Source: Ignavibacteria bacterium (GTDB lineage: Bacteria > Bacteroidota > Ignavibacteria > Tepidaquicellales > Tepidaquicellaceae). Taken from it: a stretch of 64,000 bases of DNA. The notes below the pieces were generated by a model. The model was not told where the DNA came from and ran no database searches. It saw nothing but the letters and a program-made list of their open reading frames with translations. The stretch lies in NCBI GenBank assembly GCA_016719565.1, contig JADJYU010000010.1:78400-142399 (forward strand), given 5' to 3'. The translations under genes were made by a program, and so were the position numbers. Position 1 is the first letter of the stretch. Every line of letters begins with the position of its first letter. Shown here piece after piece: positions 1 through 64,000 of the stretch.

Positions 1-765
1 CAGTTTGCAGTTCCTCAGGATAATGTAAACGTAATTTTTGTAGTAAGAGGCGTTAACGCTCCACAGAATTTTGCAGGAAACACAGATCAAAACGGACAGA
101 TCCAGTTTTGTTATGTCGGTACAAATCCGGGAAGAGATACTATCTTCGCAACAATCGGAACAACAGGCAGATCTGATACCGCTTATAAACTGTGGGAAGA
201 TCCGCTTCCTGTCGAACTTGCTTCATTTACTTCCACAGTCTCCGGTAACAGCGTCAGTCTGAAATGGTCAACAACCGAAGAGATCAACAATTCCGGTTTT
301 GATATTGAAAGATCAGTAAACGGCGCATGGACAAAGGTTGGTAATGTGAACGGAAACGGTACGACAAATGAAATGAAGAATTATGAATTCACTGACAGAG
401 GCGTAGCGTCAGGAACTTATAATTACAGACTGAAACAGATAGATTTTAACGGATCATTCGAGTATTACAATCTAAGCAGTGAAGTAATAGTCGGAGTACC
501 GGATAAATTCTCTATCGCTCAGAATTATCCGAATCCATTCAATCCATCTACAAAGATCGACTTCCAGATCCCTGCTGACGGCAAAGTAAAACTTGCAATC
601 TATGACAACAGCGGAAAGGAAATAGCAGTGCTTACAGATGAAGTGAAAACAGCCGGATACTATTCGGTGAATTTCAATGCAACAGATCTGTCAAGCGGAA
701 TTTACTTCTATAAAATCGAATATAACGGATTAAATAAAGTAATGAAAATGACATTGCTGAAGTAA
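1..765 (+). CDS. C-terminal part of a secreted T9SS cargo protein (5' end outside window)
   Basis: Frame 1 is open from nt 1 (QFAVPQDNVN...); the ORF track shows only the part after an internal Met at 346. Ends with a PVELASF..LKWST..NNSGFDIER module followed by a Por/T9SS C-terminal sorting domain (QNYPNPFNPSTKI...GIYFYKI...MTLLK). Confidence 0.85.
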   Translation, partial: QFAVPQDNVNVIFVVRGVNAPQNFAGNTDQNGQIQFCYVGTNPGRDTIFATIGTTGRSDTAYKLWEDPLPVELASFTSTVSGNSVSLKWSTTEEINNSGFDIERSVNGAWTKVGNVNGNGTTNEMKNYEFTDRGVASGTYNYRLKQIDFNGSFEYYNLSSEVIVGVPDKFSIAQNYPNPFNPSTKIDFQIPADGKVKLAIYDNSGKEIAVLTDEVKTAGYYSVNFNATDLSSGIYFYKIEYNGLNKVMKMTLLK

Positions 766-791
766 TAAATAAATTGTTATTGCAATTCTAA

Positions 792-819
792 AGCCGGGCT
801 GCAAAGTCCGGCTTTTTTT
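792..819 (+). terminator. Rho-independent terminator
   Basis: AGCCGGgctgcaaagtCCGGCT hairpin followed by a T7 run, 27 nt after the stop at 765. Confidence 0.75.
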
Positions 820-978
820 ATTTTTGAAATTAGATCATTCAGTTTACCGCAAAGAAAATTTACTTTCCTGAAAAGACTATTAATTTTATTTATTAAACAT
901 CAGGCTTTCGAAAGAAGATATTTAACTCCCGGGAAAAGAAATTAAACTTTAAAGTGAAGACACAAAACATCCGGGAAA

Positions 979-1314
979 AGACATTTGGCTTTAAATCAGA
1001 GACATTCGGCTTTCAAAAATAGACATTCAGCTTTGAAAAAAAGACATGCGGCTTTCAAAAAGAGACTTTCAGCTTTTAATCGGAGACTTTTGGATTTCAA
1101 TAAGAGTCACGCTGCTTTCAACAAGAGACATGCGGCTTTCAATCAGAGACTTTTGGTTTTCGTCAGGAGACTTTTGGCTTTCGGTAAGAGATTTTTGGTT
1201 TTCGTCAGGAGACTTTTGGCTTTCAAAAAGAGACTTTTGGCTGTCAAAAATAGACATGCGGCATTCAAAAATAGACATTCGGCAGTCGTCAGAAGACACG
1301 AAGCAGCCGGAAAA
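979..1314. repeat. Tandem array A: 16 units of exactly 21 bp, no indels
   Basis: Units start at 979, 1000, 1021 ... 1294. Consensus AGACATGCGGCTTTCAAAAAG, with an AGACTTTTGGYTTTC variant. Degenerate in-phase units (AGACA/AGAAA/AGATA starts) continue upstream to about 916. Confidence 0.9.
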
Positions 1315-1446
1315 TGAGTTTCGGAAGTGACGAAACAAATAAATTCAATTGAGAAATCGTTATTGTAAGTGAAGAAAACATTGTCTTAAGTTGAGAAATC
1401 GTTGCGTTAGTGGAGAATGAGTCTACAAACAGTTCATAAAAAGTGT

Positions 1447-1656
1447 ACAGCAGTTCAGATAAAGGCTGCAGTGGTTCCGAAACAGGCTGCGGTGGTTGAG
1501 AAGAAGTTCGCACAGTTCCGAAACAGGTTGCGGTGATTGAGAACGATACCGCTACAGTACCTAAACACAGTGCTGCGGTCGATAAACAGGTCGCTGCGGT
1601 CGATAAACAGGTCGTTGCGGTCAATAAACAGGACACTGCGGTCGATAAATGCGGTG
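1447..1656. repeat. Tandem array B: about 10 units of 21 bp (different family, partly 42-bp super-period)
   Basis: CTGCGGTCGATAAACAGGTCG occurs twice exactly (1573, 1594), flanked by diverged copies. Upstream units alternate GTTCCGAAACAGG and TTGAGAA types. TTGAGAAATCGTT also occurs at 1349 and 1391 (42 bp apart) in the linker. Confidence 0.85.
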
Positions 1657-1803
1657 AAAATTTTTACTTTAAAACTTAAAACTGCAAATATGGGTTGTTT
1701 TTCGATATTTCGGAAAAATAATTCCGCAGACGGTGAAGTCAATTATCAATTATTAATGATCAATGATCAATATAATTTAAAAAGTTTGGACTTTACAGTA
1801 AAT

Positions 1804-1947
1804 TCACTTCACCAGCGACAACTTCTTTGTCTGATTAAAGTTATCCGCCGAGAGCTTGTAGAAATATATACCGCTTGCAAGTCCGCTGCCGTCAAATACT
1901 GCTTTATAATATCCAGCTTCCCTGTATTCATTTACAAGCGTCTTGAT
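1804..1947 (-). pseudogene. Remnant of a T9SS C-terminal sorting domain (3' end of a lost cargo gene)
   Basis: The reverse strand translates as IKTLVNEYREAGYYKAVFDGSGLASGIYFYKLSADNFNQTKKLSLVK*. There is no upstream ORF. The fragment abuts the REP hairpin at 1951. Confidence 0.7.
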
Positions 1948-1950
1948 TTA

Positions 1951-1991
1951 CCCCCGTCAGAGTCTCCGGTGCTCTACCGGGACTCTGACGG
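1951..1991. repeat. REP-like palindromic hairpin, copy 1
   Basis: cccCCGTCAGAGTCtccggtgctctaccggGACTCTGACGG: 11-bp perfect stem plus inner CCGG pairing. Confidence 0.85.
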
Positions 1992-2142
1992 ATAGCTTAG
2001 CCAGTTGAAATTACAGATCGTAAATATTAATTTCCTCTGACGATTTAAGAGGAGGATTTTATGGCTACAAGAATTAGAGATTTAGTTCTGAGTCGGTGTT
2101 GCGGGCGGATCGTAAATACCGGCGAATTAAGAGGAGGATTTT

Positions 2143-2690
2143 ATGGCTACAAGAGTTAGAGATTTTATTCCTGAAAGAATTTATTTTATCACATATACCA
2201 TATACAAATGGAAAAGTGTTTTTACAGAGGAAAAATATTTTAATCTGATTTACAAATGGTTCGACTATATGAAAAAATCATTATAGTAACAAAATCCATG
2301 GATATGTTATCATGCCCAATCATCTTCATTTATTGTTGTACATTTCACACTATTCGCCTGATGTATCCAAATTAATACAAAATGCCAAAAGATTTCAGGC
2401 TTATGAAATAGTTGATTTTCTTGAAGAAGATAATAGAAAAGATTTGCTAAAAATATTTTCAGAAGCTGCAGAGATTCAAAAAGGAGCAAAGCATAAAGTT
2501 TTTAAAGACAGGTTTGATTCAAAAGAAATGGTGAATTCAGATCTATACAGGGAAAAATTAAATTACATTCATAATAATCCATGCACGCGGGAAGTGGAGA
2601 CTTGCAGAAAAGCCGGAGGACTATAAACATTCAAGCGCTTCAAATTATATAATTGGAAATGGAGTATATGATGTCGAGTTAGTTTATTAG
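2143..2690 (+). pseudogene. REP-associated tyrosine transposase (RAYT / IS200-like Y1 HUH transposase), two frameshifts
   Basis: GAGGAGG RBS and ATG at 2143 (MATRVRDFIPERIYFITYT...). The frame breaks at the A-run near 2272-2286. HUH motif in VIMPNHLHLLL and catalytic Tyr motif NYIHNNP. A second frame break at about 2586-2596; the restored frame reads WRLAEKPEDYKHSSASNY... to the TAG at 2690. Confidence 0.75.
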
Positions 2691-2708
2691 TTGAAAGTTC
2701 GGAGCTTA

Positions 2709-2750
2709 CCGTCAGAGTCCCGGAAAGAGCGCCGGAGACTCTGACGGGGG
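2709..2750. repeat. REP-like palindromic hairpin, copy 2 (inverted relative to copy 1)
   Basis: CCGTCAGAGTCccggaaagagcgccggaGACTCTGACGGggg. Its reverse complement matches copy 1 except in the loop. Confidence 0.85.
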
Positions 2751-2910
2751 TTTAAAAAAATTAAATTACATTCATAATAATCCATGCACTCCGAGATGGA
2801 GACTTGCAGAAAAGCCGGAGGACTATAAACATTCAAGCGCTTCAAATTATATAATTGGAAATGGAGTATATGATGTCGAGTTAGTTTATTAGTTGAAAGT
2901 TCGGAGCTTA

Positions 2911-2952
2911 CCGTCAGAGTCCCGGAAAGAGCGCCGGAGACTCTGACGGGGG
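2911..2952. repeat. REP-like palindromic hairpin, copy 3 (same orientation as copy 2)
   Basis: Same sequence as copy 2; part of the ~202-bp tandem duplication. Confidence 0.85.
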
Positions 2953-2956
2953 TTTA

Positions 2957-3141
2957 AAGTTTAAATATACAGGAAAAGAAAGAGATAAGGAGAGCTTATA
3001 TGATTATTTCGGTGCGAGGTATTATGATGCGAGGATAGGAAGGTGGGGAACGATAGTCCGTTAATGGAAAAGCATTTTGATTTTAATCCTTACACAATCT
3101 CCCGATTGGGTACGCAGAGTTACGAATCAGGGGATTCTTAA
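2957..3141 (+). pseudogene. Remnant of an RHS-repeat-associated core domain (frameshifted fragment)
   Basis: KFKYTGKERDKESLYDYFGARYYDARIGRWGTI matches the conserved RHS/YD core motif (FTGKE.D...LYY.GARYYDP..GRW.S.DP). After a frame change near 3056-3062 it continues SPLMEKHFDFNPYT. There is no upstream RHS ORF. Confidence 0.6.
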
Positions 3142-3145
3142 AGAG

Positions 3146-3174
3146 CAAATAAAAACCGGATAATTAGTCCGGTT
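3146..3174 (-). terminator. Rho-independent terminator of the SBBP-repeat gene
   Basis: AACCGGAtaattagTCCGGTT hairpin. On the minus strand it is followed by TTTTTATTT, about 40 nt past the stop at 3211. Confidence 0.65.
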
Positions 3175-3210
3175 ATATTATTAACATTCAATATTTATTT
3201 TCAACAAAGT

Positions 3211-6200
3211 TTACGGCCTGAGTGTTGAAACAAAGTTGCCGGAATTATTATCCGTTATTCCCAGGTCTGTCAGATCAACTACACCGTCTCCGTTTATATC
3301 CTCTGTTACATATCCGCTTTTAAAATTATATCCGGCATTATCAATTAAACCAAGATCTGATACATCTATTACGTTATCCTTATTTGCATCACCTGTATAA
3401 ACACAATAACGGCTGCCCTGAAGCGTCAGATTATTACCGAATGCTTTTGTTACTGAATTTGTAAAATCATAACTCAATCCTGAAGCGCTGAACTGCATTG
3501 CAGTGTTACTCCAGGTCTCAAGCGAATTCCTGTGGTCAACAATTATATAATAATTTTGTCCGTTCTGAATATTATCAAAAGAAAATATGCAGTTTCCGTT
3601 TGCATCTGAAACTGACACTGAAGAATCTGCAAAATTATAAGGAGAACTTCCGTTTCTTAAAAATACTTTTATTGTGTCAATAGTATTTACATTTAAATTA
3701 CCGTTGTAATATCCTTCGATAAGTACTTTAAGATCAAGGGTATAGCTTTGCAGATATTTCATTGTTACAAAATCAAAACCTCCGCCAAGTCCGTTACTCG
3801 AACCAGTTACATATAAGCTGCCCGAATTATCTACAAGTATAGCAGCAGCTTTGTCAGAATCGTTATCCGAATAATTATATTTCTTTTCCCAAACTTTTGA
3901 TCCGGTGCCGGTATATTTTACTGTACAGAAATTTAGTCCTGTAATATTATCCGTGCAGTATCCCGTGACATATATAAATCCGGCTCCGTCAATTTTGGAA
4001 TCGGAGGCATGGTCATCAGCATTAGATGTTCCGTTGACAGTTCTGTTCCAGATCACATTTCCATTCGGATCATATTTTAAAGTTGTCATATCTTTTCCGG
4101 TAATGATATTATGTAAGCTGCCGGAGATTATTGCATTCCCTTCGGAATCAACTGATACTGCGGATGCTTCGTCATCTGATGATGCCGTACCGTTTAGCAT
4201 CCTTTCCCAGATCTTAACTCCTGCTAAATTGTATTTGAGAAGTAACATATCATTTCCATTAGCGCCTGTATTTGTTTTTCCGCAAATGTATATATTTTCC
4301 GACTTGTCAATTGAAATATCTTCAGGAGTGTCATTGCTGTTAGAGGAAGTATTATTATATCTTACCGCCCATTCCTGATTACCCGAACTGCTGTATTTTA
4401 TAATCACAACATCATCACCGGAACCAGTTCCCGGACTTTTTCCGGTAACATAAACATTTCCAAGATCATCAGCAGTAATTTTTTTTGAAATGTCATTTCC
4501 GTTTGCAGGTCCGTTATAATATCTGATCCATTGCTGTACTCCTGCAGTATTGTATTTTATTGTTGTGATATCATAACCGCTTCCGTTTTGGAGTAAATGA
4601 CCTGTGACAATTACATTACCGGACGCATCCATGGTAATCCCTGATGAATGATCATCACCTCCGGCGCTGCCGTTTGTCTTCTTTTCCCATTGTAAAAAGC
4701 CATCAGTATTATATTTGATCACTGAAACATCAAAACCTGTTATACTTTCACTGCTTCCGGTAATGTAAGTATTTCCGGCATTGTCTGATTCAATTCCTGC
4801 GGGAATGTCATTAAATCCTTCGCTGTCATATCTTGATACCCAGAGCGGAACACCTGAGGGATTGTATTTAATGGTCGCATAATCAAGTTCAGAAAAAGTC
4901 TGGAAACTTGATCCGGTTACATAGAGATTACCCGATGCATCTGTGTCGAATGCAACGGATTCATCCGGTCCGCTTCCTGAACCGTCATATCTGGTTTCAA
5001 AAACAGAGTTACCTGCAGAGGTATATTTAATAGAAAGATAATCGCTCGTTCCGCACAGACTAAAAAAATAACTGTAACTTTGCGCCGTTACAAAAAAGTT
5101 ACCGTTTTTATCTGCATCAATTCCGGTTGGTATATCATCGAGATCTCCGGGACCGTTGTATTGTTTGATCCACAGGACATCTCCGGCGGAATTATATTTT
5201 AAAGTAACTACATCACTTGTGCCATCCGAGAGTCTTATTGAATTTCCGGTTACAGCTGCATTACCGTTTATATCAGCTTTTATTCCGACAGCTTTATCAA
5301 AATAATTTTGATCTCCGTTAAATAATCTTACCCATTGCTGTGCGCCGGAAGGATTTAATTTAACAGTTGCAAAGTCATAGAATGATGAAGGGGAATAGCT
5401 ATACCCTGTAACGAATACATTCCCGCCTGCGTCAAGTGATATTCCTGTTGCTGCATCATCGCTAAGTGTGACTCCGTTGTATCTGTACACCCATTGCTGA
5501 TCTCCGTTGGAATTTAATTTTAAAACTGCATAATCATAACCGGCACCGATCCCTCCTTCGCTTTTCCCGCATACAAAAATATTTCCTGCATTATCTGTTT
5601 CAAGATCTGTGATCTGATCATCTGCAGATATAGGTCCGTTATAAAATTTTTCCCAGAGAAAATCACCTGAACTGTTATATTTTATTATGGCGTAATTATT
5701 TGATTCACCGGTTTTATAAGAATGTCCGGCAAGTACAATACTACCATCTGATGTCATCACTGCTGACTTAAGATAATCATCGGAATTTGAGACACCGTTC
5801 CATCTTTTTCCCCATATGAACGAGCCGTTCAGGTCGTATTTCAATAGAATAAAATCATAACCTGTCCCGCTGCCAAAACTGTAACCTGCAGCATATATTC
5901 CATTCTGTCCGTCGAATAGAATTTTAATTCCGTTGTCATCAAAATTTCCCGTACCGTTGTAAGTCTTTACCCATTGCTCAATCCCGGCTGAATTATATTT
6001 TATAATTATCATATCATTCTGTCCTCCGCCGGCTCTTGAATTACCGGTAATATATGTATTGCCTGAATTATCTCTTACTACACTATTCCCGACATCATTC
6101 TGATTTCCTGTCCCGTTATAATTAGCTATCCATTGTCTTGTTCCGTCCGCTTTAAATTTAACTGTTATTACATCTGAGAATCCTCCGCTTAGAATACTTT

Positions 6201-6384
6201 TCCCCGTCATATAAAAATCACCGGCAGCGTCAATGAATATATCAGAAGGTGTGTCTGTGCTTGATTCGGGTCCGGTATATCTGTGAAGCCATTGCTCGCT
6301 TAACTGTGAATAGCAAACCTGCGATGTGATAAGGAATGCGAGCATGAAACCGAAACTTATAATATTGTAAATTAAATTAATCAT
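3211..6384 (-). CDS. SBBP-type beta-propeller repeat protein with C-terminal dockerin-like double Ca-binding repeat
   Basis: 1057 aa with an N-terminal signal/anchor. About 17 iterations of the ~55-aa unit W...YNG......D....I..D..GN.YVTG.S......D..T.KY...G. The C-terminus carries DANKDNVIDVSDLGLIDN and DINGDGVVDLTDLGITDN (dockerin type I-like pair). No T9SS CTD. Confidence 0.75.
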   Translation of the reverse strand: MINLIYNIISFGFMLAFLITSQVCYSQLSEQWLHRYTGPESSTDTPSDIFIDAAGDFYMTGKSILSGGFSDVITVKFKADGTRQWIANYNGTGNQNDVGNSVVRDNSGNTYITGNSRAGGGQNDMIIIKYNSAGIEQWVKTYNGTGNFDDNGIKILFDGQNGIYAAGYSFGSGTGYDFILLKYDLNGSFIWGKRWNGVSNSDDYLKSAVMTSDGSIVLAGHSYKTGESNNYAIIKYNSSGDFLWEKFYNGPISADDQITDLETDNAGNIFVCGKSEGGIGAGYDYAVLKLNSNGDQQWVYRYNGVTLSDDAATGISLDAGGNVFVTGYSYSPSSFYDFATVKLNPSGAQQWVRLFNGDQNYFDKAVGIKADINGNAAVTGNSIRLSDGTSDVVTLKYNSAGDVLWIKQYNGPGDLDDIPTGIDADKNGNFFVTAQSYSYFFSLCGTSDYLSIKYTSAGNSVFETRYDGSGSGPDESVAFDTDASGNLYVTGSSFQTFSELDYATIKYNPSGVPLWVSRYDSEGFNDIPAGIESDNAGNTYITGSSESITGFDVSVIKYNTDGFLQWEKKTNGSAGGDDHSSGITMDASGNVIVTGHLLQNGSGYDITTIKYNTAGVQQWIRYYNGPANGNDISKKITADDLGNVYVTGKSPGTGSGDDVVIIKYSSSGNQEWAVRYNNTSSNSNDTPEDISIDKSENIYICGKTNTGANGNDMLLLKYNLAGVKIWERMLNGTASSDDEASAVSVDSEGNAIISGSLHNIITGKDMTTLKYDPNGNVIWNRTVNGTSNADDHASDSKIDGAGFIYVTGYCTDNITGLNFCTVKYTGTGSKVWEKKYNYSDNDSDKAAAILVDNSGSLYVTGSSNGLGGGFDFVTMKYLQSYTLDLKVLIEGYYNGNLNVNTIDTIKVFLRNGSSPYNFADSSVSVSDANGNCIFSFDNIQNGQNYYIIVDHRNSLETWSNTAMQFSASGLSYDFTNSVTKAFGNNLTLQGSRYCVYTGDANKDNVIDVSDLGLIDNAGYNFKSGYVTEDINGDGVVDLTDLGITDNNSGNFVSTLRP

Positions 6385-6693
6385 GCGGATGAATTTAGAT
6401 TATACAAAATTAATAAATTATTTTCATAAATGTAAAATTTCATTGTATACAATGTAAAATATTAAAAAAATTCAAACTTGTTGACAGTTTAAATTAAAAC
6501 ATTTAACTTTGTACTGAAAAATTTTAAAGTACAAAATGCGATAGATTTTTTTTTGTAATAATTTTTTATTGTATAGTATTTCCCGGATACCTGAAAATTA
6601 ATTAGATAATTAATATTTAAATAAAGTTCTTCAAAGCTCTATATTTTCTTTTTTATTTAAAAAATATTACTAACTAAACCCTAAGGAGACGCA

Positions 6694-8418
6694 ATGAAAA
6701 TTCTGGAAAAATTTTCAATCAGCTTTGCTGCTATTATTGCAGTAGTTTTACTCAATGTTTTTATCACCAACGAGGCATCAGCTTCTCACTTCCGTTACGG
6801 ACATCTTACCTATACAAAAAATCCGGCTAACAACAATGAAGTCGAGTTTACTCTTACAGGTGCTTTCAGAAGAAATGGTTATGGAGCTCCGGTTGTTGGA
6901 TCCATAATTACTGAAACTGTAGGAGGAACTAACTTAATCTTCGGTGACGCAACAGCAACAGGTACTTTACGTTTTAGAGTTATTTCTATTGATGTAACAA
7001 ATAACTGGCTGCTCGCAAGAGCTCTTCAGCCGGGTGATGATTCTAAAGAAACAATCACAAAAGTTTATGCCCCCGGCGGTCCTTACACAGCAGAAATTAA
7101 TTCCTGCTGCAGAACCGCTGTTGAAATAAATAATCCAAATGGAAGTTACAGAGTATCCACAATTGTAGATGTTTCAAACAGTAACGCTTCACCTGTTTCC
7201 ACTCTTCCTGTTATAGTTAATTTAGTACAGGGCGCTGCATCTTCCTTCAATGTTCCTGCAATCGATCCTGATCCGAATACAACATTAAGATGGAGATTTG
7301 CAACACTTGCAGAAATGGGAGGTGTTAGTCAAAACCCACCTTCAGCAGGCGGTTTCCCTGCAACTATAGACAACTTAACCGGTGTAGTAACATGGAATAC
7401 AACGGGCGCAGTTCTTGGCGGTTTATATTCATGTCAGGTTATTATCGAGGACAGAGACGCAATTGATCCTACAATTTTAAGAACAAGAGTAGCTGTAGAC
7501 TTCCTTATTCAAATAAGTCCGCAATGTACAAATCCAAATTTCCCAATATTTGACGCTCCTACGCCAACTTGCGGTACTGTATTTAATGAAGTTCCCGGAA
7601 CTCCAATTTCATTTTCTGTAAATGCTTCTGACATTGATCCGGGTAATATTACCTTAAATGCTATCGGATTGCCTCCGGGATCAACGATGAATCCTGTATT
7701 GCCACAAGTCGGAAATCCTGTAAGCAGTACTTTTAATTGGGTAGCTCAGCCGGGTGTTTATATCGTTTCTTTTATTGCAACAGACTCCTGCGGAGCACAA
7801 ACGATCTGTACATATTCATTTGATATCGCTCTTCCTGTTGAATTGTCATCATTCGCTTCCACAGTTATCGGAAATGATGTATCACTTCAGTGGTCAACAT
7901 CTTCAGAAACCAACAACTCCGGATTTAACATTGAAAGAGCTGCCTACATCAACGGAGAACTTTCAGACTGGAGTACAATAGGAAACGTTCAGGGTAATGG
8001 AAATTCAAGCAGTGTTAATTCATATTCTTTCACAGACAGAAGTCTGAACGCAGGTACATATACATACAGGCTGAAGCAGATAGATTTCAACGGCAATTAT
8101 GAATATCATAATCTGAATTCAGATGTAGTGATCGGCGTACCTACAAGATTTGAATTAATGCAGAACTATCCGAACCCTTTCAATCCGGCTACAAAGATCA
8201 GCTTTGAGATCCCAAAAGACGGAATTGTTAAACTGACAGTATTTGATAACAGCGGTAAAGAAGTTGCAGTTCTTTCCAATGGATATAAAACAACAGGTTA
8301 CTATTCAGTTGATTTCAACGGATCAAACCTTGCAAGCGGTGTATACTTCTACAAGCTTGAACTTACAACAAATAATGAATCAACAGTTAAGATCAGAAAA
8401 ATGGCTTTAGTAAAATAG
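6694..8418 (+). CDS. Secreted T9SS cargo protein, function unknown
   Basis: AAGGAG RBS and signal peptide (..ITNEASA). C-terminal PVELSSF..LQWSTSSETNNSGFNIER module plus T9SS CTD (QNYPNPFNPATKI...GVYFYKL...MALVK), paralogous to the end of the 1-765 gene. Confidence 0.8.
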   Translation: MKILEKFSISFAAIIAVVLLNVFITNEASASHFRYGHLTYTKNPANNNEVEFTLTGAFRRNGYGAPVVGSIITETVGGTNLIFGDATATGTLRFRVISIDVTNNWLLARALQPGDDSKETITKVYAPGGPYTAEINSCCRTAVEINNPNGSYRVSTIVDVSNSNASPVSTLPVIVNLVQGAASSFNVPAIDPDPNTTLRWRFATLAEMGGVSQNPPSAGGFPATIDNLTGVVTWNTTGAVLGGLYSCQVIIEDRDAIDPTILRTRVAVDFLIQISPQCTNPNFPIFDAPTPTCGTVFNEVPGTPISFSVNASDIDPGNITLNAIGLPPGSTMNPVLPQVGNPVSSTFNWVAQPGVYIVSFIATDSCGAQTICTYSFDIALPVELSSFASTVIGNDVSLQWSTSSETNNSGFNIERAAYINGELSDWSTIGNVQGNGNSSSVNSYSFTDRSLNAGTYTYRLKQIDFNGNYEYHNLNSDVVIGVPTRFELMQNYPNPFNPATKISFEIPKDGIVKLTVFDNSGKEVAVLSNGYKTTGYYSVDFNGSNLASGVYFYKLELTTNNESTVKIRKMALVK

Positions 8419-8440
8419 TTCTCTTTCTTAATATTCATAA

Positions 8441-8474
8441 ATCCCTGTCTGTCTTTCAGGCAGGGATTTTTTTT
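8441..8474 (+). terminator. Rho-independent terminator
   Basis: ATCCCTGTCTgtctttcAGGCAGGGAT hairpin followed by a T8 run. Confidence 0.7.
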
Positions 8475-8513
8475 AAATGTTCGTTGTTCAGATTCAAAAT
8501 TATTTTAATCCCC

Positions 8514-9860
8514 ATGAAAAAATATTACTTTCTTATTTATTTGTTATTGATCAGCAGCGGAGTATTTGCGCAGCTCCCAAATAAGAATACTTATTTAATT
8601 GCGAATATGAATATTCATCCTTCATATTCCGGGTTATGGGGATATGTTGACAGTGAAGGAAGAGAGTATGCGGTTCTCGGCTGCAGTAACGGTACATCAA
8701 TAGTTAATGTAACAGATTCTTCAAATATTTATGAAGTCGGATTTATTCCCGGTCCTGTAAGCGGCTGGAGAGAAGTTAAAGTTTATTCGCATTATGCATA
8801 TGTTGTATCCGAAGGAACAAACAGCAGACTTCAGATCATAGATCTTCAGTATCTTCCGGATTCGATTTATCTGGCAAGGACATGGTCTTACAGCGGTTAT
8901 ACTTATACACATGCTATCTCACAGTCCGGTCCGTATCTTTATCTGAGCGGCGGTAATGCAAGTCCCAACGGCGGCTTGCAGATAGTTGATGTATCTGATC
9001 CGGTGAATCCGGTCAGAAGAGGATTCAATTCCGGGCGATATGTTCATGACTGCCGAATATTAAGTGACACTGTCTGGACCTGTAATATTCTCAATCAGAG
9101 AGTCTCTATAATTAATTCAGGAAATAAAGATAACCCGGAGGAGATCAGAAATTTTTCCACTCTTCAGGGATTTCCGCACAACTGCGCCATCACCGATGAC
9201 AGAAAATATTTATTTGTAACACATGAAAATGAAGATCCCGGTGTACTTGAAATTTATAATATTGAAGACCTGGAAAACATAACTTATATAAGGAGCTGGC
9301 AGCCAACAGGTATTACTTCTTCAATTACTCACAATGTAGAGATCTACGGCAACTACGCAATTGTCGCGCATTATACTTCCGGTGTCAGAATATTAGATAT
9401 TTCGGATCCGGAAAATCCTGTTGAGACTGCATGGTATGACACAAGACCTCAGGATAATTCAACTCAGTTCGAAGGATGCTGGGCGGCGTATTTATTACCG
9501 TCAGGAAAGATTATTGCTTCTGATATTTCAAACGGATTATTTGTTATAAGAGCTACAAACCTTACTAATTTTACGAACATAAAAACTAATATACCTGAGG
9601 AATTTTCGCTGTATCAGAATTTTCCAAATCCGTTTAATCCGGAAACTTCTATTAAGTTTGACATTCCGAAATCAGGTAATGTTAAAATGGAGTTGTACGA
9701 TTCTAAAGGAGCTTTCATTTCAGAGATTCTAAATGAATTCAGAACCGCCGGTTCATATGAAATAAATTACAATGCATCAGCTCTCAGCAGCGGGATATAT
9801 TTCTGCACAATGAATTTCAGCGGGAACAGCAGATCAATTAAAATCTCTTTGATAAAGTAA
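8514..9860 (+). CDS. LVIVD-repeat / choice-of-anchor-B-like beta-propeller protein with T9SS CTD (paralog 1 of 3)
   Basis: ATG at 8514 (MKKYYFLIYLLL.. signal) is preferred over the track's TTG at 8484. Motifs WGY.D.EGREYA.LGC, YAYVVSEGTNSRLQIIDLQYLPDS, GLQIVDVSDPVNP, GVRILDISDPENP. Ends with NFPNPFNPETSI...GIYFC...ISLIK. Confidence 0.7.
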   Translation: MKKYYFLIYLLLISSGVFAQLPNKNTYLIANMNIHPSYSGLWGYVDSEGREYAVLGCSNGTSIVNVTDSSNIYEVGFIPGPVSGWREVKVYSHYAYVVSEGTNSRLQIIDLQYLPDSIYLARTWSYSGYTYTHAISQSGPYLYLSGGNASPNGGLQIVDVSDPVNPVRRGFNSGRYVHDCRILSDTVWTCNILNQRVSIINSGNKDNPEEIRNFSTLQGFPHNCAITDDRKYLFVTHENEDPGVLEIYNIEDLENITYIRSWQPTGITSSITHNVEIYGNYAIVAHYTSGVRILDISDPENPVETAWYDTRPQDNSTQFEGCWAAYLLPSGKIIASDISNGLFVIRATNLTNFTNIKTNIPEEFSLYQNFPNPFNPETSIKFDIPKSGNVKMELYDSKGAFISEILNEFRTAGSYEINYNASALSSGIYFCTMNFSGNSRSIKISLIK

Positions 9861-10040
9861 AAGAGCTTCAAAGGTAAATTCAGTTTTACAAAAATTAACC
9901 CGAATGAAATTTATTTTAAAATAATAAGCAGTTTTATTTAAGTATATAATTCTTATTTTTGAATAAGTTTTTAATTAATTTTTTCAGAGGAGGTGTATAT
10001 TTAATTTCCTACCATAATTAACTTAAGTCAACCCAATCAT

Positions 10041-13000
10041 ATGAATCTGACTAAAATTCTTCTTATACTATTAATTAACGTATTCGCTTCTGATTTTCTT
10101 TTCTCGCAGGATTACAACTGGATCACACCAAATAAAACTTATCTTAAATTATATATCGCAGATGACGGAATTCACAGGATCAATAAATCTGATTTTGAAA
10201 ATGCCGGTGTAAGTACATCAGCTATTGACCCGAGGACTTTAAGAGTTTTTAACCGCGGGAATCAGATCCCTGTATTTGTGAGAGGGGAGTCAGACGGATT
10301 CTTTAATGATTCGGATTTCGTTGATTTTTACGGGACAAGAAATTACGGCGGTCTTACTAATGCATATAATCAGGACAATCAAATTGTATATTCAACAAAT
10401 GAACGTTTTGATCTTTACTCTGATACGAATGTTTACTGGATAGACTGGGGCGGTACAAATGGTTTGAGAATGTTTAACTCTGCGTATGCCGCGCCTTCAA
10501 ATTATCTTCAGAATTTTTCAAACGAACTGCTTCATCTTGAAAAAGATAAAATTTACTGGATCGGTCAGGCTTCGAGCTCAAATGATTTCGGTAATTTTAC
10601 TAATGAAAGATATCTCGGAGAGTCATGGTACTGGAGCTTGCTTGGTAACGGGCAGTCAGTTTCTGATACTTTCTCTATCCCGCTGCTGAATAAAAATTTG
10701 CCAACGGTTTCATTAAGGGTATTCGCATATCCGCAGAGCGCAAGCTTTTCTGTAACAAACGAACATAATCTACAGATCAAAGTAAACGGAAATATCGTAG
10801 CTGATTTTGTAAGAAATGATTTCAGCAGAGTGGATACTGCTGTTACATTTTCTTCTGCATTGCTTTCTGAAACTACAGTAAACAATGTTACTGCAACGTA
10901 TACTTCATCAGGCGGATTTTCAGGAACTATGTTTCTTGATATGTTTGAATTTAAATACCCGAAAGTTTTAAAATTCAGAAATAATATATCCTTAATGGAT
11001 CTTGCCGGAGAGGATTCGACTTCTAAGAAGATTAAATTATCCGGTTTCAATCCGGGTAATCAGACGTTTATTTATGATATAAAAAATAATATCCGGATTA
11101 CTTCATTTTCAAATTCAGCTGACACACTGATATTTTCCGCAAAGCAAAATTCAAAAATAGAGATCACCAATAAAGTTATTTCAAAAAAGCCTTTTAAAAT
11201 TATTCAGAGACAGGTGCCTGATCTTGTATCATCTGCAAACGGCGCTGATTATCTGATCATTTATAATAAGATCTTTGAATCTCAGGCATTGCAGCTTCAG
11301 AATCATCGTGAGACTTATGATAATTTCAGAGTTAAGATCACGGAGATAAAAGGTATTTATGATATATTTAATTTCGGTATTGAAAGTCCGGATGCTGTCA
11401 GAAATTTTAACAGGCATATTTTTTATAACTGGCAGCAGCCAAGAGTAAAATATATCTGTCTCTTCGGGAGAGGTTCCCTTGATCCGAAAAAAAATTCAGA
11501 TGCAACTGTCTATCGTGAAAATCTGATCCCCGTAAAGGGCAATCCCTCTTCGGATAATTTTTATTCAAATGTTTTTATTAATAATTTTATTTTCTATAAT
11601 CAGATCTCTATAGGAAGACTTCCGGCTCTTAATGTTTCAGAAGCTCAGAATATGGTAAATAATATTATCACTTACGAAACACAGCCTCCGCAAAAGTGGT
11701 GGAAAGATTTTACTTTTATAGGCGGAGGGGTAAATCAGGCTGAACAGCAGCTGTTCCTTTCGCTAAATAATGACTCGCTTATCAATCCATATATACTCTC
11801 AAATCCTGTTAAGGGAAATCCGGTAAGAATACTGAGGAATGATCTTAACGGCGCTGAAACATTTAATTATTCCGACTCAATAAAAAATCAGATAAACAGG
11901 GGAACACTCACGGTAAACTTCATGGGACATGCAGGAAGTCAGGACTGGGAAATTGCTTTGAATGATCCTGAAATTTTAAGTAATCACGGAAAGTTTCCTG
12001 TGATACTCAGCATGACCTGCTATACAGGAAAAGTAGGTGAGCCAAATTTCAGATCTTTTGGTGAACGGTTTATGAATATGAATAATACCGGAGCTGTTTC
12101 TTTTTTTGCTACTTCAGGCTGGGGGTTTGTGTATTCAGGTTCATTAATTAATTCTTTATTCTATAAATCTTTTGCAAAAGATACGGTGAGAAGAGTAGGT
12201 GATATGGTATCTTATGCAATGAATTCAATTAAAAGCGATTCTCTCAGTTTTTCAATCAGACATACTGTAAACTGTTACACTCTGATGGGTGATCCGGCTC
12301 TTAAGCTGCAGCTCCCTGCTTATCCGGAGTTTACTATTTCCGAAAACGATTATAAGCTTTCAAACAAAAGTCCGTCTGTAAATGAACCAATAAACCTGAA
12401 AGTATTCCCGCAGAATTTCGGATTGAATTCAGATTCGGCAACAATGAGATTACTTGTTACAAAAGATTTTGCTAAGTATTATTTCAAAGATACTGTCCTC
12501 AGAAATTTTTCATCAAAGGATTCTATATCTTATAATTTTAAGCTGAATTCAAAAGGAAGATATGAAGCAAAAGTAATTCTGGATCTTTATAATTCTTCAC
12601 CTGATGAAAATAAAAATGATAACACTCTGATATTTGAAATTGATGTAAAAAATGTTTCATTCGTTCCTTATAAACCTGTTCATAATTCAGTAGTAAGAAA
12701 AGACAGCGTTGAATATGTCGGAATGAATCCGTTTATTAAGAAAAATGAAAAATCTATAATTCTGCTACTTCAGACAGATACATCTGCAAATTTTAATTCC
12801 CCGGTAAGTCAGCTTTTTATAAATAAAGAACCTCACGGCGCTGTTTCAAAATTCAAAACTCTTCTTCCCGTAAAAGATACTTCAAAGCTTTATTACTGGA
12901 GAACTAATTCTGTAATTAACGGTGACAGCAGCGGCTGGTCTGCAGTTCAGATGTTTAAGTATAATCCGCTTATTTCCATTTCGGATAAAACTATAGATAG

Positions 13001-14903
13001 CGCATCCGATACTTTGACAACAATTTACAAAATAAGTCCTCAGCAGTTTCAGCCGTTTGAACTTACCAATACTTCATATAATACTGAAAACAGTGCAAAC
13101 GGAATTAAGATAAGTGAATTTCCGGGAACACTTTATGTCCGTTCTCTTGGCACAAACGGAGCTGAGGCTTCTTATTTCTCTGTAATGAATAAAAGCATTC
13201 ATATGGATGCCGGCGGAAATTCAGGTATGAATCTTCTTAAGGTTAGAAAAACAGACGGTAAGATCTTGCAGTATAAAAATTTTAAAATGACCTTCCCGAC
13301 TTCTTCAGATTCAATTTTGAATTTTTTAAATACGTTTGACACTACACATTATCTTATGGGTCTCAATGCAGCTTATGTCGCAGGTACTTTCCTTTTGAAT
13401 ACAAACGTAATAAATAAATTTGCGCAGTTCGGCAGTACAAAAGTCTCTAATTTCAGGATCGGATTTTTCGACTCATGGAGCTTTATCGGATATCTTGGCG
13501 CGCAGCAGTCAGATGTTTCAGAAACTCTGAACAGATATATAAGCAGCTGGATAGAATCCGAATCTTCACAGAATAAAAAATTCAAATGGACATATGGATA
13601 TTCTGAATTCAGCATTGGTCCGGCTAATGCATGGCAAAATTTTTCATGGAATAATATTCTTCTTCCTTCAAACAAAATTTTATTTGATGTCTATGGAGTA
13701 AAACCCGACGGAAATTCCGATCTGCTGTTACAAAATATATCAACAAATTCTAATACAGATCTTTCTGCTGTAAACGCTTATCAGTATCCTGTATTGAATT
13801 TTATGGGAAAATACACAATCGATACTTTAACCGGAAGTAAGTCGCCGGTTCTTACTTCATTTAAAGTAAATTACCGTAATCCCGCCGAACTTGCAGCGGA
13901 GCTTGATGATCTGTGGAAATCGGATTCAACAGCTGTTTCCGGAAAGGAATTAAAAGTAAGATTTAAAATTTATAATGAAGGTGATATTGATCTCCCGGGA
14001 TATATTGCGAATGTTTATATGCTGAAAAATTCCGAAAGTTTATTTCTGAAATCCGATACACTTAATAATTCACTGCTGAAAAATAATTCTGTCATTCATG
14101 AATCAAAATTCATAATTCCTGTATTAAGAAATTCTTCTGATTATATTACATTTTTTGTTGAAATACTTCCGAAAGGAAATTATACTGAAGCGTTTACATT
14201 TAATAATTATGTTTACTTTGATCTTTTAAATGCACCGGCTTCTTCAATTGCCGGTATAGAAGTTTTCAGTGACGGAAAGAAAATTCAGGACGGAGATAAT
14301 GTCAGTCTGAATCCGGAGTTAAAAGTTTCTGTTAACACTGATCCGGATCTGGCTAATTCGGACGCAGTGATAAATCTCAAAGAAATTCTGATAAATGGTG
14401 TCAGTGTCAATGACAGAACAGTTGCGGAGAAGAATTCAAAGGATAATAATACTATAGTTAAAAGAGCTGAAAGAAATTTAAGCTTTTCTAATGAAATGAT
14501 ATTTCATCCGGGATTGATCAAAGGTACAAATACTTTAACAGTAATCTTCGGAGATCAGAATGGAAATTCTGATACGGCAAGTTTAACTCTGAATGTAAGT
14601 GATCTGTATTCAATCGGAGAACTTTATAATTATCCTAATCCGATGAAGACAGAAACGAATTTCATTTTTGATCTGACAGGTTTTGAAAATCCGGGTAACG
14701 GAAAAATTAAAATATACACTGTATCCGGAAAGATGATCAGAGAGATTGACATACCGTTGAATTTCGGATTTAATACAATTAGCTGGGACGGAAAGGATAA
14801 TGACGGAGATATTATTGCGAACGGAACATATCTCTACAAATTATTTATCACCGGCGCTGAGAATCTGGAATCAGAAGTGAAAAAGCTTGTAATTCTTAAA
14901 TAA
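10041..14903 (+). CDS. Peptidase C25 family cysteine protease (gingipain/PorU-like), 1620 aa, with C-terminal T9SS/FlgD-Ig-like domain
   Basis: Signal peptide. Candidate His-Cys dyad NFMGHAGSQ (His codon 11928-11930) and LSMTCYTGK (Cys codon 12018-12020), 30 residues apart as in C25 enzymes. C-terminus YNYPNPMKTETNFIF...WDGKDNDGD..ANGTYLYKL...LVILK. Confidence 0.7.
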   Translation: MNLTKILLILLINVFASDFLFSQDYNWITPNKTYLKLYIADDGIHRINKSDFENAGVSTSAIDPRTLRVFNRGNQIPVFVRGESDGFFNDSDFVDFYGTRNYGGLTNAYNQDNQIVYSTNERFDLYSDTNVYWIDWGGTNGLRMFNSAYAAPSNYLQNFSNELLHLEKDKIYWIGQASSSNDFGNFTNERYLGESWYWSLLGNGQSVSDTFSIPLLNKNLPTVSLRVFAYPQSASFSVTNEHNLQIKVNGNIVADFVRNDFSRVDTAVTFSSALLSETTVNNVTATYTSSGGFSGTMFLDMFEFKYPKVLKFRNNISLMDLAGEDSTSKKIKLSGFNPGNQTFIYDIKNNIRITSFSNSADTLIFSAKQNSKIEITNKVISKKPFKIIQRQVPDLVSSANGADYLIIYNKIFESQALQLQNHRETYDNFRVKITEIKGIYDIFNFGIESPDAVRNFNRHIFYNWQQPRVKYICLFGRGSLDPKKNSDATVYRENLIPVKGNPSSDNFYSNVFINNFIFYNQISIGRLPALNVSEAQNMVNNIITYETQPPQKWWKDFTFIGGGVNQAEQQLFLSLNNDSLINPYILSNPVKGNPVRILRNDLNGAETFNYSDSIKNQINRGTLTVNFMGHAGSQDWEIALNDPEILSNHGKFPVILSMTCYTGKVGEPNFRSFGERFMNMNNTGAVSFFATSGWGFVYSGSLINSLFYKSFAKDTVRRVGDMVSYAMNSIKSDSLSFSIRHTVNCYTLMGDPALKLQLPAYPEFTISENDYKLSNKSPSVNEPINLKVFPQNFGLNSDSATMRLLVTKDFAKYYFKDTVLRNFSSKDSISYNFKLNSKGRYEAKVILDLYNSSPDENKNDNTLIFEIDVKNVSFVPYKPVHNSVVRKDSVEYVGMNPFIKKNEKSIILLLQTDTSANFNSPVSQLFINKEPHGAVSKFKTLLPVKDTSKLYYWRTNSVINGDSSGWSAVQMFKYNPLISISDKTIDSASDTLTTIYKISPQQFQPFELTNTSYNTENSANGIKISEFPGTLYVRSLGTNGAEASYFSVMNKSIHMDAGGNSGMNLLKVRKTDGKILQYKNFKMTFPTSSDSILNFLNTFDTTHYLMGLNAAYVAGTFLLNTNVINKFAQFGSTKVSNFRIGFFDSWSFIGYLGAQQSDVSETLNRYISSWIESESSQNKKFKWTYGYSEFSIGPANAWQNFSWNNILLPSNKILFDVYGVKPDGNSDLLLQNISTNSNTDLSAVNAYQYPVLNFMGKYTIDTLTGSKSPVLTSFKVNYRNPAELAAELDDLWKSDSTAVSGKELKVRFKIYNEGDIDLPGYIANVYMLKNSESLFLKSDTLNNSLLKNNSVIHESKFIIPVLRNSSDYITFFVEILPKGNYTEAFTFNNYVYFDLLNAPASSIAGIEVFSDGKKIQDGDNVSLNPELKVSVNTDPDLANSDAVINLKEILINGVSVNDRTVAEKNSKDNNTIVKRAERNLSFSNEMIFHPGLIKGTNTLTVIFGDQNGNSDTASLTLNVSDLYSIGELYNYPNPMKTETNFIFDLTGFENPGNGKIKIYTVSGKMIREIDIPLNFGFNTISWDGKDNDGDIIANGTYLYKLFITGAENLESEVKKLVILK

Positions 14904-14905
14904 AG

Positions 14906-15361
14906 TTATTCTCTTCCGACTTTAACAATTTCATCATTTAGTCTGTCAAGGAAGTCAATAGTCCTTTCTTTCATTACGATTACATCATATTCCTGCCGGA
15001 TTATTTCTCCGGGGGGATATTGTTTCCTTTTCAATGACTTTACTGAATTAATATTCTCCTCAATTATATTCAGTAAATTTTCCTTTAGTGCTCTTGATTC
15101 ACTGTATTCTTCTATGGTTTTCATTTTTAAAATGTCTGTATACATCCTTGACAGATTTCTTTCATAAAAATCCAGATCTTCATATTTTTGAACTCCGTTA
15201 GTATAATCCTTTAGTAATGTTGCGTCAGTATTCATTCGGTAAAGAAATTCAAACTTTTCTCTCTGCAAACCCTGACTTATCTCATTACATCCTGTAATAT
15301 TCAGGATAGAGTTTATAATGAAAATCACAGCAAAAAATATTCTGTATTTAGAAGTTATCAT
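14906..15361 (-). CDS. Hypothetical lipoprotein
   Basis: 151-aa ORF with signal peptide and lipobox (SILNITGCNE). Overlaps the tsaD stop by 14 nt, so probably co-transcribed. Confidence 0.6.
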   Translation of the reverse strand: MITSKYRIFFAVIFIINSILNITGCNEISQGLQREKFEFLYRMNTDATLLKDYTNGVQKYEDLDFYERNLSRMYTDILKMKTIEEYSESRALKENLLNIIEENINSVKSLKRKQYPPGEIIRQEYDVIVMKERTIDFLDRLNDEIVKVGRE

Positions 15362-16286
15362 AATCGAGTCTTGGTTTTGCCAAATAATTTAAAGATTGTA
15401 AATTGAATTCACTTTTATCTTTTGTATGAATATACTTTAAATATCCGGTCAGTCCTATCATTGCGGCATTATCTGATGCATACTCAGATTTTGGAAAATA
15501 TACCTTGTAACCTGATGCGGTCAGTTTTTCAAATTTTTCCTGCAAGCGGCTGTTAGCTGATACACCGCCTGATACTGAACTAAGTGAATCTGTTTTTACA
15601 TTCTCAAAATTGATCTTACGGAGATAATAAAGTACTGATGTTTTAATTCCTGAAAAGGAAAAATTATATTTACTTTCTTTTACAATTGTCAGAGGAAATT
15701 TATGGTAGTTCCTGTCACCGGCTTTAGCAAGTCTGTCAATATGATGGCCACCCGGGTAACCAAGTCCGAGGAGTTTTGCTGTTTTGTCAAATGCTTCACC
15801 CGCAGCATCATCCAGAGTGTAGCCGATTATTTTATGCCGGAAAAAATCTTCTACATGTATAAGCAACGTATGACCGCCTGAAACAATAAGACCGATAAAT
15901 GGAAATTCAGGCTTTTGTCCGTTAAGAAAATTTGAATAGAGATGAGCCTGAATATGATTAACTGGTATAAAAGGAACATTCAGGGTAAAGGCAAGTGACT
16001 TTGCAAAATTCATACCGATTAAGAGCGAACCTATTAAACCAGGTTCACAGGTCGCAGCAATAACATCTATATCTTTAAGCTGCTTAGAGGATGAATCCAA
16101 AGATTTACTTACTATTGCGGAAATGTTTTTTAAATGTTCACGGGAAGCTAATTCCGGCACAACTCCTCCGAATTTGTTATGGGAGATCTGCGAGGAAATA
16201 ATATTCGATAGAACTATATCATTATCAAGGACAGAAGCAGAAGTTTCATCGCAGGATGTTTCCACAGCAAGTATATTCATCTGCAA
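15348..16286 (-). CDS. tsaD: tRNA N6-adenosine threonylcarbamoyltransferase TsaD (short variant, 312 aa)
   Basis: NILAVETSCDETSASV, GGVVPELASREH, VSGGHT, DDAAGEAFDKTAKLLGLGYPGG, FSFSGIKT, SGGVSAN, DNAAMIG. Lacks about 27 aa between FSFSG.KT and GGV.AN relative to canonical TsaD. Confidence 0.85.
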   Translation of the reverse strand: MQMNILAVETSCDETSASVLDNDIVLSNIISSQISHNKFGGVVPELASREHLKNISAIVSKSLDSSSKQLKDIDVIAATCEPGLIGSLLIGMNFAKSLAFTLNVPFIPVNHIQAHLYSNFLNGQKPEFPFIGLIVSGGHTLLIHVEDFFRHKIIGYTLDDAAGEAFDKTAKLLGLGYPGGHHIDRLAKAGDRNYHKFPLTIVKESKYNFSFSGIKTSVLYYLRKINFENVKTDSLSSVSGGVSANSRLQEKFEKLTASGYKVYFPKSEYASDNAAMIGLTGYLKYIHTKDKSEFNLQSLNYLAKPRLDYDNF

Positions 16287-16375
16287 AAATTAAACATTAT
16301 TGAGAAAATTGTGTTACCCAAATTATACAATTTCGTTTCTATTGATTTAACATTAATTAAAAACTAAATTTAACC

Positions 16376-17653
16376 GTGAATAATAACAGAATAAAAATTT
16401 TTTTAATACTACTAATTTCATTCCTTTTTAATGCATCAGCGTTTTCTCAGGTAAAATTACTTATACCGATGGAAGACTCGCAGACCGATCATTTGAAAGC
16501 ATACGGAATTGCATACAGACACTTACTCAGTAATAAGGAAGTGGACTGGCTGCTTAATTACAGAGGCGGTTCGTTTATGTTTGGATATTCTTCAAAGCTT
16601 CAGGAAGAATGTAATGCCAAAGGTGTTTCTTATGAACTTCTGGAAGGCACTCAGACTGCGCAGGTATATGCTGAGGCTAAAGATGAAAAAAATAACATGG
16701 ATGTAGTAAGACTTGAGAAAGTCGCCAAGATAGCTGTTTATGTCCCGCCGAACGCTCTTCCCTGGGATGACGCAGTTCAGCTTGTGCTTGAATATGCGGA
16801 AATTCCCTATGACAAACTCTGGGACGAGGAAGTTCTGACTGATAAACTAAAAGGTTATGACTGGCTGCATCTGCATCATGAGGATTTTACAGGACAGTTC
16901 GGAAAGTTTTTCGCTACATACGGATCTGCTCCGTGGTATTTGAATCAGCAAAAGATCAATGAAGACATGGCTGCAAAGCTCGGGTATGATAAAGTATCAA
17001 AATTAAAGCTTGCAGTAGTTAAGAAACTGAAGGAATATATTGCAAACGGCGGTTTTCTGTTTACAATGTGTTCGGCGACAGATACTTATGATTTAGCTCT
17101 TGCCGCACAATATACGGATATCTGCGAATCTATATATGACGGTGATCCGGCTGATCCTCAGGCAAACAGTAAACTTGATTATTCTGAATGTCTGGCATTT
17201 GAAAATTTTACAGTGGATATGAATCCGCTGATGTATGAATACTCCAATATAGACGTGACAAACCAGCTTCTTTCAATGGGGCAGTATAATGACAATTTTA
17301 CGCTGGTAGATTTTTCAGCAAAGTATGATCCGGTACCGTCAATGCTGACGCAGTGTCATACTTCGGTTATAAACGGATTTCTCGGACAGACCACCGGCTT
17401 TCAGAAAAGTCTTCTGAAGAAAAATGTAACAGTGCTTGCGATGAAAGACGGGACTGACTATGTAAGATACATTCACGGAAATTACGGAAAGGGGACGTTT
17501 ACTTTTTACGGGGGACATGATCCGGAAGATTATCAGCACGCAGTGGGAGATCCGAAAACTGAACTTGAAAATTTCAAACACTCTCCGGGATACAGACTTA
17601 TTCTTAATAATGTTCTTTTCCCTGCCGCAAAGAAGAAAAAATTAAAAACATAA
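16376..17653 (+). CDS. Conserved secreted protein of unknown function (I recall this family being auto-annotated as asparagine synthetase B-like)
   Basis: 425-aa ORF with a GTG start and signal peptide (..FNASAFSQ). Recognisable block DHLKAYGIAY...WLLNYRGGSF. The functional assignment is weak. Confidence 0.4.
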   Translation: MNNNRIKIFLILLISFLFNASAFSQVKLLIPMEDSQTDHLKAYGIAYRHLLSNKEVDWLLNYRGGSFMFGYSSKLQEECNAKGVSYELLEGTQTAQVYAEAKDEKNNMDVVRLEKVAKIAVYVPPNALPWDDAVQLVLEYAEIPYDKLWDEEVLTDKLKGYDWLHLHHEDFTGQFGKFFATYGSAPWYLNQQKINEDMAAKLGYDKVSKLKLAVVKKLKEYIANGGFLFTMCSATDTYDLALAAQYTDICESIYDGDPADPQANSKLDYSECLAFENFTVDMNPLMYEYSNIDVTNQLLSMGQYNDNFTLVDFSAKYDPVPSMLTQCHTSVINGFLGQTTGFQKSLLKKNVTVLAMKDGTDYVRYIHGNYGKGTFTFYGGHDPEDYQHAVGDPKTELENFKHSPGYRLILNNVLFPAAKKKKLKT

Positions 17654-17662
17654 ATCTTTAAA

Positions 17663-18589
17663 TTGCAAAGAGGGAAAATTTTTTCAAAAGTAATTCATTG
17701 CATTCTCTTTTTTCAAATTACAGTTGTTTTATTTTCCTGCGCCAAACCTTCCGGAAATATTCAAAGTAAGTTTTCAGTAAAAGATGATACAGGGCTTGAA
17801 GTAAATTTTGATTCCCATCCTAAAAGAATAATCTCACTCGGACCGAACATTACGGAGACAATTTATGAATTAGGCGCGGACTCTGTATTAGTAGGTGTTA
17901 CGGAATACTGTGACTATCCTCCGCAGGCAAAAACCAAAACTAACACCGGAAGTTATCTTAGTCCTGATTATGAAATTATTTCATCTCTCAAACCTGATCT
18001 GATAATAATAAATGTTGAGTCGTCTAATAATCCGACTTATCAGTCTTTAATGAATATGGGATTCAGGTTATTTCTTAGTCATGCCAGGGATTTAACAGGA
18101 ATAAATAAAATGATCAGTGATATCGGAAAAATCACGGGAGTAAATGAAAGAGCTGATCTTTTGATCAAAAAAATCTCATCAGAACTTCCGGATGTTACAA
18201 AGCCCGATTCATTATCCGAAACTGCTCTTATAATAATTGCCGTAAATCCGCTGATGACTACAAATGATAAAACTTTTATTAATGAAATTTCGGAGCTTGC
18301 CGGTTTTAGGAATATTTATGCCGGAGAAGAGCAGGAATATCCTGTAATAAATTACGAAGATGTAGTGAACAGGGATCCCGATGTGATCATATTTCCGACT
18401 GATACTCTAAAAACAGGTAAAAATTCTGAATATGAAACTGAGATCAGAGAAAGGATACACAATTCAGGCGCTGTGAAAAGCGGAAATATTATTTTTATCG
18501 ATGATGATATTATGTTCAGACCCGGACCGCGTATTACAGATGCGGTGAAGACTTTGAGAAATAAATACATTCGAAAAGAATTAAAATAA
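17663..18589 (+). CDS. ABC-transporter periplasmic binding protein, cobalamin/Fe-siderophore type (BtuF-like), lipoprotein
   Basis: TTG start and lipobox LFSCAK. RIISLGPNITETIYELGA...VGVTEYCDYPP is typical of Peripla_BP_2. No cognate permease or ATPase is adjacent. Confidence 0.7.
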   Translation: MQRGKIFSKVIHCILFFQITVVLFSCAKPSGNIQSKFSVKDDTGLEVNFDSHPKRIISLGPNITETIYELGADSVLVGVTEYCDYPPQAKTKTNTGSYLSPDYEIISSLKPDLIIINVESSNNPTYQSLMNMGFRLFLSHARDLTGINKMISDIGKITGVNERADLLIKKISSELPDVTKPDSLSETALIIIAVNPLMTTNDKTFINEISELAGFRNIYAGEEQEYPVINYEDVVNRDPDVIIFPTDTLKTGKNSEYETEIRERIHNSGAVKSGNIIFIDDDIMFRPGPRITDAVKTLRNKYIRKELK

Positions 18590-18692
18590 AATTTACTGCA
18601 TAATTTTTAGAAACAGTACTAACCTCAATTTACACTTAAACCTCTGCATTCAAATCATTATATTCACAAACATTTTAAAATAATCATACATT

Positions 18693-20366
18693 TTGTCAGA
18701 CAATAAAATAATATTTTCAATGGTGGGAGTCAGCAAGACTTATCCTCCGCAGAAACAGGTTTTAAAAAATATATATCTCTCATTTTTTTACGGAGCAAAG
18801 ATCGGTATAATCGGATTAAACGGATCAGGTAAATCCACGCTGTTAAAAATTATTGCCGGATTAGAAGATAAGTTTGAAGGCGAAGTTCATTTTACAAAAG
18901 ATTACAGTATAGGATTATTATCGCAGGATCCGGAGCTTGATGAAACAAAGACTGTAAAAGAGATCGTGCAGGAAGGTGTTCAGGAAGTGGTAGATGTATT
19001 AAAGGAATATGATGAGGTGAATAATAAATTCGCAGAGCCGATGGATGATGATGAGATGAATAAACTTATAGAAAGACAGGGTGAACTTACGGAAAAGATC
19101 GAGCATATGAACGGATGGGAACTTGATGCTAAACTCGAAAGAGCTATGGATGCATTGAGAACTCCCGACGGCGATACTCCTGTAAAAAATCTTTCTGGAG
19201 GCGAAAGAAGAAGAGTAGCGCTTTGCAGACTTCTTCTGAAAGAACCGGATATACTTTTGCTTGATGAACCGACAAACCATCTTGATGCAGAATCCATAGA
19301 CTGGCTTGAGCAGCATTTACAGCAATACAAAGGAACTGTCATAGCAATTACTCACGACAGGTATTTTCTCGATAATGTAGCAGGCTGGATACTTGAGCTG
19401 GACAGGGGAGAGGGAATTCCATGGGAAGGAAATTACTCTTCCTGGCTTGATCAGAAAACGAAACGACTTGAAATGGAAGAGAAGCAGGAAAGCAAAAGAC
19501 GTAAAACATTGCTGCATGAACTCGAATGGGTGAGAATGTCCCCGAAGGCGAGACAGGCGAAATCTAAAGCGAGACTTCAGGCTTATGATAGAATGCTGAA
19601 TGAAGATTCAAAAAGAAAAGAAGAGCAGCTTGAAATATTTATTCCAAACGGACCAAGACTTGGTAATAAAGTAATAGATGCTGTAAATGTCAGCAAGTCT
19701 TTCGGTGATAAACTATTATATGAAAATCTGAATTTTTCTCTTCCCCCTGCCGGAATAGTCGGAATTATCGGAGCTAACGGAACGGGTAAGACGACTCTTT
19801 TCAGACTTATACTCGGGACGGAAAAGCCGGACAACGGAAATTTTGAAGTAGGGGAGACAGTAAGTATTGGTTATGTGGATCAGGCACATGCGGAAATCGA
19901 TCCCGAAAAGACCGTATGGGAAGTTATCTCGGAAGAAAATGAATTTATAGAAATTGAAGGAAAGCAGTACAACTCAAGAGCTTATGTTGCAAGATTTAAT
20001 TTTAACGGAGCTGATCAGGGAAAGAAAGTAAATATGCTTTCCGGAGGTGAGAGGAACAGATTACATCTGGCGCTAACATTAAAATCCGAAGCTAACGTTT
20101 TGCTTCTTGACGAACCAACCAATGATATTGATGTAAATACTCTGAGAGCTCTTGAAGAAGGTCTTGAAAACTTTGCAGGATGCGCAGTCATTATATCTCA
20201 CGACAGATGGTTTCTGGACAGAGTCGCCACTCATATACTTTCATTCGAAGGTGATTCAACTGTAGAATATTTTGAAGGCGGGTATTCGGATTATGAAGAA
20301 TTTAAAAAGAAGAAGTACGGTTATGTCGAACCGAAACGCGTAAGGTATAAAAAACTGGTTCAGTAA
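18693..20366 (+). CDS. ettA: Energy-dependent translational throttle protein EttA (ABC-F ATPase)
   Basis: 557 aa with a TTG start. Two ABC cassettes (GLNGSGKST / GANGTGKTT; LSGGERRR / LSGGERNR) and near-collinear similarity to EttA (ITHDRYFLDNVAGWILELDRGEGIPWEGNYSSWL). Confidence 0.9.
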   Translation: MSDNKIIFSMVGVSKTYPPQKQVLKNIYLSFFYGAKIGIIGLNGSGKSTLLKIIAGLEDKFEGEVHFTKDYSIGLLSQDPELDETKTVKEIVQEGVQEVVDVLKEYDEVNNKFAEPMDDDEMNKLIERQGELTEKIEHMNGWELDAKLERAMDALRTPDGDTPVKNLSGGERRRVALCRLLLKEPDILLLDEPTNHLDAESIDWLEQHLQQYKGTVIAITHDRYFLDNVAGWILELDRGEGIPWEGNYSSWLDQKTKRLEMEEKQESKRRKTLLHELEWVRMSPKARQAKSKARLQAYDRMLNEDSKRKEEQLEIFIPNGPRLGNKVIDAVNVSKSFGDKLLYENLNFSLPPAGIVGIIGANGTGKTTLFRLILGTEKPDNGNFEVGETVSIGYVDQAHAEIDPEKTVWEVISEENEFIEIEGKQYNSRAYVARFNFNGADQGKKVNMLSGGERNRLHLALTLKSEANVLLLDEPTNDIDVNTLRALEEGLENFAGCAVIISHDRWFLDRVATHILSFEGDSTVEYFEGGYSDYEEFKKKKYGYVEPKRVRYKKLVQ

Positions 20367-20682
20367 TTTTTTTCTTTGGAAAAATTTTGATTAATATATT
20401 AACCGGAATTACATCATAAGTACAATTCACACATATAATCTTTCAGAAAGTATTAAGAAGATAGGGATATTTGTCATTCCTCTTATTCTGGTAATTGTAT
20501 TATTATTTTACTCATTCAAGGAATCTCAGATATATTCTGAATCTTACGGCGTCAGATCTGAAGTTTTAAAAAGTAATAATGATGAAGTTGTATCTCCGTC
20601 ATCACAGAAGAAAGTAAAAATTGAAGAGCTTGATAATATTTTCGCAAAGAGATCTTTCAATAACAACATATATGTCGAAAGC

Positions 20683-21450
20683 ATGCTCAAAGACTGGAAT
20701 ACACTTTTTGATCTGTTCGCATCCAATGCAAATTTTAAACAGCAGGCAAAAAATTTAAATATAAAGGACCTTGAGCGGATAACGGAAAAAGTTCAGTTTG
20801 TCAGCAAAGAATTCAAACTTGGTAACGTTGAAAATCTGGTGAAGGAGCTTGGAGATATAATTACAAGAGAAAGTAATTTTTACAAACTCGACTGGCGGAT
20901 CGTACTTGCGATCATAAGGCAGGAGTCATATTTCAATGCTAATGCCCGCTCGCATGCAGGAGCGTTTGGATTAATGCAGATAATGCCGAGGACCGGACAG
21001 GGACTTCAGAACGAATTAAAACTTGAGGAAACTCAGACACCTGTTAATAATCTTATTGCCGGTATCTATTATTATGCATCACTTGTGTCACAGTTCCGGG
21101 AATTCGGCGATGAGAAATATAAATTCGCGCTTGCAGCATACAATGCAGGGCTTGGCAGGGTAATAGACGCAATGACTATTACAGCACATTTTGAAAAGGA
21201 TTACAGACAATGGGACAATGTGAAAGAAGCATATCCGTTTCTCGCTTCGAAGGAAGATTCAGTCCATGCGCTTGTATGGCCGGAATCCAAAAGACCGCCG
21301 TACGGAACACTTGATAACTGGAAAGAGCCATACAATTATGTCAACAGCATAATGTTCTATTATGAGTCTTACAAGAAAATGTATGAAAGCAATCTTGAAG
21401 AACCTAAGAAAACCGAAACTCCTAAAAAAACTAATAAAAAGAAAAAATAA
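20683..21450 (+). CDS. Lytic transglycosylase (SLT domain); true start probably upstream
   Basis: SLT catalytic block IIRQESYFNANARSHAGAFGLMQIMP and AYNAG. The first ATG at 20683 gives no signal peptide. The frame is open back to 20395 and encodes a membrane anchor (KKIGIFVIPLILVIVLLFYSF), but there is no ATG/GTG/TTG there. Confidence 0.75.
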   Translation: MLKDWNTLFDLFASNANFKQQAKNLNIKDLERITEKVQFVSKEFKLGNVENLVKELGDIITRESNFYKLDWRIVLAIIRQESYFNANARSHAGAFGLMQIMPRTGQGLQNELKLEETQTPVNNLIAGIYYYASLVSQFREFGDEKYKFALAAYNAGLGRVIDAMTITAHFEKDYRQWDNVKEAYPFLASKEDSVHALVWPESKRPPYGTLDNWKEPYNYVNSIMFYYESYKKMYESNLEEPKKTETPKKTNKKKK

Positions 21451-22634
21451 TGAACAGCAGCATTGCAGAATCCGTCTCACTTCTGGAAGATATTCAAACT
21501 ATTGAAGATGCGAGAAAACTTTTTCCTGTTATGAAATCCTGCACATATCTTGACTCCGCTCATTACTCACAGTATTCTCTGGAGACAAGAAGAAGGCTGA
21601 TCGACTTTATAGATGAGTTTACTTTTACAAACAAAAATCTGAGTCTTGTTAATATGCGGCTTGCTGATCAGCTGAAAACATTAAGCGCTCAGATAATAAA
21701 TGCGGGTAAACACGAAATTATTATTACAGGCAGCACTACACACGGACTTAATATATTTGCAAACGGGATAAGACTGGAGCGGGGAGATAAAGTCGCTTAT
21801 GCCGATTCGGAATTTCCGGCTATTGTCTATCCGTGGATGAATCAGTATAAACTACGGGGAATTGAAAATGTCATGATACCTTCGGAAAGAGGTAAGATAA
21901 AGACTGAGGATATAGAAAATGTAATTAAGAAAAATAAAATAAAAGTACTGACAATAAGTTCAGTTGAGTTTCTCGGTTTCAGAAATGATTTAAATGAAAT
22001 CGGAAATATCTGCAGGGAAAATGGCTGTTACTTTGTAGTTGATGCAATTCAGGGAATTGGAGTTTGTCCTGTGGATGTAAAGGAATCCGGAATTGATTTT
22101 ATTTCCGCGGGGTCTCAGAAATGGATGATGGCTCCTGCCGGGATAGGTTTTGCATATATATCTGACAGAATAAGGGATAATGTGGATCCGACATATGTTG
22201 CAACATCAAGTATCGAATATGACTTCAAGAATTTTCTTGATTACAAACTTAATTTTAAGAAAGACGGAAATGCATTTGAAAACTCTACTCCTAATACACT
22301 TGGAATGATCGGACTGATATCTTCCCTGGAATTATTTTTAAAACTCGGAGTAAAAAATATTTTCGATCATATTCAGATGCTGCAAAATATTTTCATCGAT
22401 GAAATTAAAGATAGTGATTTTAAAATTGAATCAGATCTGAATCCGAACCACAGATCAAATATTCTTTTATTCTCTCATAAAGACATTGAAAGAAATGAAG
22501 AAGTCCAGAAATATCTGGAAACGAGTAATATTTTTATAGCGCTTCGTGAGGGTTACCTTAGATTATCCGCGCATTTATTTAATAATTCTGAAGATATAAA
22601 AACAATTACGTCAGCATTGATAGGGTTTAAATAA
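21450..22634 (+). CDS. Aminotransferase class V / cysteine desulfurase-like PLP enzyme
   Basis: 394 aa. VDAIQG...SAGSQKWMMAPAGIGFAY (PLP-Lys context). The start overlaps the upstream stop (TAATG). Confidence 0.7.
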   Translation: MNSSIAESVSLLEDIQTIEDARKLFPVMKSCTYLDSAHYSQYSLETRRRLIDFIDEFTFTNKNLSLVNMRLADQLKTLSAQIINAGKHEIIITGSTTHGLNIFANGIRLERGDKVAYADSEFPAIVYPWMNQYKLRGIENVMIPSERGKIKTEDIENVIKKNKIKVLTISSVEFLGFRNDLNEIGNICRENGCYFVVDAIQGIGVCPVDVKESGIDFISAGSQKWMMAPAGIGFAYISDRIRDNVDPTYVATSSIEYDFKNFLDYKLNFKKDGNAFENSTPNTLGMIGLISSLELFLKLGVKNIFDHIQMLQNIFIDEIKDSDFKIESDLNPNHRSNILLFSHKDIERNEEVQKYLETSNIFIALREGYLRLSAHLFNNSEDIKTITSALIGFK

Positions 22635-22938
22635 ATCTGACTGCTGTTATTTCTGCTGAGCCGGATTTATTTAGTATAAATCATCGGAATGCCAAAGTTC
22701 TTATCCTTCATACTCACCTTAATATTCCAAAGGAATAAAATTTATTTTTTGAAATTTTTTAAAACGAATTTACATTTCATGAAAATGTAATTTGTTTAAT
22801 TTATTAAGAGAAATTTTGTCTGCAAATTCTTGTGTTTTATTAAGAATATTCCTGCAAATTCAAAAATAAATTGACTATACACATTAATATTCATAATTTG
22901 TCTAATCCCAAAATATAAGGAGGTTGTCTTCCACGATC

Positions 22939-23474
22939 ATGATAATAAAAATATTTTTCACCGCCGGTACAATAATTTAAACGGTAAAGTTCTGGTTCTT
23001 AATCAAAATTACGAACCTTTAACTATCTGTAATGTACGCAGAGCAATAATTCTGATCTATCTGGGCAAAGCGGAATCAATATACTGCTTAGCGGAAAAAA
23101 AGATTTTAAGCGTTAACAGAAGTTTTGAATATCCGAGTATTGTCAGGCTTGTTTTTTTTGTAAGGGTACCTTTTAAAAAAATAATTCTGTCACGGAAAAA
23201 TATTCTGAGAAGGGATAATCACAGATGCCAGTACTGCGGAGTTACATCAAATCTGACTGTTGATCATGTAATGCCGAAATCAAGAGGAGGCGAGGACAGT
23301 TGGGAAAATCTTACGACCGCGTGTATTAAATGCAATAATAAAAAAGGAAACAGGACTCCTGAAGAGGCGAAATTTGAATTAATGAATATTCCTAAAAGAC
23401 CTTCTCACATAACATTTATTAAAAACTTTGCAGGCAGGATCGATGACGGCTGGAAACCGTATTTATATATGTAA
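22939..23474 (+). CDS. HNH endonuclease (5' end unresolved, possible frameshift)
   Basis: HNH motif [11 protein letters not shown]...[31 protein letters not shown]. The conserved N-terminal part ([30 protein letters not shown]) is in the same frame upstream of the track's Met 23271, but that frame has no canonical start back to the stop at 22872. AAGGAGG sits at 22917, and the ATG at 22939 is in another frame. Confidence 0.7.
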
Positions 23475-23698
23475 GCAAAGACCGGATATAATAAAAATAT
23501 TTTAATCAGTTACAGAATGACTGACGTTCAAACTTCAATGAATTTTTAAAATCTTTTATCAAATATATTTACAGATTATTTGGAAAAAGAATACAATACA
23601 ATAATAATTTTTTGAATTTTATATAATATTCGTTGTTCCGTTTATACTTTAAAATTCATTTCTGTAATTAAATCTAAAACATTAAATAATATTTTTAT

Positions 23699-25192
23699 AT
23701 GGTAAAGTATCAGTTGTATATTAACGGAGAGTTTTGTGATTCTGAAGACGGAAAGACGTTTATGGCTACAGATCCGGCAAACGGAGAAGTTATTGCCGAA
23801 ATATCCAAAGCCGGAATATCAGATACTAAAAAAGCGGTAGCAGCAGCAAGGAAAGCATTTGACAGCGGAGTCTGGAGCGGATTATCAGGTGAAGAAAGAT
23901 CACGCATTTTAAAACAGCTTGTGGATAAGATAAACGAGAATGCAGAAAAACTTACCGGGCTTGAAGTGAAAGACTCAGGTTCAACAGTCAGAAAAGCAGG
24001 CGAGGATATTTTTTTGTCGGCTAAAAGTCTCAATTATTTTTCAAAGGCGGCGGCAGTTAATTTCAATGAAGACATTCCGGGACTTTCAAAGGAAGGTGTC
24101 AGCAAAAATATTATTCGTTATGAACCTGTCGGAGTATGCGCTCTTATTATTCCGTGGAATTTTCCGCTAAAGATGGCAATATGGAAACTTGGTCCGGCTC
24201 TTGCAGCAGGTAACACAGTAATTTTAAAACCTGCAATGGAAACTTCCGTAACCGCATGCGAACTTGCAAAACTTATAAGCGAAACGGAAATTCCCAAAGG
24301 TGTTGTGAATATTATTACAGGCAGCGGAAGTGTAATAGGGACAGAGCTGGTTAAAAATCCGGATGTTGATAAAGTCGGATTTACGGGATCTACTGAAGTT
24401 GGTAAAATTATAATGCAGAATGCATCTTCAAATCTGAAAAAAATCACTCTTGAGTGCGGTGGTAAATCAGCTAATATTGTACTTGATGACGCCGATCTGG
24501 AAATGAGTATTGACGGAGCGATTTATGCAGCTTTTTATCATCAGGGTCAGTGCTGTGAAGGCGGCACAAGACTTTTGCTTCATGAAAAAATTTATGATAA
24601 ATTTATTTCAGGGCTTAAAGAAAAAATAGAAAGAATGAAGATAGGGGATCCGGCTGATAAATCAGTTACTGTAGGACCGGTAGTAAATCAGGATCAGTTT
24701 GATACTGTAATGAAATATATTAAAACCGGAATTGAAGAAGGAGCTGAAATTCTTACAGGCGGTAAACAATTCGGAAATGAAGGACTTTTCATTGAACCGA
24801 CGGTTTTTGTTAATGTTAATAATAAAATGATAATTGCTCAGGAGGAAATATTCGGACCAGTGCTTGTTGTCATAAAATTCAAGGATGATGATGAAGCGGT
24901 TTCCATCGCAAATGACTCGGTATTCGGACTTGCAGGAGCGGTATGGTCAGGTAATGATGAGAGAGCGCTGGCTGTAGCGGATAAACTCCGCACAGGCACA
25001 GTATGGATTAATGAATATCATTTGTTAAGTGACAGGGCTCCGTTCGGAGGATATAAACAAAGCGGGATCGGCAGGGAGTTTGGTACAGAAGGAATAAAGG
25101 AATATATGGAAGCAAAGCATATTCATATTGATGAAATAAAGGACAGATCCAAAAAACCATGGTACAGAACTGTTGTTCCCAAAGACAGTTAA
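23699..25192 (+). CDS. NAD(P)-dependent aldehyde dehydrogenase
   Basis: 497 aa. IIPWNFPL, FTGSTEVGK, LECGGKSA (catalytic Glu), HQGQCCEGGTRLL (catalytic Cys), EEIFGPV. Confidence 0.9.
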   Translation: MVKYQLYINGEFCDSEDGKTFMATDPANGEVIAEISKAGISDTKKAVAAARKAFDSGVWSGLSGEERSRILKQLVDKINENAEKLTGLEVKDSGSTVRKAGEDIFLSAKSLNYFSKAAAVNFNEDIPGLSKEGVSKNIIRYEPVGVCALIIPWNFPLKMAIWKLGPALAAGNTVILKPAMETSVTACELAKLISETEIPKGVVNIITGSGSVIGTELVKNPDVDKVGFTGSTEVGKIIMQNASSNLKKITLECGGKSANIVLDDADLEMSIDGAIYAAFYHQGQCCEGGTRLLLHEKIYDKFISGLKEKIERMKIGDPADKSVTVGPVVNQDQFDTVMKYIKTGIEEGAEILTGGKQFGNEGLFIEPTVFVNVNNKMIIAQEEIFGPVLVVIKFKDDDEAVSIANDSVFGLAGAVWSGNDERALAVADKLRTGTVWINEYHLLSDRAPFGGYKQSGIGREFGTEGIKEYMEAKHIHIDEIKDRSKKPWYRTVVPKDS

Positions 25193-25219
25193 AAATTTTT
25201 TAAATAATTACTAAAAGGC

Positions 25220-25768
25220 TTGTATAAAAATATTATAAAGGGTAAAAAATGTTCATTAATTAGATTCATAGGATCTGATGAGTCATTAGTAGATATGATG
25301 CATAAAATATTTAACGATGAAGATCTTCAGGAATATCTGAATCCTGATTATCTGAATTATAAAACAAAGCCTCAGATCAGAAAATGGCTGAAATCAAAAT
25401 ATTCAAACCCTGTAGAGATCTGGTATGTAATTAAATATAAAAATGATTACGCCGGATATATCTGCTACAAATGGAGAAAACATTATGATGAAGCGTGCGA
25501 AGTATCTACTGCGCTTGAAAAAAAATTCAGAGGACTTGATCTGGGTTACGAATCTTCAAAACTTCTTTTTGATCATTTACGCAATTCGAATAAATTCAAA
25601 TACATCGTTGCATATGTCCATAAGAAAAATAAAATAGCTGAAAACAACCTGAAAAAACTGGGACTGAAAAAAAATAATGCGCTGCAGAAAATTGTGACAA
25701 AGGAATTCTACAGTTCAGACGGCAGTGACAGTGTTTATAATATGTTTCTAATGAAGACTATTAAGTAA
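25220..25768 (+). CDS. GNAT-family N-acetyltransferase (putative)
   Basis: 182 aa with a TTG start. Acetyl-CoA-binding-like KKFRGLDLGYESSKLL and a typical GNAT length. Confidence 0.5.
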   Translation: MYKNIIKGKKCSLIRFIGSDESLVDMMHKIFNDEDLQEYLNPDYLNYKTKPQIRKWLKSKYSNPVEIWYVIKYKNDYAGYICYKWRKHYDEACEVSTALEKKFRGLDLGYESSKLLFDHLRNSNKFKYIVAYVHKKNKIAENNLKKLGLKKNNALQKIVTKEFYSSDGSDSVYNMFLMKTIK

Positions 25769-26032
25769 TATCATTAATACTCATTTCCTGAATTCCAATT
25801 CCGGACTAAAGTATCCTTCGGATCTGCATCTGCATTTTAAACATCATATATTATTTCGCTTCAGAAAATATTTCAAACTTACGGGTATTAAGACTTATAT
25901 ATAAAAATATCAATAACTATATTGCAGGTAAAATTAATATGGCTCTTAAGATTTTATCATAAGTTATTAATTCATAAAACTGAGGATTTTAGTATCTAAT
26001 CCTGTTTATATTGAAATTAAATTAATTCTAAT

Positions 26033-27586
26033 TTGAATAATATTTTATCTATTCTGATATTTTTACCGGTGCTGCTTTCCATACCAATTCTGTTTTTCAA
26101 AAAAGAAAATGAAACACTTATCAAGAGTTACGCTTTTATAATTTCACTCTTGCCTCTGGGTATCGCCACTTATCTTTTCTTTGCATTCAATCCGGCAAAT
26201 CCTGAATATCAGTTCGTAGAGAAGTTCCAGTGGATAAGTATTTCTAATACGTTTTATTTCCTTGGAATAGACGGAATATCCATGTTACTTATTCTGATGT
26301 CCGCATTTATTTTTCCTCTGAGCATTCTTGCCTCATGGACATCAATAAAGAAAAATATAAAGCAATTTTATTTTCTGATACTGCTTCTGGACGCGGGACT
26401 TATAGGTGTGTTTTCATCTCTTGATCTGATCCTGTTTTATATCTTCTGGGAGTTCATATTAATCCCGATGTACTTTATGATAGGATTCTGGGGAGCTGAG
26501 GACAGGATATACGCAACTGTAAAGTTTTTTCTCTATACAATGTTCGGAAGTCTTCTGATGCTTATTGGAATTATCTGGCTCGGATTTCAGTGTCAGCCGC
26601 TTTTGGGTCAATTCACTACTGATCTGACATTGCTTACGAGCGCATCTTACGCTCTTGATCTGAGTATTCAGATATATCTTTTCATTTTATTCACATTAAG
26701 TTTTTTAATAAAAGTCCCTTTATTTCCTTTTCATACATGGCTGCCGGATGCTCACGTACAGGCTCCTACAGCAGGAAGCGTAATTCTTGCAGCGGTTCTT
26801 TTAAAAATGGGAACTTACGGATTATTAAGATTTTCTCTGCCGCTTTTCCCGGCGGCATTTGTTGAGCTTACTCCTTATATCGCAACTCTTGCAGTGATTG
26901 GAATAGTTTACGGAGCACTGCTTTCAATTGTACAAAAAGATATAAAAAAGCTTGTAGCATATTCATCAGTATCTCACCTTGGATTCATTGTACTCGGAAC
27001 GTTCGCTCTTACTGACGTTGCTCTTCAGGGCAGTATTATTCAAATGATAAATCACGGACTTTCCACCGGAGCTTTGTTTATGATAGTCGGAGTGCTGTAT
27101 GAGAGAAGACATACAAAAAAGATAGCTGACTTCGGAGGAATTATGAAAGTGATGCCGGTTTTTTCGGTTATATTCATGATAGTTCTATTTTCATCCGTTG
27201 GATTACCGGGACTTAACGGATTTGTCGGAGAGTTTTTAATTCTGCTGGGTTCATTTTATTCTTCCAATCTGGGAACAAATTTATATGCAATTGTTTCCAC
27301 AACTGCAGTTATACTTGCAGCGATTTATCTGCTCTGGATGTTTCAGAGAGTAATGCTTGGTCCAATTGATAAGGAAGAAAACAAAAACCTTCCCGATCTG
27401 ACGAAAAGAGAACTGATCTCATTTCTTCCGATAATTGTATTCATAGTCTGGATCGGTGTTCATCCAAATACATTTCTTTCGAAAACAGAAACAAGCGTGA
27501 AAAAGATAATAGAGAATTTTCATGCATCACAGAAAAATTTCGGGAAAGGTAATCAGGAGCTTAAAGATCTTACAAAGAACAGGTAA
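26033..27586 (+). CDS. nuoM: NADH-quinone oxidoreductase chain M-like proton-pumping subunit (orphan)
   Basis: 517 aa, about 14 TM segments. FPFHTWLPDAHVQAPTAGSVILAAVLLKMGTYGLLRF and AYSSVSHLGF are hallmarks of the NuoM/ND4 family. No other nuo genes in the window. Confidence 0.8.
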   Translation: MNNILSILIFLPVLLSIPILFFKKENETLIKSYAFIISLLPLGIATYLFFAFNPANPEYQFVEKFQWISISNTFYFLGIDGISMLLILMSAFIFPLSILASWTSIKKNIKQFYFLILLLDAGLIGVFSSLDLILFYIFWEFILIPMYFMIGFWGAEDRIYATVKFFLYTMFGSLLMLIGIIWLGFQCQPLLGQFTTDLTLLTSASYALDLSIQIYLFILFTLSFLIKVPLFPFHTWLPDAHVQAPTAGSVILAAVLLKMGTYGLLRFSLPLFPAAFVELTPYIATLAVIGIVYGALLSIVQKDIKKLVAYSSVSHLGFIVLGTFALTDVALQGSIIQMINHGLSTGALFMIVGVLYERRHTKKIADFGGIMKVMPVFSVIFMIVLFSSVGLPGLNGFVGEFLILLGSFYSSNLGTNLYAIVSTTAVILAAIYLLWMFQRVMLGPIDKEENKNLPDLTKRELISFLPIIVFIVWIGVHPNTFLSKTETSVKKIIENFHASQKNFGKGNQELKDLTKNR

Positions 27587-27607
27587 ATAATTTTAAATTC
27601 TTTCATA

Positions 27608-27641
27608 ACCCTTACCGCAGTTATCCGGTAAGGGTTTTTTT
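27608..27641 (+). terminator. Rho-independent terminator
   Basis: ACCCTTACCGcagttatCCGGTAAGGGT hairpin followed by a T7 run, about 20 nt after the nuoM stop. Confidence 0.8.
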
Positions 27642-27702
27642 GTTAAAGGAATTATAAAGAATTATATGTTTCCAATTTGATAATTGAGATTAAAAGAGAA
27701 AA

Positions 27703-29002
27703 GTGAAAAGAAAAAATAATATCGGAAGAAATTCTCTGATAGTTTCTGTTGCAGGTCTTGTGATAACAGAAATTTTGCTATATACAGGAAATGTCAGCGG
27801 AAGTTACTGGAAGATCATTGAGCTTGGATTTGAAGCTGCAACGGTAGGCGGACTCGCCGACTGGTTTGCCAGTCAGCGCTTTATTCAGAGAAATTCCAAT
27901 ACCGGTCCCGTTTATAAAAAAGCATACAAACATTATTGTAAAAAACAGAATAAAGCTTACCGCAGGAGCATTAGAATTAGTAACCAAAAACTGGCTTTCT
28001 TCCGAAAGTCTGAAAAGTAAAATTAATGAAATTACTTTCACAAAGGAAATCATAAAATATTTTACTGAAGACAATTCATCATCTAAACTATTTGCCATAG
28101 ACCTTATCCGCGAAATTCTGAAAAAATTTACTGAACTGCTTGACAGTCCCGGTATACTTCAGTTCTTAAAAAAGATAGCTGATGATCAGATCAGAAATCT
28201 GGAACTTTCAAAACCACTTGGGAAATGGATAAAGAAATCATTAGAAGAAGGAAAACAAAATCAGATCTGGGAGCTCTTATTTAAAAATGTCAGAATTGTA
28301 ATTAATAAACCGGATACAAAGGATTTATTAAAAAAGCAGCTCAATAAATTCATTAAGGAATATAAAGATGCAGGAATAATGAAAAAATTCTTTATTTCAA
28401 TTGCTGTAAAATTCAATGGACTGGATGAAGATCTGTTAGTTGACAGATTATTAAATGCAGTTAATGAATTTCTTGATGAAGCGGAAAACAATCCGGAACA
28501 CGAATTAAGAATAAAACTAAATAATGTAATCATTGAATTTGCAGACGGACTGATTGAAAATAAAGAATCCTCCGTAAGTGTTATAGATAAATTAAAAGAG
28601 AGTATATTATCTAATCCCGATGTTGAAGTGCTGGTACGAAACGCATTTTCAAATTTAAAGGAGACAATTTTAAGTCAGCTGGAAAATAACGATACACCGC
28701 TGATGAAAGCAATTGAATCAAAATTAAATCTGCTGCTTGCTCAGGTCAGTGAGTCTGAACCGACACAGCATGATATAGACGAATGGATCAGAAAAACACT
28801 GTCTGAACTCATTGACAAATATCATCACAAAATAGGGGAGCTGGTAATAGAGAGCATGAATAAATTCGATGACAAAGAATTAGTTAAACAAATTGAAGAT
28901 AAAGTCGGCGATGATCTGCAGTACATCAGATTGAACGGCGCATTAGTGGGCGGCGCAGCCGGAATAATGATAGGTGTTATTAAATTTTTAATGTTAAATT
29001 AA
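27703..29002 (+). pseudogene. DUF445-family membrane protein, split by a single-base frameshift
   Basis: ORF 27703-28020 ends its homologous part at ...EAATVGGLADWFA. ORF 27866-29002 continues (L)PVSALFREIPIPVPFIKKHTNIIVKNR. Skipping one base near 27868-27872 restores GGLADWFAVSALFR, the DUF445 signature. Confidence 0.7.
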
Positions 29003-29115
29003 AAATATCACTACAAGGTTTTATTGAAGTAATTTAGCTTTAGAAAAAATAATAGTCCTAAATAATTTTGAAGACGTTACATTTTTTCTGTAATTTAAAA
29101 AATTGAATAATGAAC

Positions 29116-29736
29116 TTACTCTATTATATTTATTTTCACGTCATGAAAGATCCATGTTCCGGTCATATCAACAGGTTTTACAGTTATCAGCGCACCGCCT
29201 GAGACTTCACTGACATTAGGGAAATAAAGGTCAATTTTGGGAGTTGAGTTTACCGGGAAATATCCATACAAGCCCTGAGCCATTGAACTTCTGACTTCAT
29301 AGCTGCCTGCATTATCATAGGAGTAACCATTCAGTCTGATTTCAGCTGTGAGCTTTTGATCAGCTGAAAGTCCGGCGATCCAAATTTCTAATTTTCCGGG
29401 ACCAACATTTTCATCAGGGTAACTAAAAAAGGAAATACTGGGATTTTCAGGAAATACAGAATGACAGTCGATGGCATTAATATGTCCTTTACCATTCACG
29501 AAAGAATTTTTTGCCGAGAGTAAAAGATAAGGAGAGACATATTTAATTTTAATGTTTCCGTATCTTGATAATTTGGTTTTGATCGTACTTACAGAATCAA
29601 ATTCTCCGGCATGTCTCTTACTTTCTTCAGAAATCTGATGGCTTAACTTGTGATCTTTTGAAGAATGCAGCGCTATCATGGATCTCAATGGAGGTGTTTT
29701 AATTTTAGCAGATAATTTTTCTGAAGTTTTTTTCAT
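29116..29736 (-). CDS. Hypothetical protein
   Basis: 206-aa ORF, the only long ORF here, isolated on the minus strand. No signal peptide or motif that I recognise. Confidence 0.45.
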   Translation of the reverse strand: MKKTSEKLSAKIKTPPLRSMIALHSSKDHKLSHQISEESKRHAGEFDSVSTIKTKLSRYGNIKIKYVSPYLLLSAKNSFVNGKGHINAIDCHSVFPENPSISFFSYPDENVGPGKLEIWIAGLSADQKLTAEIRLNGYSYDNAGSYEVRSSMAQGLYGYFPVNSTPKIDLYFPNVSEVSGGALITVKPVDMTGTWIFHDVKINIIE

Positions 29737-29997
29737 TTTAAATAAATTAATTTTTTGAAAAGTTAGTATGTGTTATTGAAATTAGCAAGAAATTATAAAG
29801 CTGAATTTGAATAAATTAAATTTAATCAGAAATAAATTAAAATAAAATCTCTGAATGCAAAATGATTCAAAAAATAAAAGGTTTTCAGAAATAGTAATTT
29901 GAACTTTTGTATACTAAATTAAATATTAATTGGATATTAGAAAACAAATTGCTTATTTTACATAAATTTTTTTTAAACGTTTAACGATCTTTATAAA

Positions 29998-31386
29998 ATG
30001 AAAAAATACTTTCTAAGTATTTTTGCAATATTATTTATTGCAAATCTTTCCTACTCTCAGTTACCAAATCAAAATACATATCTTTTAGCTAATGTCGATG
30101 ATTATACAAGCTACTCAGCACTCTGGGGATACAGAGCGCCGGACGGCAGGGAATACGCTATACTCGGATGTCAGAACGGGACGTCATTCATTGATATAAC
30201 TGATTCAGCGAACATTGGAGAAGTGGACTTTGTCACCGGAGTAAACAGCAGCTGGAGAGAAATGAAGGCCTTTTCACATTATGCTTACGTTGTAGCCGAG
30301 GGTACAAACAGCAGACTCCAGATGATTGATCTGCAGTATCTCCCGGATTCAGTTTCTTTAGTAACGACCTGGTCTTATCCCGGATATACTAAGACGCATT
30401 CCATACAACAGGACGGAAATTACTTATTCTTAAACGGAGGAAATGCAGCCGGCTCTATCGGCGGTGTAGCCGTTATAGATCTTTCAAACCCGATTGTTCC
30501 TGTTAAGCTCGGTGAATGGACAACTGAATATGTTCACGACTGCAGAGTACTTAATGACACAATCTGGGCTTCAAATATTTATTCCGGAAAAGTTTCAATA
30601 ATAAATGCAACAAATAAAAGTAGCCTGCAGTTTATCAGAAATTTTCAGGCATATCCTCAGCCTGTAGTCTCAACCCATAACAGCGCATTCACAACAGACA
30701 GAAAGTATATATATACAACGAATGAAATTTCATCGCCAAACGGAAAATTGAATATATGGAATATAGAGGACATAAATAACATTACTTTTGAAAGAGAATG
30801 GACTCCGACGGGTATAACCACAGCGATCGTACATAATGTAGAAATTTATGGAAACCTTGCAGTGATAGCTCATTACAGAGCAGGTATAAGAATTCTTGAT
30901 ATCACAAACGGAAGTAATCCTGTGGAAGTAGCATGGTATGACACATATCCGGCAAGTAACAGCGCAAGTTACAGCGGTACCTGGGGAGTATATATGTTTC
31001 CATCAGGTAAAATTATCGGATCAGACATGGGCACCGGACTTTATGTAATAAAGACAATGAATATAATTACCGGTATATCAAATACTAATTTAGCAGCAAA
31101 TCCTGAAAAATTCACATTAAGCCAGAATTATCCGAATCCTTTTAATCCTTCTACTACAATTAAGTTCGACATAAAAGAATACTCAGATATAAAACTTAGT
31201 TTATATGATATAAGAGGAAACAGAATTGCTGAATTAATAAATGACAAAAGGGATGCAGGAACATATGAGTACATTATGGATGCATCCAAATATAATCTTT
31301 CCAGCGGAACGTATTTTTACAAACTCGAAGGACAAAATATTAAAGGAATGTTTTCAGATACAAAAAAAATGTTTTTAATTAAATAA
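29998..31386 (+). CDS. LVIVD-repeat / choice-of-anchor-B-like protein with T9SS CTD (paralog 2)
   Basis: 462 aa with a signal peptide. Collinear with 8514-9860 (YAYVVAEGTNSRLQMIDLQYLPDS, GIRILDITNGSNP). Ends with QNYPNPFNPSTTIKF...GTYFYKL...MFLIK. Confidence 0.7.
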   Translation: MKKYFLSIFAILFIANLSYSQLPNQNTYLLANVDDYTSYSALWGYRAPDGREYAILGCQNGTSFIDITDSANIGEVDFVTGVNSSWREMKAFSHYAYVVAEGTNSRLQMIDLQYLPDSVSLVTTWSYPGYTKTHSIQQDGNYLFLNGGNAAGSIGGVAVIDLSNPIVPVKLGEWTTEYVHDCRVLNDTIWASNIYSGKVSIINATNKSSLQFIRNFQAYPQPVVSTHNSAFTTDRKYIYTTNEISSPNGKLNIWNIEDINNITFEREWTPTGITTAIVHNVEIYGNLAVIAHYRAGIRILDITNGSNPVEVAWYDTYPASNSASYSGTWGVYMFPSGKIIGSDMGTGLYVIKTMNIITGISNTNLAANPEKFTLSQNYPNPFNPSTTIKFDIKEYSDIKLSLYDIRGNRIAELINDKRDAGTYEYIMDASKYNLSSGTYFYKLEGQNIKGMFSDTKKMFLIK

Positions 31387-31402
31387 AACTCCAAATATAT
31401 AA

Positions 31403-32788
31403 ATGAAAAAAGTATCAGTTCTTATTATACTTACAATTGTTTTAGTATTAACTAACTATTCATATTCGCAATTACCAAATCAAGGTACTTATCTTTTAAA
31501 AAATCTTAATCAGCATACTCTGAATAATTATTTATATTCAGCAATATGGGGATATGTAGCGCCAAACGGCAGGGAATATGCTATACTTGGCTGTCCAACC
31601 GGCACGGCATTTATAGATATTACTGATTCAGCAAATATACGTGAAGTGGATTATGTAACAGGTCCGAATAATAACTGGAGAGAAATGAAAACTTATTCTC
31701 ACTATGCGTATGTAGTTTCAGAAGCAAATAACAGCAGACTTCAGATAATAGATCTGCAGTATCTGCCGGATTCGGTGAGTCTTGTAAAGACATGGTTTTA
31801 TACGGGCTATTCAAGAACTCATTCTATATCCCAGTCCGGACATTATCTTTACCTTAACGGCGGAAATTCTGCTGCTAACGGCGGTATAACAATACTTGAT
31901 GTAATAGATCCTGAAAATCCTGTTAAACTTGGACAATGGACAAATCAATATGTTCATGACTGCAGAGTTGTAAATGATACCATCTATGCAGCAAATATCA
32001 ATGACGGTGAAGTTTCAATTATCAGCGCAACTAATAAAAATTCTCCTTCGACAGTCAGGACTTTTTCAAATCTTCCCGGATCAGGACCTCATAATACGGC
32101 ATTATCAGATGACGGAAAACGATTATTTGTAACAGATGAAATCGGCACTGCTCCTTACAGATTAAAGGTATGGAATATAGAAGATCTGAATAATATTACT
32201 TATGTTACCGCCTGGCAGCCGACCGGTATAACAAATTCCATAGTTCATAACATTGAAACATACGGAAACATAGCTATAGTGGCGCACTATTCTGCAGGAA
32301 TAAGAATTCTCAATATTTCAAATCCGGATGTACCTCAGGAAATAGCTTGGTATGATACATATCCTTCAAATAACAATGAATCATATAACGGATGCTGGGG
32401 AATTTATATGTTTCCTTCAGGAAAAATTGCTGCATCTGACAGACAAACAGGATTTTACTGTATAAAATCAAATTCACCTTTAACAGGAATTTCAGGTAAT
32501 ATTTCTGCAAGCATACCTGAGAATTTCATACTCGGTCAGAATTATCCGAATCCTTTTAATCCGTCAACAAAAATTAATTTTTCTATTCCCGAATATTCCA
32601 AAGCAAGTTTAAAAGTTTATGATATAAAAGGCAGAGAAGTCGCGCAGTTGTTTAATGATACAAGAGACGCCGGAAATTATGAAGTAAGTTTTGAGGCGGA
32701 CAGATACGGACTTTCAAGCGGAGTATATTTTTACAGTCTGACTACTCAGAATTTTTCTGAAACAAAAAAGATGACAGTTTTAAAATAA
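31403..32788 (+). CDS. LVIVD-repeat / choice-of-anchor-B-like protein with T9SS CTD (paralog 3, tandem)
   Basis: 461 aa, starting 16 nt after paralog 2. Same architecture, ending QNYPNPFNPSTKINF...GVYFYSL...MTVLK. Confidence 0.7.
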   Translation: MKKVSVLIILTIVLVLTNYSYSQLPNQGTYLLKNLNQHTLNNYLYSAIWGYVAPNGREYAILGCPTGTAFIDITDSANIREVDYVTGPNNNWREMKTYSHYAYVVSEANNSRLQIIDLQYLPDSVSLVKTWFYTGYSRTHSISQSGHYLYLNGGNSAANGGITILDVIDPENPVKLGQWTNQYVHDCRVVNDTIYAANINDGEVSIISATNKNSPSTVRTFSNLPGSGPHNTALSDDGKRLFVTDEIGTAPYRLKVWNIEDLNNITYVTAWQPTGITNSIVHNIETYGNIAIVAHYSAGIRILNISNPDVPQEIAWYDTYPSNNNESYNGCWGIYMFPSGKIAASDRQTGFYCIKSNSPLTGISGNISASIPENFILGQNYPNPFNPSTKINFSIPEYSKASLKVYDIKGREVAQLFNDTRDAGNYEVSFEADRYGLSSGVYFYSLTTQNFSETKKMTVLK

Positions 32789-32813
32789 AGCTTTATCAGG
32801 AAAATTATTTTAA

Positions 32814-32849
32814 AATCCCGGTGCATACTGTATCGGGATTTTTTTTTAT
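32814..32849 (+). terminator. Rho-independent terminator
   Basis: AATCCCGgtgcatactgtatCGGGATT hairpin followed by a T9 run. Confidence 0.75.
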
Positions 32850-33082
32850 AAAAAGGAAAGCTTAAATAATTAGAACGGAAAAAATTCTGAATAAAGGAAA
32901 GTTATGTTTCTAAATTTGAGATTTGGTATCAGACAAAGAACCATTAAAGTTTTGTATCGAAGCCGGTATATATTTCAGGTAAAAACCATTATCTCAAACC
33001 ATACATTTATAATACCTCAACTCCTCATAATTCTCAGCCAATCTCATTTACAATATTTACAATTCCCTTAATCTATATCTCT

Positions 33083-34069
33083 TCACACGGACATACAATC
33101 ATAAAGTAATCCATAAGACTTTTTCCTCTCTTCAAAATCAGAAGTGATGGTAACAATTGTGAGCTCATGTACCGCATATTTTTTTACAATCTCCTTCAAA
33201 TTTTTAGATACAATTTCAGCATCACCTATAACAGCAGACTTTCTCCTGTATTCAATGAGCATTTTTTCTTCGAATGTAAAATTATGATTGTCAGCTTTAG
33301 CCCGGTCAGGGAACGGAATGTTTTGTCCCCTTAGAAATGTCTGAGACAGCCAGTATTCGGAACACTTTGCTGACCTTACAGCTTCTGCATTTGATTCAGC
33401 GCATATAACAAATAAAGCAAGATTGAGATAAGGTTCTTTCAAGTATAAAGAAGGTTTGAAATTCTGATAATAATTCTGAAAACATTGGAGCATATGCTCG
33501 TCATTTATAAAACTACCGAATGTATATGCCAGTCCGTTTTCTGCTGCATATATTGCGCTGTCAGGGCTTGTTCCAAGTATCCAAATTTCAGGCATTTTAA
33601 CTCCTGCCGGAACCGCGGTAACAATCCCGTCAGTTTTATTTTCAGAAGATCTTTTTAAATAATTTATTAGTTCAGTTGTCTTGGTGAATGAATCTTCATT
33701 TTTAGTCCTCATTGCTTTTATAATATTTACATCTCCGCCCGGGGCTCTGCCGATACCGAGATCAATTCTATCCGGATAAAGTGTCTGAAGCATATTAAAC
33801 TGCTCAGCAATTTTCAGGGGACTATAATGGCTGATCAGCACACCGCCCGAACCAATTCTGATATTATTTGTATTTGAAGCAAGCGCTGAGATTAGAATTT
33901 CAGGACTGGCTGAAGCAAATGACCTTGAGCTGTGGTGCTCAGCAACCCAGTATCGGTGATAGCCGAGTTCGTCTGCATACTTAGCGAGTTCAATAGTCTG
34001 CATAATTGCTTCGGACGGTGACATATCATCTATTACGGGAGACTGATCCAGAATATTTAATTTTATCAT
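33083..34069 (-). CDS. LLM-class flavin-dependent oxidoreductase (luciferase-like, YhbW-like)
   Basis: MIKLNILDQSPV...LGYHRYWVAEHH...GSGGVLISHYSPLKIAEQF..LYPDRIDLGIGRAPGGD. ATG at 34069 is preferred over the track's TTG at 34090. Confidence 0.85.
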   Translation of the reverse strand: MIKLNILDQSPVIDDMSPSEAIMQTIELAKYADELGYHRYWVAEHHSSRSFASASPEILISALASNTNNIRIGSGGVLISHYSPLKIAEQFNMLQTLYPDRIDLGIGRAPGGDVNIIKAMRTKNEDSFTKTTELINYLKRSSENKTDGIVTAVPAGVKMPEIWILGTSPDSAIYAAENGLAYTFGSFINDEHMLQCFQNYYQNFKPSLYLKEPYLNLALFVICAESNAEAVRSAKCSEYWLSQTFLRGQNIPFPDRAKADNHNFTFEEKMLIEYRRKSAVIGDAEIVSKNLKEIVKKYAVHELTIVTITSDFEERKKSYGLLYDCMSV

Positions 34070-34244
34070 TGGCAAAAATAGCTTATTCAAAAACTTCAGT
34101 ATACTTAGATTTTAATGCATATTTTTTACAATTATTTAAATCAGATAAACCTTCGGTATTGGTTTCCAAATCTCTTTACAATTTCTTAACATTGCATGCC
34201 ATCTATTATGTTTATTTTTGTATATCATAAATCTAAACTACATC

Positions 34245-35294
34245 ATGTATAAAATTATATATGTATTAATTCTCTCCCTGGCTATTATTTCCTGCGGTAA
34301 AAAAGAAGTATCAATGAATAAACCCGGCGGTCAGATCAACGGCGCAGGCGCTACTTTTCCTTACCCGATTTATTCTAAATGGTTTAATGAATATGCTAAA
34401 ATAAATAAAGATGCAAAAATAAATTATCAGTCGATCGGGAGCGGCGGCGGTGTGAAGCAAATAACGGAAGGGACAGTGGATTTCGGAGCTTCAGACAGTC
34501 CGATGAGTGATGACGAAATTCAAAAAGCGAATTCAAAAAACAATAATAAAATTATACATATCCCCACTGTGATCGGCTCAGTAGTAGTTACTTATAATCT
34601 TCCCGGAATTACAGAAAGTATAAATCTAACGGGTGAGATCGTTTCCAAAATTTATATGGGTGAAATAAAAAAATGGAATGACCCTAAGATCAAAGCGGAA
34701 AACCCGAATATTAATCTTCCTGATAAAGATATTATAGTATGCTCCAGAACTGACGGCAGCGGCACAACATTTGTATTTACTGATTACCTTGGAAAAGCTG
34801 ATCCGGAATGGAAAAGCAAAATAGGTGTTGCAAAAGATGTAAGATTTCCTGTCGGACAGGGAGGAAAGGGTAATGAAGGAGTCACAGGACTTGTGAAACA
34901 GCTTGAATATTCTATTGGATATGTTGAACTTGTATATGCGCTGCAGAATAAGCTGGAATATGCAAGAATAAAAAATGTCGAAGGCGAGTATATTTTACCG
35001 ACGCTGGAATCTCTGACAAATGCTGCTGACAATTCTATTACAGAAATGCCAAATGATATGAGGGTTTCTATTACAAATGCCGGAGGCAAAGGATCTTATC
35101 CGATATCAAGTTATACATATATTTTAATTTATGAAAATCAGCCGGATCCGAATAAAGGAAAGACGCTGAAAGAATTTCTGGAATGGGCTCTTACTACAGG
35201 AGAATCTTACGCTAAGGAACTCGGATATGCGCCGCTTCCGAAAAGCGCTACCGAAAAAGCGCTTACAGCTGTTAGAAATATTAAAGTCCAGTAA
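34245..35294 (+). CDS. pstS: Phosphate ABC transporter substrate-binding protein PstS
   Basis: Lipoprotein signal (LAIISCGK). GAGATFPYPIYSKW, YQSIGSGGG, GASDSPM and SRTDGSGTT motifs. ATG at 34245 is preferred over TTG at 34218. Confidence 0.9.
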   Translation: MYKIIYVLILSLAIISCGKKEVSMNKPGGQINGAGATFPYPIYSKWFNEYAKINKDAKINYQSIGSGGGVKQITEGTVDFGASDSPMSDDEIQKANSKNNNKIIHIPTVIGSVVVTYNLPGITESINLTGEIVSKIYMGEIKKWNDPKIKAENPNINLPDKDIIVCSRTDGSGTTFVFTDYLGKADPEWKSKIGVAKDVRFPVGQGGKGNEGVTGLVKQLEYSIGYVELVYALQNKLEYARIKNVEGEYILPTLESLTNAADNSITEMPNDMRVSITNAGGKGSYPISSYTYILIYENQPDPNKGKTLKEFLEWALTTGESYAKELGYAPLPKSATEKALTAVRNIKVQ

Positions 35295-35416
35295 TTTTAA
35301 AATTTTAAATTTTCTCTTACGGAAAAATCATCTGTTGAAATAAAAAGCAAAAAAAGCTCGGTGATATTTTTTTTGAAAATCTAACACTGATCTTTGCTTT
35401 AAGTATTATCGGTCTT

Positions 35417-36253
35417 GTGATCTTTATGATCTATGAGATGTATGTGGATTCTTCCGCAAGTATAGAAAAATTCGGATTCGGTTTCATTTTTTCATCTCAC
35501 TGGGAACCTGTCAAGGAAGAATTCGGCGCGCTCACATTTATTTACGGAACCATTGTTTCGTCTTTCATGGCACTTCTGATGTCACTTCCAATAAGCATTG
35601 GTGTTGCAATTTTCTTATCAGAACTTGTACATAAATCAGTCAGGACCTCATTAAGTTTTCTCGTTGAAATACTTGCAGCAATTCCGAGTATTATTTACGG
35701 GTTCTGGGGAATATTTGTCCTTGCGCCTTTTATGAGAACTACGATTCAGCCTTTCCTTCAGTCTGTATTCGGTTTTCTTCCTTTCTTTCAGGGTACAATG
35801 TACGGAACAGGACTTCTTACTGCATCAATCATTCTTGCAATTATGATCACGCCAATTATTACAGCAATCACGCGGGATGTTCTGAAGGCAATACCTGTAG
35901 CGCAGAAAGAAGCGGCTTATGCTCTCGGAGCAACAAGATGGGAAGGCATAAAAATGGCTCTGCTCAATGCGCGCAGCGGAATTCTCGGAGGAGCTGTCCT
36001 TGGACTGGGAAGAGCTATAGGGGAGACTATGGCGGTTACAATGGTTATCGGGAATAAAGCCCAGATCATGGCTTCATTTTTTGAACCTGCATATACAATG
36101 GCGTCAGTCATTGCAAATGAATTTGCTGAAGCGTCAAATGAAATGCAGATAAGCGCTTTGATAGAAGTTGGACTGATTTTGTTTGGAGTAACTTTTATAG
36201 TGAATTCCATGGCAAGATTATTAATATATAGTGTAACAAGGAATTCGCAATGA
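35417..36253 (+). CDS. pstC: Phosphate ABC transporter permease PstC (5' end probably truncated by an indel)
   Basis: PstC-like TM pattern and EAAYALGATRWE motif. The first canonical start (GTG 35417) lies inside TM1. The same frame upstream reads NKKQKKLGDIFFENLTLIFALSIIGL after a TGA. TTG at 35335 is one base out of frame. Confidence 0.8.
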   Translation: MIFMIYEMYVDSSASIEKFGFGFIFSSHWEPVKEEFGALTFIYGTIVSSFMALLMSLPISIGVAIFLSELVHKSVRTSLSFLVEILAAIPSIIYGFWGIFVLAPFMRTTIQPFLQSVFGFLPFFQGTMYGTGLLTASIILAIMITPIITAITRDVLKAIPVAQKEAAYALGATRWEGIKMALLNARSGILGGAVLGLGRAIGETMAVTMVIGNKAQIMASFFEPAYTMASVIANEFAEASNEMQISALIEVGLILFGVTFIVNSMARLLIYSVTRNSQ

Positions 36254-37113
36254 CTGCTGAAAAAATATTTAAGAACCCGAAGAATCTGAAGAGAAGAAAA
36301 TTCATAAATTCTCTTATGATATTTCTATGCTTCGTAGCTGCCGTACTGACTATACTGCCGCTCCTTTATATTTTTATCTACACGACACAATCCGGGATTT
36401 CCGCGCTTAATATTGACTTCTTTACACAGCTGCCAAAACCTGTAGGAGAAGAAGGCGGAGGAATGGCAAATGCAATTGTAGGCAGCGGAATACTTATTGG
36501 TCTTGGCGGACTGATCGGAATTCCCATTGGAATAATGAGCGGAATTTATATAGCTGAATATTCAAAGAGTTTCCTAGCCGGAGCAATTAAATTTACTACA
36601 GACGTATTAAGCGGGGTACCTTCAATAGTTGTCGGCATATTCGCTTACGGAGTTGTGGTACTTGCTATGCAGAGTTTCAGCGCTATAGCCGGCGGATTTG
36701 CACTCGGGATATTAATGATACCCACTGTAACAAAAATAACCGAAGAAATGCTCAGACTTGTGCCGCATTCATTAAGAGAAGCATCATTGGCTCTCGGAGT
36801 GTCGAGATGGAAGACAACTGTTAAAGTAGTATTGAAAACAGCTTCTTCAGGAATAATAACCGGAGTTCTGCTTGCAATTGCAAGAGCTGCAGGAGAGACT
36901 GCGCCGCTTCTGTTTACTGCATTCGGTAATTCATTCTGGCAGACCAGTATAGATCAGCCCATTGCGGCATTGCCGCTGCAGATATTCGTATATGCTATTT
37001 CACCTTATGAAGACTGGCACAGGCAGGCATGGGCGGGAGCTTTTGTTTTGATATTCATGGTATTCATTGTTAATTTCCTTGTAAGATATGTAACCAGAAA
37101 TAAATTCGGATAA
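36250..37113 (+). CDS. pstA: Phosphate ABC transporter permease PstA
   Basis: 287 aa. The ATGA overlaps the pstC stop. [14 protein letters not shown] permease motif. Confidence 0.9.
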
Positions 37114-37123
37114 CAATATATTT

Positions 37124-37972
37124 ATGACAATTGAAAAATTAAACGTTAATGATGATATAAATTCAGCGGAATCTGATGCATTAGTTGAATCAGAAGACAA
37201 CTCAGACGATCAGGTAAAGCAGAAAAATTCAGTTGTAACAAATAATTTATTTGTGTATTTCAATAAAAGACCTGCTATAATTGATATAAGTGTAAAGATT
37301 AAGAAAAATTCAGTAACTGCGGTAATTGGTCCGTCCGGCTGCGGTAAGTCTACTTTTCTCAGATCGCTCAATATGATGCATGAAATGACTCCAAGCGCTA
37401 AAGTGTTCGGAGAAATTTATATTAACGGCGAAAGTATCATGAATTTTAACATGGTGGATCTCAGAAAAAAAGTAGGAATGGTATTTCAAAAGCCGAACCC
37501 CTTTCCGACTATGTCGATCTTTGACAATGTAGCTGCGGGATTTAAACTCGATGGGTCAGGGAATAAAAACGAACTCAATGAAATAGTTGAAAAAAATCTT
37601 ATCAATGCAGGCCTGTGGGATGAAGTAAAAGACCGTTTAAAAACGCCTGCACTAAGTCTGTCAGGAGGCCAGCAGCAGAGATTATGTATAGCGAGAACAA
37701 TTGCTGTAAATCCCGAAATTGTATTGATGGATGAACCTACCAGCGCACTTGATCCGGTATCATCTTCAAAGATTGAAGAACTCATATACAGACTCAAATC
37801 TGAATTCACAATCATAATCGTAACTCATAATATGCAGCAGGCAGCAAGAGTTAGCGATCAAACGGCATTTTTTTATCTGGGAAAACTTATTGAGATTTCC
37901 CGCACAAGAAAAATGTTTACCAACCCCAAGGAAAAACTCACTGAGGAATATATTACGGGAAAATTCGGATAA
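37124..37972 (+). CDS. pstB: Phosphate ABC transporter ATP-binding protein PstB (with ~27-aa acidic N-terminal extension)
   Basis: [52 protein letters not shown]. No alternative in-frame start closer to the core. Confidence 0.9.
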
Positions 37973-38075
37973 ATACAAATTAGATTTAAATTTAAATATA
38001 TTTTTGATATTTTTCAGGACGTAACTTTAAATAAACAAATTAATTAACCGGAATATTTATTTTTCCGGAAAAAAA

Positions 38076-39113
38076 TTGATACAAAATAATAAAATATATT
38101 CATTAATTCTGCCGGCAGCAGTTTTATTCATTTCTATTTCCGGTTTTATTGGTAATTCAGGAAATAATACTTCATTTGTAAAAAATGAACTGATCAGTGA
38201 ATCTGGCGGCGCAAGACTTCATAATCAGGGAAGTCTGAATATACTTTCTGCTAATGATCTGTCTTCAGGATTAAAAGATACGGTATATACTGATAAGGAT
38301 TGCTGGCTCGAATTAAGGATCGATAAACAAATGCTGTATCAGCATATGAGGGACGGCAGGACAATTTCTTATCCTGTTTCAACCGGACAAAAAAACAATG
38401 ATCCTACTTCACTTGAATCAAGACCGGGATTGTTTGCCATATTTCATAAAGTGGAACATCATCAGTCATCCCAATTTAATGCCGCCAATATGTATAATTT
38501 TATGCCGTTTAATCAGGGCATTGGTTTTCATTCAATAGACGGTAAAGCTTATTATTCTCATCTTGGCGTAAGACCATCTTCGCACGGATGTATCAGAATG
38601 AAACATGATGATGTAAAAAAACTTTTCAAGGAATGTCCTTTAGGTACCTTAGTGCTTGCAAGCAGAGGTTATTCTGCCAGGACTGTTGCTTTTACTCCGG
38701 ATAATTTTGTGAACGAAAGAGAATATTCAAAAGATGAAACCAAATTATTTCTTGCTGAAAATCTTTATAATATTTTGAATGGGAATTATTATAAGTATGA
38801 CAGAGAAAGATTTGTCTTAAATCCGAAATTTATTCCTGTTTCAGGTATTTATACCAGTTATGATAAAAAAATTCCGGCAAGACAGAATATTCCTAAGACT
38901 CATATCAATGTTGTTATTTTAAAAGATAATCTTAAAGTGAAAGATAATAAGCAAATTCTGATCACTGAAGAAAATGAAAATTTGGATGCAGAAATAGTGG
39001 AAGTCAGTACAGAAGTTTCAGGATTTGAAAATATAAATTCTTCTGAAGATCTGATAAAAAAATATTTTAATAATCCGATCGGCGTGCTGCCTTATTTCGG
39101 TCCGAAAAGATAA
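38076..39113 (+). CDS. L,D-transpeptidase (YkuD domain) protein
   Basis: 345 aa with a TTG start and an N-terminal anchor. Catalytic signature GFHS...RPSSHGCIRM. Confidence 0.75.
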   Translation: MIQNNKIYSLILPAAVLFISISGFIGNSGNNTSFVKNELISESGGARLHNQGSLNILSANDLSSGLKDTVYTDKDCWLELRIDKQMLYQHMRDGRTISYPVSTGQKNNDPTSLESRPGLFAIFHKVEHHQSSQFNAANMYNFMPFNQGIGFHSIDGKAYYSHLGVRPSSHGCIRMKHDDVKKLFKECPLGTLVLASRGYSARTVAFTPDNFVNEREYSKDETKLFLAENLYNILNGNYYKYDRERFVLNPKFIPVSGIYTSYDKKIPARQNIPKTHINVVILKDNLKVKDNKQILITEENENLDAEIVEVSTEVSGFENINSSEDLIKKYFNNPIGVLPYFGPKR

Positions 39114-39241
39114 TTATAAAATTTTATTTTTATTAACATTTTTATTGTTCTAAAAAAAAATTAAGTTAACCAAAAATTCGGAACAAAAAATTTTAAACTC
39201 AGTTTATAAACTCAAATTATAAACTTTAAAACGGAGGTCAT

Positions 39242-40102
39242 ATGTCAAACCATGAAAACATAGATAACAGCAATGAGGTCTTCGAAGAGATCAATAATAA
39301 AATGAAATACGGAGCACCTGAACTCAAAAAGTTTTATCAAAAGTATGTCACAAGAGGATTAATTATTGCTGTAGTCCTTCACGGATTTTTTATCGGCGGT
39401 TATGCTTTGGCTATGTACTATGAAAAAGTTAAAGCCGAGCAGGATGAAGCGCAGTTAGACCGGATAGTAAATCTTCAGGATCTCGATGTACCTCCTCCGA
39501 TTGATGAAATACCACCGGAACCACCTAAAGACATTGCTTTAAAAGATTTATCTGCTCTTACGCCTGAGCCGGTTGCAAAAAAAGAAGTTACTGAAGAAGT
39601 GAAATTGAAAAGTCAGAAAGAACTTGAGGAAGTAAAACTACCTGTTGCATCTACAGGAACAGATGATCCGAATCTTGTAAATCCGAATGCTGAGTTTACA
39701 GGTAAAGTTCAGGAAAAGAAAATTGAAGAAAAAGTTGAGAAAAAAGAAGAAAAGAAAAAAGATGTTTTCCAGCAGTTTGAAGTTGAAAAAGCTCCGGTTG
39801 CTGTAAATTTAGGATCAATAAAAGGTTCTATGAGATATCCTGAAATTGCAAGACAATCAGGTATAGAAGGAAGAGTAGTTGCTAAAGTACTTGTAGGAAC
39901 TAATGGTTCGGTAATAAAAGTAGGCGGTATAAGCGGTCCGGAAGTATTCAGGGATGAAGTATCTGACAAGGTAATGGGTCTGACTTTTACTCCTGCATTA
40001 CAAAACGGACAGCCTGTAAAATGCTGGGTTAGTGTTCCTTTCAGCTTTACATTAAGTGCAAAGGATAAGAAGAAATCTGACGACAGTGAAGAAGAAGAAT
40101 AA
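39242..40102 (+). CDS. Energy transducer TonB family protein
   Basis: N-terminal TM segment, Pro-rich linker (PPPIDEIPPEPPK), Lys/Glu-rich spacer, and C-terminal TonB domain YPEIARQSGIEGRVVAKVLVGTNGSV...PALQNGQPV. Confidence 0.8.
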   Translation: MSNHENIDNSNEVFEEINNKMKYGAPELKKFYQKYVTRGLIIAVVLHGFFIGGYALAMYYEKVKAEQDEAQLDRIVNLQDLDVPPPIDEIPPEPPKDIALKDLSALTPEPVAKKEVTEEVKLKSQKELEEVKLPVASTGTDDPNLVNPNAEFTGKVQEKKIEEKVEKKEEKKKDVFQQFEVEKAPVAVNLGSIKGSMRYPEIARQSGIEGRVVAKVLVGTNGSVIKVGGISGPEVFRDEVSDKVMGLTFTPALQNGQPVKCWVSVPFSFTLSAKDKKKSDDSEEEE

Positions 40103-40220
40103 ATTGGTAAAAATGTATTATACAATTAATTCAGGATATTAACTTAATCCAGATCCTTAATAATTAACTCGCATTTTCAGTTTTCAACTGAATAATTTTC
40201 TAAAAAAATTAATAATATTA

Positions 40221-40255
40221 AAGCCTGAATTAAACTTCAGGCTTGTTTTACTTTT
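40221..40255 (+). terminator. Possible intrinsic terminator/attenuator between tonB and the downstream genes
   Basis: AAGCCTGAAttaaacTTCAGGCTT hairpin followed by GTTTTACTTTT (an interrupted T tract). Confidence 0.4.
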
Positions 40256-40261
40256 AATAAA

Positions 40262-40507
40262 ATGAATGCAGCAGTTATTATAAATTTCGTTACTTCCGCT
40301 GTAACTTTTATATTCGGAATATTACTTCTGACCGGAGCAATATTCCCCGGAGGAGAAAGCAGTACAAAAGTAATGCTGGGTGTAGTATTATTAATTTACG
40401 GTGTGTACAGATTTATTAACTCATATACAAAATTCAAACAGAATAAACTCAGAGAAAACATTGAAAGGCTGGAATCGGAAAGAAATAAATTTTTAGAGGA
40501 TAAATGA
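40262..40507 (+). CDS. Small membrane protein (2 TM) with charged C-terminal helix
   Basis: 81-aa ORF whose stop overlaps the next start (ATGA). Two hydrophobic segments, then KFKQNKLRENIERLESERNKFLEDK. Confidence 0.5.
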   Translation: MNAAVIINFVTSAVTFIFGILLLTGAIFPGGESSTKVMLGVVLLIYGVYRFINSYTKFKQNKLRENIERLESERNKFLEDK

Positions 40508-41466
40508 GAAAACTCAGATTGTTGCTTGTTTTATTATTCTTTGTATTTTTATTTAAAGGATGCGATTTAGATGAGATAAAATCAGTTTCTACATCCGGTG
40601 AAATGAAAATTGCAGTTGATGAAAATATAGAACCTCTTATGAAAGCTGAAATTGAGGAATTTCAGAGATTGAATCAGGAAGCAATTGTGAAAATGATCTC
40701 CGCTCCAACCAATAATGTAATTGCAGATCTGCTGAACAAAGATGTTAAGTTTATAGTCTCAACCAGGAATCTTAATGCAGAAGAAAAAGCAATTGCAGAA
40801 AAAAACAAACTTGAGATTTCTGATTATCCGATTGCCGTTGACGGAATAGGGTTTATTGTGAATCTGAAAAATCCTGTATCAAGAGTTACTTCTGATGACC
40901 TAAAGAAGATACTTAACGGGGAATTCAAAAACTGGACGGATATAGTTTCACCTGATGAGGAACAGAATGTAAAATCTAAATCATATTTTAAACCTGCCAA
41001 CAGTAATGTAAAAGTATATATACAGCGGAAAAATTCTTCAACTCATGATTATGTGTTAGACAGTATTTTAAAGCAAACGCAATATGTAAATTCCGCTGTG
41101 ATCTGCTCCACTTCTTCACAAGTTATAAATTCAGTCAGAGAAAATGAAAATTCAGTCGGAGTAATAAATATGAACTGGCTGTCGACCGGAAATCACGACA
41201 CAATTGATTCTACAGTTAAGCCGCTTAGAGTTTCGAAAATCCGGGATAACGGAAGACAGGAAGATTATACTGAGTTTCATCAGGGACTTTTATATAATGG
41301 TACTTATCCTTACCGCAGAACAATATATGCAATTACTTCTGAAATAGGAATCACTCTTGCTACCGGATTTATAATTTTTTTAACGAAGACAGACGGTCAG
41401 AAAATAGTTTTGAAGAACAGTCTGGTTCCTGTAAATCAGCCGATCAGAACTATTCAGATAGATTGA
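40504..41466 (+). CDS. PstS-family (PBP-like_2) substrate-binding domain protein, TonB-operon type
   Basis: 320 aa with a lipobox (LFKGC). IAVDGIGFIVNLKNPV..VTSDDLKKILNGEFKNW resembles the PBP-like_2 core. Confidence 0.6.
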   Translation: MRKLRLLLVLLFFVFLFKGCDLDEIKSVSTSGEMKIAVDENIEPLMKAEIEEFQRLNQEAIVKMISAPTNNVIADLLNKDVKFIVSTRNLNAEEKAIAEKNKLEISDYPIAVDGIGFIVNLKNPVSRVTSDDLKKILNGEFKNWTDIVSPDEEQNVKSKSYFKPANSNVKVYIQRKNSSTHDYVLDSILKQTQYVNSAVICSTSSQVINSVRENENSVGVINMNWLSTGNHDTIDSTVKPLRVSKIRDNGRQEDYTEFHQGLLYNGTYPYRRTIYAITSEIGITLATGFIIFLTKTDGQKIVLKNSLVPVNQPIRTIQID

Positions 41467-41505
41467 AGTTAAAGTATTATATTAAATTAAAATAAAAAAA
41501 ATAAT

Positions 41506-42942
41506 ATGAACACTATATTAAAAAGATCTCTGTTGTTTTTATTCCTTCTGATAATATCTTCTGATCTATATTCTAAAGGAGATATTGATGACGGAATTAA
41601 AGCTGCACAGAGAGGAGATTATGTCAAAGCTGTGGAATTATTAAAGAATTCAGTAAAATCTGAAGACAGCTATGATGGATATTACTATTACGGATTAGCT
41701 TTAATGAATACCGGTTCTTTAAAAGAAGCTGAGAAAAATCTTAATCTTGCATTAAAAAAAGATGATGAAGGAATCGGTGCGCTTACCACGATGGGTGATC
41801 TTTTCAGTTTAAAAAGAGATTATACCAAAGCTGATACTTATTACAAAAGAGCGCTGAAATCAGAACCTGAAAATGTGGACGTTTTACTTGCCCGTGCGAA
41901 AAATTTTAACAAAGCCGGTAAAGTGGATGATGCTATTACTGCATTAACTCTTGCCACTACTATTTCAAAAGAAAATCCGAAAGTTTATGTTGGTCTCGGA
42001 GATTCATATTATTACAGAAGAGCGTACAAACCTGCCATTGATAATTATAATCTTGCATTGAAAATCGATAAAAATAATGCCGGTGCTTATTATGGTTTAG
42101 GGCAGGTAGAATTTAAAAATAAGAATTATAATGAGGCTCTTGATTATTATCAGAAATCAATAAGTGCAAATCCAAATTTTGCAGATGCATATCTCGAAAA
42201 GGGGAGATTGCTTTATTTCAATGAAAATTATGACGAAGCTATGAAGTCGTTTGAAAAATATTCGACACTAAAGCCCGGTTCATTAGATGGAGAAAGCTAT
42301 ATTGCAAAAACATTATACGGTCAGAAAAAATATGATGAAGCAATTCTTAAACTCCAGGATGTAATAGATAATAATCCTTCAGAAGACCTGTCTTCAGCTT
42401 ATAAATACATGGCTTATGTATATCATGATAAAGAGGAATATGATAAAGCGCTTGATTATTTTTCAAAAGTAGATAAAGATTTTATAGATCTTGAAGATCA
42501 TATCATGCTTGCTAAAATCTACTAAAGAAAAAATCAGTTTGGTAAGGCATATGAAAATATTAATCTTGCAATAAATCATGACAGTCTTGATGACAATAAT
42601 TTTTATCAGCTCGGTATTATTCAGTTTAATGAAAAAAAGTATGAAGAGTCAATAATAAGTTTTGACAGAGCGATCGAACTCGGTTCAAAGCAGCTTGCCG
42701 CTTATGTTTATAAAGGACTTAGTTATTATTCACTTCAAAAATACGAAGATGCTTTAAAACAATTTGATGATGCAAATGCACTGGACAATTCTTATCTCCA
42801 GTCATGGTTATGGAAAGCGAGAACGGAAGTGGCTCTTGGAAATTTAGATGCAGCAAGAAACAGTTATCAGAAAGTTCTGGATATTGAGCCGACAAATACA
42901 AGCGCTAAGGAAGATCTGGAATTGCTTGATAAGAAACAATAG
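41506..42942 (+). pseudogene. TPR-repeat protein interrupted by an in-frame TAA (42523-42525)
   Basis: The ORF track ends at 42525 (..HIMLAKIY*). The same frame continues for 138 codons without another stop, as TPR repeats (RKNQFGKAYENINLAI...LGNLDAARNSYQKVLDIEPTN...), to the TAG at 42940-42942. A strong terminator follows. The downstream part has no early in-frame ATG/GTG/TTG (the only one is a TTG near its 3' end). Confidence 0.75.
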
Positions 42943-42975
42943 TAAATTTAAATTCTGAATATAATTAGTTAAATT

Positions 42976-43002
42976 AATGCGGTCTTTTGACCGCATTTTT
43001 TA
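42976..43002 (+). terminator. Rho-independent terminator
   Basis: AATGCGGTCttttGACCGCATT hairpin followed by TTTTTAT. Confidence 0.8.
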
Positions 43003-43014
43003 TAAAATATTTTG

Positions 43015-44391
43015 ATGGATAAAATAATAAACTATATAGAAAGCAATAAGGATAAATACATTGAGGATCTGAAAGTATTTTTGAGAATTCCCTCCGTCAG
43101 TACAAATCCTGAAAATAAAAATGATGTCAGAGACTGTGCAGAATATGTAGAGAAACAATTGAGATCAATAGGATTGGAAAACATATCAATTTATGAAACT
43201 CCGGGACATCCAATTGTTTACGGCGACTGGCTTAATGCGGGTGATGATAAACCAACAATTCTGATATACGGACATTATGACGTTCAGCCTGTGGATCCTC
43301 TCAATCTCTGGACAGATCCTCCGTTTGAACCTACTGTAAGAGACGGGAATATCTATGCAAGAGGTTCTGCTGATGATAAAGGGCAGGTATTTATACATAT
43401 GAAAAGTATAGAAGCGCATCTTTTAAATAACGGAAAACTTCCTGTAAACATAAAATTTTTAATAGAAGGTGAAGAAGAGATCGGTAGCGTGAATCTCGAT
43501 GAGTTCATTGCAAAAAATAAGACTTTGCTGAAATGCGATTATGTGGTTGTATCAGATTCAGCTATGTTTGACTATGACGTTCCTTCGATATGTTACGGTC
43601 TGCGCGGACTTGCATACATGCAGGTGGAAGTGACAGGACCAAACCGTGATCTTCATTCCGGATCTTTCGGTGGTGCTGTGAATAATCCTATTAATGCTCT
43701 TGCGCATATAATTGTTAACTTGAAAGATGATAAAGGCAAAATTTTAATTGACGGATTTTATGATGACGTGCTTAAATTGTCAGATAAGGAAAGAGAAGAG
43801 TTTAAAAAGCTTCCTTTTAATGAAGAGAAATATATGGAAGAGCTTGAGATCAGCGAATTATTCGGTGAGGAAGGTTATACAACTCTTGAAAGAGCTTCTG
43901 CAAGGCCTACACTTGATTGTAACGGTATATGGGGGGGATTTCAGGGTGAAGGCGCAAAGACAGTTCTTCCTTCTCATGCAGGCGCAAAAATTTCCATGAG
44001 ACTTGTTCCCAATCAGGAACCTGAAAAAATTGAAAAATTATTTACTGATTATGTTAATAAAATTTCACCGGATTCAGTAAAAGTAAAAGTAATATCACTA
44101 CACGGAGGCAAAGGAGCAATCACGCCTATCGATTCTCCAGCTATTGACGCTGCAGTGGAAGCGCTCCGGTTAGGATTCGGTAAAACTCCTGTATTTACAA
44201 GAGAAGGCGGATCAATTCCGGTTGTTAATACTTTTCAGACACTGCTCGAAGCTGATACAATTCTTCTTGGATTCGGACTTCCTGATGAAAATGCGCATTC
44301 TCCTGATGAACATTTAAATTTAAGTAATTTTCAGAGAGGCATATTAAGCGTTGCTCATTATTTCAATGAATTATCAAAAATTAAAAAATAA
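43015..44391 (+). CDS. M20-family metallopeptidase / dipeptidase
   Basis: 458 aa from the ATG at 43015. YGHYDVQP, ARGSADDKG, EGEEEIGS and the DENAHSPDE metal/catalytic motifs of the M20/ArgE-DapE family. Confidence 0.85.
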   Translation: MDKIINYIESNKDKYIEDLKVFLRIPSVSTNPENKNDVRDCAEYVEKQLRSIGLENISIYETPGHPIVYGDWLNAGDDKPTILIYGHYDVQPVDPLNLWTDPPFEPTVRDGNIYARGSADDKGQVFIHMKSIEAHLLNNGKLPVNIKFLIEGEEEIGSVNLDEFIAKNKTLLKCDYVVVSDSAMFDYDVPSICYGLRGLAYMQVEVTGPNRDLHSGSFGGAVNNPINALAHIIVNLKDDKGKILIDGFYDDVLKLSDKEREEFKKLPFNEEKYMEELEISELFGEEGYTTLERASARPTLDCNGIWGGFQGEGAKTVLPSHAGAKISMRLVPNQEPEKIEKLFTDYVNKISPDSVKVKVISLHGGKGAITPIDSPAIDAAVEALRLGFGKTPVFTREGGSIPVVNTFQTLLEADTILLGFGLPDENAHSPDEHLNLSNFQRGILSVAHYFNELSKIKK

Positions 44392-44396
44392 TTTTA

Positions 44397-44747
44397 ATGG
44401 CAAAAACAAAACAGCAAAATTTACAGGCGATAAAATCAAAGAAACAAAAAAGAGACCAAAGTCATCTGCATTTTGCTATGACTGCAAAAAATTATTATAT
44501 CATCGGTGCAGGTATATTTCTAATAATTCTGGGATACATTCTTATGAATGAAAATTCCGTTTCCGGATTTTTACCAACTACGATTGCGCCACTTCTGCTT
44601 ATTGCAGGATATTGTGTGGTGATCCCGGTGGGAATTCTTTACAAAGGAAAAGAATTAGCTACTGAGGAAACAGTAACAGAAACTCATAAGCCGGAAAGTA
44701 AAAGTAATGTTACTTCTTCTTCAACTTCAAATGTGAAGACAGCTTAG
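44397..44747 (+). CDS. Small membrane protein (DUF3098-like)
   Basis: 116 aa. Basic N-terminus then two TM segments (NYYIIGAGIFLIILGYILM, LLLIAGYCVVIPVGILY). The family call is from memory of the pattern. Confidence 0.5.
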   Translation: MAKTKQQNLQAIKSKKQKRDQSHLHFAMTAKNYYIIGAGIFLIILGYILMNENSVSGFLPTTIAPLLLIAGYCVVIPVGILYKGKELATEETVTETHKPESKSNVTSSSTSNVKTA

Positions 44748-44772
44748 TAAAAAAAATGTTCTTTAAAATTTC

Positions 44773-45132
44773 GGGAATGCAACGGTTTCGACGGGAAGAA
44801 AGATGTTTAGAACTGCATTTAGTGTTGCTGCTACCACTTTAAAAAAGTAGAAAACAATAAAAAACAACAACGTAGAAAACAACTACGCAATGGCTGCTTA
44901 ATTTAAGCAACCTCTCTTTGAGAGTTCCCGCTTATCGGGATTTTTGAAGTGATCATTTAGATAAGATAGTCCCGGATGATTTCTGAGCGTACGGGATGAA
45001 ACTAAATCAGGATAGCAATTTAACCGGTCAGTCTTTCGAAAGGTGAATTGTAAAACTTACAGGTAAAGACTAAAAATGTAGAAGTTTTAATGGTCTTCTT
45101 TTCGGACCCGAGTTCGACTCTCGGCATTTCCA
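44773..45132 (+). ncRNA. ssrA: tmRNA (SsrA)
   Basis: 5' GGGAAUGCAACGGUUUCGACGGG (conserved tRNA-like 5' half). Tag ORF ends ...GAA AAC AAC TAC GCA ATG GCT GCT TAA (..ENNYAMAA*, stop 44899-44901). 3' T-arm CCGAGTTCGACTCTCGG, and acceptor CATTTCC pairing with GGGAATG, including a G3:U pair. CCA is not fully encoded. Confidence 0.9.
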
Positions 45133-45134
45133 CT

Positions 45135-46108
45135 TTAAATCAAGGGAAGTATTTTATGAATTTTTTCTGAAATGCTTCCCGTTTTTATTCCTTCCATATT
45201 ATTTTCATTTCCCGAAAATACCACTTCATTTATATCAGACAGCGGTCTGAATTTTCATAATTCCATTTAACGTTTGAATAAATTGCAACTATGGGTTTGT
45301 TGAATGCGGAACAAACATGCACGGCAGAAGTATCCGGTGTAATTACAAGATCACATAATTTTATTACAGCTGCAAATTCAAAAAAACTTTCGGTTCGAAT
45401 CTGATGAATATTATATGTTTCACATCTATTAATTATTATATCAATTTCATTTTGATCATTCACAAGCCCTGTAATTAATACATTACAATCCCGGTCTAAT
45501 TTCAATTCACCAATAACTTCAATCCACATATCAGCGCTAAGTTGGCGGATTTCGCTTCCTGCAGAAAAGTTTATTAGAATATTTTTTAACCCTTTAAATT
45601 TACTAAGCTTCTCCTCCGCTGTTTTACGGACTGTATCAGGAATTGTAAGTTCAGGTTTTATATTTTTGCTGAAAATTTCATTTGAGTTATTAAAGAAGTT
45701 TAGCGGAGATAAATTGATATCAATAGCATGACTTCCTAAAGTATAATTGTTTAATGTTTCAGAAAATACCCGGACATCATAATTGAATCCCAGCGATCTT
45801 TCAGGTTTGATATTTTTGACGAGCATATTAGATGTGCTCGAATACATATTTTTTGTATCGATCCAGTAATCTATATGAGATGACTTTAGTGATATAAATG
45901 ATTTTAATGCGGAAAAATCCTTTTTGAATTTAATGACTTTATCTACTGAAGAATGAAGCTCAGGTATGAAATAATTTTTTTCCGAAGCAAGAACCGTGAG
46001 TTCATACTCCGGAAAAATATTCTTGATGCGTGAAAAAAGGGGAGTAGTCAGTATCATATCTCCTATCTTACCGATCTGAACAACTACTATCGAATTATTT
46101 TTATTCAA
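45135..46108 (-). pseudogene. Glycosyltransferase family 9 (heptosyltransferase-like), 3'-terminal frameshift
   Basis: N-terminal IVVVQIGKIGDMILTTPLF and C-terminal TPDTSAVHVCSAFNKPIVAIY motifs. The track ORF stops at 45230 (..NSDRCLI*). An alternative frame continues PLSDINEVVFSGNENNMEGIKTGSISEKIHKILPLI* to 45135, restoring normal GT9 length. Confidence 0.65.
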
Positions 46109-46117
46109 AACAGCAGT

Positions 46118-47974
46118 CTACTTCTTCAGCTTCTTAGATCCTTTTTGCGATGCATTACCATTCTTACTCTCAATTACAGTGGCTTTAACTGTTTTCATTC
46201 CGTCTTCGGTATTCTCTTCTTTTTTCTTTGTGTACCATTGCTGAATAATTGTGAATAAGTTAAAAGAGAAATAATAAAGATTCAGTCCGGATGGAAAACT
46301 AAAAAACAAAAGCGTAAGCATTATCGGCATTATATATACAAGCGCTTTCTGTTTCGGATCTGTCATAGTCATCTTTTGCTGTATGAACATTGTTATACCC
46401 ATCAGTACTGCAATCCCCGAGATCTCATTAATACCGAACAGCGGGATCTTGAAAGGAAGCGTAAATATAACATCAGGCGCGGAAAGGTCTTTTATCCAGA
46501 GAAAGCTTGCATGTCTTAATTCAATAGTCGAATTAAAAACTCCAAAAAGTGCATAGAGAATAGGCAGCTGCAAAAGCATTGGCAGACATCCTCCGGCGGG
46601 ATTTATTTTTTCTTCCTTATACAGCTTCATGATCTGCTGATTTGCTTTTACAGGGTCATCCTTATATTTTTCCCTTATTGCCGTGATCTTTGGATTTACC
46701 TGAGAGAGTTTCTTCATTGAATTCATCTGTGTCTTTGTCAGCGGATTCAATACTATCTTCAGCAACAGCGCAAATAAAATAATTACAAGTCCCCAGCTCG
46801 GTATGAAAGAGTGTAAAAATAAAAAGACAGGCAGTATCATGTACTGAGCGATCGGTCTGACAATAAAATCAAGAGAAAATCTTAAAGTCTTTTCAAGCTC
46901 GAGTGAATATGATTTTAAAAGACTGTAATCAAGAGGAGTAATTAATATTTTAAAAGTTGAATTCTCAAGTCCTGGATTTTTAATATCCATCTTCACCGCT
47001 ATGGAATAGTTTTCCAGAGTACCCTGATCCTTCAGGTTCTCTTTATAACCTGAGAGATATGCACCGTCACCTTTTCTGCTTTCCGGAATTATGAACAGAC
47101 CGAAATATTTCGTTCTCATACTGACATAGTCGGTATTTCCGTTCAGATCTTCCTTGTATGATTCCTGAACATCTGTTGCGTCAATGTATTCGAGCTCTCC
47201 GCCCATATGCGCTGAAGCTTCTGCAAAAGTCGCTTCCTGATCGCTTCTGAATTCAGACATATTAAGAGACGATTCCCAGACGACCTGATATTTATTATCT
47301 GAAATATATTTACCCGGATTAATAAATTCATAGTTCACGTCAAAATCATATTTATCAGGATGGAAGCTGTATGTCTTAATAATTTTTTCAGTACTGTCGT
47401 CTGAGATGACAAGAGTAAATTTCAGTTTAAATGTACCATCTTTGCTTACTTCAACTTTTTGATTATTTTCATAATCAGATGTGAACACAAAATCTCTTGT
47501 ATTAACCGATCTGCCCTCTTTGGAAGTGAATAGTAAATGTAACTCTTTACCTTTCTTCCAGTCCACAAGCTGAAGCGGTTTTTTCTCCCAGGTCTCGGTA
47601 TTTTTAATGGTGTACATTTTTATACCGCCGCCGTAATTGGTGAATTCAATATCCGTTAGATCGTTGGAAACTGTTATGGTCTTTTCCTCTTCAGCGCCGG
47701 GATACTTTATTGACCTGGTATAAAATTTATTTCCGTAAACTAATTTAAGAGAATCCTCCAGTACAGATGAACTTTTGACTGTGTCCTTTAAGCTTAAAGT
47801 ATCTTCTGCAATAATTGTATTATTTTTGCCGGGTTTTTCAGTCGAAGTGAGTGAACTGTCCTCTGTCTTTTTTAAATTCTGCTGCGTTCTCTGCTGATTT
47901 CCGGAATTCCAGTAAAGCCATACCATCAATACGATGCCGATTAATATAAAACCAAATACCGATCTTTTATCCAT
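46118..47974 (-). CDS. yidC: Membrane protein insertase YidC
   Basis: 618 aa. N-terminal TM, large periplasmic domain, and a C-terminal 60-kDa IMP core (PLTKTQMNSMKKL..., GCLPMLLQLPILYALF). Position downstream of yidD-rnpA-rpmH. Confidence 0.9.
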   Translation of the reverse strand: MDKRSVFGFILIGIVLMVWLYWNSGNQQRTQQNLKKTEDSSLTSTEKPGKNNTIIAEDTLSLKDTVKSSSVLEDSLKLVYGNKFYTRSIKYPGAEEEKTITVSNDLTDIEFTNYGGGIKMYTIKNTETWEKKPLQLVDWKKGKELHLLFTSKEGRSVNTRDFVFTSDYENNQKVEVSKDGTFKLKFTLVISDDSTEKIIKTYSFHPDKYDFDVNYEFINPGKYISDNKYQVVWESSLNMSEFRSDQEATFAEASAHMGGELEYIDATDVQESYKEDLNGNTDYVSMRTKYFGLFIIPESRKGDGAYLSGYKENLKDQGTLENYSIAVKMDIKNPGLENSTFKILITPLDYSLLKSYSLELEKTLRFSLDFIVRPIAQYMILPVFLFLHSFIPSWGLVIILFALLLKIVLNPLTKTQMNSMKKLSQVNPKITAIREKYKDDPVKANQQIMKLYKEEKINPAGGCLPMLLQLPILYALFGVFNSTIELRHASFLWIKDLSAPDVIFTLPFKIPLFGINEISGIAVLMGITMFIQQKMTMTDPKQKALVYIMPIMLTLLFFSFPSGLNLYYFSFNLFTIIQQWYTKKKEENTEDGMKTVKATVIESKNGNASQKGSKKLKK

Positions 47975-48003
47975 TTATTATATTGTAAAGATTAGATTAA
48001 AAT

Positions 48004-48264
48004 TTATTTAATTTTCTGATAAAAATAATTTTGCTTATCCGAACGGTCTTCCGGCTGAGGGACAGGATCATAGCCGCATTTACAAAAAGGATTGCATCTC
48101 AAAATCCTTCTGACGGTGAGATAGGATCCTTTAAAAAATCCATGAACTCGGAAAGCTTCAATACTGTATTCTGAACATGAAGGCTCAAACCGGCACGAAT
48201 TTGGGAGTAACGGCGAGATGAATATTTTATAGAACCGAATTATATATATTGCAATTATACTCAA
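48004..48264 (-). CDS. yidD: Membrane protein insertion efficiency factor YidD
   Basis: [27 protein letters not shown]...[14 protein letters not shown]. Confidence 0.9.
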
Positions 48265-48719
48265 CTGTATTTTTCTTCTAAATATAACTTAATTTTTGAA
48301 TTCAGTAATTTCATTTCATTTTCCACAAAACTCATTTTAGCCAATGGAAATTCTTTAAAGTGATTATAGCCGTTAAGACTCAGAGTATAAATCACATAAA
48401 TTATTTTTCCTTTGGCTTCTGGTTCGAGTTTATTTAATCTGTAGGATTCTCTGAATAATCTCTTAAGTCTGTTGCGGAAAACAGATTTACTGATTGACTT
48501 TTTAGCAATAATAAAGCCCACTTTTACATTTAAAGTATCAAGCGGGCTGAATATTTTTTTATTAAGTGGCTCTTTATCTTTCGAATGAATGTATGCTTTT
48601 ACAAACCCGGTCTGAATTACTTTGGAGTCATTCAGAATTTCAGAAAAAATACTGTAACCGCGGATGATGTTTTTTCTTTTAAGACTTTTGTCTCCGTTAG
48701 AATTATCAGATTTTTTCAT
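48261..48719 (-). CDS. rnpA: Ribonuclease P protein component
   Basis: Position between rpmH and yidD. Basic region [17 protein letters not shown] (RNR motif). Confidence 0.8.
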
Positions 48720-48747
48720 CAGGAAAAATCATTTTCCCTATTTGCAA

Positions 48748-48915
<168 letters not shown>

Positions 48916-49121
48916 TTATAAATAAGTTTTAAAAATACTCATATTAATGAAAAATAACAAGGAATTGATTTCCCCTTTGACGTGATTTTTTTAAAATTAT
49001 TTCCGGATAGTTCTCACACATTAAAATTGAAATCAAATTTTGTTTCCTGAATGAAAATACTGTGTTTCTATTTTAAAATATTAGGTTTAAATTGCCAAAA
49101 TTAAATTTATAACAATTCCGG

Positions 49122-50888
49122 ATGCATATTTCAGACTGGTTAATTGTTTTCATCTACTTTGTAATATCCTTTGCAGTTGGAATTTATTATTCCAAAAGAT
49201 CCGGCGGAACTACAGAGAATTTTTTCCTTTCAGGAAGAAAGCTGACGTGGTGGCTGGCCGGTCTTTCAATGGTTGCAACAACGTTTGCAGCTGATACTCC
49301 GCTTGCCGTTACAGAACTTGTAGGTCAGAATGGCATTGCAGGTAACTGGCTTTGGTGGAATATGCTCATCGGCGGAATGCTGACAGTATTCTTCTTCGCA
49401 AGATTGTGGAGAAGGGCGAATATTCTAACCGATGTTGAATTTATAGAACTTCGCTACTCCGGAAAGTCAGCCGCATTTCTCAGAGGTTTCAAAGCTATTT
49501 ACATGGGAATTTTCATGAATACCATTATAATGGGCTGGGTAAATCTGGCTATGATTAAAATTCTCATCGGAATGTTCCCTGAATATGTAAATGCCGGTAA
49601 TGCAATCTATTATGTCGGAGCCTGTATGCTCTTTACCGCGATCTATTCAGCAATTTCAGGACTCTGGGGTGTTGCCGTTAATGATGCATTTCAGTTTTTA
49701 CTGGCAATGGGCGGATGTATCATCTTAGCAGTTATAGTTGTTAATTCTCCGGAGATCGGCGGCATTGACGGAATGAAAGCAAAACTTCCGGACTGGGCGC
49801 TTAGGTTTACTCCCGAGATCTCTTCTGACAGTTCAGCAAATAATGAAACTTCAGCAGGCGGAATACTCGCATTAACTATTTCATCTTTTCTCGCATTTAT
49901 CGGACTTCAGTGGTGGGCTTCATGGTATCCTGGCGCAGAACCCGGCGGAGGAGGATATGTCGCGCAGAGAATGATGAGTGCCAAGGATGAAAAAAACTCT
50001 CTCTTCGCAACTCTGTTTTTTCAGGTAGCGCATTATTGTATCAGACCATGGCCCTGGATCATAGTCGGATTATGCTCTCTTATATTGTATCCTGATCTTT
50101 CTCAAGCTGATAAAGGACTCGGATTTGTCAAAGCCATGAATGATTTTCTTCCGCCAGGACTCAAAGGACTTTTACTTGCTGCTTTTTTTGCAGCTTATAT
50201 GTCGACTATAGCTACTCATCTGAACTGGGGCACGTCGTATTTTATAAATGATTTTTACAGAAGATTTGTTTCAGAGAATAAAAGCGAAAAGCATTATGTG
50301 GTAATTGCAAGAGTGATGACAATTGTTTTTATGTTCCTGTCGGTGATTGTAACAACTCAAATGACAAGCATTTCAGGAGTATGGAGCTTTCTGATCGAAT
50401 GCGGCGCAGGTCTGGGTCTGGTGCTTATAATGAGATGGTTCTGGTGGAGAGTAAATGCTATTGCAGAGATAGTTGCAACGGTTACTCCGTTTATTGTATA
50501 TGGAATTTTATTCTTCGGAGATTTCGGAGTGAAATTTCCCGAAACGCTTTTTATAATTGTACCGATCACTACACTTGCATGGATTGTAACAGTGTTTATC
50601 ACAAAACCAACTGATCCCGGAAAGCTCGGAACATTTTATGAGAGAGTGCATCCCGGCGGAATCGGATGGAAAAAGATCTCCGATAAAATGCCTGAAGTAA
50701 AATCTGATACAGGATATTATCTTCTGATGATCAACTGGTTTGCAGGAATAGTAATGGCATATTCATTTTTATTCGGAACAGGTAAAATTATATTAGGAGA
50801 TACATTTTACGGAATGCTATTTATAATTACGGGAATTTTAGCAGGTCTTTTAATTAAAAGAAACTTTGCAAAGACAGGATGGAATTAA
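49122..50888 (+). CDS. Sodium:solute symporter family transporter
   Basis: 588 aa, about 13-14 TM segments. N-terminal YYSKRSGGTTENFFLSGRKLTWWLAGLSMVATTFAADTPL is typical of the SSF family. Confidence 0.75.
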   Translation: MHISDWLIVFIYFVISFAVGIYYSKRSGGTTENFFLSGRKLTWWLAGLSMVATTFAADTPLAVTELVGQNGIAGNWLWWNMLIGGMLTVFFFARLWRRANILTDVEFIELRYSGKSAAFLRGFKAIYMGIFMNTIIMGWVNLAMIKILIGMFPEYVNAGNAIYYVGACMLFTAIYSAISGLWGVAVNDAFQFLLAMGGCIILAVIVVNSPEIGGIDGMKAKLPDWALRFTPEISSDSSANNETSAGGILALTISSFLAFIGLQWWASWYPGAEPGGGGYVAQRMMSAKDEKNSLFATLFFQVAHYCIRPWPWIIVGLCSLILYPDLSQADKGLGFVKAMNDFLPPGLKGLLLAAFFAAYMSTIATHLNWGTSYFINDFYRRFVSENKSEKHYVVIARVMTIVFMFLSVIVTTQMTSISGVWSFLIECGAGLGLVLIMRWFWWRVNAIAEIVATVTPFIVYGILFFGDFGVKFPETLFIIVPITTLAWIVTVFITKPTDPGKLGTFYERVHPGGIGWKKISDKMPEVKSDTGYYLLMINWFAGIVMAYSFLFGTGKIILGDTFYGMLFIITGILAGLLIKRNFAKTGWN

Positions 50889-50906
50889 AATTAAATTCAA
50901 CAAACT

Positions 50907-51359
50907 ATGCTTAACATCGGAGACAAAGCGCCGGACTTTACGCTGATAAGCGATACCGGTGAAAAAGTAAGTCTGAAAGATCTTAAAGGTAAGAAAGTGA
51001 TTTTATATTTTTATCCTAAGGATGATACTTCCGGCTGTACAAAAGAAGCGTGCAGTTTCAGAGATAATATAAAAATCATCGAAAAGAAAAATGCTGTAGT
51101 AATTGGCGTGAGTAAAGATAATACTTTCTCGCATCAGAAATTCAAAAAGAAATATGACCTTCCTTTTACATTATTGTCCGATGAAAATCTTGACATGCTG
51201 AAAGAATATGATGTTTGGAAAGAGAAAAGCATGTACGGAAGAAAATATATGGGGATAGAAAGAACTACATTTATAATAGATGAGAAAGGAAAGATTTCGG
51301 AAATTTTTAACAAAGTGAAAGTGGACGGACATACTGAAGAAATATTATCCAAACTTTAA
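50907..51359 (+). CDS. bcp: Thioredoxin-dependent thiol peroxidase (Bcp peroxiredoxin)
   Basis: GDKAPDFTL...KKVILYFYPKDDTSGCTKEAC..FR...GVS.D...SH.KF. Confidence 0.9.
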   Translation: MLNIGDKAPDFTLISDTGEKVSLKDLKGKKVILYFYPKDDTSGCTKEACSFRDNIKIIEKKNAVVIGVSKDNTFSHQKFKKKYDLPFTLLSDENLDMLKEYDVWKEKSMYGRKYMGIERTTFIIDEKGKISEIFNKVKVDGHTEEILSKL

Positions 51360-51404
51360 ATGTAAATTTAAAAATACTAATTTAGAAATTACCAACAATA
51401 TAAT

Positions 51405-52538
51405 TTGCCGGATAGAATAGAGATCATAGAAGTCGGATCAGACGCTGAAAAAAATAAGTTCATTGAATTCCCGTATAAATTTTATAAAGGAAATAAATAC
51501 TGGGTTGAGCCTTTAAGATTTGATGTGAAGAATAATCTGGATGAAAAGAAAAATCCATTTTATAAACACGCAAAGATAAAGCTATGGCTTGCTTACAAAA
51601 ACAGCGAACTATGCGGACGAATTGCCGGTATTATTAATGACACTCATAATAAATTCTATAATGATAAAGTCGGTTTCTTTGGATTTTTTGAATCTGAGAA
51701 TGACATCAATATCTCAAACGCTTTATTTGAAAAGGCGGCTGAGTTTGTAAAAGAAAACGGAATGGATACTCTGCGCGGTCCGGTAAATCCATCCACTAAT
51801 GACGAATGCGGTCTGCTCACGGACAGCTTTGATTTACCGCCTGTGATGCTTATGCCGTACAATCCGGAATATTATCTGAAGCTATACGACGGCTTCGGTC
51901 TGAAAAAAGCAAAGGATCTTTTCGCCTTTTGGATCAGTAAAGACGTTATTAAAAACGAACCGATGATGAATAAGCTAAACAGGATCAGCGAGATGATTAT
52001 TAAAAAAGAAAATCTGACCATCCGGAATGTTAATATGAAGGATTTTAAAAATGAAGTTCAGAAAGTACGTGAAATATATAACAACGCCTGGCAGGAAAAC
52101 TGGGGCTTTGTGCCGATGACAGTGGAAGAGTTTAATTTCATTGCTGATAATCTGAAGCTTGCAGTAGATCCGGATTACGTTGAGTTTGCGGAAATAGACG
52201 GGAATCCGATCGGATTCTCGCTTGCTTTGCCTGATATAAATCAGGCGATCAAAGGTCTGAACGGAAAACTTTTTCCTTTCGGTTTTATTAAATTCCTTCT
52301 AAATAAAAAAAAGATAGATCAGTTAAGAGTAATAATTATGGGAGTGAAAAAAGAATATCACAAGAAAGGAATCGATGCAGTCTTTTACAGAAACGTTATT
52401 AAAGCCGGAAACAGAAAGGGGATCAGAGGCGCGGAAATATCCTGGGTTTTGGAAGACAACCTTGCGATGAAGCAGACAGCAGAAAAGCTGGGAGCTCATG
52501 TTTATAAAACTTACAGAATATTCGACAAAGCATTATAA
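51405..52538 (+). CDS. Large GNAT-like N-acetyltransferase family protein (putative)
   Basis: 377 aa with a TTG start. C-terminal KKEYHKKGIDAVFY resembles an acetyl-CoA-binding segment. Weak call. Confidence 0.45.
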   Translation: MPDRIEIIEVGSDAEKNKFIEFPYKFYKGNKYWVEPLRFDVKNNLDEKKNPFYKHAKIKLWLAYKNSELCGRIAGIINDTHNKFYNDKVGFFGFFESENDINISNALFEKAAEFVKENGMDTLRGPVNPSTNDECGLLTDSFDLPPVMLMPYNPEYYLKLYDGFGLKKAKDLFAFWISKDVIKNEPMMNKLNRISEMIIKKENLTIRNVNMKDFKNEVQKVREIYNNAWQENWGFVPMTVEEFNFIADNLKLAVDPDYVEFAEIDGNPIGFSLALPDINQAIKGLNGKLFPFGFIKFLLNKKKIDQLRVIIMGVKKEYHKKGIDAVFYRNVIKAGNRKGIRGAEISWVLEDNLAMKQTAEKLGAHVYKTYRIFDKAL

Positions 52539-53291
52539 TTTTATCCGAAAATACTCTGATAATAATTTATCGAATTCCATTTCGTCGTTTAACTCAGTAA
52601 TTTTTTTCTCACCTGACTTCGTCAATGTCAGCTTTGTATTACTTAATGAAATTCTTCCGTCCGGGGTAGCAATTGAGCAGATCCTGTTTTTCGTAAAGTG
52701 AGATTTTTCCGAAGTCTGCTGATACTCATTCATTTCTTCAAAATCATTCCATTGTCTTTCAACGGTTTTAAATTTATACCCTTCAGTGAAATCAATTCCG
52801 TCCGCAGAATTCATCAGTATATATTCATCATCATCCGCCTTTGTAATTTTGAAAAACCCTGCGTCGTCTTTTTGAATTAATTCTGACTCAAACAATAGCG
52901 GACACATAAAATTATCTCCAAAGCCAGCATCTGCAAGATAAGTCTTTTCCTCTTTTTTAAAATAAACGATAAGAGCCATATGATCATACTCCGGACCCCA
53001 GCCTCCTTTACCGTCGCTGACACGGGCGGAAATCATTTTTACTTTAAATCCCAATTCCTTTAAAAGTAAATAAAACATTCCGTTAAGTTCATAACAGTAT
53101 CCTCCTCTCTTTTCTATAAGGATTTTTTTGAAAAGATGATCTTTGTCTAATTTTAACTTTTTGTTTAAATGTATATCAAGATTCTCAAAAGGAATACTGA
53201 GAAGATGATGTCTGTGAATTTCAGTTAAGACTTTAACTGTTGGAGTAAGTTTTCCGGAATAATTAATTCTTTGTAAATAATTTTTCAGCAT
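52533..53291 (-). CDS. Arylamine N-acetyltransferase (NAT family)
   Basis: YLQRI.Y......T...L..IH..HL..IPFENLDI, catalytic Cys in RGGYCYELNG, and EYDHMALIV. Confidence 0.85.
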   Translation of the reverse strand: MLKNYLQRINYSGKLTPTVKVLTEIHRHHLLSIPFENLDIHLNKKLKLDKDHLFKKILIEKRGGYCYELNGMFYLLLKELGFKVKMISARVSDGKGGWGPEYDHMALIVYFKKEEKTYLADAGFGDNFMCPLLFESELIQKDDAGFFKITKADDDEYILMNSADGIDFTEGYKFKTVERQWNDFEEMNEYQQTSEKSHFTKNRICSIATPDGRISLSNTKLTLTKSGEKKITELNDEMEFDKLLSEYFRIKL

Positions 53292-53398
53292 TAAAAATTT
53301 TATTTTAATGTAATTTTAAAAACCTAATCTAAATTGCAATTACAAAAGATTTACCTTAATTTTGTAAAACAATTTTTTAAATCAATAAATACTAAAGA

Positions 53399-55570
53399 AT
53401 GAATCTTAGTAAAGCATTATTTTGTGCCGTTTTATTACTTGCATTAATAAGCTCAAATAATCTACAGGCGCAGGGTTTTAACAGCGTTACAACTGCAGAC
53501 GGGATCAATGTAATTGCCGTCGGCACAGGAAATATCTCTGGAAATGTCTACCGGTCTTATAACGGCGGAACTACCTGGGCGGCTTATAATATTCCCGGCG
53601 TTGTCTTAAACAGCGTGACATCTTTTAATAATGATGTATGGATAGCAGGAAACAACGGTACCATTTACAAAACTCTAAAAAATAATTCACCAATAAACGC
53701 AATTTCTACAGGCATTATCACTTCAATAAATTCAGTACATTTCATCAACGATCAAACCGGATTTTTCTGCGGAGACAACGGAGCAATATATAAATCAGCA
53801 GACGGCGGTCTTACATGGACTACTTCAAATACCGGAATTCCTTCTGTCAAATTAAACTCAATTCATTTTCTTGATGGACAGAAAGGTATAGTAGCCGGAG
53901 ATAACGGAATTGTTTATGTGACTGCAAACGGCGGTAATATTTGGACGCTTGAAAATACTGGTTCTGTTAACAATCTGCTTAAAGCAAAATTCTTTACGGA
54001 CGGACTTGTGATTACAGGCGCAAACGGTACCTTACTGCTTAAGCCAAATTCTTCAGCATGGGAAACAGTGAATATGAGAATAAGAACAGACATAATGGGA
54101 CTTACAGGTACTGATATGGATAACATAAGAGTTTGCGGCGGCGGCGGATTCATTAGAAATAATCTAAGCGGAAATTCAAGATTTTATAACTTCGAGATCA
54201 ATCCAATGATGGCGAATCTTGTGGATATATTTTATTACGATAACAATATCGGATATGCAGTCAGCAGTTTAACAAATGCAATCATTAAGACAACAAACGG
54301 AGGCGCACAATGGGCACTGACTGCCGGAGCTACAAGAACTTTTCAATGGTCAAACAGACTTTCAGCCAGCAGCGGCATAGGAAATAATCTTTGTCCTCAT
54401 CCGACTGACAGAAATTCAATGTTTGTAGTTTACGGTTCGACAGTATATGTCAGCAGAAACAGAGGCGAGAACTGGACAAGCATCGCAACTATCACAGGCG
54501 GAGGCAGCGCGCATTCATTTTATGTAAGTCCGCTTGATACAAATGTCTGGGTCTGCGCAATTACATCAAGTCCTGACAGAGTAACAAGGACAACAAATTA
54601 CGGACAGACATGGACAACAATAATTTCAAGAAATTTCAGCAATTACGGACAGCCCCTTGAAATGGATCAGAATAATCCGAATAATTATTACTTTGCCCCG
54701 GACGGCGGCGGATTCTACAGATCTACTGATCACGGCGCATCATTTACAGAGATAAGCAATAATTATCCATTCAGAAGTCCTTGCGATATAATTGTAATGT
54801 GGGACAGCTCTGATGTAATATTCGTCGGAGACGGCGTTACAGGTTCGGGACAGGCGCAGATATTTAAGTCAGTTAATAACGGAAAGAACTGGTCACTGGT
54901 CAGAACAGTAGCTTCAAGCGAAACACCTTCTCTATGCAATACGGTTTTTGATCAGAGCGTAATTTATGCAACAGAATGGTCGGGATCCAATATTTATAAA
55001 TCAACGGATTACGGAGATAACTGGACTGTAAGTCATAACACGGGATTCAGCGGCTGGGCATCGGGATTCTGCTCTGAAGATCCTACAGTCATACTGACCG
55101 GGAATTACGGTTCAAGATCTTCTTTGTCATCGGATTTCGGAACCACCTGGACGGAAATAGGCAGCATGAGCGGCTCCGGAGCAGGTATGTGGGTGGAAGA
55201 CAGAAGCTTTCTTTTATCGATGCAGACCGGTTCAATGTGGAAACTCAGGATCAATTACAGTGTGATAACATCGGTAAATGAAAATGTAATATCAACAATT
55301 GTCCCCGATAAGTTTTCACTGGATCAGAATTATCCGAATCCGTTCAATCCTTCGACTACTATTAAATTCGCATTACCTGTTGCAGGAAATGTTACTTTAA
55401 AAGTATTTAATCAGCTTGGTAAAGAAGTGGAGACGCTGACAGACGGATTCAGAAATGCCGGAACTTACGAGATAAGTTTCAGCGCAGCGGATATGTCTTC
55501 AGGAGTATATTTTTATAAATTAGAGTCAAACGGAAAAGTCGAAACAAAGAAAATGCTGCTTGTGAAGTAA
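53399..55570 (+). CDS. BNR/Asp-box repeat (sortilin/Ycf48-like beta-propeller) protein with T9SS CTD
   Basis: Signal peptide. At least 8 Asp-box motifs (SADGGLTWT, TANGGNIWT, TTNGGAQWA, SRNRGENWT, TTNYGQTWT, SVNNGKNWS, STDYGDNWT, SSDFGTTWT). Ends with QNYPNPFNPSTTIKF...GVYFYKL...MLLVK. Confidence 0.8.
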   Translation: MNLSKALFCAVLLLALISSNNLQAQGFNSVTTADGINVIAVGTGNISGNVYRSYNGGTTWAAYNIPGVVLNSVTSFNNDVWIAGNNGTIYKTLKNNSPINAISTGIITSINSVHFINDQTGFFCGDNGAIYKSADGGLTWTTSNTGIPSVKLNSIHFLDGQKGIVAGDNGIVYVTANGGNIWTLENTGSVNNLLKAKFFTDGLVITGANGTLLLKPNSSAWETVNMRIRTDIMGLTGTDMDNIRVCGGGGFIRNNLSGNSRFYNFEINPMMANLVDIFYYDNNIGYAVSSLTNAIIKTTNGGAQWALTAGATRTFQWSNRLSASSGIGNNLCPHPTDRNSMFVVYGSTVYVSRNRGENWTSIATITGGGSAHSFYVSPLDTNVWVCAITSSPDRVTRTTNYGQTWTTIISRNFSNYGQPLEMDQNNPNNYYFAPDGGGFYRSTDHGASFTEISNNYPFRSPCDIIVMWDSSDVIFVGDGVTGSGQAQIFKSVNNGKNWSLVRTVASSETPSLCNTVFDQSVIYATEWSGSNIYKSTDYGDNWTVSHNTGFSGWASGFCSEDPTVILTGNYGSRSSLSSDFGTTWTEIGSMSGSGAGMWVEDRSFLLSMQTGSMWKLRINYSVITSVNENVISTIVPDKFSLDQNYPNPFNPSTTIKFALPVAGNVTLKVFNQLGKEVETLTDGFRNAGTYEISFSAADMSSGVYFYKLESNGKVETKKMLLVK

Positions 55571-55598
55571 GATCCAATATTCACATTAAAGAAAATTA

Positions 55599-55636
55599 AT
55601 CCCCGCAGAATAGTGTCTTTGCGGGGATTTTTTTTG
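55599..55636 (+). terminator. Rho-independent terminator
   Basis: ATCCCCGCAgaatagtgtctTTGCGGGGAT hairpin followed by a T8 run. Confidence 0.85.
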
Positions 55637-55783
55637 AAACTTGATCAAAAGATTTTTTATGATTTCCTGAATCTTATGTTCTGAGGACAAGACGGAAACA
55701 TACTTAATCACGCATAATCGACTGATAACGCTGCAGATGACTTAGCTTAAAAATCTAATACAAATTAAAACTCAATTAAATTA

Positions 55784-56278
55784 ATGACTGAAAAGTATAT
55801 AATTCCGGCCCAAACCCGTATTGGGCATGTACATTTAAAAGTAGCTGATCTTAACCGTTCGCTGGAATTTTACAGGGACTTATTAGGATTTGAAGTAACT
55901 TTGGAGTACGGTAGTCAGGCTGTATTTATTTCCGCCGGCGGTTATCACCATCACATTGGTTTAAACACCTGGCACAGCAAAGGCGCTCCTCCTGTATCGA
56001 AAGAAGGCTCAGGATTATATCATACTGCAATTCTTTATCCAACAAGAAAAGACCTTGCTATAATATATGAACGGCTGCGAAAAGCTGAATATCCGTTAAC
56101 CGGCGCAAGCGACCATGGTGTATCAGAAGCATTATACCTTGACGACCCCGATGGTAACGGTGTGGAGCTTTACTGGGACAGACCTAAGGAACAATGGCCG
56201 GCTAAGGAAAATGGTTCATTAGATATGTATACAAATGCTCTTGACCTGAATGACTTATTGAAAGAGATCGATGATTAA
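55784..56278 (+). CDS. VOC-family (glyoxalase/dioxygenase-like) protein
   Basis: RIGHVHLKVADLNRSLEFYRDLLGF...HH.GLN.W and the later ALYLDDPDGNGVELY. Confidence 0.8.
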   Translation: MTEKYIIPAQTRIGHVHLKVADLNRSLEFYRDLLGFEVTLEYGSQAVFISAGGYHHHIGLNTWHSKGAPPVSKEGSGLYHTAILYPTRKDLAIIYERLRKAEYPLTGASDHGVSEALYLDDPDGNGVELYWDRPKEQWPAKENGSLDMYTNALDLNDLLKEIDD

Positions 56279-56711
56279 TACAATTTTAATTGTTTGACTT
56301 CTCCCGTTAAACATTTCGGAATTAATATTCACACTGCATTGCAAAATTTTAATTGAAATTACTAATACAAAAAATTATTTTTCCATTTATTTGAGAACGG
56401 AAACATATGAAAGCAATACCTTGCTCATTCACGGAAAAGACTAATACAATTTTCGGAAAAAATTCGCTGATACATTTTAGATTTTTTAATTGAAATGGGA
56501 GTCAGTTAACGGAGTTTTAAGCCGGGGAATTTAAACAGAGAGTTTAATAGATGACAGAGTTCACGGATTCATCATTTTGAACAGTTCTATCAATAGTTAG
56601 AATAAAAATGCATTAAATTAATATAAACAGTACTAATTTCATAATTTTACTTCTTAACCCGCCTGATGCTATCCTTGAGTTTTTTTATCAGCCTTACAAA
56701 ATTTCAAAATA

Positions 56712-57194
56712 ATGACAAACAACATTATCACACTGACTAAAACAGTAACAGAAGATTTAAACATATTGTTTGAATTTCAGCTTGACGAAGAGGCAAATTA
56801 TTTGGCGGCTTTCACATCTAAAGATCCGGGCGACAAAAGTGCATACATTGAAAAATATTCAAAACATATAAATGACCCGACAATAAATATGCAGACAATA
56901 AAAGTACACGGTGAAGTCGCAGGCAGTATTGCAAAATTTTTTATAGAGAATGACGCAGAAATAACTTACTGGATTGACAGAAAATTCTGGGGACAGGGGA
57001 TTGCGACAACTGCTCTTAAAGAATTATTACAAATTGAAAAAGTCAGACCAATTTATGGACGAGTAGCATTTGACAATATTGGTTCACAGAAAGTTTTAGA
57101 AAAATGCGGGTTTGTAAAAATCGATACTGACAAAGGGTTTGCAAATGCACGGCAGGAGGAGATTGAAGAATATATTTATATACTTTCAGCGTAA
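56712..57194 (+). CDS. GNAT-family N-acetyltransferase
   Basis: 160 aa. WIDRKFWGQGIATTALKELL, then NIGSQKVLEKCGF. Confidence 0.75.
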   Translation: MTNNIITLTKTVTEDLNILFEFQLDEEANYLAAFTSKDPGDKSAYIEKYSKHINDPTINMQTIKVHGEVAGSIAKFFIENDAEITYWIDRKFWGQGIATTALKELLQIEKVRPIYGRVAFDNIGSQKVLEKCGFVKIDTDKGFANARQEEIEEYIYILSA

Positions 57195-57311
57195 ATCCTG
57201 AACATCACAGATGAAATTAATTACACAGGTTACACGAATGAAAAAGTTATACATAATTGATAGATTTTAAAAAAAAACAAAATAAATTTTAAAAACTAAA
57301 TATTATCAGAT

Positions 57312-57719
57312 ATGGCATATAAAATTGGTACAAAAGAAAAACCAATGGTTTTGAAAACACCTCCTTTGACCAGCGAATATACAATGCATGTCGATCAAAA
57401 AGGAGGAAAGGATGTTTTAGTATGTACAGTCGGCAAAACAGTTTTGCATTACAATATTGACTGTCTTGATGACTTATATGAAATGTTAAAAAAACATGGT
57501 GACTGGATGGAGCTTGGCAGCGCTGACGAGCAAAAGCCTGCAAAAGAAGGAACAGTAGAAGCCTGGGGACGTTCTGAGAAAAATGCTGCAGGCGGCTGGT
57601 ACGGACTTAAAAAAGGACTTCGGGGACGCTTTGGTATGTATATTCCGCCGTTAATGGAAGCGCTTGGTCTTGCAGAAGTAACACACGAGGCAAGAGGTAA
57701 TAAAATGAAAGCGAAATAG
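57312..57719 (+). CDS. Hypothetical protein
   Basis: 135-aa ORF, longer and more protein-like in composition than the two antisense ORFs overlapping it. No motif that I can name. Confidence 0.5.
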   Translation: MAYKIGTKEKPMVLKTPPLTSEYTMHVDQKGGKDVLVCTVGKTVLHYNIDCLDDLYEMLKKHGDWMELGSADEQKPAKEGTVEAWGRSEKNAAGGWYGLKKGLRGRFGMYIPPLMEALGLAEVTHEARGNKMKAK

Positions 57720-57816
57720 CTCAGGAAAGCTTTTAGCAAAAATCGTGATGGCTACTTCAATATTTAGTGAGCGGGATATATCTAAATTTCAGATCAGGAA
57801 ATAAATCAAAAACTTA

Positions 57817-58248
57817 ATGGCTAAGAGACAATCATACTTCTGGTTAGGACTTTTTGCATTTGGTACAATTGCTTTTACGCTGGTACAGGACAATATCCGG
57901 CCAAATTATCAGGGACAAAACGATATAGTAAAATATCTCCTGGGTATAGCGCCAAACTATTTTGCAGGACTGGGATTATCTTCTTTTTTTGTAGTTATGA
58001 TCATTCATATAAATTCCACGTCTAAAAAACCTTCCGCATCAGTTTGGTTAAACAGTAAAGCACAAATATCAAGTGTTATCATTTCAGTTACCGGTCTGAC
58101 ACTGTGGGAATTTATTCAAATTTTTTCTGATAAGGGACGCTTTGACTTGAACGATTTAGTCTGGACTATTTTAGGCGCATTAACCTTTTACCTAATTTGG
58201 ATTATAATAAACAGAGAGACAAAATTGAGAAATGATAAAGGAATATAG
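57817..58248 (+). CDS. Hypothetical membrane protein (about 4 TM)
   Basis: 143 aa with four hydrophobic segments. Family not recognised with confidence. Confidence 0.5.
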   Translation: MAKRQSYFWLGLFAFGTIAFTLVQDNIRPNYQGQNDIVKYLLGIAPNYFAGLGLSSFFVVMIIHINSTSKKPSASVWLNSKAQISSVIISVTGLTLWEFIQIFSDKGRFDLNDLVWTILGALTFYLIWIIINRETKLRNDKGI

Positions 58249-58396
58249 GGTTTGTGCAGATATTTTTTAACAAAGTCTTGATTCATGATTAACAAGATTA
58301 TTTATGCACTGAAAACAGAATGAAAAAAATTATTCACTTAATTACCTGACGACAGAACAAAATCGATTCAGAAAAACTTACTATACAAAATAAAAA

Positions 58397-59365
58397 ATGA
58401 AACAGACGATCTTAGGAGCAGGAGGCGCAATCGGAATTGAACTTGCTAAAGCATTACCAAAATACACCACAGATATAAGACTTGTAGGACGTAATCCTAA
58501 AAAAGTTAATACTACTGACACCATATTTCAGGCAGATCTTTCAATCCGTGAACAAGTTTTCAATGCAGTAGAAGGAAGCCGTATAGTATACTTAATTATT
58601 GGGTTTGACTACAATACGAAAACATGGCAGAAAATGTGGCCATCGTTAATAAAGAATGTTATCGACGCGTGTTTACAAAATAATGTGAAACTTGTATTCT
58701 TTGATAATGTGTATGCAATTGGCGGCGACAACGTTAATCATATTACAGAAAACTCTCCAATAAGTCCATCTAGTAAAAAGGGAGCAGTAAGGGCAGAAGT
58801 TGACAGACTAATTCTAGACAGTATTGAGAATGGAAAATTGAAGGGAATCATTGCACGTTCAGCAGATTTCTTTAGTGATATAAAAGACAACAGTCTTTTA
58901 ATGAATACTGTATATGACAATCTCGTCAAAGGTAAAAAAGCACAGTGGTTTTGTAATGCAAAAGTTATCCATAGTATGAGCTATGCACCGGACATAGCCA
59001 AAGGAACAGCATTATTGGGTAACACAGAAAATGCCTATAACCAGATCTGGAATTTACCGACTGATCCGCAAAAAACTAAAGGTGAAGAGTGGATTAACCT
59101 TTTCGCAACTGAGATGAAAACAAACAATGAATATAAAGTTATACCTGGCTGGGCATTGAAAGTACTCGGATTTTTTGTCCCAATATTAAAAGAAATGTAT
59201 GAAATGAGATACCAGTATGACAGAGATTATTTTTTTGACAGTTCAAAATTTAACAAGGAATTTAACTACACTCCCACTACCAATGAAATTGCAGTAAAAC
59301 AAACAGTTGAAAAATTGACAAAAAAAATGCAGGTGAATAAAAGCACAAGTAATATAAGGCAATAA
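58397..59365 (+). CDS. NAD(P)-binding SDR/epimerase-like protein
   Basis: N-terminal Rossmann motif ILGAGGAIGIELAKAL and atypical-SDR length (322 aa). Confidence 0.7.
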   Translation: MKQTILGAGGAIGIELAKALPKYTTDIRLVGRNPKKVNTTDTIFQADLSIREQVFNAVEGSRIVYLIIGFDYNTKTWQKMWPSLIKNVIDACLQNNVKLVFFDNVYAIGGDNVNHITENSPISPSSKKGAVRAEVDRLILDSIENGKLKGIIARSADFFSDIKDNSLLMNTVYDNLVKGKKAQWFCNAKVIHSMSYAPDIAKGTALLGNTENAYNQIWNLPTDPQKTKGEEWINLFATEMKTNNEYKVIPGWALKVLGFFVPILKEMYEMRYQYDRDYFFDSSKFNKEFNYTPTTNEIAVKQTVEKLTKKMQVNKSTSNIRQ

Positions 59366-59509
59366 CAATATGCACTATTTTAAGACGCAATTCACATTAA
59401 GTTTTACTGCTATTAAATATTCAGTCATCTGAATAAACTTTAGTTGTTGAAATTATACATCTATAATATTACAGACAAATTCAGATGCATTTTAAAACTT
59501 CACTTAACA

Positions 59510-60160
59510 ATGAAAATCAAATCCGGCGAATTAGAAGATAAAGGATATGTTTTGCTTGACAAACTGGAGCATAAGGAATTAATTCCTTTCATAAAAAAAT
59601 ACATTAAGAAGCGAACAAAGTTTTCCTTTTTTTATTACTTTAGCAATTTTTTAGTTTTCGGATTTACCGGATATCTATTGATGAAAGGATTTGGTAATCC
59701 TGAATTTGATATTGCTGCACGTTTTACACATTTTTGCTACGGCCTTGCGATTGCTTTCGTATTGATACCTCTTCACGAATACATTCACGTTATAGCATAT
59801 AAATCACAGGGAGCGAAAAATACTTCATATAAGGCAAATTTTAAAAAATTATATTTTATGGCACTTGCAGACAAATGTGTAGCAGACAAGAAAGAGTTTT
59901 TAATTGTTGCTCTTGCTCCTTTTATTGTAATAAATTCAGTATTGATAGTCTTAATATTTGCAGTGAACTCCGACTGGAAACTAACAATCTGCGGTATTAT
60001 GCTTACGCATACAGCAATGTGTACCGGAGACTTCGGTTTAATGAGTTATTTTGAAGTCAATAAAGACAGACAAGTTGTTACTTATGATGATGTTGAAAAT
60101 AAAATTTCATACTTCTGGGGAAAGACTGAAAAGAATAACTTAAACTCTGACAAGTGTTGA
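59510..60160 (+). CDS. Membrane protein with HExxH motif (DUF3267-like putative zincin)
   Basis: ATG at 59510 is preferred over TTG at 59444. LIPLHEYIHVIAYK (HExxH) sits between TM segments. Confidence 0.55.
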   Translation: MKIKSGELEDKGYVLLDKLEHKELIPFIKKYIKKRTKFSFFYYFSNFLVFGFTGYLLMKGFGNPEFDIAARFTHFCYGLAIAFVLIPLHEYIHVIAYKSQGAKNTSYKANFKKLYFMALADKCVADKKEFLIVALAPFIVINSVLIVLIFAVNSDWKLTICGIMLTHTAMCTGDFGLMSYFEVNKDRQVVTYDDVENKISYFWGKTEKNNLNSDKC

Positions 60161-60399
60161 GGGTTTTTACCTGAGAAAGATTCTGTATAAAAACCTTCAG
60201 GCAAAAAATATTATGCATTGTAAGGCGTAAGTAACAGGGATTTTAACCAATAGTGTCTGGGCTGATCTTTATCCGCTGATATACTTTAAAATTAAATCTT
60301 TAAAGACTAAAGATTAACGAAAAGAATTCAGAATGAAAAATTCTAACAGCTTTGAAATAAGAAACCTGAATCAAAAATTCGAATCAAAATATTTTACAG

Positions 60400-60972
60400 A
60401 TGAAAAATAAAATTAAAATATTATCACAGGAACAAATCAAAGAACTGCTTGATATTCTAAAAGCAAGATTTGAAAAAAACATGAAACGTCACAAAGATCT
60501 TGAATGGACAAAAGTGAAAGCAAGACTTGAAGATGCGCGTTCATCGGAGAAACTTTGGTCACTGAATGAGATGGAAATAACAGGCGGTGAACCTGATGTT
60601 GCAGAGCTGGATAAAAAGACAGGCGAATATATTTTTTATGACTGTTCAGCGGAAAGTCCGAAAGACCGCAGAAGCGTGTGTTATGATCGCGAAGCGCTAG
60701 AATCCAGAAAAGAGCATAAGCCGAAGAACAGCGCAGTTGGAATGGCGGAGGATATGGGAATTGAGATCTTGTCGGAAATACAATACCGTAAACTGCAGGA
60801 AACCGGAGAGTTTGATTTGAAAACATCCAGCTGGGTGCTAACGCCTTCTGATATCAGAAAGCTCGGCGGTGCCGTATTCTGTGACCGTCGTTATAATAAT
60901 GTCTTTACTTATCACAACGGTGCGGAATCTTACTATGCTTCAAGGGCATTCAGAGGATTGCTGCGAGTGTAA
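60400..60972 (+). CDS. DUF4256-like protein
   Basis: 190 aa. KLWSLNEMEITGGEPDV...YIFYDCSAESP..RRS.CYD...SWVLTP..IR.LGGA.F.DRRY..VF.YHNGA.SYYA matches my memory of this family. Confidence 0.55.
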   Translation: MKNKIKILSQEQIKELLDILKARFEKNMKRHKDLEWTKVKARLEDARSSEKLWSLNEMEITGGEPDVAELDKKTGEYIFYDCSAESPKDRRSVCYDREALESRKEHKPKNSAVGMAEDMGIEILSEIQYRKLQETGEFDLKTSSWVLTPSDIRKLGGAVFCDRRYNNVFTYHNGAESYYASRAFRGLLRV

Positions 60973-61067
60973 TGAGATTGAAAACAGATAATTTTTCGCA
61001 AAGAAAATAATAATGCATTTCCGATTATGACTGCCAATAAAATTAAATAATTAAAGTTCATTGAAAA

Positions 61068-61571
61068 TTGAAACTCCCTCCTTATCCTATTTTTCCGGAA
61101 ATTAAAAGTGATATAATTTCACTTCGTCAGATTATGAAATCAGACTTAGAAGGGTTAATTGAAATATCGTATTACAATTCTGTTCAGGCTAAGACATCAG
61201 AGCAGGCGGCAGAGATGCTAGATCAAATTACTTCAGACTATTTTAATGGTGAGACGGTTCATTGGGGAATTGCTGAGAATTCTGAAAATAAAATAATCGG
61301 GACATGCGGATACTACCGGGGCTTTGATAAAGGAGAAGGAGAGCTTGGCTGTATATTATTACCTCAATACCGTGGTCAGGGTTTTATGAACTCTGCAATG
61401 AAACTGGCTATAGAGTTTGGCAAAAATCATATAGGATTAAAAAAAGTTTGGGCGATTACAACTCACCAAAATGAAAAAGCAATCAAACTGCTGGATAGAC
61501 TTAACTTTGTCAAAGTTGCTGAACTAAGTGAAGACAGAATTGAGTACGAATTAATTTTGGTAGAAAAATAA
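61068..61571 (+). CDS. GNAT-family N-acetyltransferase (RimJ/RimL-like)
   Basis: 167 aa with a TTG start. ILLPQYRGQGFMNSAMKLAIEF...NEKAIKLLDRLNF. Confidence 0.7.
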   Translation: MKLPPYPIFPEIKSDIISLRQIMKSDLEGLIEISYYNSVQAKTSEQAAEMLDQITSDYFNGETVHWGIAENSENKIIGTCGYYRGFDKGEGELGCILLPQYRGQGFMNSAMKLAIEFGKNHIGLKKVWAITTHQNEKAIKLLDRLNFVKVAELSEDRIEYELILVEK

Positions 61572-61579
61572 TAACGGCA

Positions 61580-62581
61580 ATGAAATTACTTTTTATACTT
61601 CTTACATCTTTTATCGCTTTTAATGTTATGAACGGACAGCCGGCGCCTGAAATGCGTTATGAGGATAAGATCCGGATAAGAGAAGCAATTAGTATTGCGA
61701 ATGAATTTGGGGACAAGATCTGGAAAGGAATAAATGATGTACCGTTCGTTTTAATTCTCATAACCGACAGTGTTGAATTTCTGATCAACCATCCTTATCC
61801 TTCTGATGATTTTATGCTTTCAGGAAAAGACAGCATTTTAAAAACCAGCATTTATTACAGGCCGAAACAATTCGACAAACAATTTCTCGCTACTTTTCCT
61901 GCGGTAAACGGAGTAAACTGTATTGTAGTCGGAACACCTGAAAACACAGGTAAAAGCTCTACAGACTGGACAATCACATTACTGCATGAGCATTTTCATC
62001 AATATCAATATTCTTATCCTGATTATTACGAAAGCGTTACTAATCTTGGACTGTCAGGCGGAGACCAGACGGGAATGTGGCAGTTAAACTATCCCTTTCC
62101 ATATGACAACAATGACATTGCCGTTCAATACAAAAAATACAGTTCTGCTTTATCAAAAACAATTGGTGTCATCGACACCAAAGAATTTGAAAAAGAGTTC
62201 AATAAATATATTAAAGAAAGAAACAAACTTAAACAGTTACTTAAGCCGGATGACTATAGCTATTTCTCATTTCAAATCTGGCAGGAAGGAATTGCGCGAT
62301 ATACTGAGTATAAATTTTTAGAACAATTAAGTAATTTCAAACCTTCATCAGAAATGCTGCAATTATCAGACTTTATCTCATTCGATAAATACAAAGATGA
62401 TTTTTATAAATCGAAAGTAAGTCTTTTAGAAATGCAGCTGATCGAAGAAGATAAAAGACTTTGCTTTTATGAGACCGGTTTTGCCGAAGGACTTTTACTG
62501 GACAAGCTTAATCCTGAATGGCGTGATATTTATCTGACAGACAAATTTTACATTGAAAATTACAGCAGTAAATTCAAATAG
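61580..62581 (+). CDS. Secreted hypothetical protein with HExxH motif (putative metallopeptidase)
   Basis: Signal peptide (..AFNVMNGQ). TITLLHEHFHQYQ contains HEHFH. Confidence 0.45.
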   Translation: MKLLFILLTSFIAFNVMNGQPAPEMRYEDKIRIREAISIANEFGDKIWKGINDVPFVLILITDSVEFLINHPYPSDDFMLSGKDSILKTSIYYRPKQFDKQFLATFPAVNGVNCIVVGTPENTGKSSTDWTITLLHEHFHQYQYSYPDYYESVTNLGLSGGDQTGMWQLNYPFPYDNNDIAVQYKKYSSALSKTIGVIDTKEFEKEFNKYIKERNKLKQLLKPDDYSYFSFQIWQEGIARYTEYKFLEQLSNFKPSSEMLQLSDFISFDKYKDDFYKSKVSLLEMQLIEEDKRLCFYETGFAEGLLLDKLNPEWRDIYLTDKFYIENYSSKFK

Positions 62582-62631
62582 CCGTTAACATTACATTTTA
62601 AAAACTTTCATTAATTCATCAAATTATTAAT

Positions 62632-63081
62632 ATGACAGACAACAGCGTAAAATTACACAGAATACTGACAGCTTCTCCGGAAAAAGTTTTCCGTGCATTT
62701 ACTGATGCAGATGCAATGGCATCATGGATCCCGCCGTATGGTTTTGTTTGTGTAGTCCATAATATGGATGTAAAACAGGGAGGGAAATACCGGATGACTT
62801 TCATTAATTTCTCTACGGGGAAGAGTCACTCGTTTGGCGGTAAATACCTGGAATTGAAACAGAACGAATTCATTAAATACACAGACAAGTTTGAAGATCC
62901 GAATATGCCGGATGAGATGATCACTTCAGTCTGGTTCAAAAAGGTTTCCTGCGGAACGGAGATCAAAATTATTCAGGAAGGCATTCCATCAGTAATACCA
63001 ATTGAAATGTGTTATCTGGGATGGCAGGAGTCTTTAGAGAAACTGAAAAAATTAGTTGAACCTGTTATAACGGATGCATAA
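62632..63081 (+). CDS. SRPBCC / AHSA1-domain protein
   Basis: 149 aa. LHRILTASPEKVFRAFTDADAMASW..P is typical of the Activator-of-Hsp90-ATPase-like SRPBCC family. Confidence 0.7.
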   Translation: MTDNSVKLHRILTASPEKVFRAFTDADAMASWIPPYGFVCVVHNMDVKQGGKYRMTFINFSTGKSHSFGGKYLELKQNEFIKYTDKFEDPNMPDEMITSVWFKKVSCGTEIKIIQEGIPSVIPIEMCYLGWQESLEKLKKLVEPVITDA

Positions 63082-63156
63082 TTTATCCTTCCAGTAAGCA
63101 TTGTGAAGCAGATACAAAGTCATAAATATTATATTAGCAATTTATTATAAAATTAG

Positions 63157-63450
63157 ATGAAAGCAGAAATAATACAAACATTACATCCGCTGCCCGGTAA
63201 GATCAATAAAAAAATCTCTTTGGAAAAATACACTTTCATAAGAGATAAAATATTAGCGATTTTAAAAAAAGCGGAACTTACTCATACAGAATTAATGGAA
63301 GAATTATATGCAAGAGTAAAGGATGATTTTGAAGGAGGAGTGCAATGGTATGGTGAAACTGTTAAGCTTGATCTCGAAGCAAGAAAATTAATTGAACGGA
63401 CAAAAACTAAACCTGAAAAATATAAACTGAAAGCGTCTGAAATTCGCTGA
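63157..63450 (+). CDS. Hypothetical small protein
   Basis: 97-aa ORF with an ATG start and no competing ORF. Confidence 0.5.
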   Translation: MKAEIIQTLHPLPGKINKKISLEKYTFIRDKILAILKKAELTHTELMEELYARVKDDFEGGVQWYGETVKLDLEARKLIERTKTKPEKYKLKASEIR

Positions 63451-63607
63451 GTTGATTGTCTGAACCTTGATTAAAGGTTGATCTTGATTTCCTGATTCAT
63501 ATGTTTTGAATCTAGATTAAAGGATTATCCTGATATCATGTACAAATAAAATATGTAAGACATTAAAAAAATGAGAAAAAATAATCTGACAAATAATTTA
63601 TTTATTT

Positions 63608-64000
63608 AAATGTCTGATACAAAGAAATATTCTGCGATGCTGAGGGGAATAAATGTAGGTGGTCATCATAAAATTCCTATGGCTGACCTTCGCATAGAAT
63701 TTACTAAGCTCGGTTTTACAAATGTTTCGACTTTACTGAATTCGGGTAATGTTTTATTTGACACAACTTCCGGCAGCGCAGAAAAAATTGAGATTAAAAT
63801 TGAAAAGCGCTTACAGGATGTATTTGGATTTTCCGTACCGGTCATATTGAGAGATGCATTTGAAATTCAAGATATAATTGATCTTGATCCGTTTAAGAAA
63901 ATTAAATTAACCCATGACTTAAGATTCTACGTTTCATTTTTGAAAGAAGAATTTAAAATTAATTTTAAGCTGCCGCATATTTCAAAAGACAGATCATTCA
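63608..64000 (+). CDS. DUF1697-family protein (3' end outside window)
   Basis: ATG at 63608. MSDTKKYSAMLRGINVGGHHKIPMADLRIEFTKLGFTNVSTLLNSGNVLF is the characteristic DUF1697 N-terminus. The frame is open to the window end. Confidence 0.8.

Follow-up and report, generated by a model that had tools for sequence, protein, structure and literature searches.

Is the tract of 21-bp tandem repeats that occupies an intergenic space in the 64,000-nt stretch of an Ignavibacteria genome analyzed here (hereafter, the window) the remnant of a gene, a DNA element on which a protein assembles, or a repeat that does nothing at all? The first-pass annotation, made from the sequence alone, offered three interpretations: an iteron-like array, a phased-bend element of the nucleoid, and the ghost of a heptad-repeat gene. 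Both the signs of a former gene and the predicted curvature of one block were found in the present analysis, but the evidence singles out none of the three. The array is real, reproducible, multi-locus, non-coding and phased; it is best grouped with tandem binding-site or iteron-like arrays, with a ghost gene as a serious alternative.

Organization of the array

The left limit of the intergenic space is formed by the intrinsic terminator (790–815, plus strand, with an 11-bp stem and a T-run) of the upstream T9SS-cargo gene, which ends at 765 and whose protein carries the Por_Secre_tail domain according to Pfam. A 21-nt register print from 853 revealed that the region 832–1671 comprises about 40 head-to-tail 21-bp units, with the in-phase units spanning about 832/853 to 1671. 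The strict 21-bp period and the number of about 35 units proposed initially hold in so far as the periodicity is real, but the units number about 40 and the register is broken once, by a 1-nt deletion near 1510 that shifts 1566–1671 by one base relative to the phase of array A and that is absent from two related copies described below (L009 and L019). The upstream start had been placed at about 916; the array begins further out, at about 832–853. Autocorrelation, which had been proposed as a check, gave a lag-21 identity of 0.62 over 916–1656 (0.73 in 979–1314 and 0.61 in 1447–1656), echoed at lags 42, 63 and 84, and TRF reported period-21 and period-42 arrays at 979–1283, 1352–1417, 1432–1506 and 1572–1649. 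The 15-mer consensus of the A unit has 14 matches in the window, every one of them within the array (0.94 expected by chance), and the B3 unit has 4 (0.02 expected). No solitary copies of A or B units were found outside the array in the 64-kb window, and the tail motif was not found elsewhere in it.

Read along the plus strand, the array starts with a pre-A block of seven decayed in-phase units (832–978, register print), which still have AGA or AAA at their start and alternate with a 42-bp rhythm (...CCGGGAAA vs ...TTTAAAGTGA); homologs of this block are present in L013/L017 and L019, where they are more diverged. The A block (979–1293), delimited by TRF and by the register, contains 15 units with the consensus AGAC[AT]T[GT]CGGCTTTCAAAAAG, nearly invariant at unit positions 1–4, and its core is predicted to be curved; the 16 consecutive units without an indel that the first-pass annotation had assigned to array A (979–1314) were recovered. 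Cross-locus alignment identified a junction of three units, numbered 0–2 (AGACACGAAGCAGCCGGAAAATGAGTTTCGGAAGTGACGAAACAAATAAA..., 1294–1356), of which the first and the second are the most conserved units between the paralogous loci (20/21 and 20/21 positions; sequence AGACACGAAGCAGCCGGRAAATGAGTTTCGGAAGTKACGAAACAAATAAA). The junction contains an inverted repeat, GTTTCG-N7-CGAAAC (1318–1336, no strand assigned), common to L013, L017 and L019; on the minus strand this hairpin is followed by TCATTTTCC and is weakly terminator-like. The linker (1357–1461, register and alignment) consists of five unique, mutually diverged units of 21 bp each, three of which end with GAAA and the others with AATG and GATA. 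A hot spot of SNPs between strains begins here, with 8 of the 9 SNPs that separate the window from contig L001 (see below) falling in 1399–1470. The motif TTGAGAAATCGTT, reported at 1349 and 1391, is present at both positions.

In the B1/B2 block (1462–1565), which holds the 1-nt deletion near 1510, CAGGYTGCGGTGRTTGAGAA and AAGTTCGCACAGTTCCGAAA alternate with a 42-bp super-period. The B3 block (1566–1649), whose phase is shifted by one base relative to block A, has four units of the type (C)A(C/G)G..GCTGCGGTCGATAAA; the unit CTGCGGTCGATAAACAGG, given previously as typical of array B, occurs in two exact and two diverged copies. The tail (TGCGGTGAAAATTTTTACTTTAAAACTTAAAACTGCAAATATGGGTTGTTTT..., 1650–1771, plus strand) forms the right limit of the element. 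Its first ~50 bp are conserved at all loci and in type-1 copies the conservation reaches about 1771, the position at which the similarity of L019 to the window stops. The view that at least two repeat families are present stands in that A and B differ, but there are more unit types (A, junction, linker, the alternating B1/B2 and B3), all in one register. Since the consensus sequences of A and B agree in register at 12 of 21 positions, the whole tract is one diverged array, in which all unit types are in-phase derivatives of a single unit.

Two further features belong to the right flank only. The 3' fragment of a T9SS C-terminal sorting domain (1809–1950, minus strand; ...SGIYFYKL...KKLSLVK-stop) is cut on its 5' side by a REP-like hairpin (1950–1997, no strand assigned), which is an inverted copy of the hairpins at 2703–2751 and 2905–2953. 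The inverted-repeat scan found true REPs only at these three sites, and together they bracket a degraded RAYT/IS200-like gene.

A family of arrays in several loci and assemblies

The array is present in four independent assemblies, of which one is long-read (by MAG name). A short-read contig from ENA (L001) shows 99.4% identity to the window over 1,628 bp with no gap, including an identical ORF at 985–1317, and a JGI contig (L014) carries the array sequence up to the contig end. The syntenic locus in the Ignavibacteria MAG JADJWZ01 (L009) has a perfect register and one extra unit. Judging by the naming scheme, this MAG probably comes from a study of activated-sludge MAGs based on Nanopore reads assembled with CANU and polished with Illumina reads (PMC8012365). 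The first-pass annotation had looked to long reads to reveal a possible artefact: the array is kept in L009, a long-read-based assembly judging by the MAG name, and is not an assembly artefact. The assembly of L009 and L013 has frequent single-base indel errors in the flanking genes, yet its arrays are in phase.

Scans with the A-unit pattern revealed a second array locus in the genome of L009, namely L013 on contig 8 of MAG JADJWZ01. This locus has a metagenome ortholog (L017), the two together being referred to as type 2, and a third context is represented by L019, neither flank of which matches the other sequences compared. The order of parts is common to all copies: 5' units that are decayed and alternate every 42 bp, then a homogeneous A block, the junction with its hairpin, the linker, the B block and the tail. 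The linker units are unique, most with a GAAA end, and the tail reads TGCGGTGARAWTTTTTACTTTAAAACTTAA..GCAAATA. A hypothetical protein (P0001), whose annotation in another Ignavibacteria MAG covers a B block and tail, implies that a further copy of the array is probably present there. The array is a member of a family with at least 3 chromosomal sites in Ignavibacteria of wastewater and activated sludge, in which the arrays are about 0.76–0.84 kb long; this multi-locus family with its conserved layout is a new result that goes beyond the first-pass annotation.

The genomic neighborhood differs between the sites. The type-2 locus has toxin-antitoxin genes on one side and an RND pump operon on the other, and L019 adjoins the gene of an unrelated secreted protein. 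The adjacency to the REP/RAYT locus, pointed out previously, is true of the window and L009 but absent at the other two contexts, and is incidental to the array. BLAST searches of the region 850–1700 against plasmid and phage collections gave no match, a loose periodic DNA pattern matched only unrelated coding 21-nt repeats in viral contigs, a tRNA scan found nothing, and the literature search found no report of 21-bp arrays in Ignavibacteria or of comparable elements.

Analysis of the coding status

The array encodes no protein today. No open frame runs through it on either strand; in all five copies examined, every one of the six frames contains at least 3 stops, and the best frame of the window holds TGA, TAA, TAA and TAG as well as a frameshift. 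Between orthologous copies 18–32% of the substitutions are synonymous across all six frames, near the value of about a quarter that is expected, as an estimate rather than a computed value, for unconstrained sequence. In a codon-usage model for which 26 long ORFs from the window served as the training set, the log-likelihoods are -0.05 to -0.29 for the best frame of the arrays vs +0.43 +/- 0.07 for real genes in frame, which puts the arrays about 6 sd below the genes. The earlier claim that the tract is non-coding is borne out by these stops, by the lack of a synonymous excess and by the low codon-usage score, and the six mutually overlapping ORFs reported on both strands were found as described.

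Searches with three pseudo-ORFs against 5.8 billion clustered proteins (word-indexed) returned two empty results and one that contained only P0001, while exhaustive phmmer comparison with 1.84 billion representatives gave 60 matches, all of them either generic coiled coils or spurious ORFs that overlie 7- or 21-bp DNA repeats unrelated to the array; protein searches of both kinds are less sensitive for low-complexity queries such as the array ORFs. Pfam gave just a sub-threshold match to Nup54 for the internal array ORFs. The first-pass annotation had named an intact heptad-repeat gene in relatives as the sign of a coding remnant, and none was found at this or a paralogous position among the relatives examined. 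The ORFs called over such arrays in public records, e.g. MBK9333500.1, are probably not genes.

Several other ideas related to coding were considered and rejected. Type-2 units often have TGA where other units have TGG, as stop-codon reassignment would predict, but TAA and TAG share the frame in both types. A conserved small ORF in the tail (MGCFSIF...) has lost its start codon in type 2, and no expressed homolog was found that could be served by a silent-cassette archive for antigenic variation. The peptides that translation of the array would give include AAVDKQVVAVNK and HAAFNQR.

Conservation of phase and rate of substitution

Alignment of the copies revealed 74 substitutions and 0 gaps over 880 bp between L013 and L017, 74 substitutions and gaps of 63, 21, 21, 21 and 21 bp only between L009 and L019, and, between the window and L009, 28 substitutions, one gap of 21 bp and one of 1 bp. 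All indels but one between copies are multiples of 21 bp, which amounts to one small indel in about 176 substitutions; many of the substitutions cluster within one unit and could stem from gene conversion, in which case independent events number nearer 85 than 176 (an estimate from per-unit counts) and the recent deficit of indels is just borderline. The distance from the junction to the tail is exactly 18 units in L009, 17 in L019 and 19 in both L013 and L017, with 16.95 in the window, and the units in between are highly diverged between types despite these whole-unit distances. Indels of 1, 15, 1, 3 and 2 bp start directly past the tail in L013/L017, and one is located immediately 5' to the array. 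Although the unique units of the linker and the pre-A block share only about half of their bases with one another, every one of them is exactly 21 bp long.

The array accumulates substitutions about 3–4 times faster than the adjacent coding DNA (3.3% vs about 1% between the window and L009; 8.4% vs 2.1% between L013 and L017), so that most of its positions look unconstrained, and the distribution of substitutions over unit positions between orthologs is not significantly uneven (chi-square, p about 0.2). AGA at unit positions 1–3 survives even in decayed units. The AGAC bases of A-type units have frequencies of 1.00/0.98/0.96/0.89 (102 units from five loci), and among 186 units of all types T14 reaches 0.91 and A19–A20 about 0.82, all these frequencies including near-identical orthologous copies. 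Something must have kept the unit at 21 bp over the long term, and both selection for helical phase and past selection for heptads fit as causes.

Predicted curvature, composition and RNA structure

Calculations with the Bolshoy-Trifonov wedge model ranked 1151–1360 as the most curved 210-bp stretch of the 64 kb (end-to-end/contour ratio 0.62 vs a mean of 0.94, sd 0.04; the lowest of 1,280 windows). The A cores at the other loci are likewise predicted to be curved (0.44–0.68) and the predicted curvature of the B blocks is ordinary; the intrinsic curvature proposed earlier thus applies, as a wedge-model prediction, to the A block but not to the B block. To some extent, curvature arises automatically in any repeat whose unit spans two helical turns.

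The plus strand is purine-rich, with a GC skew of about +0.2, like the sense strands of the window. Searches of Rfam gave no match at the gathering score, only weak chance matches over the terminator, and neither strand folds better than its shuffled versions (z +0.5 and +1.4). Three candidates were rejected: pairing of the A block with the B block into a long RNA duplex, for which the fold z-scores are positive; a promoter of the Bacteroidetes type in the tail, whose motif is not enriched in the window and is imperfect in 3 of the 4 tails read; and the junction hairpin as a parS site, of which the arms GTTTC/GAAAC match, but are spaced by 9 nt, not 4.

Possible function and alternative explanations

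The explanation that we tentatively prefer, although with limited confidence, is that the array is a series of phased DNA sites two helical turns apart, with a curved A block (predicted), bound cooperatively by some protein. Each unit would present a short purine-rich mark (AAAAG-AGAC in A, GAGAAA-TGA in B), and marks repeated every 21 bp, i.e. every two helical turns, would all lie on one face of the helix. Through cooperative binding to the marks, a protein might coat the DNA or wrap it; the predicted curvature of the A block could aid the wrapping, and the junction and the tail may act as nucleation sites or boundaries. The cellular role of such a complex may be the organization of the nucleoid, or the array may serve as a centromere-like or a titration site. 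This reading is favored by the presence of several copies of which none is coding, by a stop common to the paralogs, by the full length kept at the loci, by indels that nearly always comprise whole units, by the invariant phase marks, by the curvature and by the lack of an RNA signal in Rfam and folding. It is disfavored by the absence of solitary units in 64 kb, by the fast evolution, by substitutions that are not significantly uneven over unit positions, and by the 1-nt phase slip that the window lineage tolerates. The possible conversions weaken the argument from the indel deficit, curvature follows from any 21-bp repeat and is not predicted for the B block, and the coiled-coil-like heptad frame is left unexplained. 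No gene for a binding protein was found beside the arrays, whose neighbors differ at the three contexts (Pfam on the window neighbors, ORF lists of the flanks). Could the arrays even represent a new class of chromosomal architectural element? Such a class would be multi-copy, with about 40 units, an A-junction-B-tail polarity, an Ignavibacteria protein polymerizing on it and selection at the level of phase, in the role of a centromere-like, nucleoid-anchoring or titration site; we regard this as unlikely.

The main rival to a DNA-level array, possible although somewhat doubtful, is that the arrays are decayed copies of a heptad-repeat coiled-coil gene, or of a two-gene cassette, in which past selection for heptads fixed the 21-bp unit and neutral drift followed. 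The frame in which unit position 1 is codon position 1 does read as heptads (LSAFNKR, LLAFKKR, VAAVDKQ, VSEVTKQ, INSIEKS), with hydrophobic residues spaced by 3 and 4 and K/R/Q/E at the remaining positions, and it closes with the non-repeat KCGE[NI]FYFKT-stop exactly at the start of the conserved tail; however, a second frame in type 2 is also heptad-like (ELRQLRN), so that part of the heptad-likeness comes automatically with a 21-nt repeat. The information per position peaks at second codon positions of the first of these frames, where T14 and T5 are located (mean 0.82 vs 0.56 and 0.45 bits), although the difference between the three classes is marginal (F test, p about 0.08). Likewise, the codon usage of the type-1 linker and B block contrasts between frames (+0.05 vs -0.86 and -0.70), but in absolute terms the scores stay about 6 sd under those of real genes. 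Decay of a gene would also agree with the purine-rich plus strand, which resembles the sense strands in the window, with a 75-codon open frame over B that is kept in L019, and with the neutral-looking recent evolution, in which stops vary between copies and the window copy is frameshifted. It agrees less well with the finding of an intact copy in 0 of 5 arrays and of no real homolog among the 5.8 billion clustered proteins or the 1.84 billion representatives. Moreover, the junction TGA is common to both paralog types, so a pseudogene would have needed copying to new sites, and all loci retain the full length, with one small indel among about 176 substitutions (perhaps nearer 85 independent events, as estimated above), while decaying bacterial pseudogenes are in general expected to gain more small indels and deletions. 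If the arrays are former genes nonetheless, a dead coiled-coil gene leaves a long and misleadingly regular footprint, which is still annotated as hypothetical proteins.

The remaining alternatives carry less weight. A never-coding, functionless tandem repeat, shaped by slippage of units and duplicated by chance, would explain why the unit number varies between strains, why substitution is quick and clustered in a way suggestive of conversion, and why the arrays lie without associated genes in intergenic 'junk' space beside REP elements; yet the old linker and pre-A units, with about 50% mutual identity, are still 21 bp long and in phase over at least 19 units, and neutral decay should have broken this phase. 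The ordered layout, junction and tail conserved between paralogous loci and the AGA that is invariant in otherwise decayed units also speak against it, and we consider such an origin distinctly unlikely. Still less probable is a repeat-rich non-coding RNA, transcribed e.g. from the minus strand from the tail leftwards to the junction hairpin, which would be unstructured and would sequester an RNA-binding protein with its ~20–40 copies of a motif. On its minus strand the tail has a box similar to TAnnTTTG, which is perfect in L013 and has one mismatch in the window and in L017, but this motif is not enriched in the window (36 and 42 found vs 36 and 43 expected). Read on the minus strand, the junction hairpin resembles a terminator; its sequence is invariant among the copies and shows no covariation. 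The strand-asymmetric composition and the folding of both strands, no better than that of shuffles, suit a single-stranded sponge, but no Rfam family matches and a sponge needs no strict 21-nt unit. Finally, that the short array ORFs encode small repeat proteins, such as the 110-aa basic ORF at 985–1317 or the 75-aa ORF over B in L019, is hardly credible: gene callers do annotate array ORFs and the former is identical in L001, but its equivalent has a stop in L009 and three stops in L013, and the ORF over B has a frameshift in the window, an interruption in L009 and many TGA codons in type 2, with neither a synonymous excess nor convincing starts.

Comparison with known repeat systems

Known repeat systems resemble the array in some respects and differ from it in others. 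CRISPR arrays were rejected as a match, since the units here abut head to tail with no spacers. REP/RAYT elements are likewise intergenic and repeated, and physically adjacent at the window locus, but REPs are dispersed palindromic hairpins, whereas the units of the array repeat directly and have no dyad symmetry. Heptad-repeat genes and pseudogenes share with the array the 21-nt unit, the a/d heptad frame, the sense-like purine skew and the whole-unit indels; unlike them, the array has stops in all frames and copies, no synonymous excess, a non-genic codon usage and no intact homolog. The sites of LytTR-type regulators (AgrA, ComE, AlgR) are 9-bp direct repeats with a 12-bp spacer, arranged in pairs or triplets before a promoter. 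They resemble the array in the center-to-center distance of 21 bp and in the AT-rich spacer, but the array has about 40 units, its motif differs from their consensus, and no relationship to a promoter was seen. As to curved DNA with phased A-tracts, its hallmark is found, as a prediction, in the A block only.

By analogy, the array appears most similar to iteron or centromere arrays, yet it would hardly be counted as a member of either group. Repeat-type centromeres (R1 parC, the 20-bp repeats of pSK41 parC, tubC) comprise about 4–10 repeats upstream of a par operon, are bound cooperatively by ParR, omega or TubR, and form a helical nucleoprotein structure, for which a constraint on whole-unit length is expected. 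The array also consists of tandem short repeats with whole-unit spacing, but at the three contexts no parA/parM/tubZ-like or adaptor gene was found beside it (ORF lists of the L013, L017 and L019 flanks; Pfam on the window neighbors). The iterons of replication origins (the 22-bp repeats of R6K gamma ori, P1 incA, F incC) are tandem repeats of about 19–22 bp on one face of the helix, often in bent DNA, and number roughly 3–9 beside an initiator gene and an AT-rich unwinding region on the replicon. The array shares with them a tandem direct repeat within about 17–22 bp, phased near two helical turns (21 bp, about 40 units), and a conserved core with a variable spacer; it differs from them in being chromosomal, in its ~40 units and in the lack of a rep gene in the flanks or of any plasmid or phage match, the flanks encoding a T9SS cargo, the RAYT remnant, TA modules and the RND pump rather than a Rep initiator. 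Inspection of 700–1800 by eye revealed no evident AT-rich unwinding element or DnaA boxes. If the array does act as a DNA scaffold, it would be a chromosomal counterpart of the plasmid iteron and centromere arrays, several times longer than these, in a lineage that lacks a cultured model and belongs to a poorly studied phylum, and would provide a clean case of selection for helical phase rather than for base sequence.

Genes adjacent to the array

The array of tandem 21-bp units (window 832–1671) is followed by an orphan 3' fragment encoding a T9SS C-terminal sorting domain (...SGIYFYKLSADNFNQTKKLSLVK*; 1809–1950, minus strand). It is thus bordered on each side by the 3' end of a T9SS-cargo gene, the two genes being convergent. 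The fragment appears to have been truncated by REP insertion. Large secreted proteins are clustered in this part of the window (1–14903), three of them with T9SS sorting tails; the cluster includes a 1057-aa SBBP beta-propeller repeat protein and a 1620-aa C25 (gingipain-like) peptidase with a FlgD-Ig domain.

Beyond the fragment lies a degraded RAYT/IS200-like gene (2045–2690), flanked on both sides by inverted REP hairpins (1950–1997, 2703–2751 and 2905–2953). It exhibits the HUH motif PNHLHLL. Its match to Y1_Tnp (E=7e-4) is under Pfam's cut-off, and it is interrupted near 2285 by an internal stop or a frameshift. The ribosome-binding site and start (TTAAGAGGAGGATTTTATGGCTACAAGA) are present in two copies, at 2045 and 2127. 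A 202-bp tandem duplication (2553–2958; 2.0 copies, 97% identical) covers both the 3' end of this RAYT-like gene and the REP hairpin that goes with it.

Variation between strains and the paralogous locus

Strain differences are concentrated in a hot spot within the array, at 1399–1560, a pattern suggestive of conversion between the B1 and B2 units, which alternate. Comparison of the window with L001, a short-read contig carrying the same array, places 8 of the 9 SNPs in 1399–1470, while the differences from L009, the syntenic type-1 copy in MAG JADJWZ01, are found mostly in array units 5–14, with the A block and the flanks nearly identical. The conserved tail of the element has, at its right limit, 4.7 tandem copies of the 7-bp unit TCAATGA (1739–1771). 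The alignment with L009 also contains ~15 single-base indels over 5.9 kb, several of them within genes, and the AcrB-like pump gene, a single 1033-aa ORF in the metagenomic type-2 copy L017 (1757–4858), is split into three ORFs in its JADJWZ01 orthologue L013 (369–3471). Residual homopolymer-type indel errors remain in the JADJWZ01 assembly.

In the type-2 B block of both L013 (reverse-complement 2752–2856) and L017, every unit contains a 5-codon mini-ORF, ATGAGTTGCGGCAATTGA (MSCGN*), which is preceded by GAGAA and recurs each 21 nt. This mini-ORF is probably meaningless, because it is missing from the type-1 copies of the array. Between the tail of the paralogous array and the RND efflux operon, L013 additionally possesses 53-bp and 34-bp tandem repeats (TCGCCGTCGGTGGTGTTGCTCCATCCACC...; 4758–4928), which may represent another REP-like family.

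Many public 'proteins', among them P0005, P0006, P0033, P0034, P0043 and P0048 from the exhaustive phmmer search, are spurious ORFs across 7- or 21-bp DNA repeats, as exemplified by (GSRLSAL)n from high-GC organisms. Mis-annotation as heptad proteins is common for tandem DNA repeats with a period of 7 or 21 bp.

What the first reader, a model, noticed from the sequence alone, without database searches (positions are those of the whole stretch)
1951..2958. REPtron-like locus: HUH/Y1 RAYT pseudogene bracketed by inverted REP hairpins, with both gene ends tandemly duplicated
- Hairpins: a 41-nt GC-rich palindrome (CCGTCAGAGTC..GACTCTGACGG, 11-bp stem) occurs three times and, as far as I can see, nowhere else in the window. 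One copy lies upstream of the transposase-like gene; two lie downstream in the opposite orientation. This is the arrangement described for REP-associated tyrosine transposases.
- Gene: it has the HUH motif (PNHLHLLL) and the Tyr motif (NYIHNNP), but it is broken by a frameshift at an A-run (~2272-2286) and by a second one at ~2586-2596.
- Duplicated 3' end: the 3' ~202 bp plus hairpin is duplicated in tandem (2554-2757 and 2756-2958). The truncated downstream copy keeps the intact reading frame (NPCTPRWRLAEKPEDYKHSSASNY...) that the full-length copy has lost.
- Duplicated 5' end: the RBS and first codons are also duplicated (2016-2084 versus 2108-2166).

To my knowledge REP/RAYT systems have been characterised mainly in Proteobacteria, so a decaying one in a T9SS-bearing low-GC lineage deserves a look.
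Basis: partly seen in the sequence, partly recalled or inferred. Interest (0 to 1): 0.6.

Follow-up and report, generated by a model that had tools for sequence, protein, structure and literature searches.

The report
Decayed hairpin-flanked REP transposase gene
This is a broken copy of a hairpin-cutting "REP transposase" (RAYT) gene in a wastewater Ignavibacteria genome. An intact twin and about 65 scattered hairpins lie elsewhere in the genome, so it is a known kind of element, and its duplicated ends are a habit shared across its family.

Summary
Window 1947-2958 holds a HUH/Tyr gene with two frameshifts. One hairpin lies upstream and two inverted copies lie downstream. A 202-bp tandem duplication covers the 3' end and a decayed duplication covers the 5' end.

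- An intact 181-aa paralog (98% identical DNA) lies on contig C3. It passes NCBIfam's REP-associated tyrosine transposase model (83 bits, cut-off 80) and fails the IS200 model (20 bits, cut-off 55).
- Its predicted fold matches E. coli TnpAREP (4ER8) best.
- About 65 diverged copies of the hairpin are dispersed. 63 of 65 lie outside long ORFs, the stem covaries, and adjacent pairs are mostly convergent, REPIN-like doublets.
- Strong copies occur mainly in relatives that carry the cognate gene.

Motifs and length fit TnpAY1 subclass 2.6 (RAYT group 5), already described from Bacteroidetes. This is therefore a new member of a known kind, not a first outside Proteobacteria.

- The hairpin-to-hairpin unit exists as two near-identical copies in unrelated flanks, so it moved as a unit.
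- Tandem duplications that end 8-10 nt outside the terminal hairpin recur in at least 15 related loci. The same 3' duplication is present in an independent sister assembly.

The parts
1804..1949 (-). Stump of a T9SS C-terminal sorting domain gene (last 48 codons plus stop), cut off exactly at the left end of the element
   Evidence: Read from the sequence...IKTLVNEYREAGYYKAVFDGSGLASGIYFYKLSADNFNQTKKLSLVK*. It is 91-95% identical in DNA to the ends of paralogs on C8 and C16.
1947..1997 (+). Left end (LE): T-rich terminus, CCCCC foot, then a hairpin (11-bp stem, bulged T, 4-bp inner stem, 7-nt loop) at 1954-1991
   Evidence: The boundary is set by where similarity to the C3 copy stops. CM R1 scores it 69 bits.
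1998..2084 (+). First copy of the 5' leader, RBS and first 8 codons (ATG at 2061)
   Evidence: the repeat finder D2; alignment.
2085..2122 (+). Degraded second left hairpin (AGTTCTGAGTC..GGTG..) and shortened leader; the junction of the 5' tandem duplication
   Evidence: Alignment to the intact copy and to G002, where this second LE is intact and the first one is degraded.
2143..2690 (+). RAYT pseudogene (HUH motif NHLH encoded at about 2318-2329; Tyr motif YIHNNP at about 2568-2585)
   Evidence: ORFs. 98.1% DNA identity to the intact 181-aa paralog over 633 nt. That paralog passes NF047646.
2272..2277 (+). Frameshift 1: A6 instead of A5; shared with sister genome G002
2587..2594 (+). Frameshift 2: cluster of substitutions plus one extra base; found only in this genome
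2703..2756 (+). Right end copy 1 (RE1): inverted hairpin at 2709-2747, GGGGG foot, TTTAA terminus
2757..2958 (+). Tandem second copy of the last 202 bp: gene 3' fragment with the unmutated frame, stop at 2890-2892, and RE2 hairpin at 2911-2949
   Evidence: (99.5% to the C3 copy). The same duplication is in G002.
2959..3064 (+). Stump of an RHS-repeat core (..KYTGKERDKESLYDYFGARYYDARIGRWGTIVR*) that starts exactly at the right end of the element
   Evidence: Read from the sequence. 82-83% identical to RHS loci on C8.
3095..3125 (.). Degraded hairpin of a second REP family (consensus CGTTCCCAATC-TCCC-GATTGGGAACG), which belongs to another RAYT paralog on C18

Best explanation
The locus is a dead copy of a REPtron: a gene for a REP-associated tyrosine transposase (RAYT/TnpAREP; HUH single-tyrosine nuclease, TnpAY1 subclass 2.6 / RAYT group 5) together with its cognate hairpins.

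Shown:
- The gene is broken by two frameshifts.
- An intact, 98% identical copy sits on contig C3 between one left and one right hairpin.
- The two copies share nothing beyond TTTA-CCCCC...GGGGG-TTTAA, so the hairpin-to-hairpin unit was copied or moved as a whole, with no target duplication.
- The hairpin, with a C-rich 5' foot and a covarying 11+4-bp stem, is a dispersed extragenic repeat of about 65 copies. Adjacent copies are mostly convergent doublets with the feet outward, which is the same geometry as around the gene.
- Strong copies occur mainly in relatives that carry the cognate gene.

Inferred from the chemistry established for E. coli, Stenotrophomonas and Marinomonas TnpAREP and for IS608:
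- The enzyme from the intact copy binds the folded hairpin on single-stranded DNA at the replication fork.
- It cuts a few bases outside the foot and stays linked to the 5' end through its tyrosine.
- It then rejoins that end to a 3'-OH. This would spread hairpins and doublets, and occasionally the whole unit.
- The window copy can now only be a substrate in trans.

The duplicated gene ends are best read as by-products of that nicking and rejoining, or of replication restart at the nick. In this locus, and in at least 15 related loci, the duplicated block ends 8-10 nt outside the terminal hairpin, while the inner breakpoint varies. This last step is the least certain.
For: Protein:
- NF047646 83.2 bits (cut-off 80) against IS200 19.9 bits (cut-off 55).
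- The AlphaFold model has pLDDT 94. Its best PDB match is 4ER8, TnpAREP bound to a REP hairpin: E = 1e-9, TM 0.67/0.73 over all 181 columns. IS200/IS605 TnpAs reach E of about 1e-5 and TM of about 0.48.
- H60, H62 and Y141 are invariant in 34 homologs.
- NHLH, YIHNNP, the SS tail and the 181-aa length fit subclass 2.6 (PMC6006769).

Hairpins:
- The exact hairpin occurs only at the two gene loci.
- 65 nhmmer hits and 66 CM hits in the genome.
- 63 of 65 lie outside stop-to-stop ORFs of at least 150 aa, which cover 82% of the genome. Adjacent orientation pairs are +- 15, ++ 6, -+ 4 and -- 1.
- 96.3% of cells are paired, 7 of 14 pairs change on both sides, and 0 of 500 shuffles reach this.

Co-occurrence:
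- All five genomes with a homolog or fragment at least 60% identical (G000, G002, G009, G012, G019) have matches at E <= 1e-8. Only two of the other 36 do (G001, G003, same genus).
- Orthologs in other genera keep the inverted hairpins with compensated stems.
- REP doublet presence/absence differs between G000 and its sister G002 at two collinear sites.

Unit mobility: similarity between the two copies stops at the termini.

Duplications:
- The same 3' duplication and the same A-run frameshift are in the independent assembly G002.
- End-anchored duplications are found in L036, L006, L065, L077, L091, L105, L106, L061 (3' end) and L104, L110, L112, L089, L098, L106, L070 (5' end).
Against: - No biochemistry exists for this subclass. 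The cleavage site and strand specificity are inferred.
- Pfam Y1_Tnp is below its threshold (18.3 against 23).
- The conserved W of the 'WQ' motif is F in this clade, and there is no GT[AG]G foot.
- Two 98% identical copies, many homologs on contigs of about 1 kb, a patchy distribution among relatives and 59-61% identical homologs in CPR phyla look more like an insertion sequence than a vertically inherited, single-copy RAYT.
- The copy number of about 65 is modest.
- Some REP copies sit inside larger duplicated segments, so not every copy reflects transposition.
- The duplication junctions show 0-4 nt of microhomology, which fits enzyme-independent replication slippage equally well.
- Reads could not be examined.
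Confidence: 0.85

Rival explanations
1. It is an autonomous insertion sequence of the IS200/IS605 kind (transposase plus ends) that merely has hairpin ends, and the scattered hairpins are its decayed solo ends or MITEs. It is not a domesticated RAYT system.
For: - Two 98% identical copies are bounded exactly by the termini in unrelated flanks, with no target duplication.
- Many homologs sit on contigs of about 1 kb, as multi-copy elements do.
- The distribution among relatives is patchy.
- The closest non-Ignavibacteria homologs are in CPR phyla at 59-61% identity, closer than Bacteroidota at 38-48%. This suggests horizontal transfer.
Against: - The IS200 model scores 19.9 bits against a cut-off of 55, while the RAYT model passes.
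- The Tyr motif is YIHNNP, not Y...Q.
- The ends are inverted copies of one hairpin, whereas IS200/IS605 ends are not inverted repeats and act on one strand (PMC8266576).
- There is only one intact and one dead copy against about 60 gene-less hairpins, which have their own subtypes and doublet organisation.
- The fold is closest to TnpAREP.
- The two readings overlap. A REPtron that still moves as a unit fits both.
Confidence: 0.12
2. The end duplications have nothing to do with the enzyme. GC-rich hairpins stall replication, and slipped or microhomology-mediated template switching duplicates adjacent DNA.
For: - Junctions carry 0-4 nt of microhomology (AAA, AAG, AG, T runs).
- In the window, the sequence after the right end (AAAGTTTAAATATAC) resembles the inner breakpoint (AAAAATTAAATTAC).
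- Tandem reiteration of REPs with flanking DNA is widespread (PMC3733652).
Against: - The outer boundary falls at a constant 8-10 nt outside the hairpin foot in most of the 17 locus ends printed (9 at the 3' end, 8 at the 5' end). In this genome that point is the terminus defined independently by comparing the two copies.
- Stalling at the stem would not be expected to give so constant an offset on the far side of the hairpin.
- This is an argument, not a test.
Confidence: 0.3
3. Both duplications come from one event: a second copy of the element inserted into the first after codon 8, and a later deletion next to the inner right end removed about 385 bp of the outer copy.
For: - This explains why both junctions coincide with element termini: LE after ..AGAGATTT, and RE followed by an inner gene site.
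- The outer 5' fragment differs from the inner copy at a few bases.
Against: - Related loci show 5'-only or 3'-only duplications, three right ends with two left ends (L006), and units of 68-384 bp. Simple end-anchored tandem duplication explains these with fewer steps.
Confidence: 0.1
4. The tandem duplications and the A-run frameshift are assembly or long-read homopolymer artefacts.
For: - The genome is a MAG.
- The sister assemblies carry names typical of long-read assemblies (tig000...).
- A5/A6 is a homopolymer difference.
- Reads could not be checked.
Against: - The same 202-bp duplication and the same A6 are in an independent MAG, with its own differences.
- The two 3' copies differ by a 9-base lesion, and the 5' copies are degraded differently in the two genomes, so they are not collapsed or expanded repeats.
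- The C3 copy in the same assembly has A5.
- Comparable duplications, 87-99% identical between copies, occur in many unrelated assemblies.
Confidence: 0.05

Closest known systems
TnpAY1 subclass 2.6 (Quentin, Siguier, Chandler and Fichant 2018, PMC6006769), equal to RAYT group 5 (Bertels, Gallie and Rainey 2017, PMC5581495)
   Same: - Length of about 179 aa (181 here), HuH NH[LIV]H (NHLH), Tyr motif YIH[QN]NP (YIHNNP), and an SS motif in the tail (HSSAS).
- An extra segment between helix C and strand 4.
- Genes flanked by atypical hairpins without a GT[AG]G foot, with copies elsewhere in the genome.
- Flanking-repeat abundance in the tens.
- The host belongs to the Bacteroidetes/Chlorobi/Ignavibacteria group.
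   Different: - The host class Ignavibacteria does not appear in the text of that survey (0 occurrences of 'Ignavibacteri').
- The conserved W of 'WQ' is F here.
- There are two near-identical copies in one genome, whereas the mean paralog identity in the subclass is about 41%.
- I assigned the subclass from published motifs, not by placing the protein in the authors' tree.
E. coli REPtron: TnpAREP (RayT/YafM, PDB 4ER8) with REP/BIME sequences (PMC3333891, PMC3479197, PMC8266576)
   Same: - Same fold (best structural match).
- HUH plus a single Tyr.
- The gene is bracketed by inverted hairpins with a conserved 5' foot, and the hairpins are dispersed, extragenic and often in inverted pairs.
   Different: - 17% sequence identity.
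- The foot is C-rich (TTTA-CCCCC), not GTAG.
- The stem is regular apart from one bulged T.
- There are tens of copies, not hundreds.
- There is no biochemical evidence for this subclass.
REPINs of Pseudomonas fluorescens SBW25 (Bertels and Rainey 2011, PMC3116915)
   Same: - Two hairpins in inverted orientation separated by a short spacer are the commonest adjacent arrangement (15 of 26 adjacent pairs).
- The genome holds several RAYT paralogs, each with its own hairpin family.
   Different: - The two arms are different subtypes (stems CGTCAGAGTC and CGGCGGAGTC), so the doublet is an imperfect long hairpin.
- The population is small.
- Excision or replication of doublets has not been observed. 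Only two presence/absence differences from a sister genome were seen.
IS200/IS605 insertion sequences (IS608, ISDra2)
   Same: - HUH/Y1 fold.
- Hairpin ends.
- No target duplication.
- The whole unit exists as two copies.
   Different: - The IS200 HMM fails.
- The Tyr motif lacks the Q.
- The ends are inverted copies of one hairpin.
- There is no tnpB.
- Gene-less hairpins far outnumber gene copies.
REP clusters reiterated in tandem with flanking DNA, and TIRtrons (Di Nocera, De Gregorio and Rocco 2013, PMC3733652)
   Same: - Hairpins are repeated in tandem together with variable lengths of adjacent DNA.
- Repeats overlap the 5' or 3' end of the transposase gene.
   Different: - Here the reiterated adjacent DNA is the transposase gene's own ends.
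- The block boundary sits at a constant offset from the hairpin foot.
- The CGTC in this hairpin is paired inside the stem, so it is not the unpaired CGTC tag of that paper.

Membership tests
RAYT / TnpAREP (REP-associated tyrosine transposase) | Curated family HMM above its cut-off | tested here: met
   NF047646 scores 83.2 bits against a cut-off of 80 for the intact paralog. Pfam Y1_Tnp scores only 18.3 against 23 on the repaired window protein.
RAYT / TnpAREP (REP-associated tyrosine transposase) | HUH motif and a single catalytic Tyr in a Y..NP-type motif | tested here: met
   NHLH and YIHNNP are present. H60, H62 and Y141 are invariant in 34 homologs. They align to the EHMH and YIYINP motifs of 4ER8.
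RAYT / TnpAREP (REP-associated tyrosine transposase) | Fold of TnpAREP rather than IS200 TnpA | tested here: met
   Foldseek gives 4ER8 E = 1e-9, TM 0.67/0.73, full length. IS200/IS605 TnpAs reach E of about 1e-5 and TM of about 0.48.
RAYT / TnpAREP (REP-associated tyrosine transposase) | Gene flanked by its hairpins in inverted orientation | tested here: met
   Seen in the window, the C3 copy, and orthologs in G002, G009, G012 and L006.
RAYT / TnpAREP (REP-associated tyrosine transposase) | The same hairpin is repeated, extragenic and palindromic across the genome | tested here: met
   There are 65-66 copies, and 63 of 65 lie outside long ORFs. The stem covaries.
RAYT / TnpAREP (REP-associated tyrosine transposase) | Conserved GT[AG]G foot 5' of the hairpin | tested here: not met
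   The foot is T-rich followed by CCCCC. The absence of GT[AG]G is itself the published property of subclass 2.6.
RAYT / TnpAREP (REP-associated tyrosine transposase) | Single copy per genome, with mainly vertical inheritance | tested here: inconclusive
   There is one intact copy plus one dead copy at 98% identity. The cognate gene is in 5 of 41 relatives, and CPR homologs are at 59-61%.
RAYT / TnpAREP (REP-associated tyrosine transposase) | Strand-specific binding and cleavage of the folded hairpin | not testable with these tools
   Needs purified protein and a cleavage/strand-transfer assay.
TnpAY1 subclass 2.6 / RAYT group 5 | About 179 aa; NH[LIV]H; YIH[QN]NP; SS tail motif; insertion between helix C and strand 4 | tested here: met
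   The protein has 181 aa, NHLH, YIHNNP and HSSAS, with extra helices at 74-108 in the model.
TnpAY1 subclass 2.6 / RAYT group 5 | 'WQ' motif | tested here: not met
   The aligned position reads VFKDRFDS, and F120 is invariant in this clade.
TnpAY1 subclass 2.6 / RAYT group 5 | Placement inside the authors' phylogenetic subclass | not tested
   The reference sequences of that study were not fetched.
IS200/IS605 | TnpA HMM above its cut-off and a Y...Q motif | tested here: not met
   NF033573 scores 19.9 against 55. The motif is YIHNNP.
IS200/IS605 | Different left and right subterminal hairpins on one strand, not inverted repeats | tested here: not met
   LE and RE are 48-nt inverted copies, about 90-96% complementary.
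REPIN | Two REPs in inverted orientation with a short spacer as the repeated unit | tested here: met
   15 of 26 adjacent pairs are convergent with the feet outward. A 129-nt block containing a doublet is present in G000 and absent in G002.

The most novel reading that the evidence does not exclude
The end-anchored tandem duplications are direct footprints of RAYT catalysis.
- The enzyme nicks 8-10 nt outside the hairpin foot and stays linked to the 5' end.
- A nearby nascent 3'-OH at the replication fork is joined to that end.
- The DNA between the fork and the hairpin is thereby duplicated.

If so, the junctions map the otherwise unknown cleavage site of group-5 RAYTs. They would also show how hairpin arrays next to RAYT genes, and REP clusters in general, grow.
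Probability: 0.3. Interest if true: 0.6.

Novelty: new member of a known kind. Interest (0 to 1): 0.4.

Why it matters
- It documents a working-looking REP/RAYT system in Ignavibacteria: an intact gene, a dead copy, about 65 cognate hairpins, and at least two further paralogs with their own hairpin arrays. All biochemistry so far comes from Proteobacteria.
- It corrects the idea that such systems are new outside Proteobacteria.
- The comparison across 81 related loci gives a concrete, testable prediction for a subclass with no experimental data: cleavage 8-10 nt outside a C-rich foot.
- It points to a simple route by which hairpin arrays and adjacent deletions arise.
- For annotation, it explains why this intergenic region is a rearrangement hotspot with gene stumps, and why such genes often sit on short contigs.

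Tried and rejected
- Exact look-ups of the 104-aa fragment and of the intact protein found nothing.
- Pfam alone would have left the call undecided, at 18.3 bits against 23.
- I considered that the clustered hairpins on C3:728889-730204 might be a CRISPR array. I rejected this because spacings are 53-147 bp, orientations are mixed and two hairpin types alternate.
- I considered intrinsic terminators and rejected them, because no T run follows the stem on either strand.
- I considered the CGTC-tagged REPs of Di Nocera et al. and rejected them, because CGTC here is paired inside the stem and the second subtype has CGGC.
- I suspected that the window locus was derived from the C3 locus, because both lie near a T9SS-CTD gene and RHS pieces. 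I rejected this because the stumps are closest to paralogs on C8 and C16 and these families are highly multi-copy.
- I looked for an empty site. G003, in the same genus, joins the two neighbouring genes with about 0.5 kb of unrelated spacer. It therefore lacks the whole 2.4-kb block rather than showing a clean insertion site.
- Twelve REP sites of G000 were compared with G002. Only two were collinear enough to score, and both differ by a doublet.
- My first loose regular expression for the hairpin core was too unspecific (281 hits against 169 in the control). I replaced it with profile and covariance-model searches.
Full report
**What is in the sequence**

Window 1947-2958 contains three copies of one GC-rich hairpin. 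Its structure is an 11-bp stem CCGTCAGAGTC/GACTCTGACGG, a bulged T, a 4-bp inner stem and a 7-8-nt loop. The arm occurs six times exactly, against 0.31 expected by chance. The copy at 1954-1991 is inverted relative to those at 2709-2747 and 2911-2949.

Between them lies a HUH/Tyr gene in pieces (ORFs 2143-2286 and 2312-2626). The last 202 bp, including the hairpin, are repeated head to tail (2554-2756 and 2757-2958). The ribosome-binding site plus the first eight codons are repeated 82 bp apart.

**An intact twin defines the element**

The exact hairpin occurs at only one other place in the 4.77-Mb assembly, C3:562917-563641. There, one left and one right hairpin bracket an uninterrupted 181-aa gene. 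The window copy is 98.1% identical to it over 633 nt.

The three-way alignment lists the lesions of the window copy:
- an 82-bp insertion or duplication at 2041-2122;
- A6 instead of A5 at 2272-2277;
- a substitution cluster with one extra base at 2587-2594;
- the 202-bp 3' duplication.

Similarity between the two loci stops at TTTA-CCCCC on the left and GGGGG-TTTAA on the right, and the flanks are unrelated. The hairpin-to-hairpin unit of about 720 bp was therefore copied or moved as a whole, without a target duplication.

**What the protein is**
- The intact protein passes NCBIfam NF047646, REP-associated tyrosine transposase (83.2 bits, cut-off 80). It fails the IS200/IS605 model (19.9 bits, cut-off 55). 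Pfam Y1_Tnp is just below threshold.
- The only PDB sequence hit is E. coli TnpAREP.
- An AlphaFold model built on 34 homologs has pLDDT 94. Its best structural match is 4ER8, TnpAREP bound to a REP hairpin: E = 1e-9, TM 0.67/0.73 over the full length. IS200/IS605 transposases follow at E of about 1e-5.
- The length, NHLH, YIHNNP and the HSSAS tail match the published signature of TnpAY1 subclass 2.6 (RAYT group 5). That subclass was described as mostly from Bacteroidetes, with atypical flanking hairpins that lack GT[AG]G and recur in the genome (PMC6006769; PMC5581495).
- One departure: the conserved W of the 'WQ' motif is an invariant F in this clade.

**Are the hairpins REPs?**

A profile built from the gene-flanking and first dispersed copies finds 65 hits at E < 0.01, at about 25 sites. 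A covariance model finds 66.
- There are two subtypes, with stems CGTCAGAGTC and CGGCGGAGTC. They share the GAGTC core and a T-rich, CCCCC 5' foot.
- 63 of 65 lie outside stop-to-stop ORFs of at least 150 aa, although such ORFs cover 82% of the genome.
- Adjacent copies are mostly convergent with the feet outward (15 of 26 pairs). This is the REPIN geometry and is the same as around the gene.
- The stem covaries: 96.3% of cells are paired, 7 of 14 pairs change on both sides, and 0 of 500 shuffles reach this.
- Among 40 relatives, all four that carry a homolog or fragment at least 60% identical (G002, G009, G012, G019) have matches at E <= 1e-8, as does G000 itself. Only two of the other 36 do: G001 and G003, in the same genus.
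- G000, with the intact gene, has 66 copies. Its sister G002, with only the pseudogene, has 22.
- Orthologs in other genera keep the inverted hairpins with compensated inner stems.
- At two collinear sites, G000 has a doublet that G002 lacks.

**Context**

The organism is an Ignavibacteria MAG lineage from wastewater (names; note).

The genome has at least three further distant paralogs of the gene. Two of them have their own hairpin family in arrays on both sides: about 12 copies at 59-bp spacing upstream of the C18 gene, and three at 68 bp upstream of the C10:174284 gene. That second family has about 78 copies genome-wide. A degraded member lies at window 3095-3125.

The element is abutted by a T9SS sorting-domain stump on the left and an RHS-core stump on the right. 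A congener, G003, lacks the entire 2.4-kb block between the two neighbouring genes.

**The duplicated ends**

The sister genome G002 is an independent MAG and is 98.9% identical in the right flank.
- It carries the same 202-bp 3' duplication and the same A-run frameshift.
- It has an unmutated 2587-2594 region.
- It shows the complementary state of the 5' duplication: its first left hairpin is degraded and its second is intact, the reverse of the window.

The ancestor therefore had LE, leader, 8 codons, LE, leader, gene, RE, 3' 202 bp, RE. The duplications are real and older than the split.

Self-comparison of 81 related loci shows that this is a family habit.
- Tandem repeats of the gene's 3' end plus hairpin occur in other Ignavibacteria (L036, 188 bp; L006, three copies of 184-186 bp). 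They also occur in Chitinophagaceae, Cyclobacteriaceae and Leadbetterella (L065, L077, L091, L105, L106, L061).
- Repeats of the left hairpin plus the first 8-35 codons occur in L104, L110, L112 and L089. L098, L106 and L070 carry left-hairpin tandem repeats that stop just upstream of the gene start.
- In most of the junctions printed, the duplicated block ends 8-10 nt outside the hairpin foot, after a C-rich foot. The inner breakpoint varies and shows 0-4 nt of microhomology.
- In this genome that outer point is the terminus defined independently by comparing the two copies.

**How it most likely works**

Shown: the anatomy above.

Inferred from TnpAREP and IS608 chemistry (PMC8266576):
- The enzyme binds the folded hairpin on single-stranded DNA.
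- It cuts near the foot and stays linked to the 5' end.
- It can join that end to any 3'-OH.

A nascent 3' end a few dozen to a few hundred bases past the hairpin, joined to the enzyme-linked terminus, would give exactly an end-anchored tandem duplication. A nick-induced fork restart would do the same and would also give the adjacent deletions suggested by the gene stumps. Plain hairpin-induced slippage remains a serious rival, and a nested self-insertion followed by a deletion is a lesser one.

Tandem reiteration of REPs with adjacent DNA is already described (PMC3733652). Other notes of this scan report end-anchored duplications in other RAYT classes (these are leads only).

**Verdict**

The element belongs to a described subclass, so it is a new member of a known kind. 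Modest added value lies in three things:
- the first explicit anatomy of the system in Ignavibacteria;
- the evidence that the unit itself moved;
- the family-wide, terminus-anchored duplications, which predict the cleavage site of an unstudied RAYT group.

Read-level confirmation was not possible.

Noticed in passing
window 916-1656: A non-coding array of 21-bp periodic repeats lies immediately upstream of the T9SS stump. Copies at 83-86% identity are at C10:5135, C16:106568, C7:365790 and C27:6335. Its length varies between G000 and G002, and the left flank is only 90.7% identical. Another note of this scan already flags it.
   Followed up: no
window 1739-1790: A heptamer-periodic AT-rich motif (TCAATTA/TCAATGA)n lies just downstream of the T9SS-CTD stop. 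Similar stretches occur at about 70 places in the genome, often right after gene ends and a short GC hairpin.
   Followed up: partly
G000:C18:140500-143500 (L025) and G000:C10:173000-176000 (L026): Two distant RAYT paralogs (35% and 32% identity) have their own hairpin family, GTTCCCAA..TTGGGAAC. It forms tandem arrays upstream (about 12 copies at 59 bp, and 3 at 68 bp) and inverted arrays downstream. The family has about 78 copies genome-wide.
   Followed up: partly
proteins P0072, P0109, P0117 (homologs): These homologs carry in-frame insertions of 25-50 residues between residues 96 and 97, with GC-rich, palindrome-like translations (for example SPLPRDCGEA). They look like hairpins inserted inside the RAYT gene without breaking the frame, as reported for subclass 2.4.
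   Followed up: no
L030 (G003:C11) 1003-1501: In a congener, the spacer that replaces the whole 2.4-kb block holds five copies of a different small palindrome, AAACCTGACAGGTTT.
   Followed up: no
L053 1226-1775: A Bacteroidetes MAG has an internally deleted copy of its RAYT unit, with the 5' part joined directly to the 3' part, about 600 bp upstream of the full copy. This is a MITE-like derivative beside its parent.
   Followed up: no
L034 (G002:C24) about 900-1600, and L005 1848-2812: A DUF433-like/PIN-like toxin-antitoxin pair lies next to an RHS-core stump in both G000:C3 and G002:C24, but in different arrangements. The G002:C24 locus continues into a second, 88% identical copy of the window's SBBP-repeat gene.
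   Followed up: no
(homolog lists): The closest homologs outside Ignavibacteria are in CPR phyla (Parcubacteria, Falkowbacteria, Peregrinibacteria/Peribacteria) at 59-61% identity. That is closer than Bacteroidota at 38-48%, which suggests transfer between phyla.
   Followed up: no
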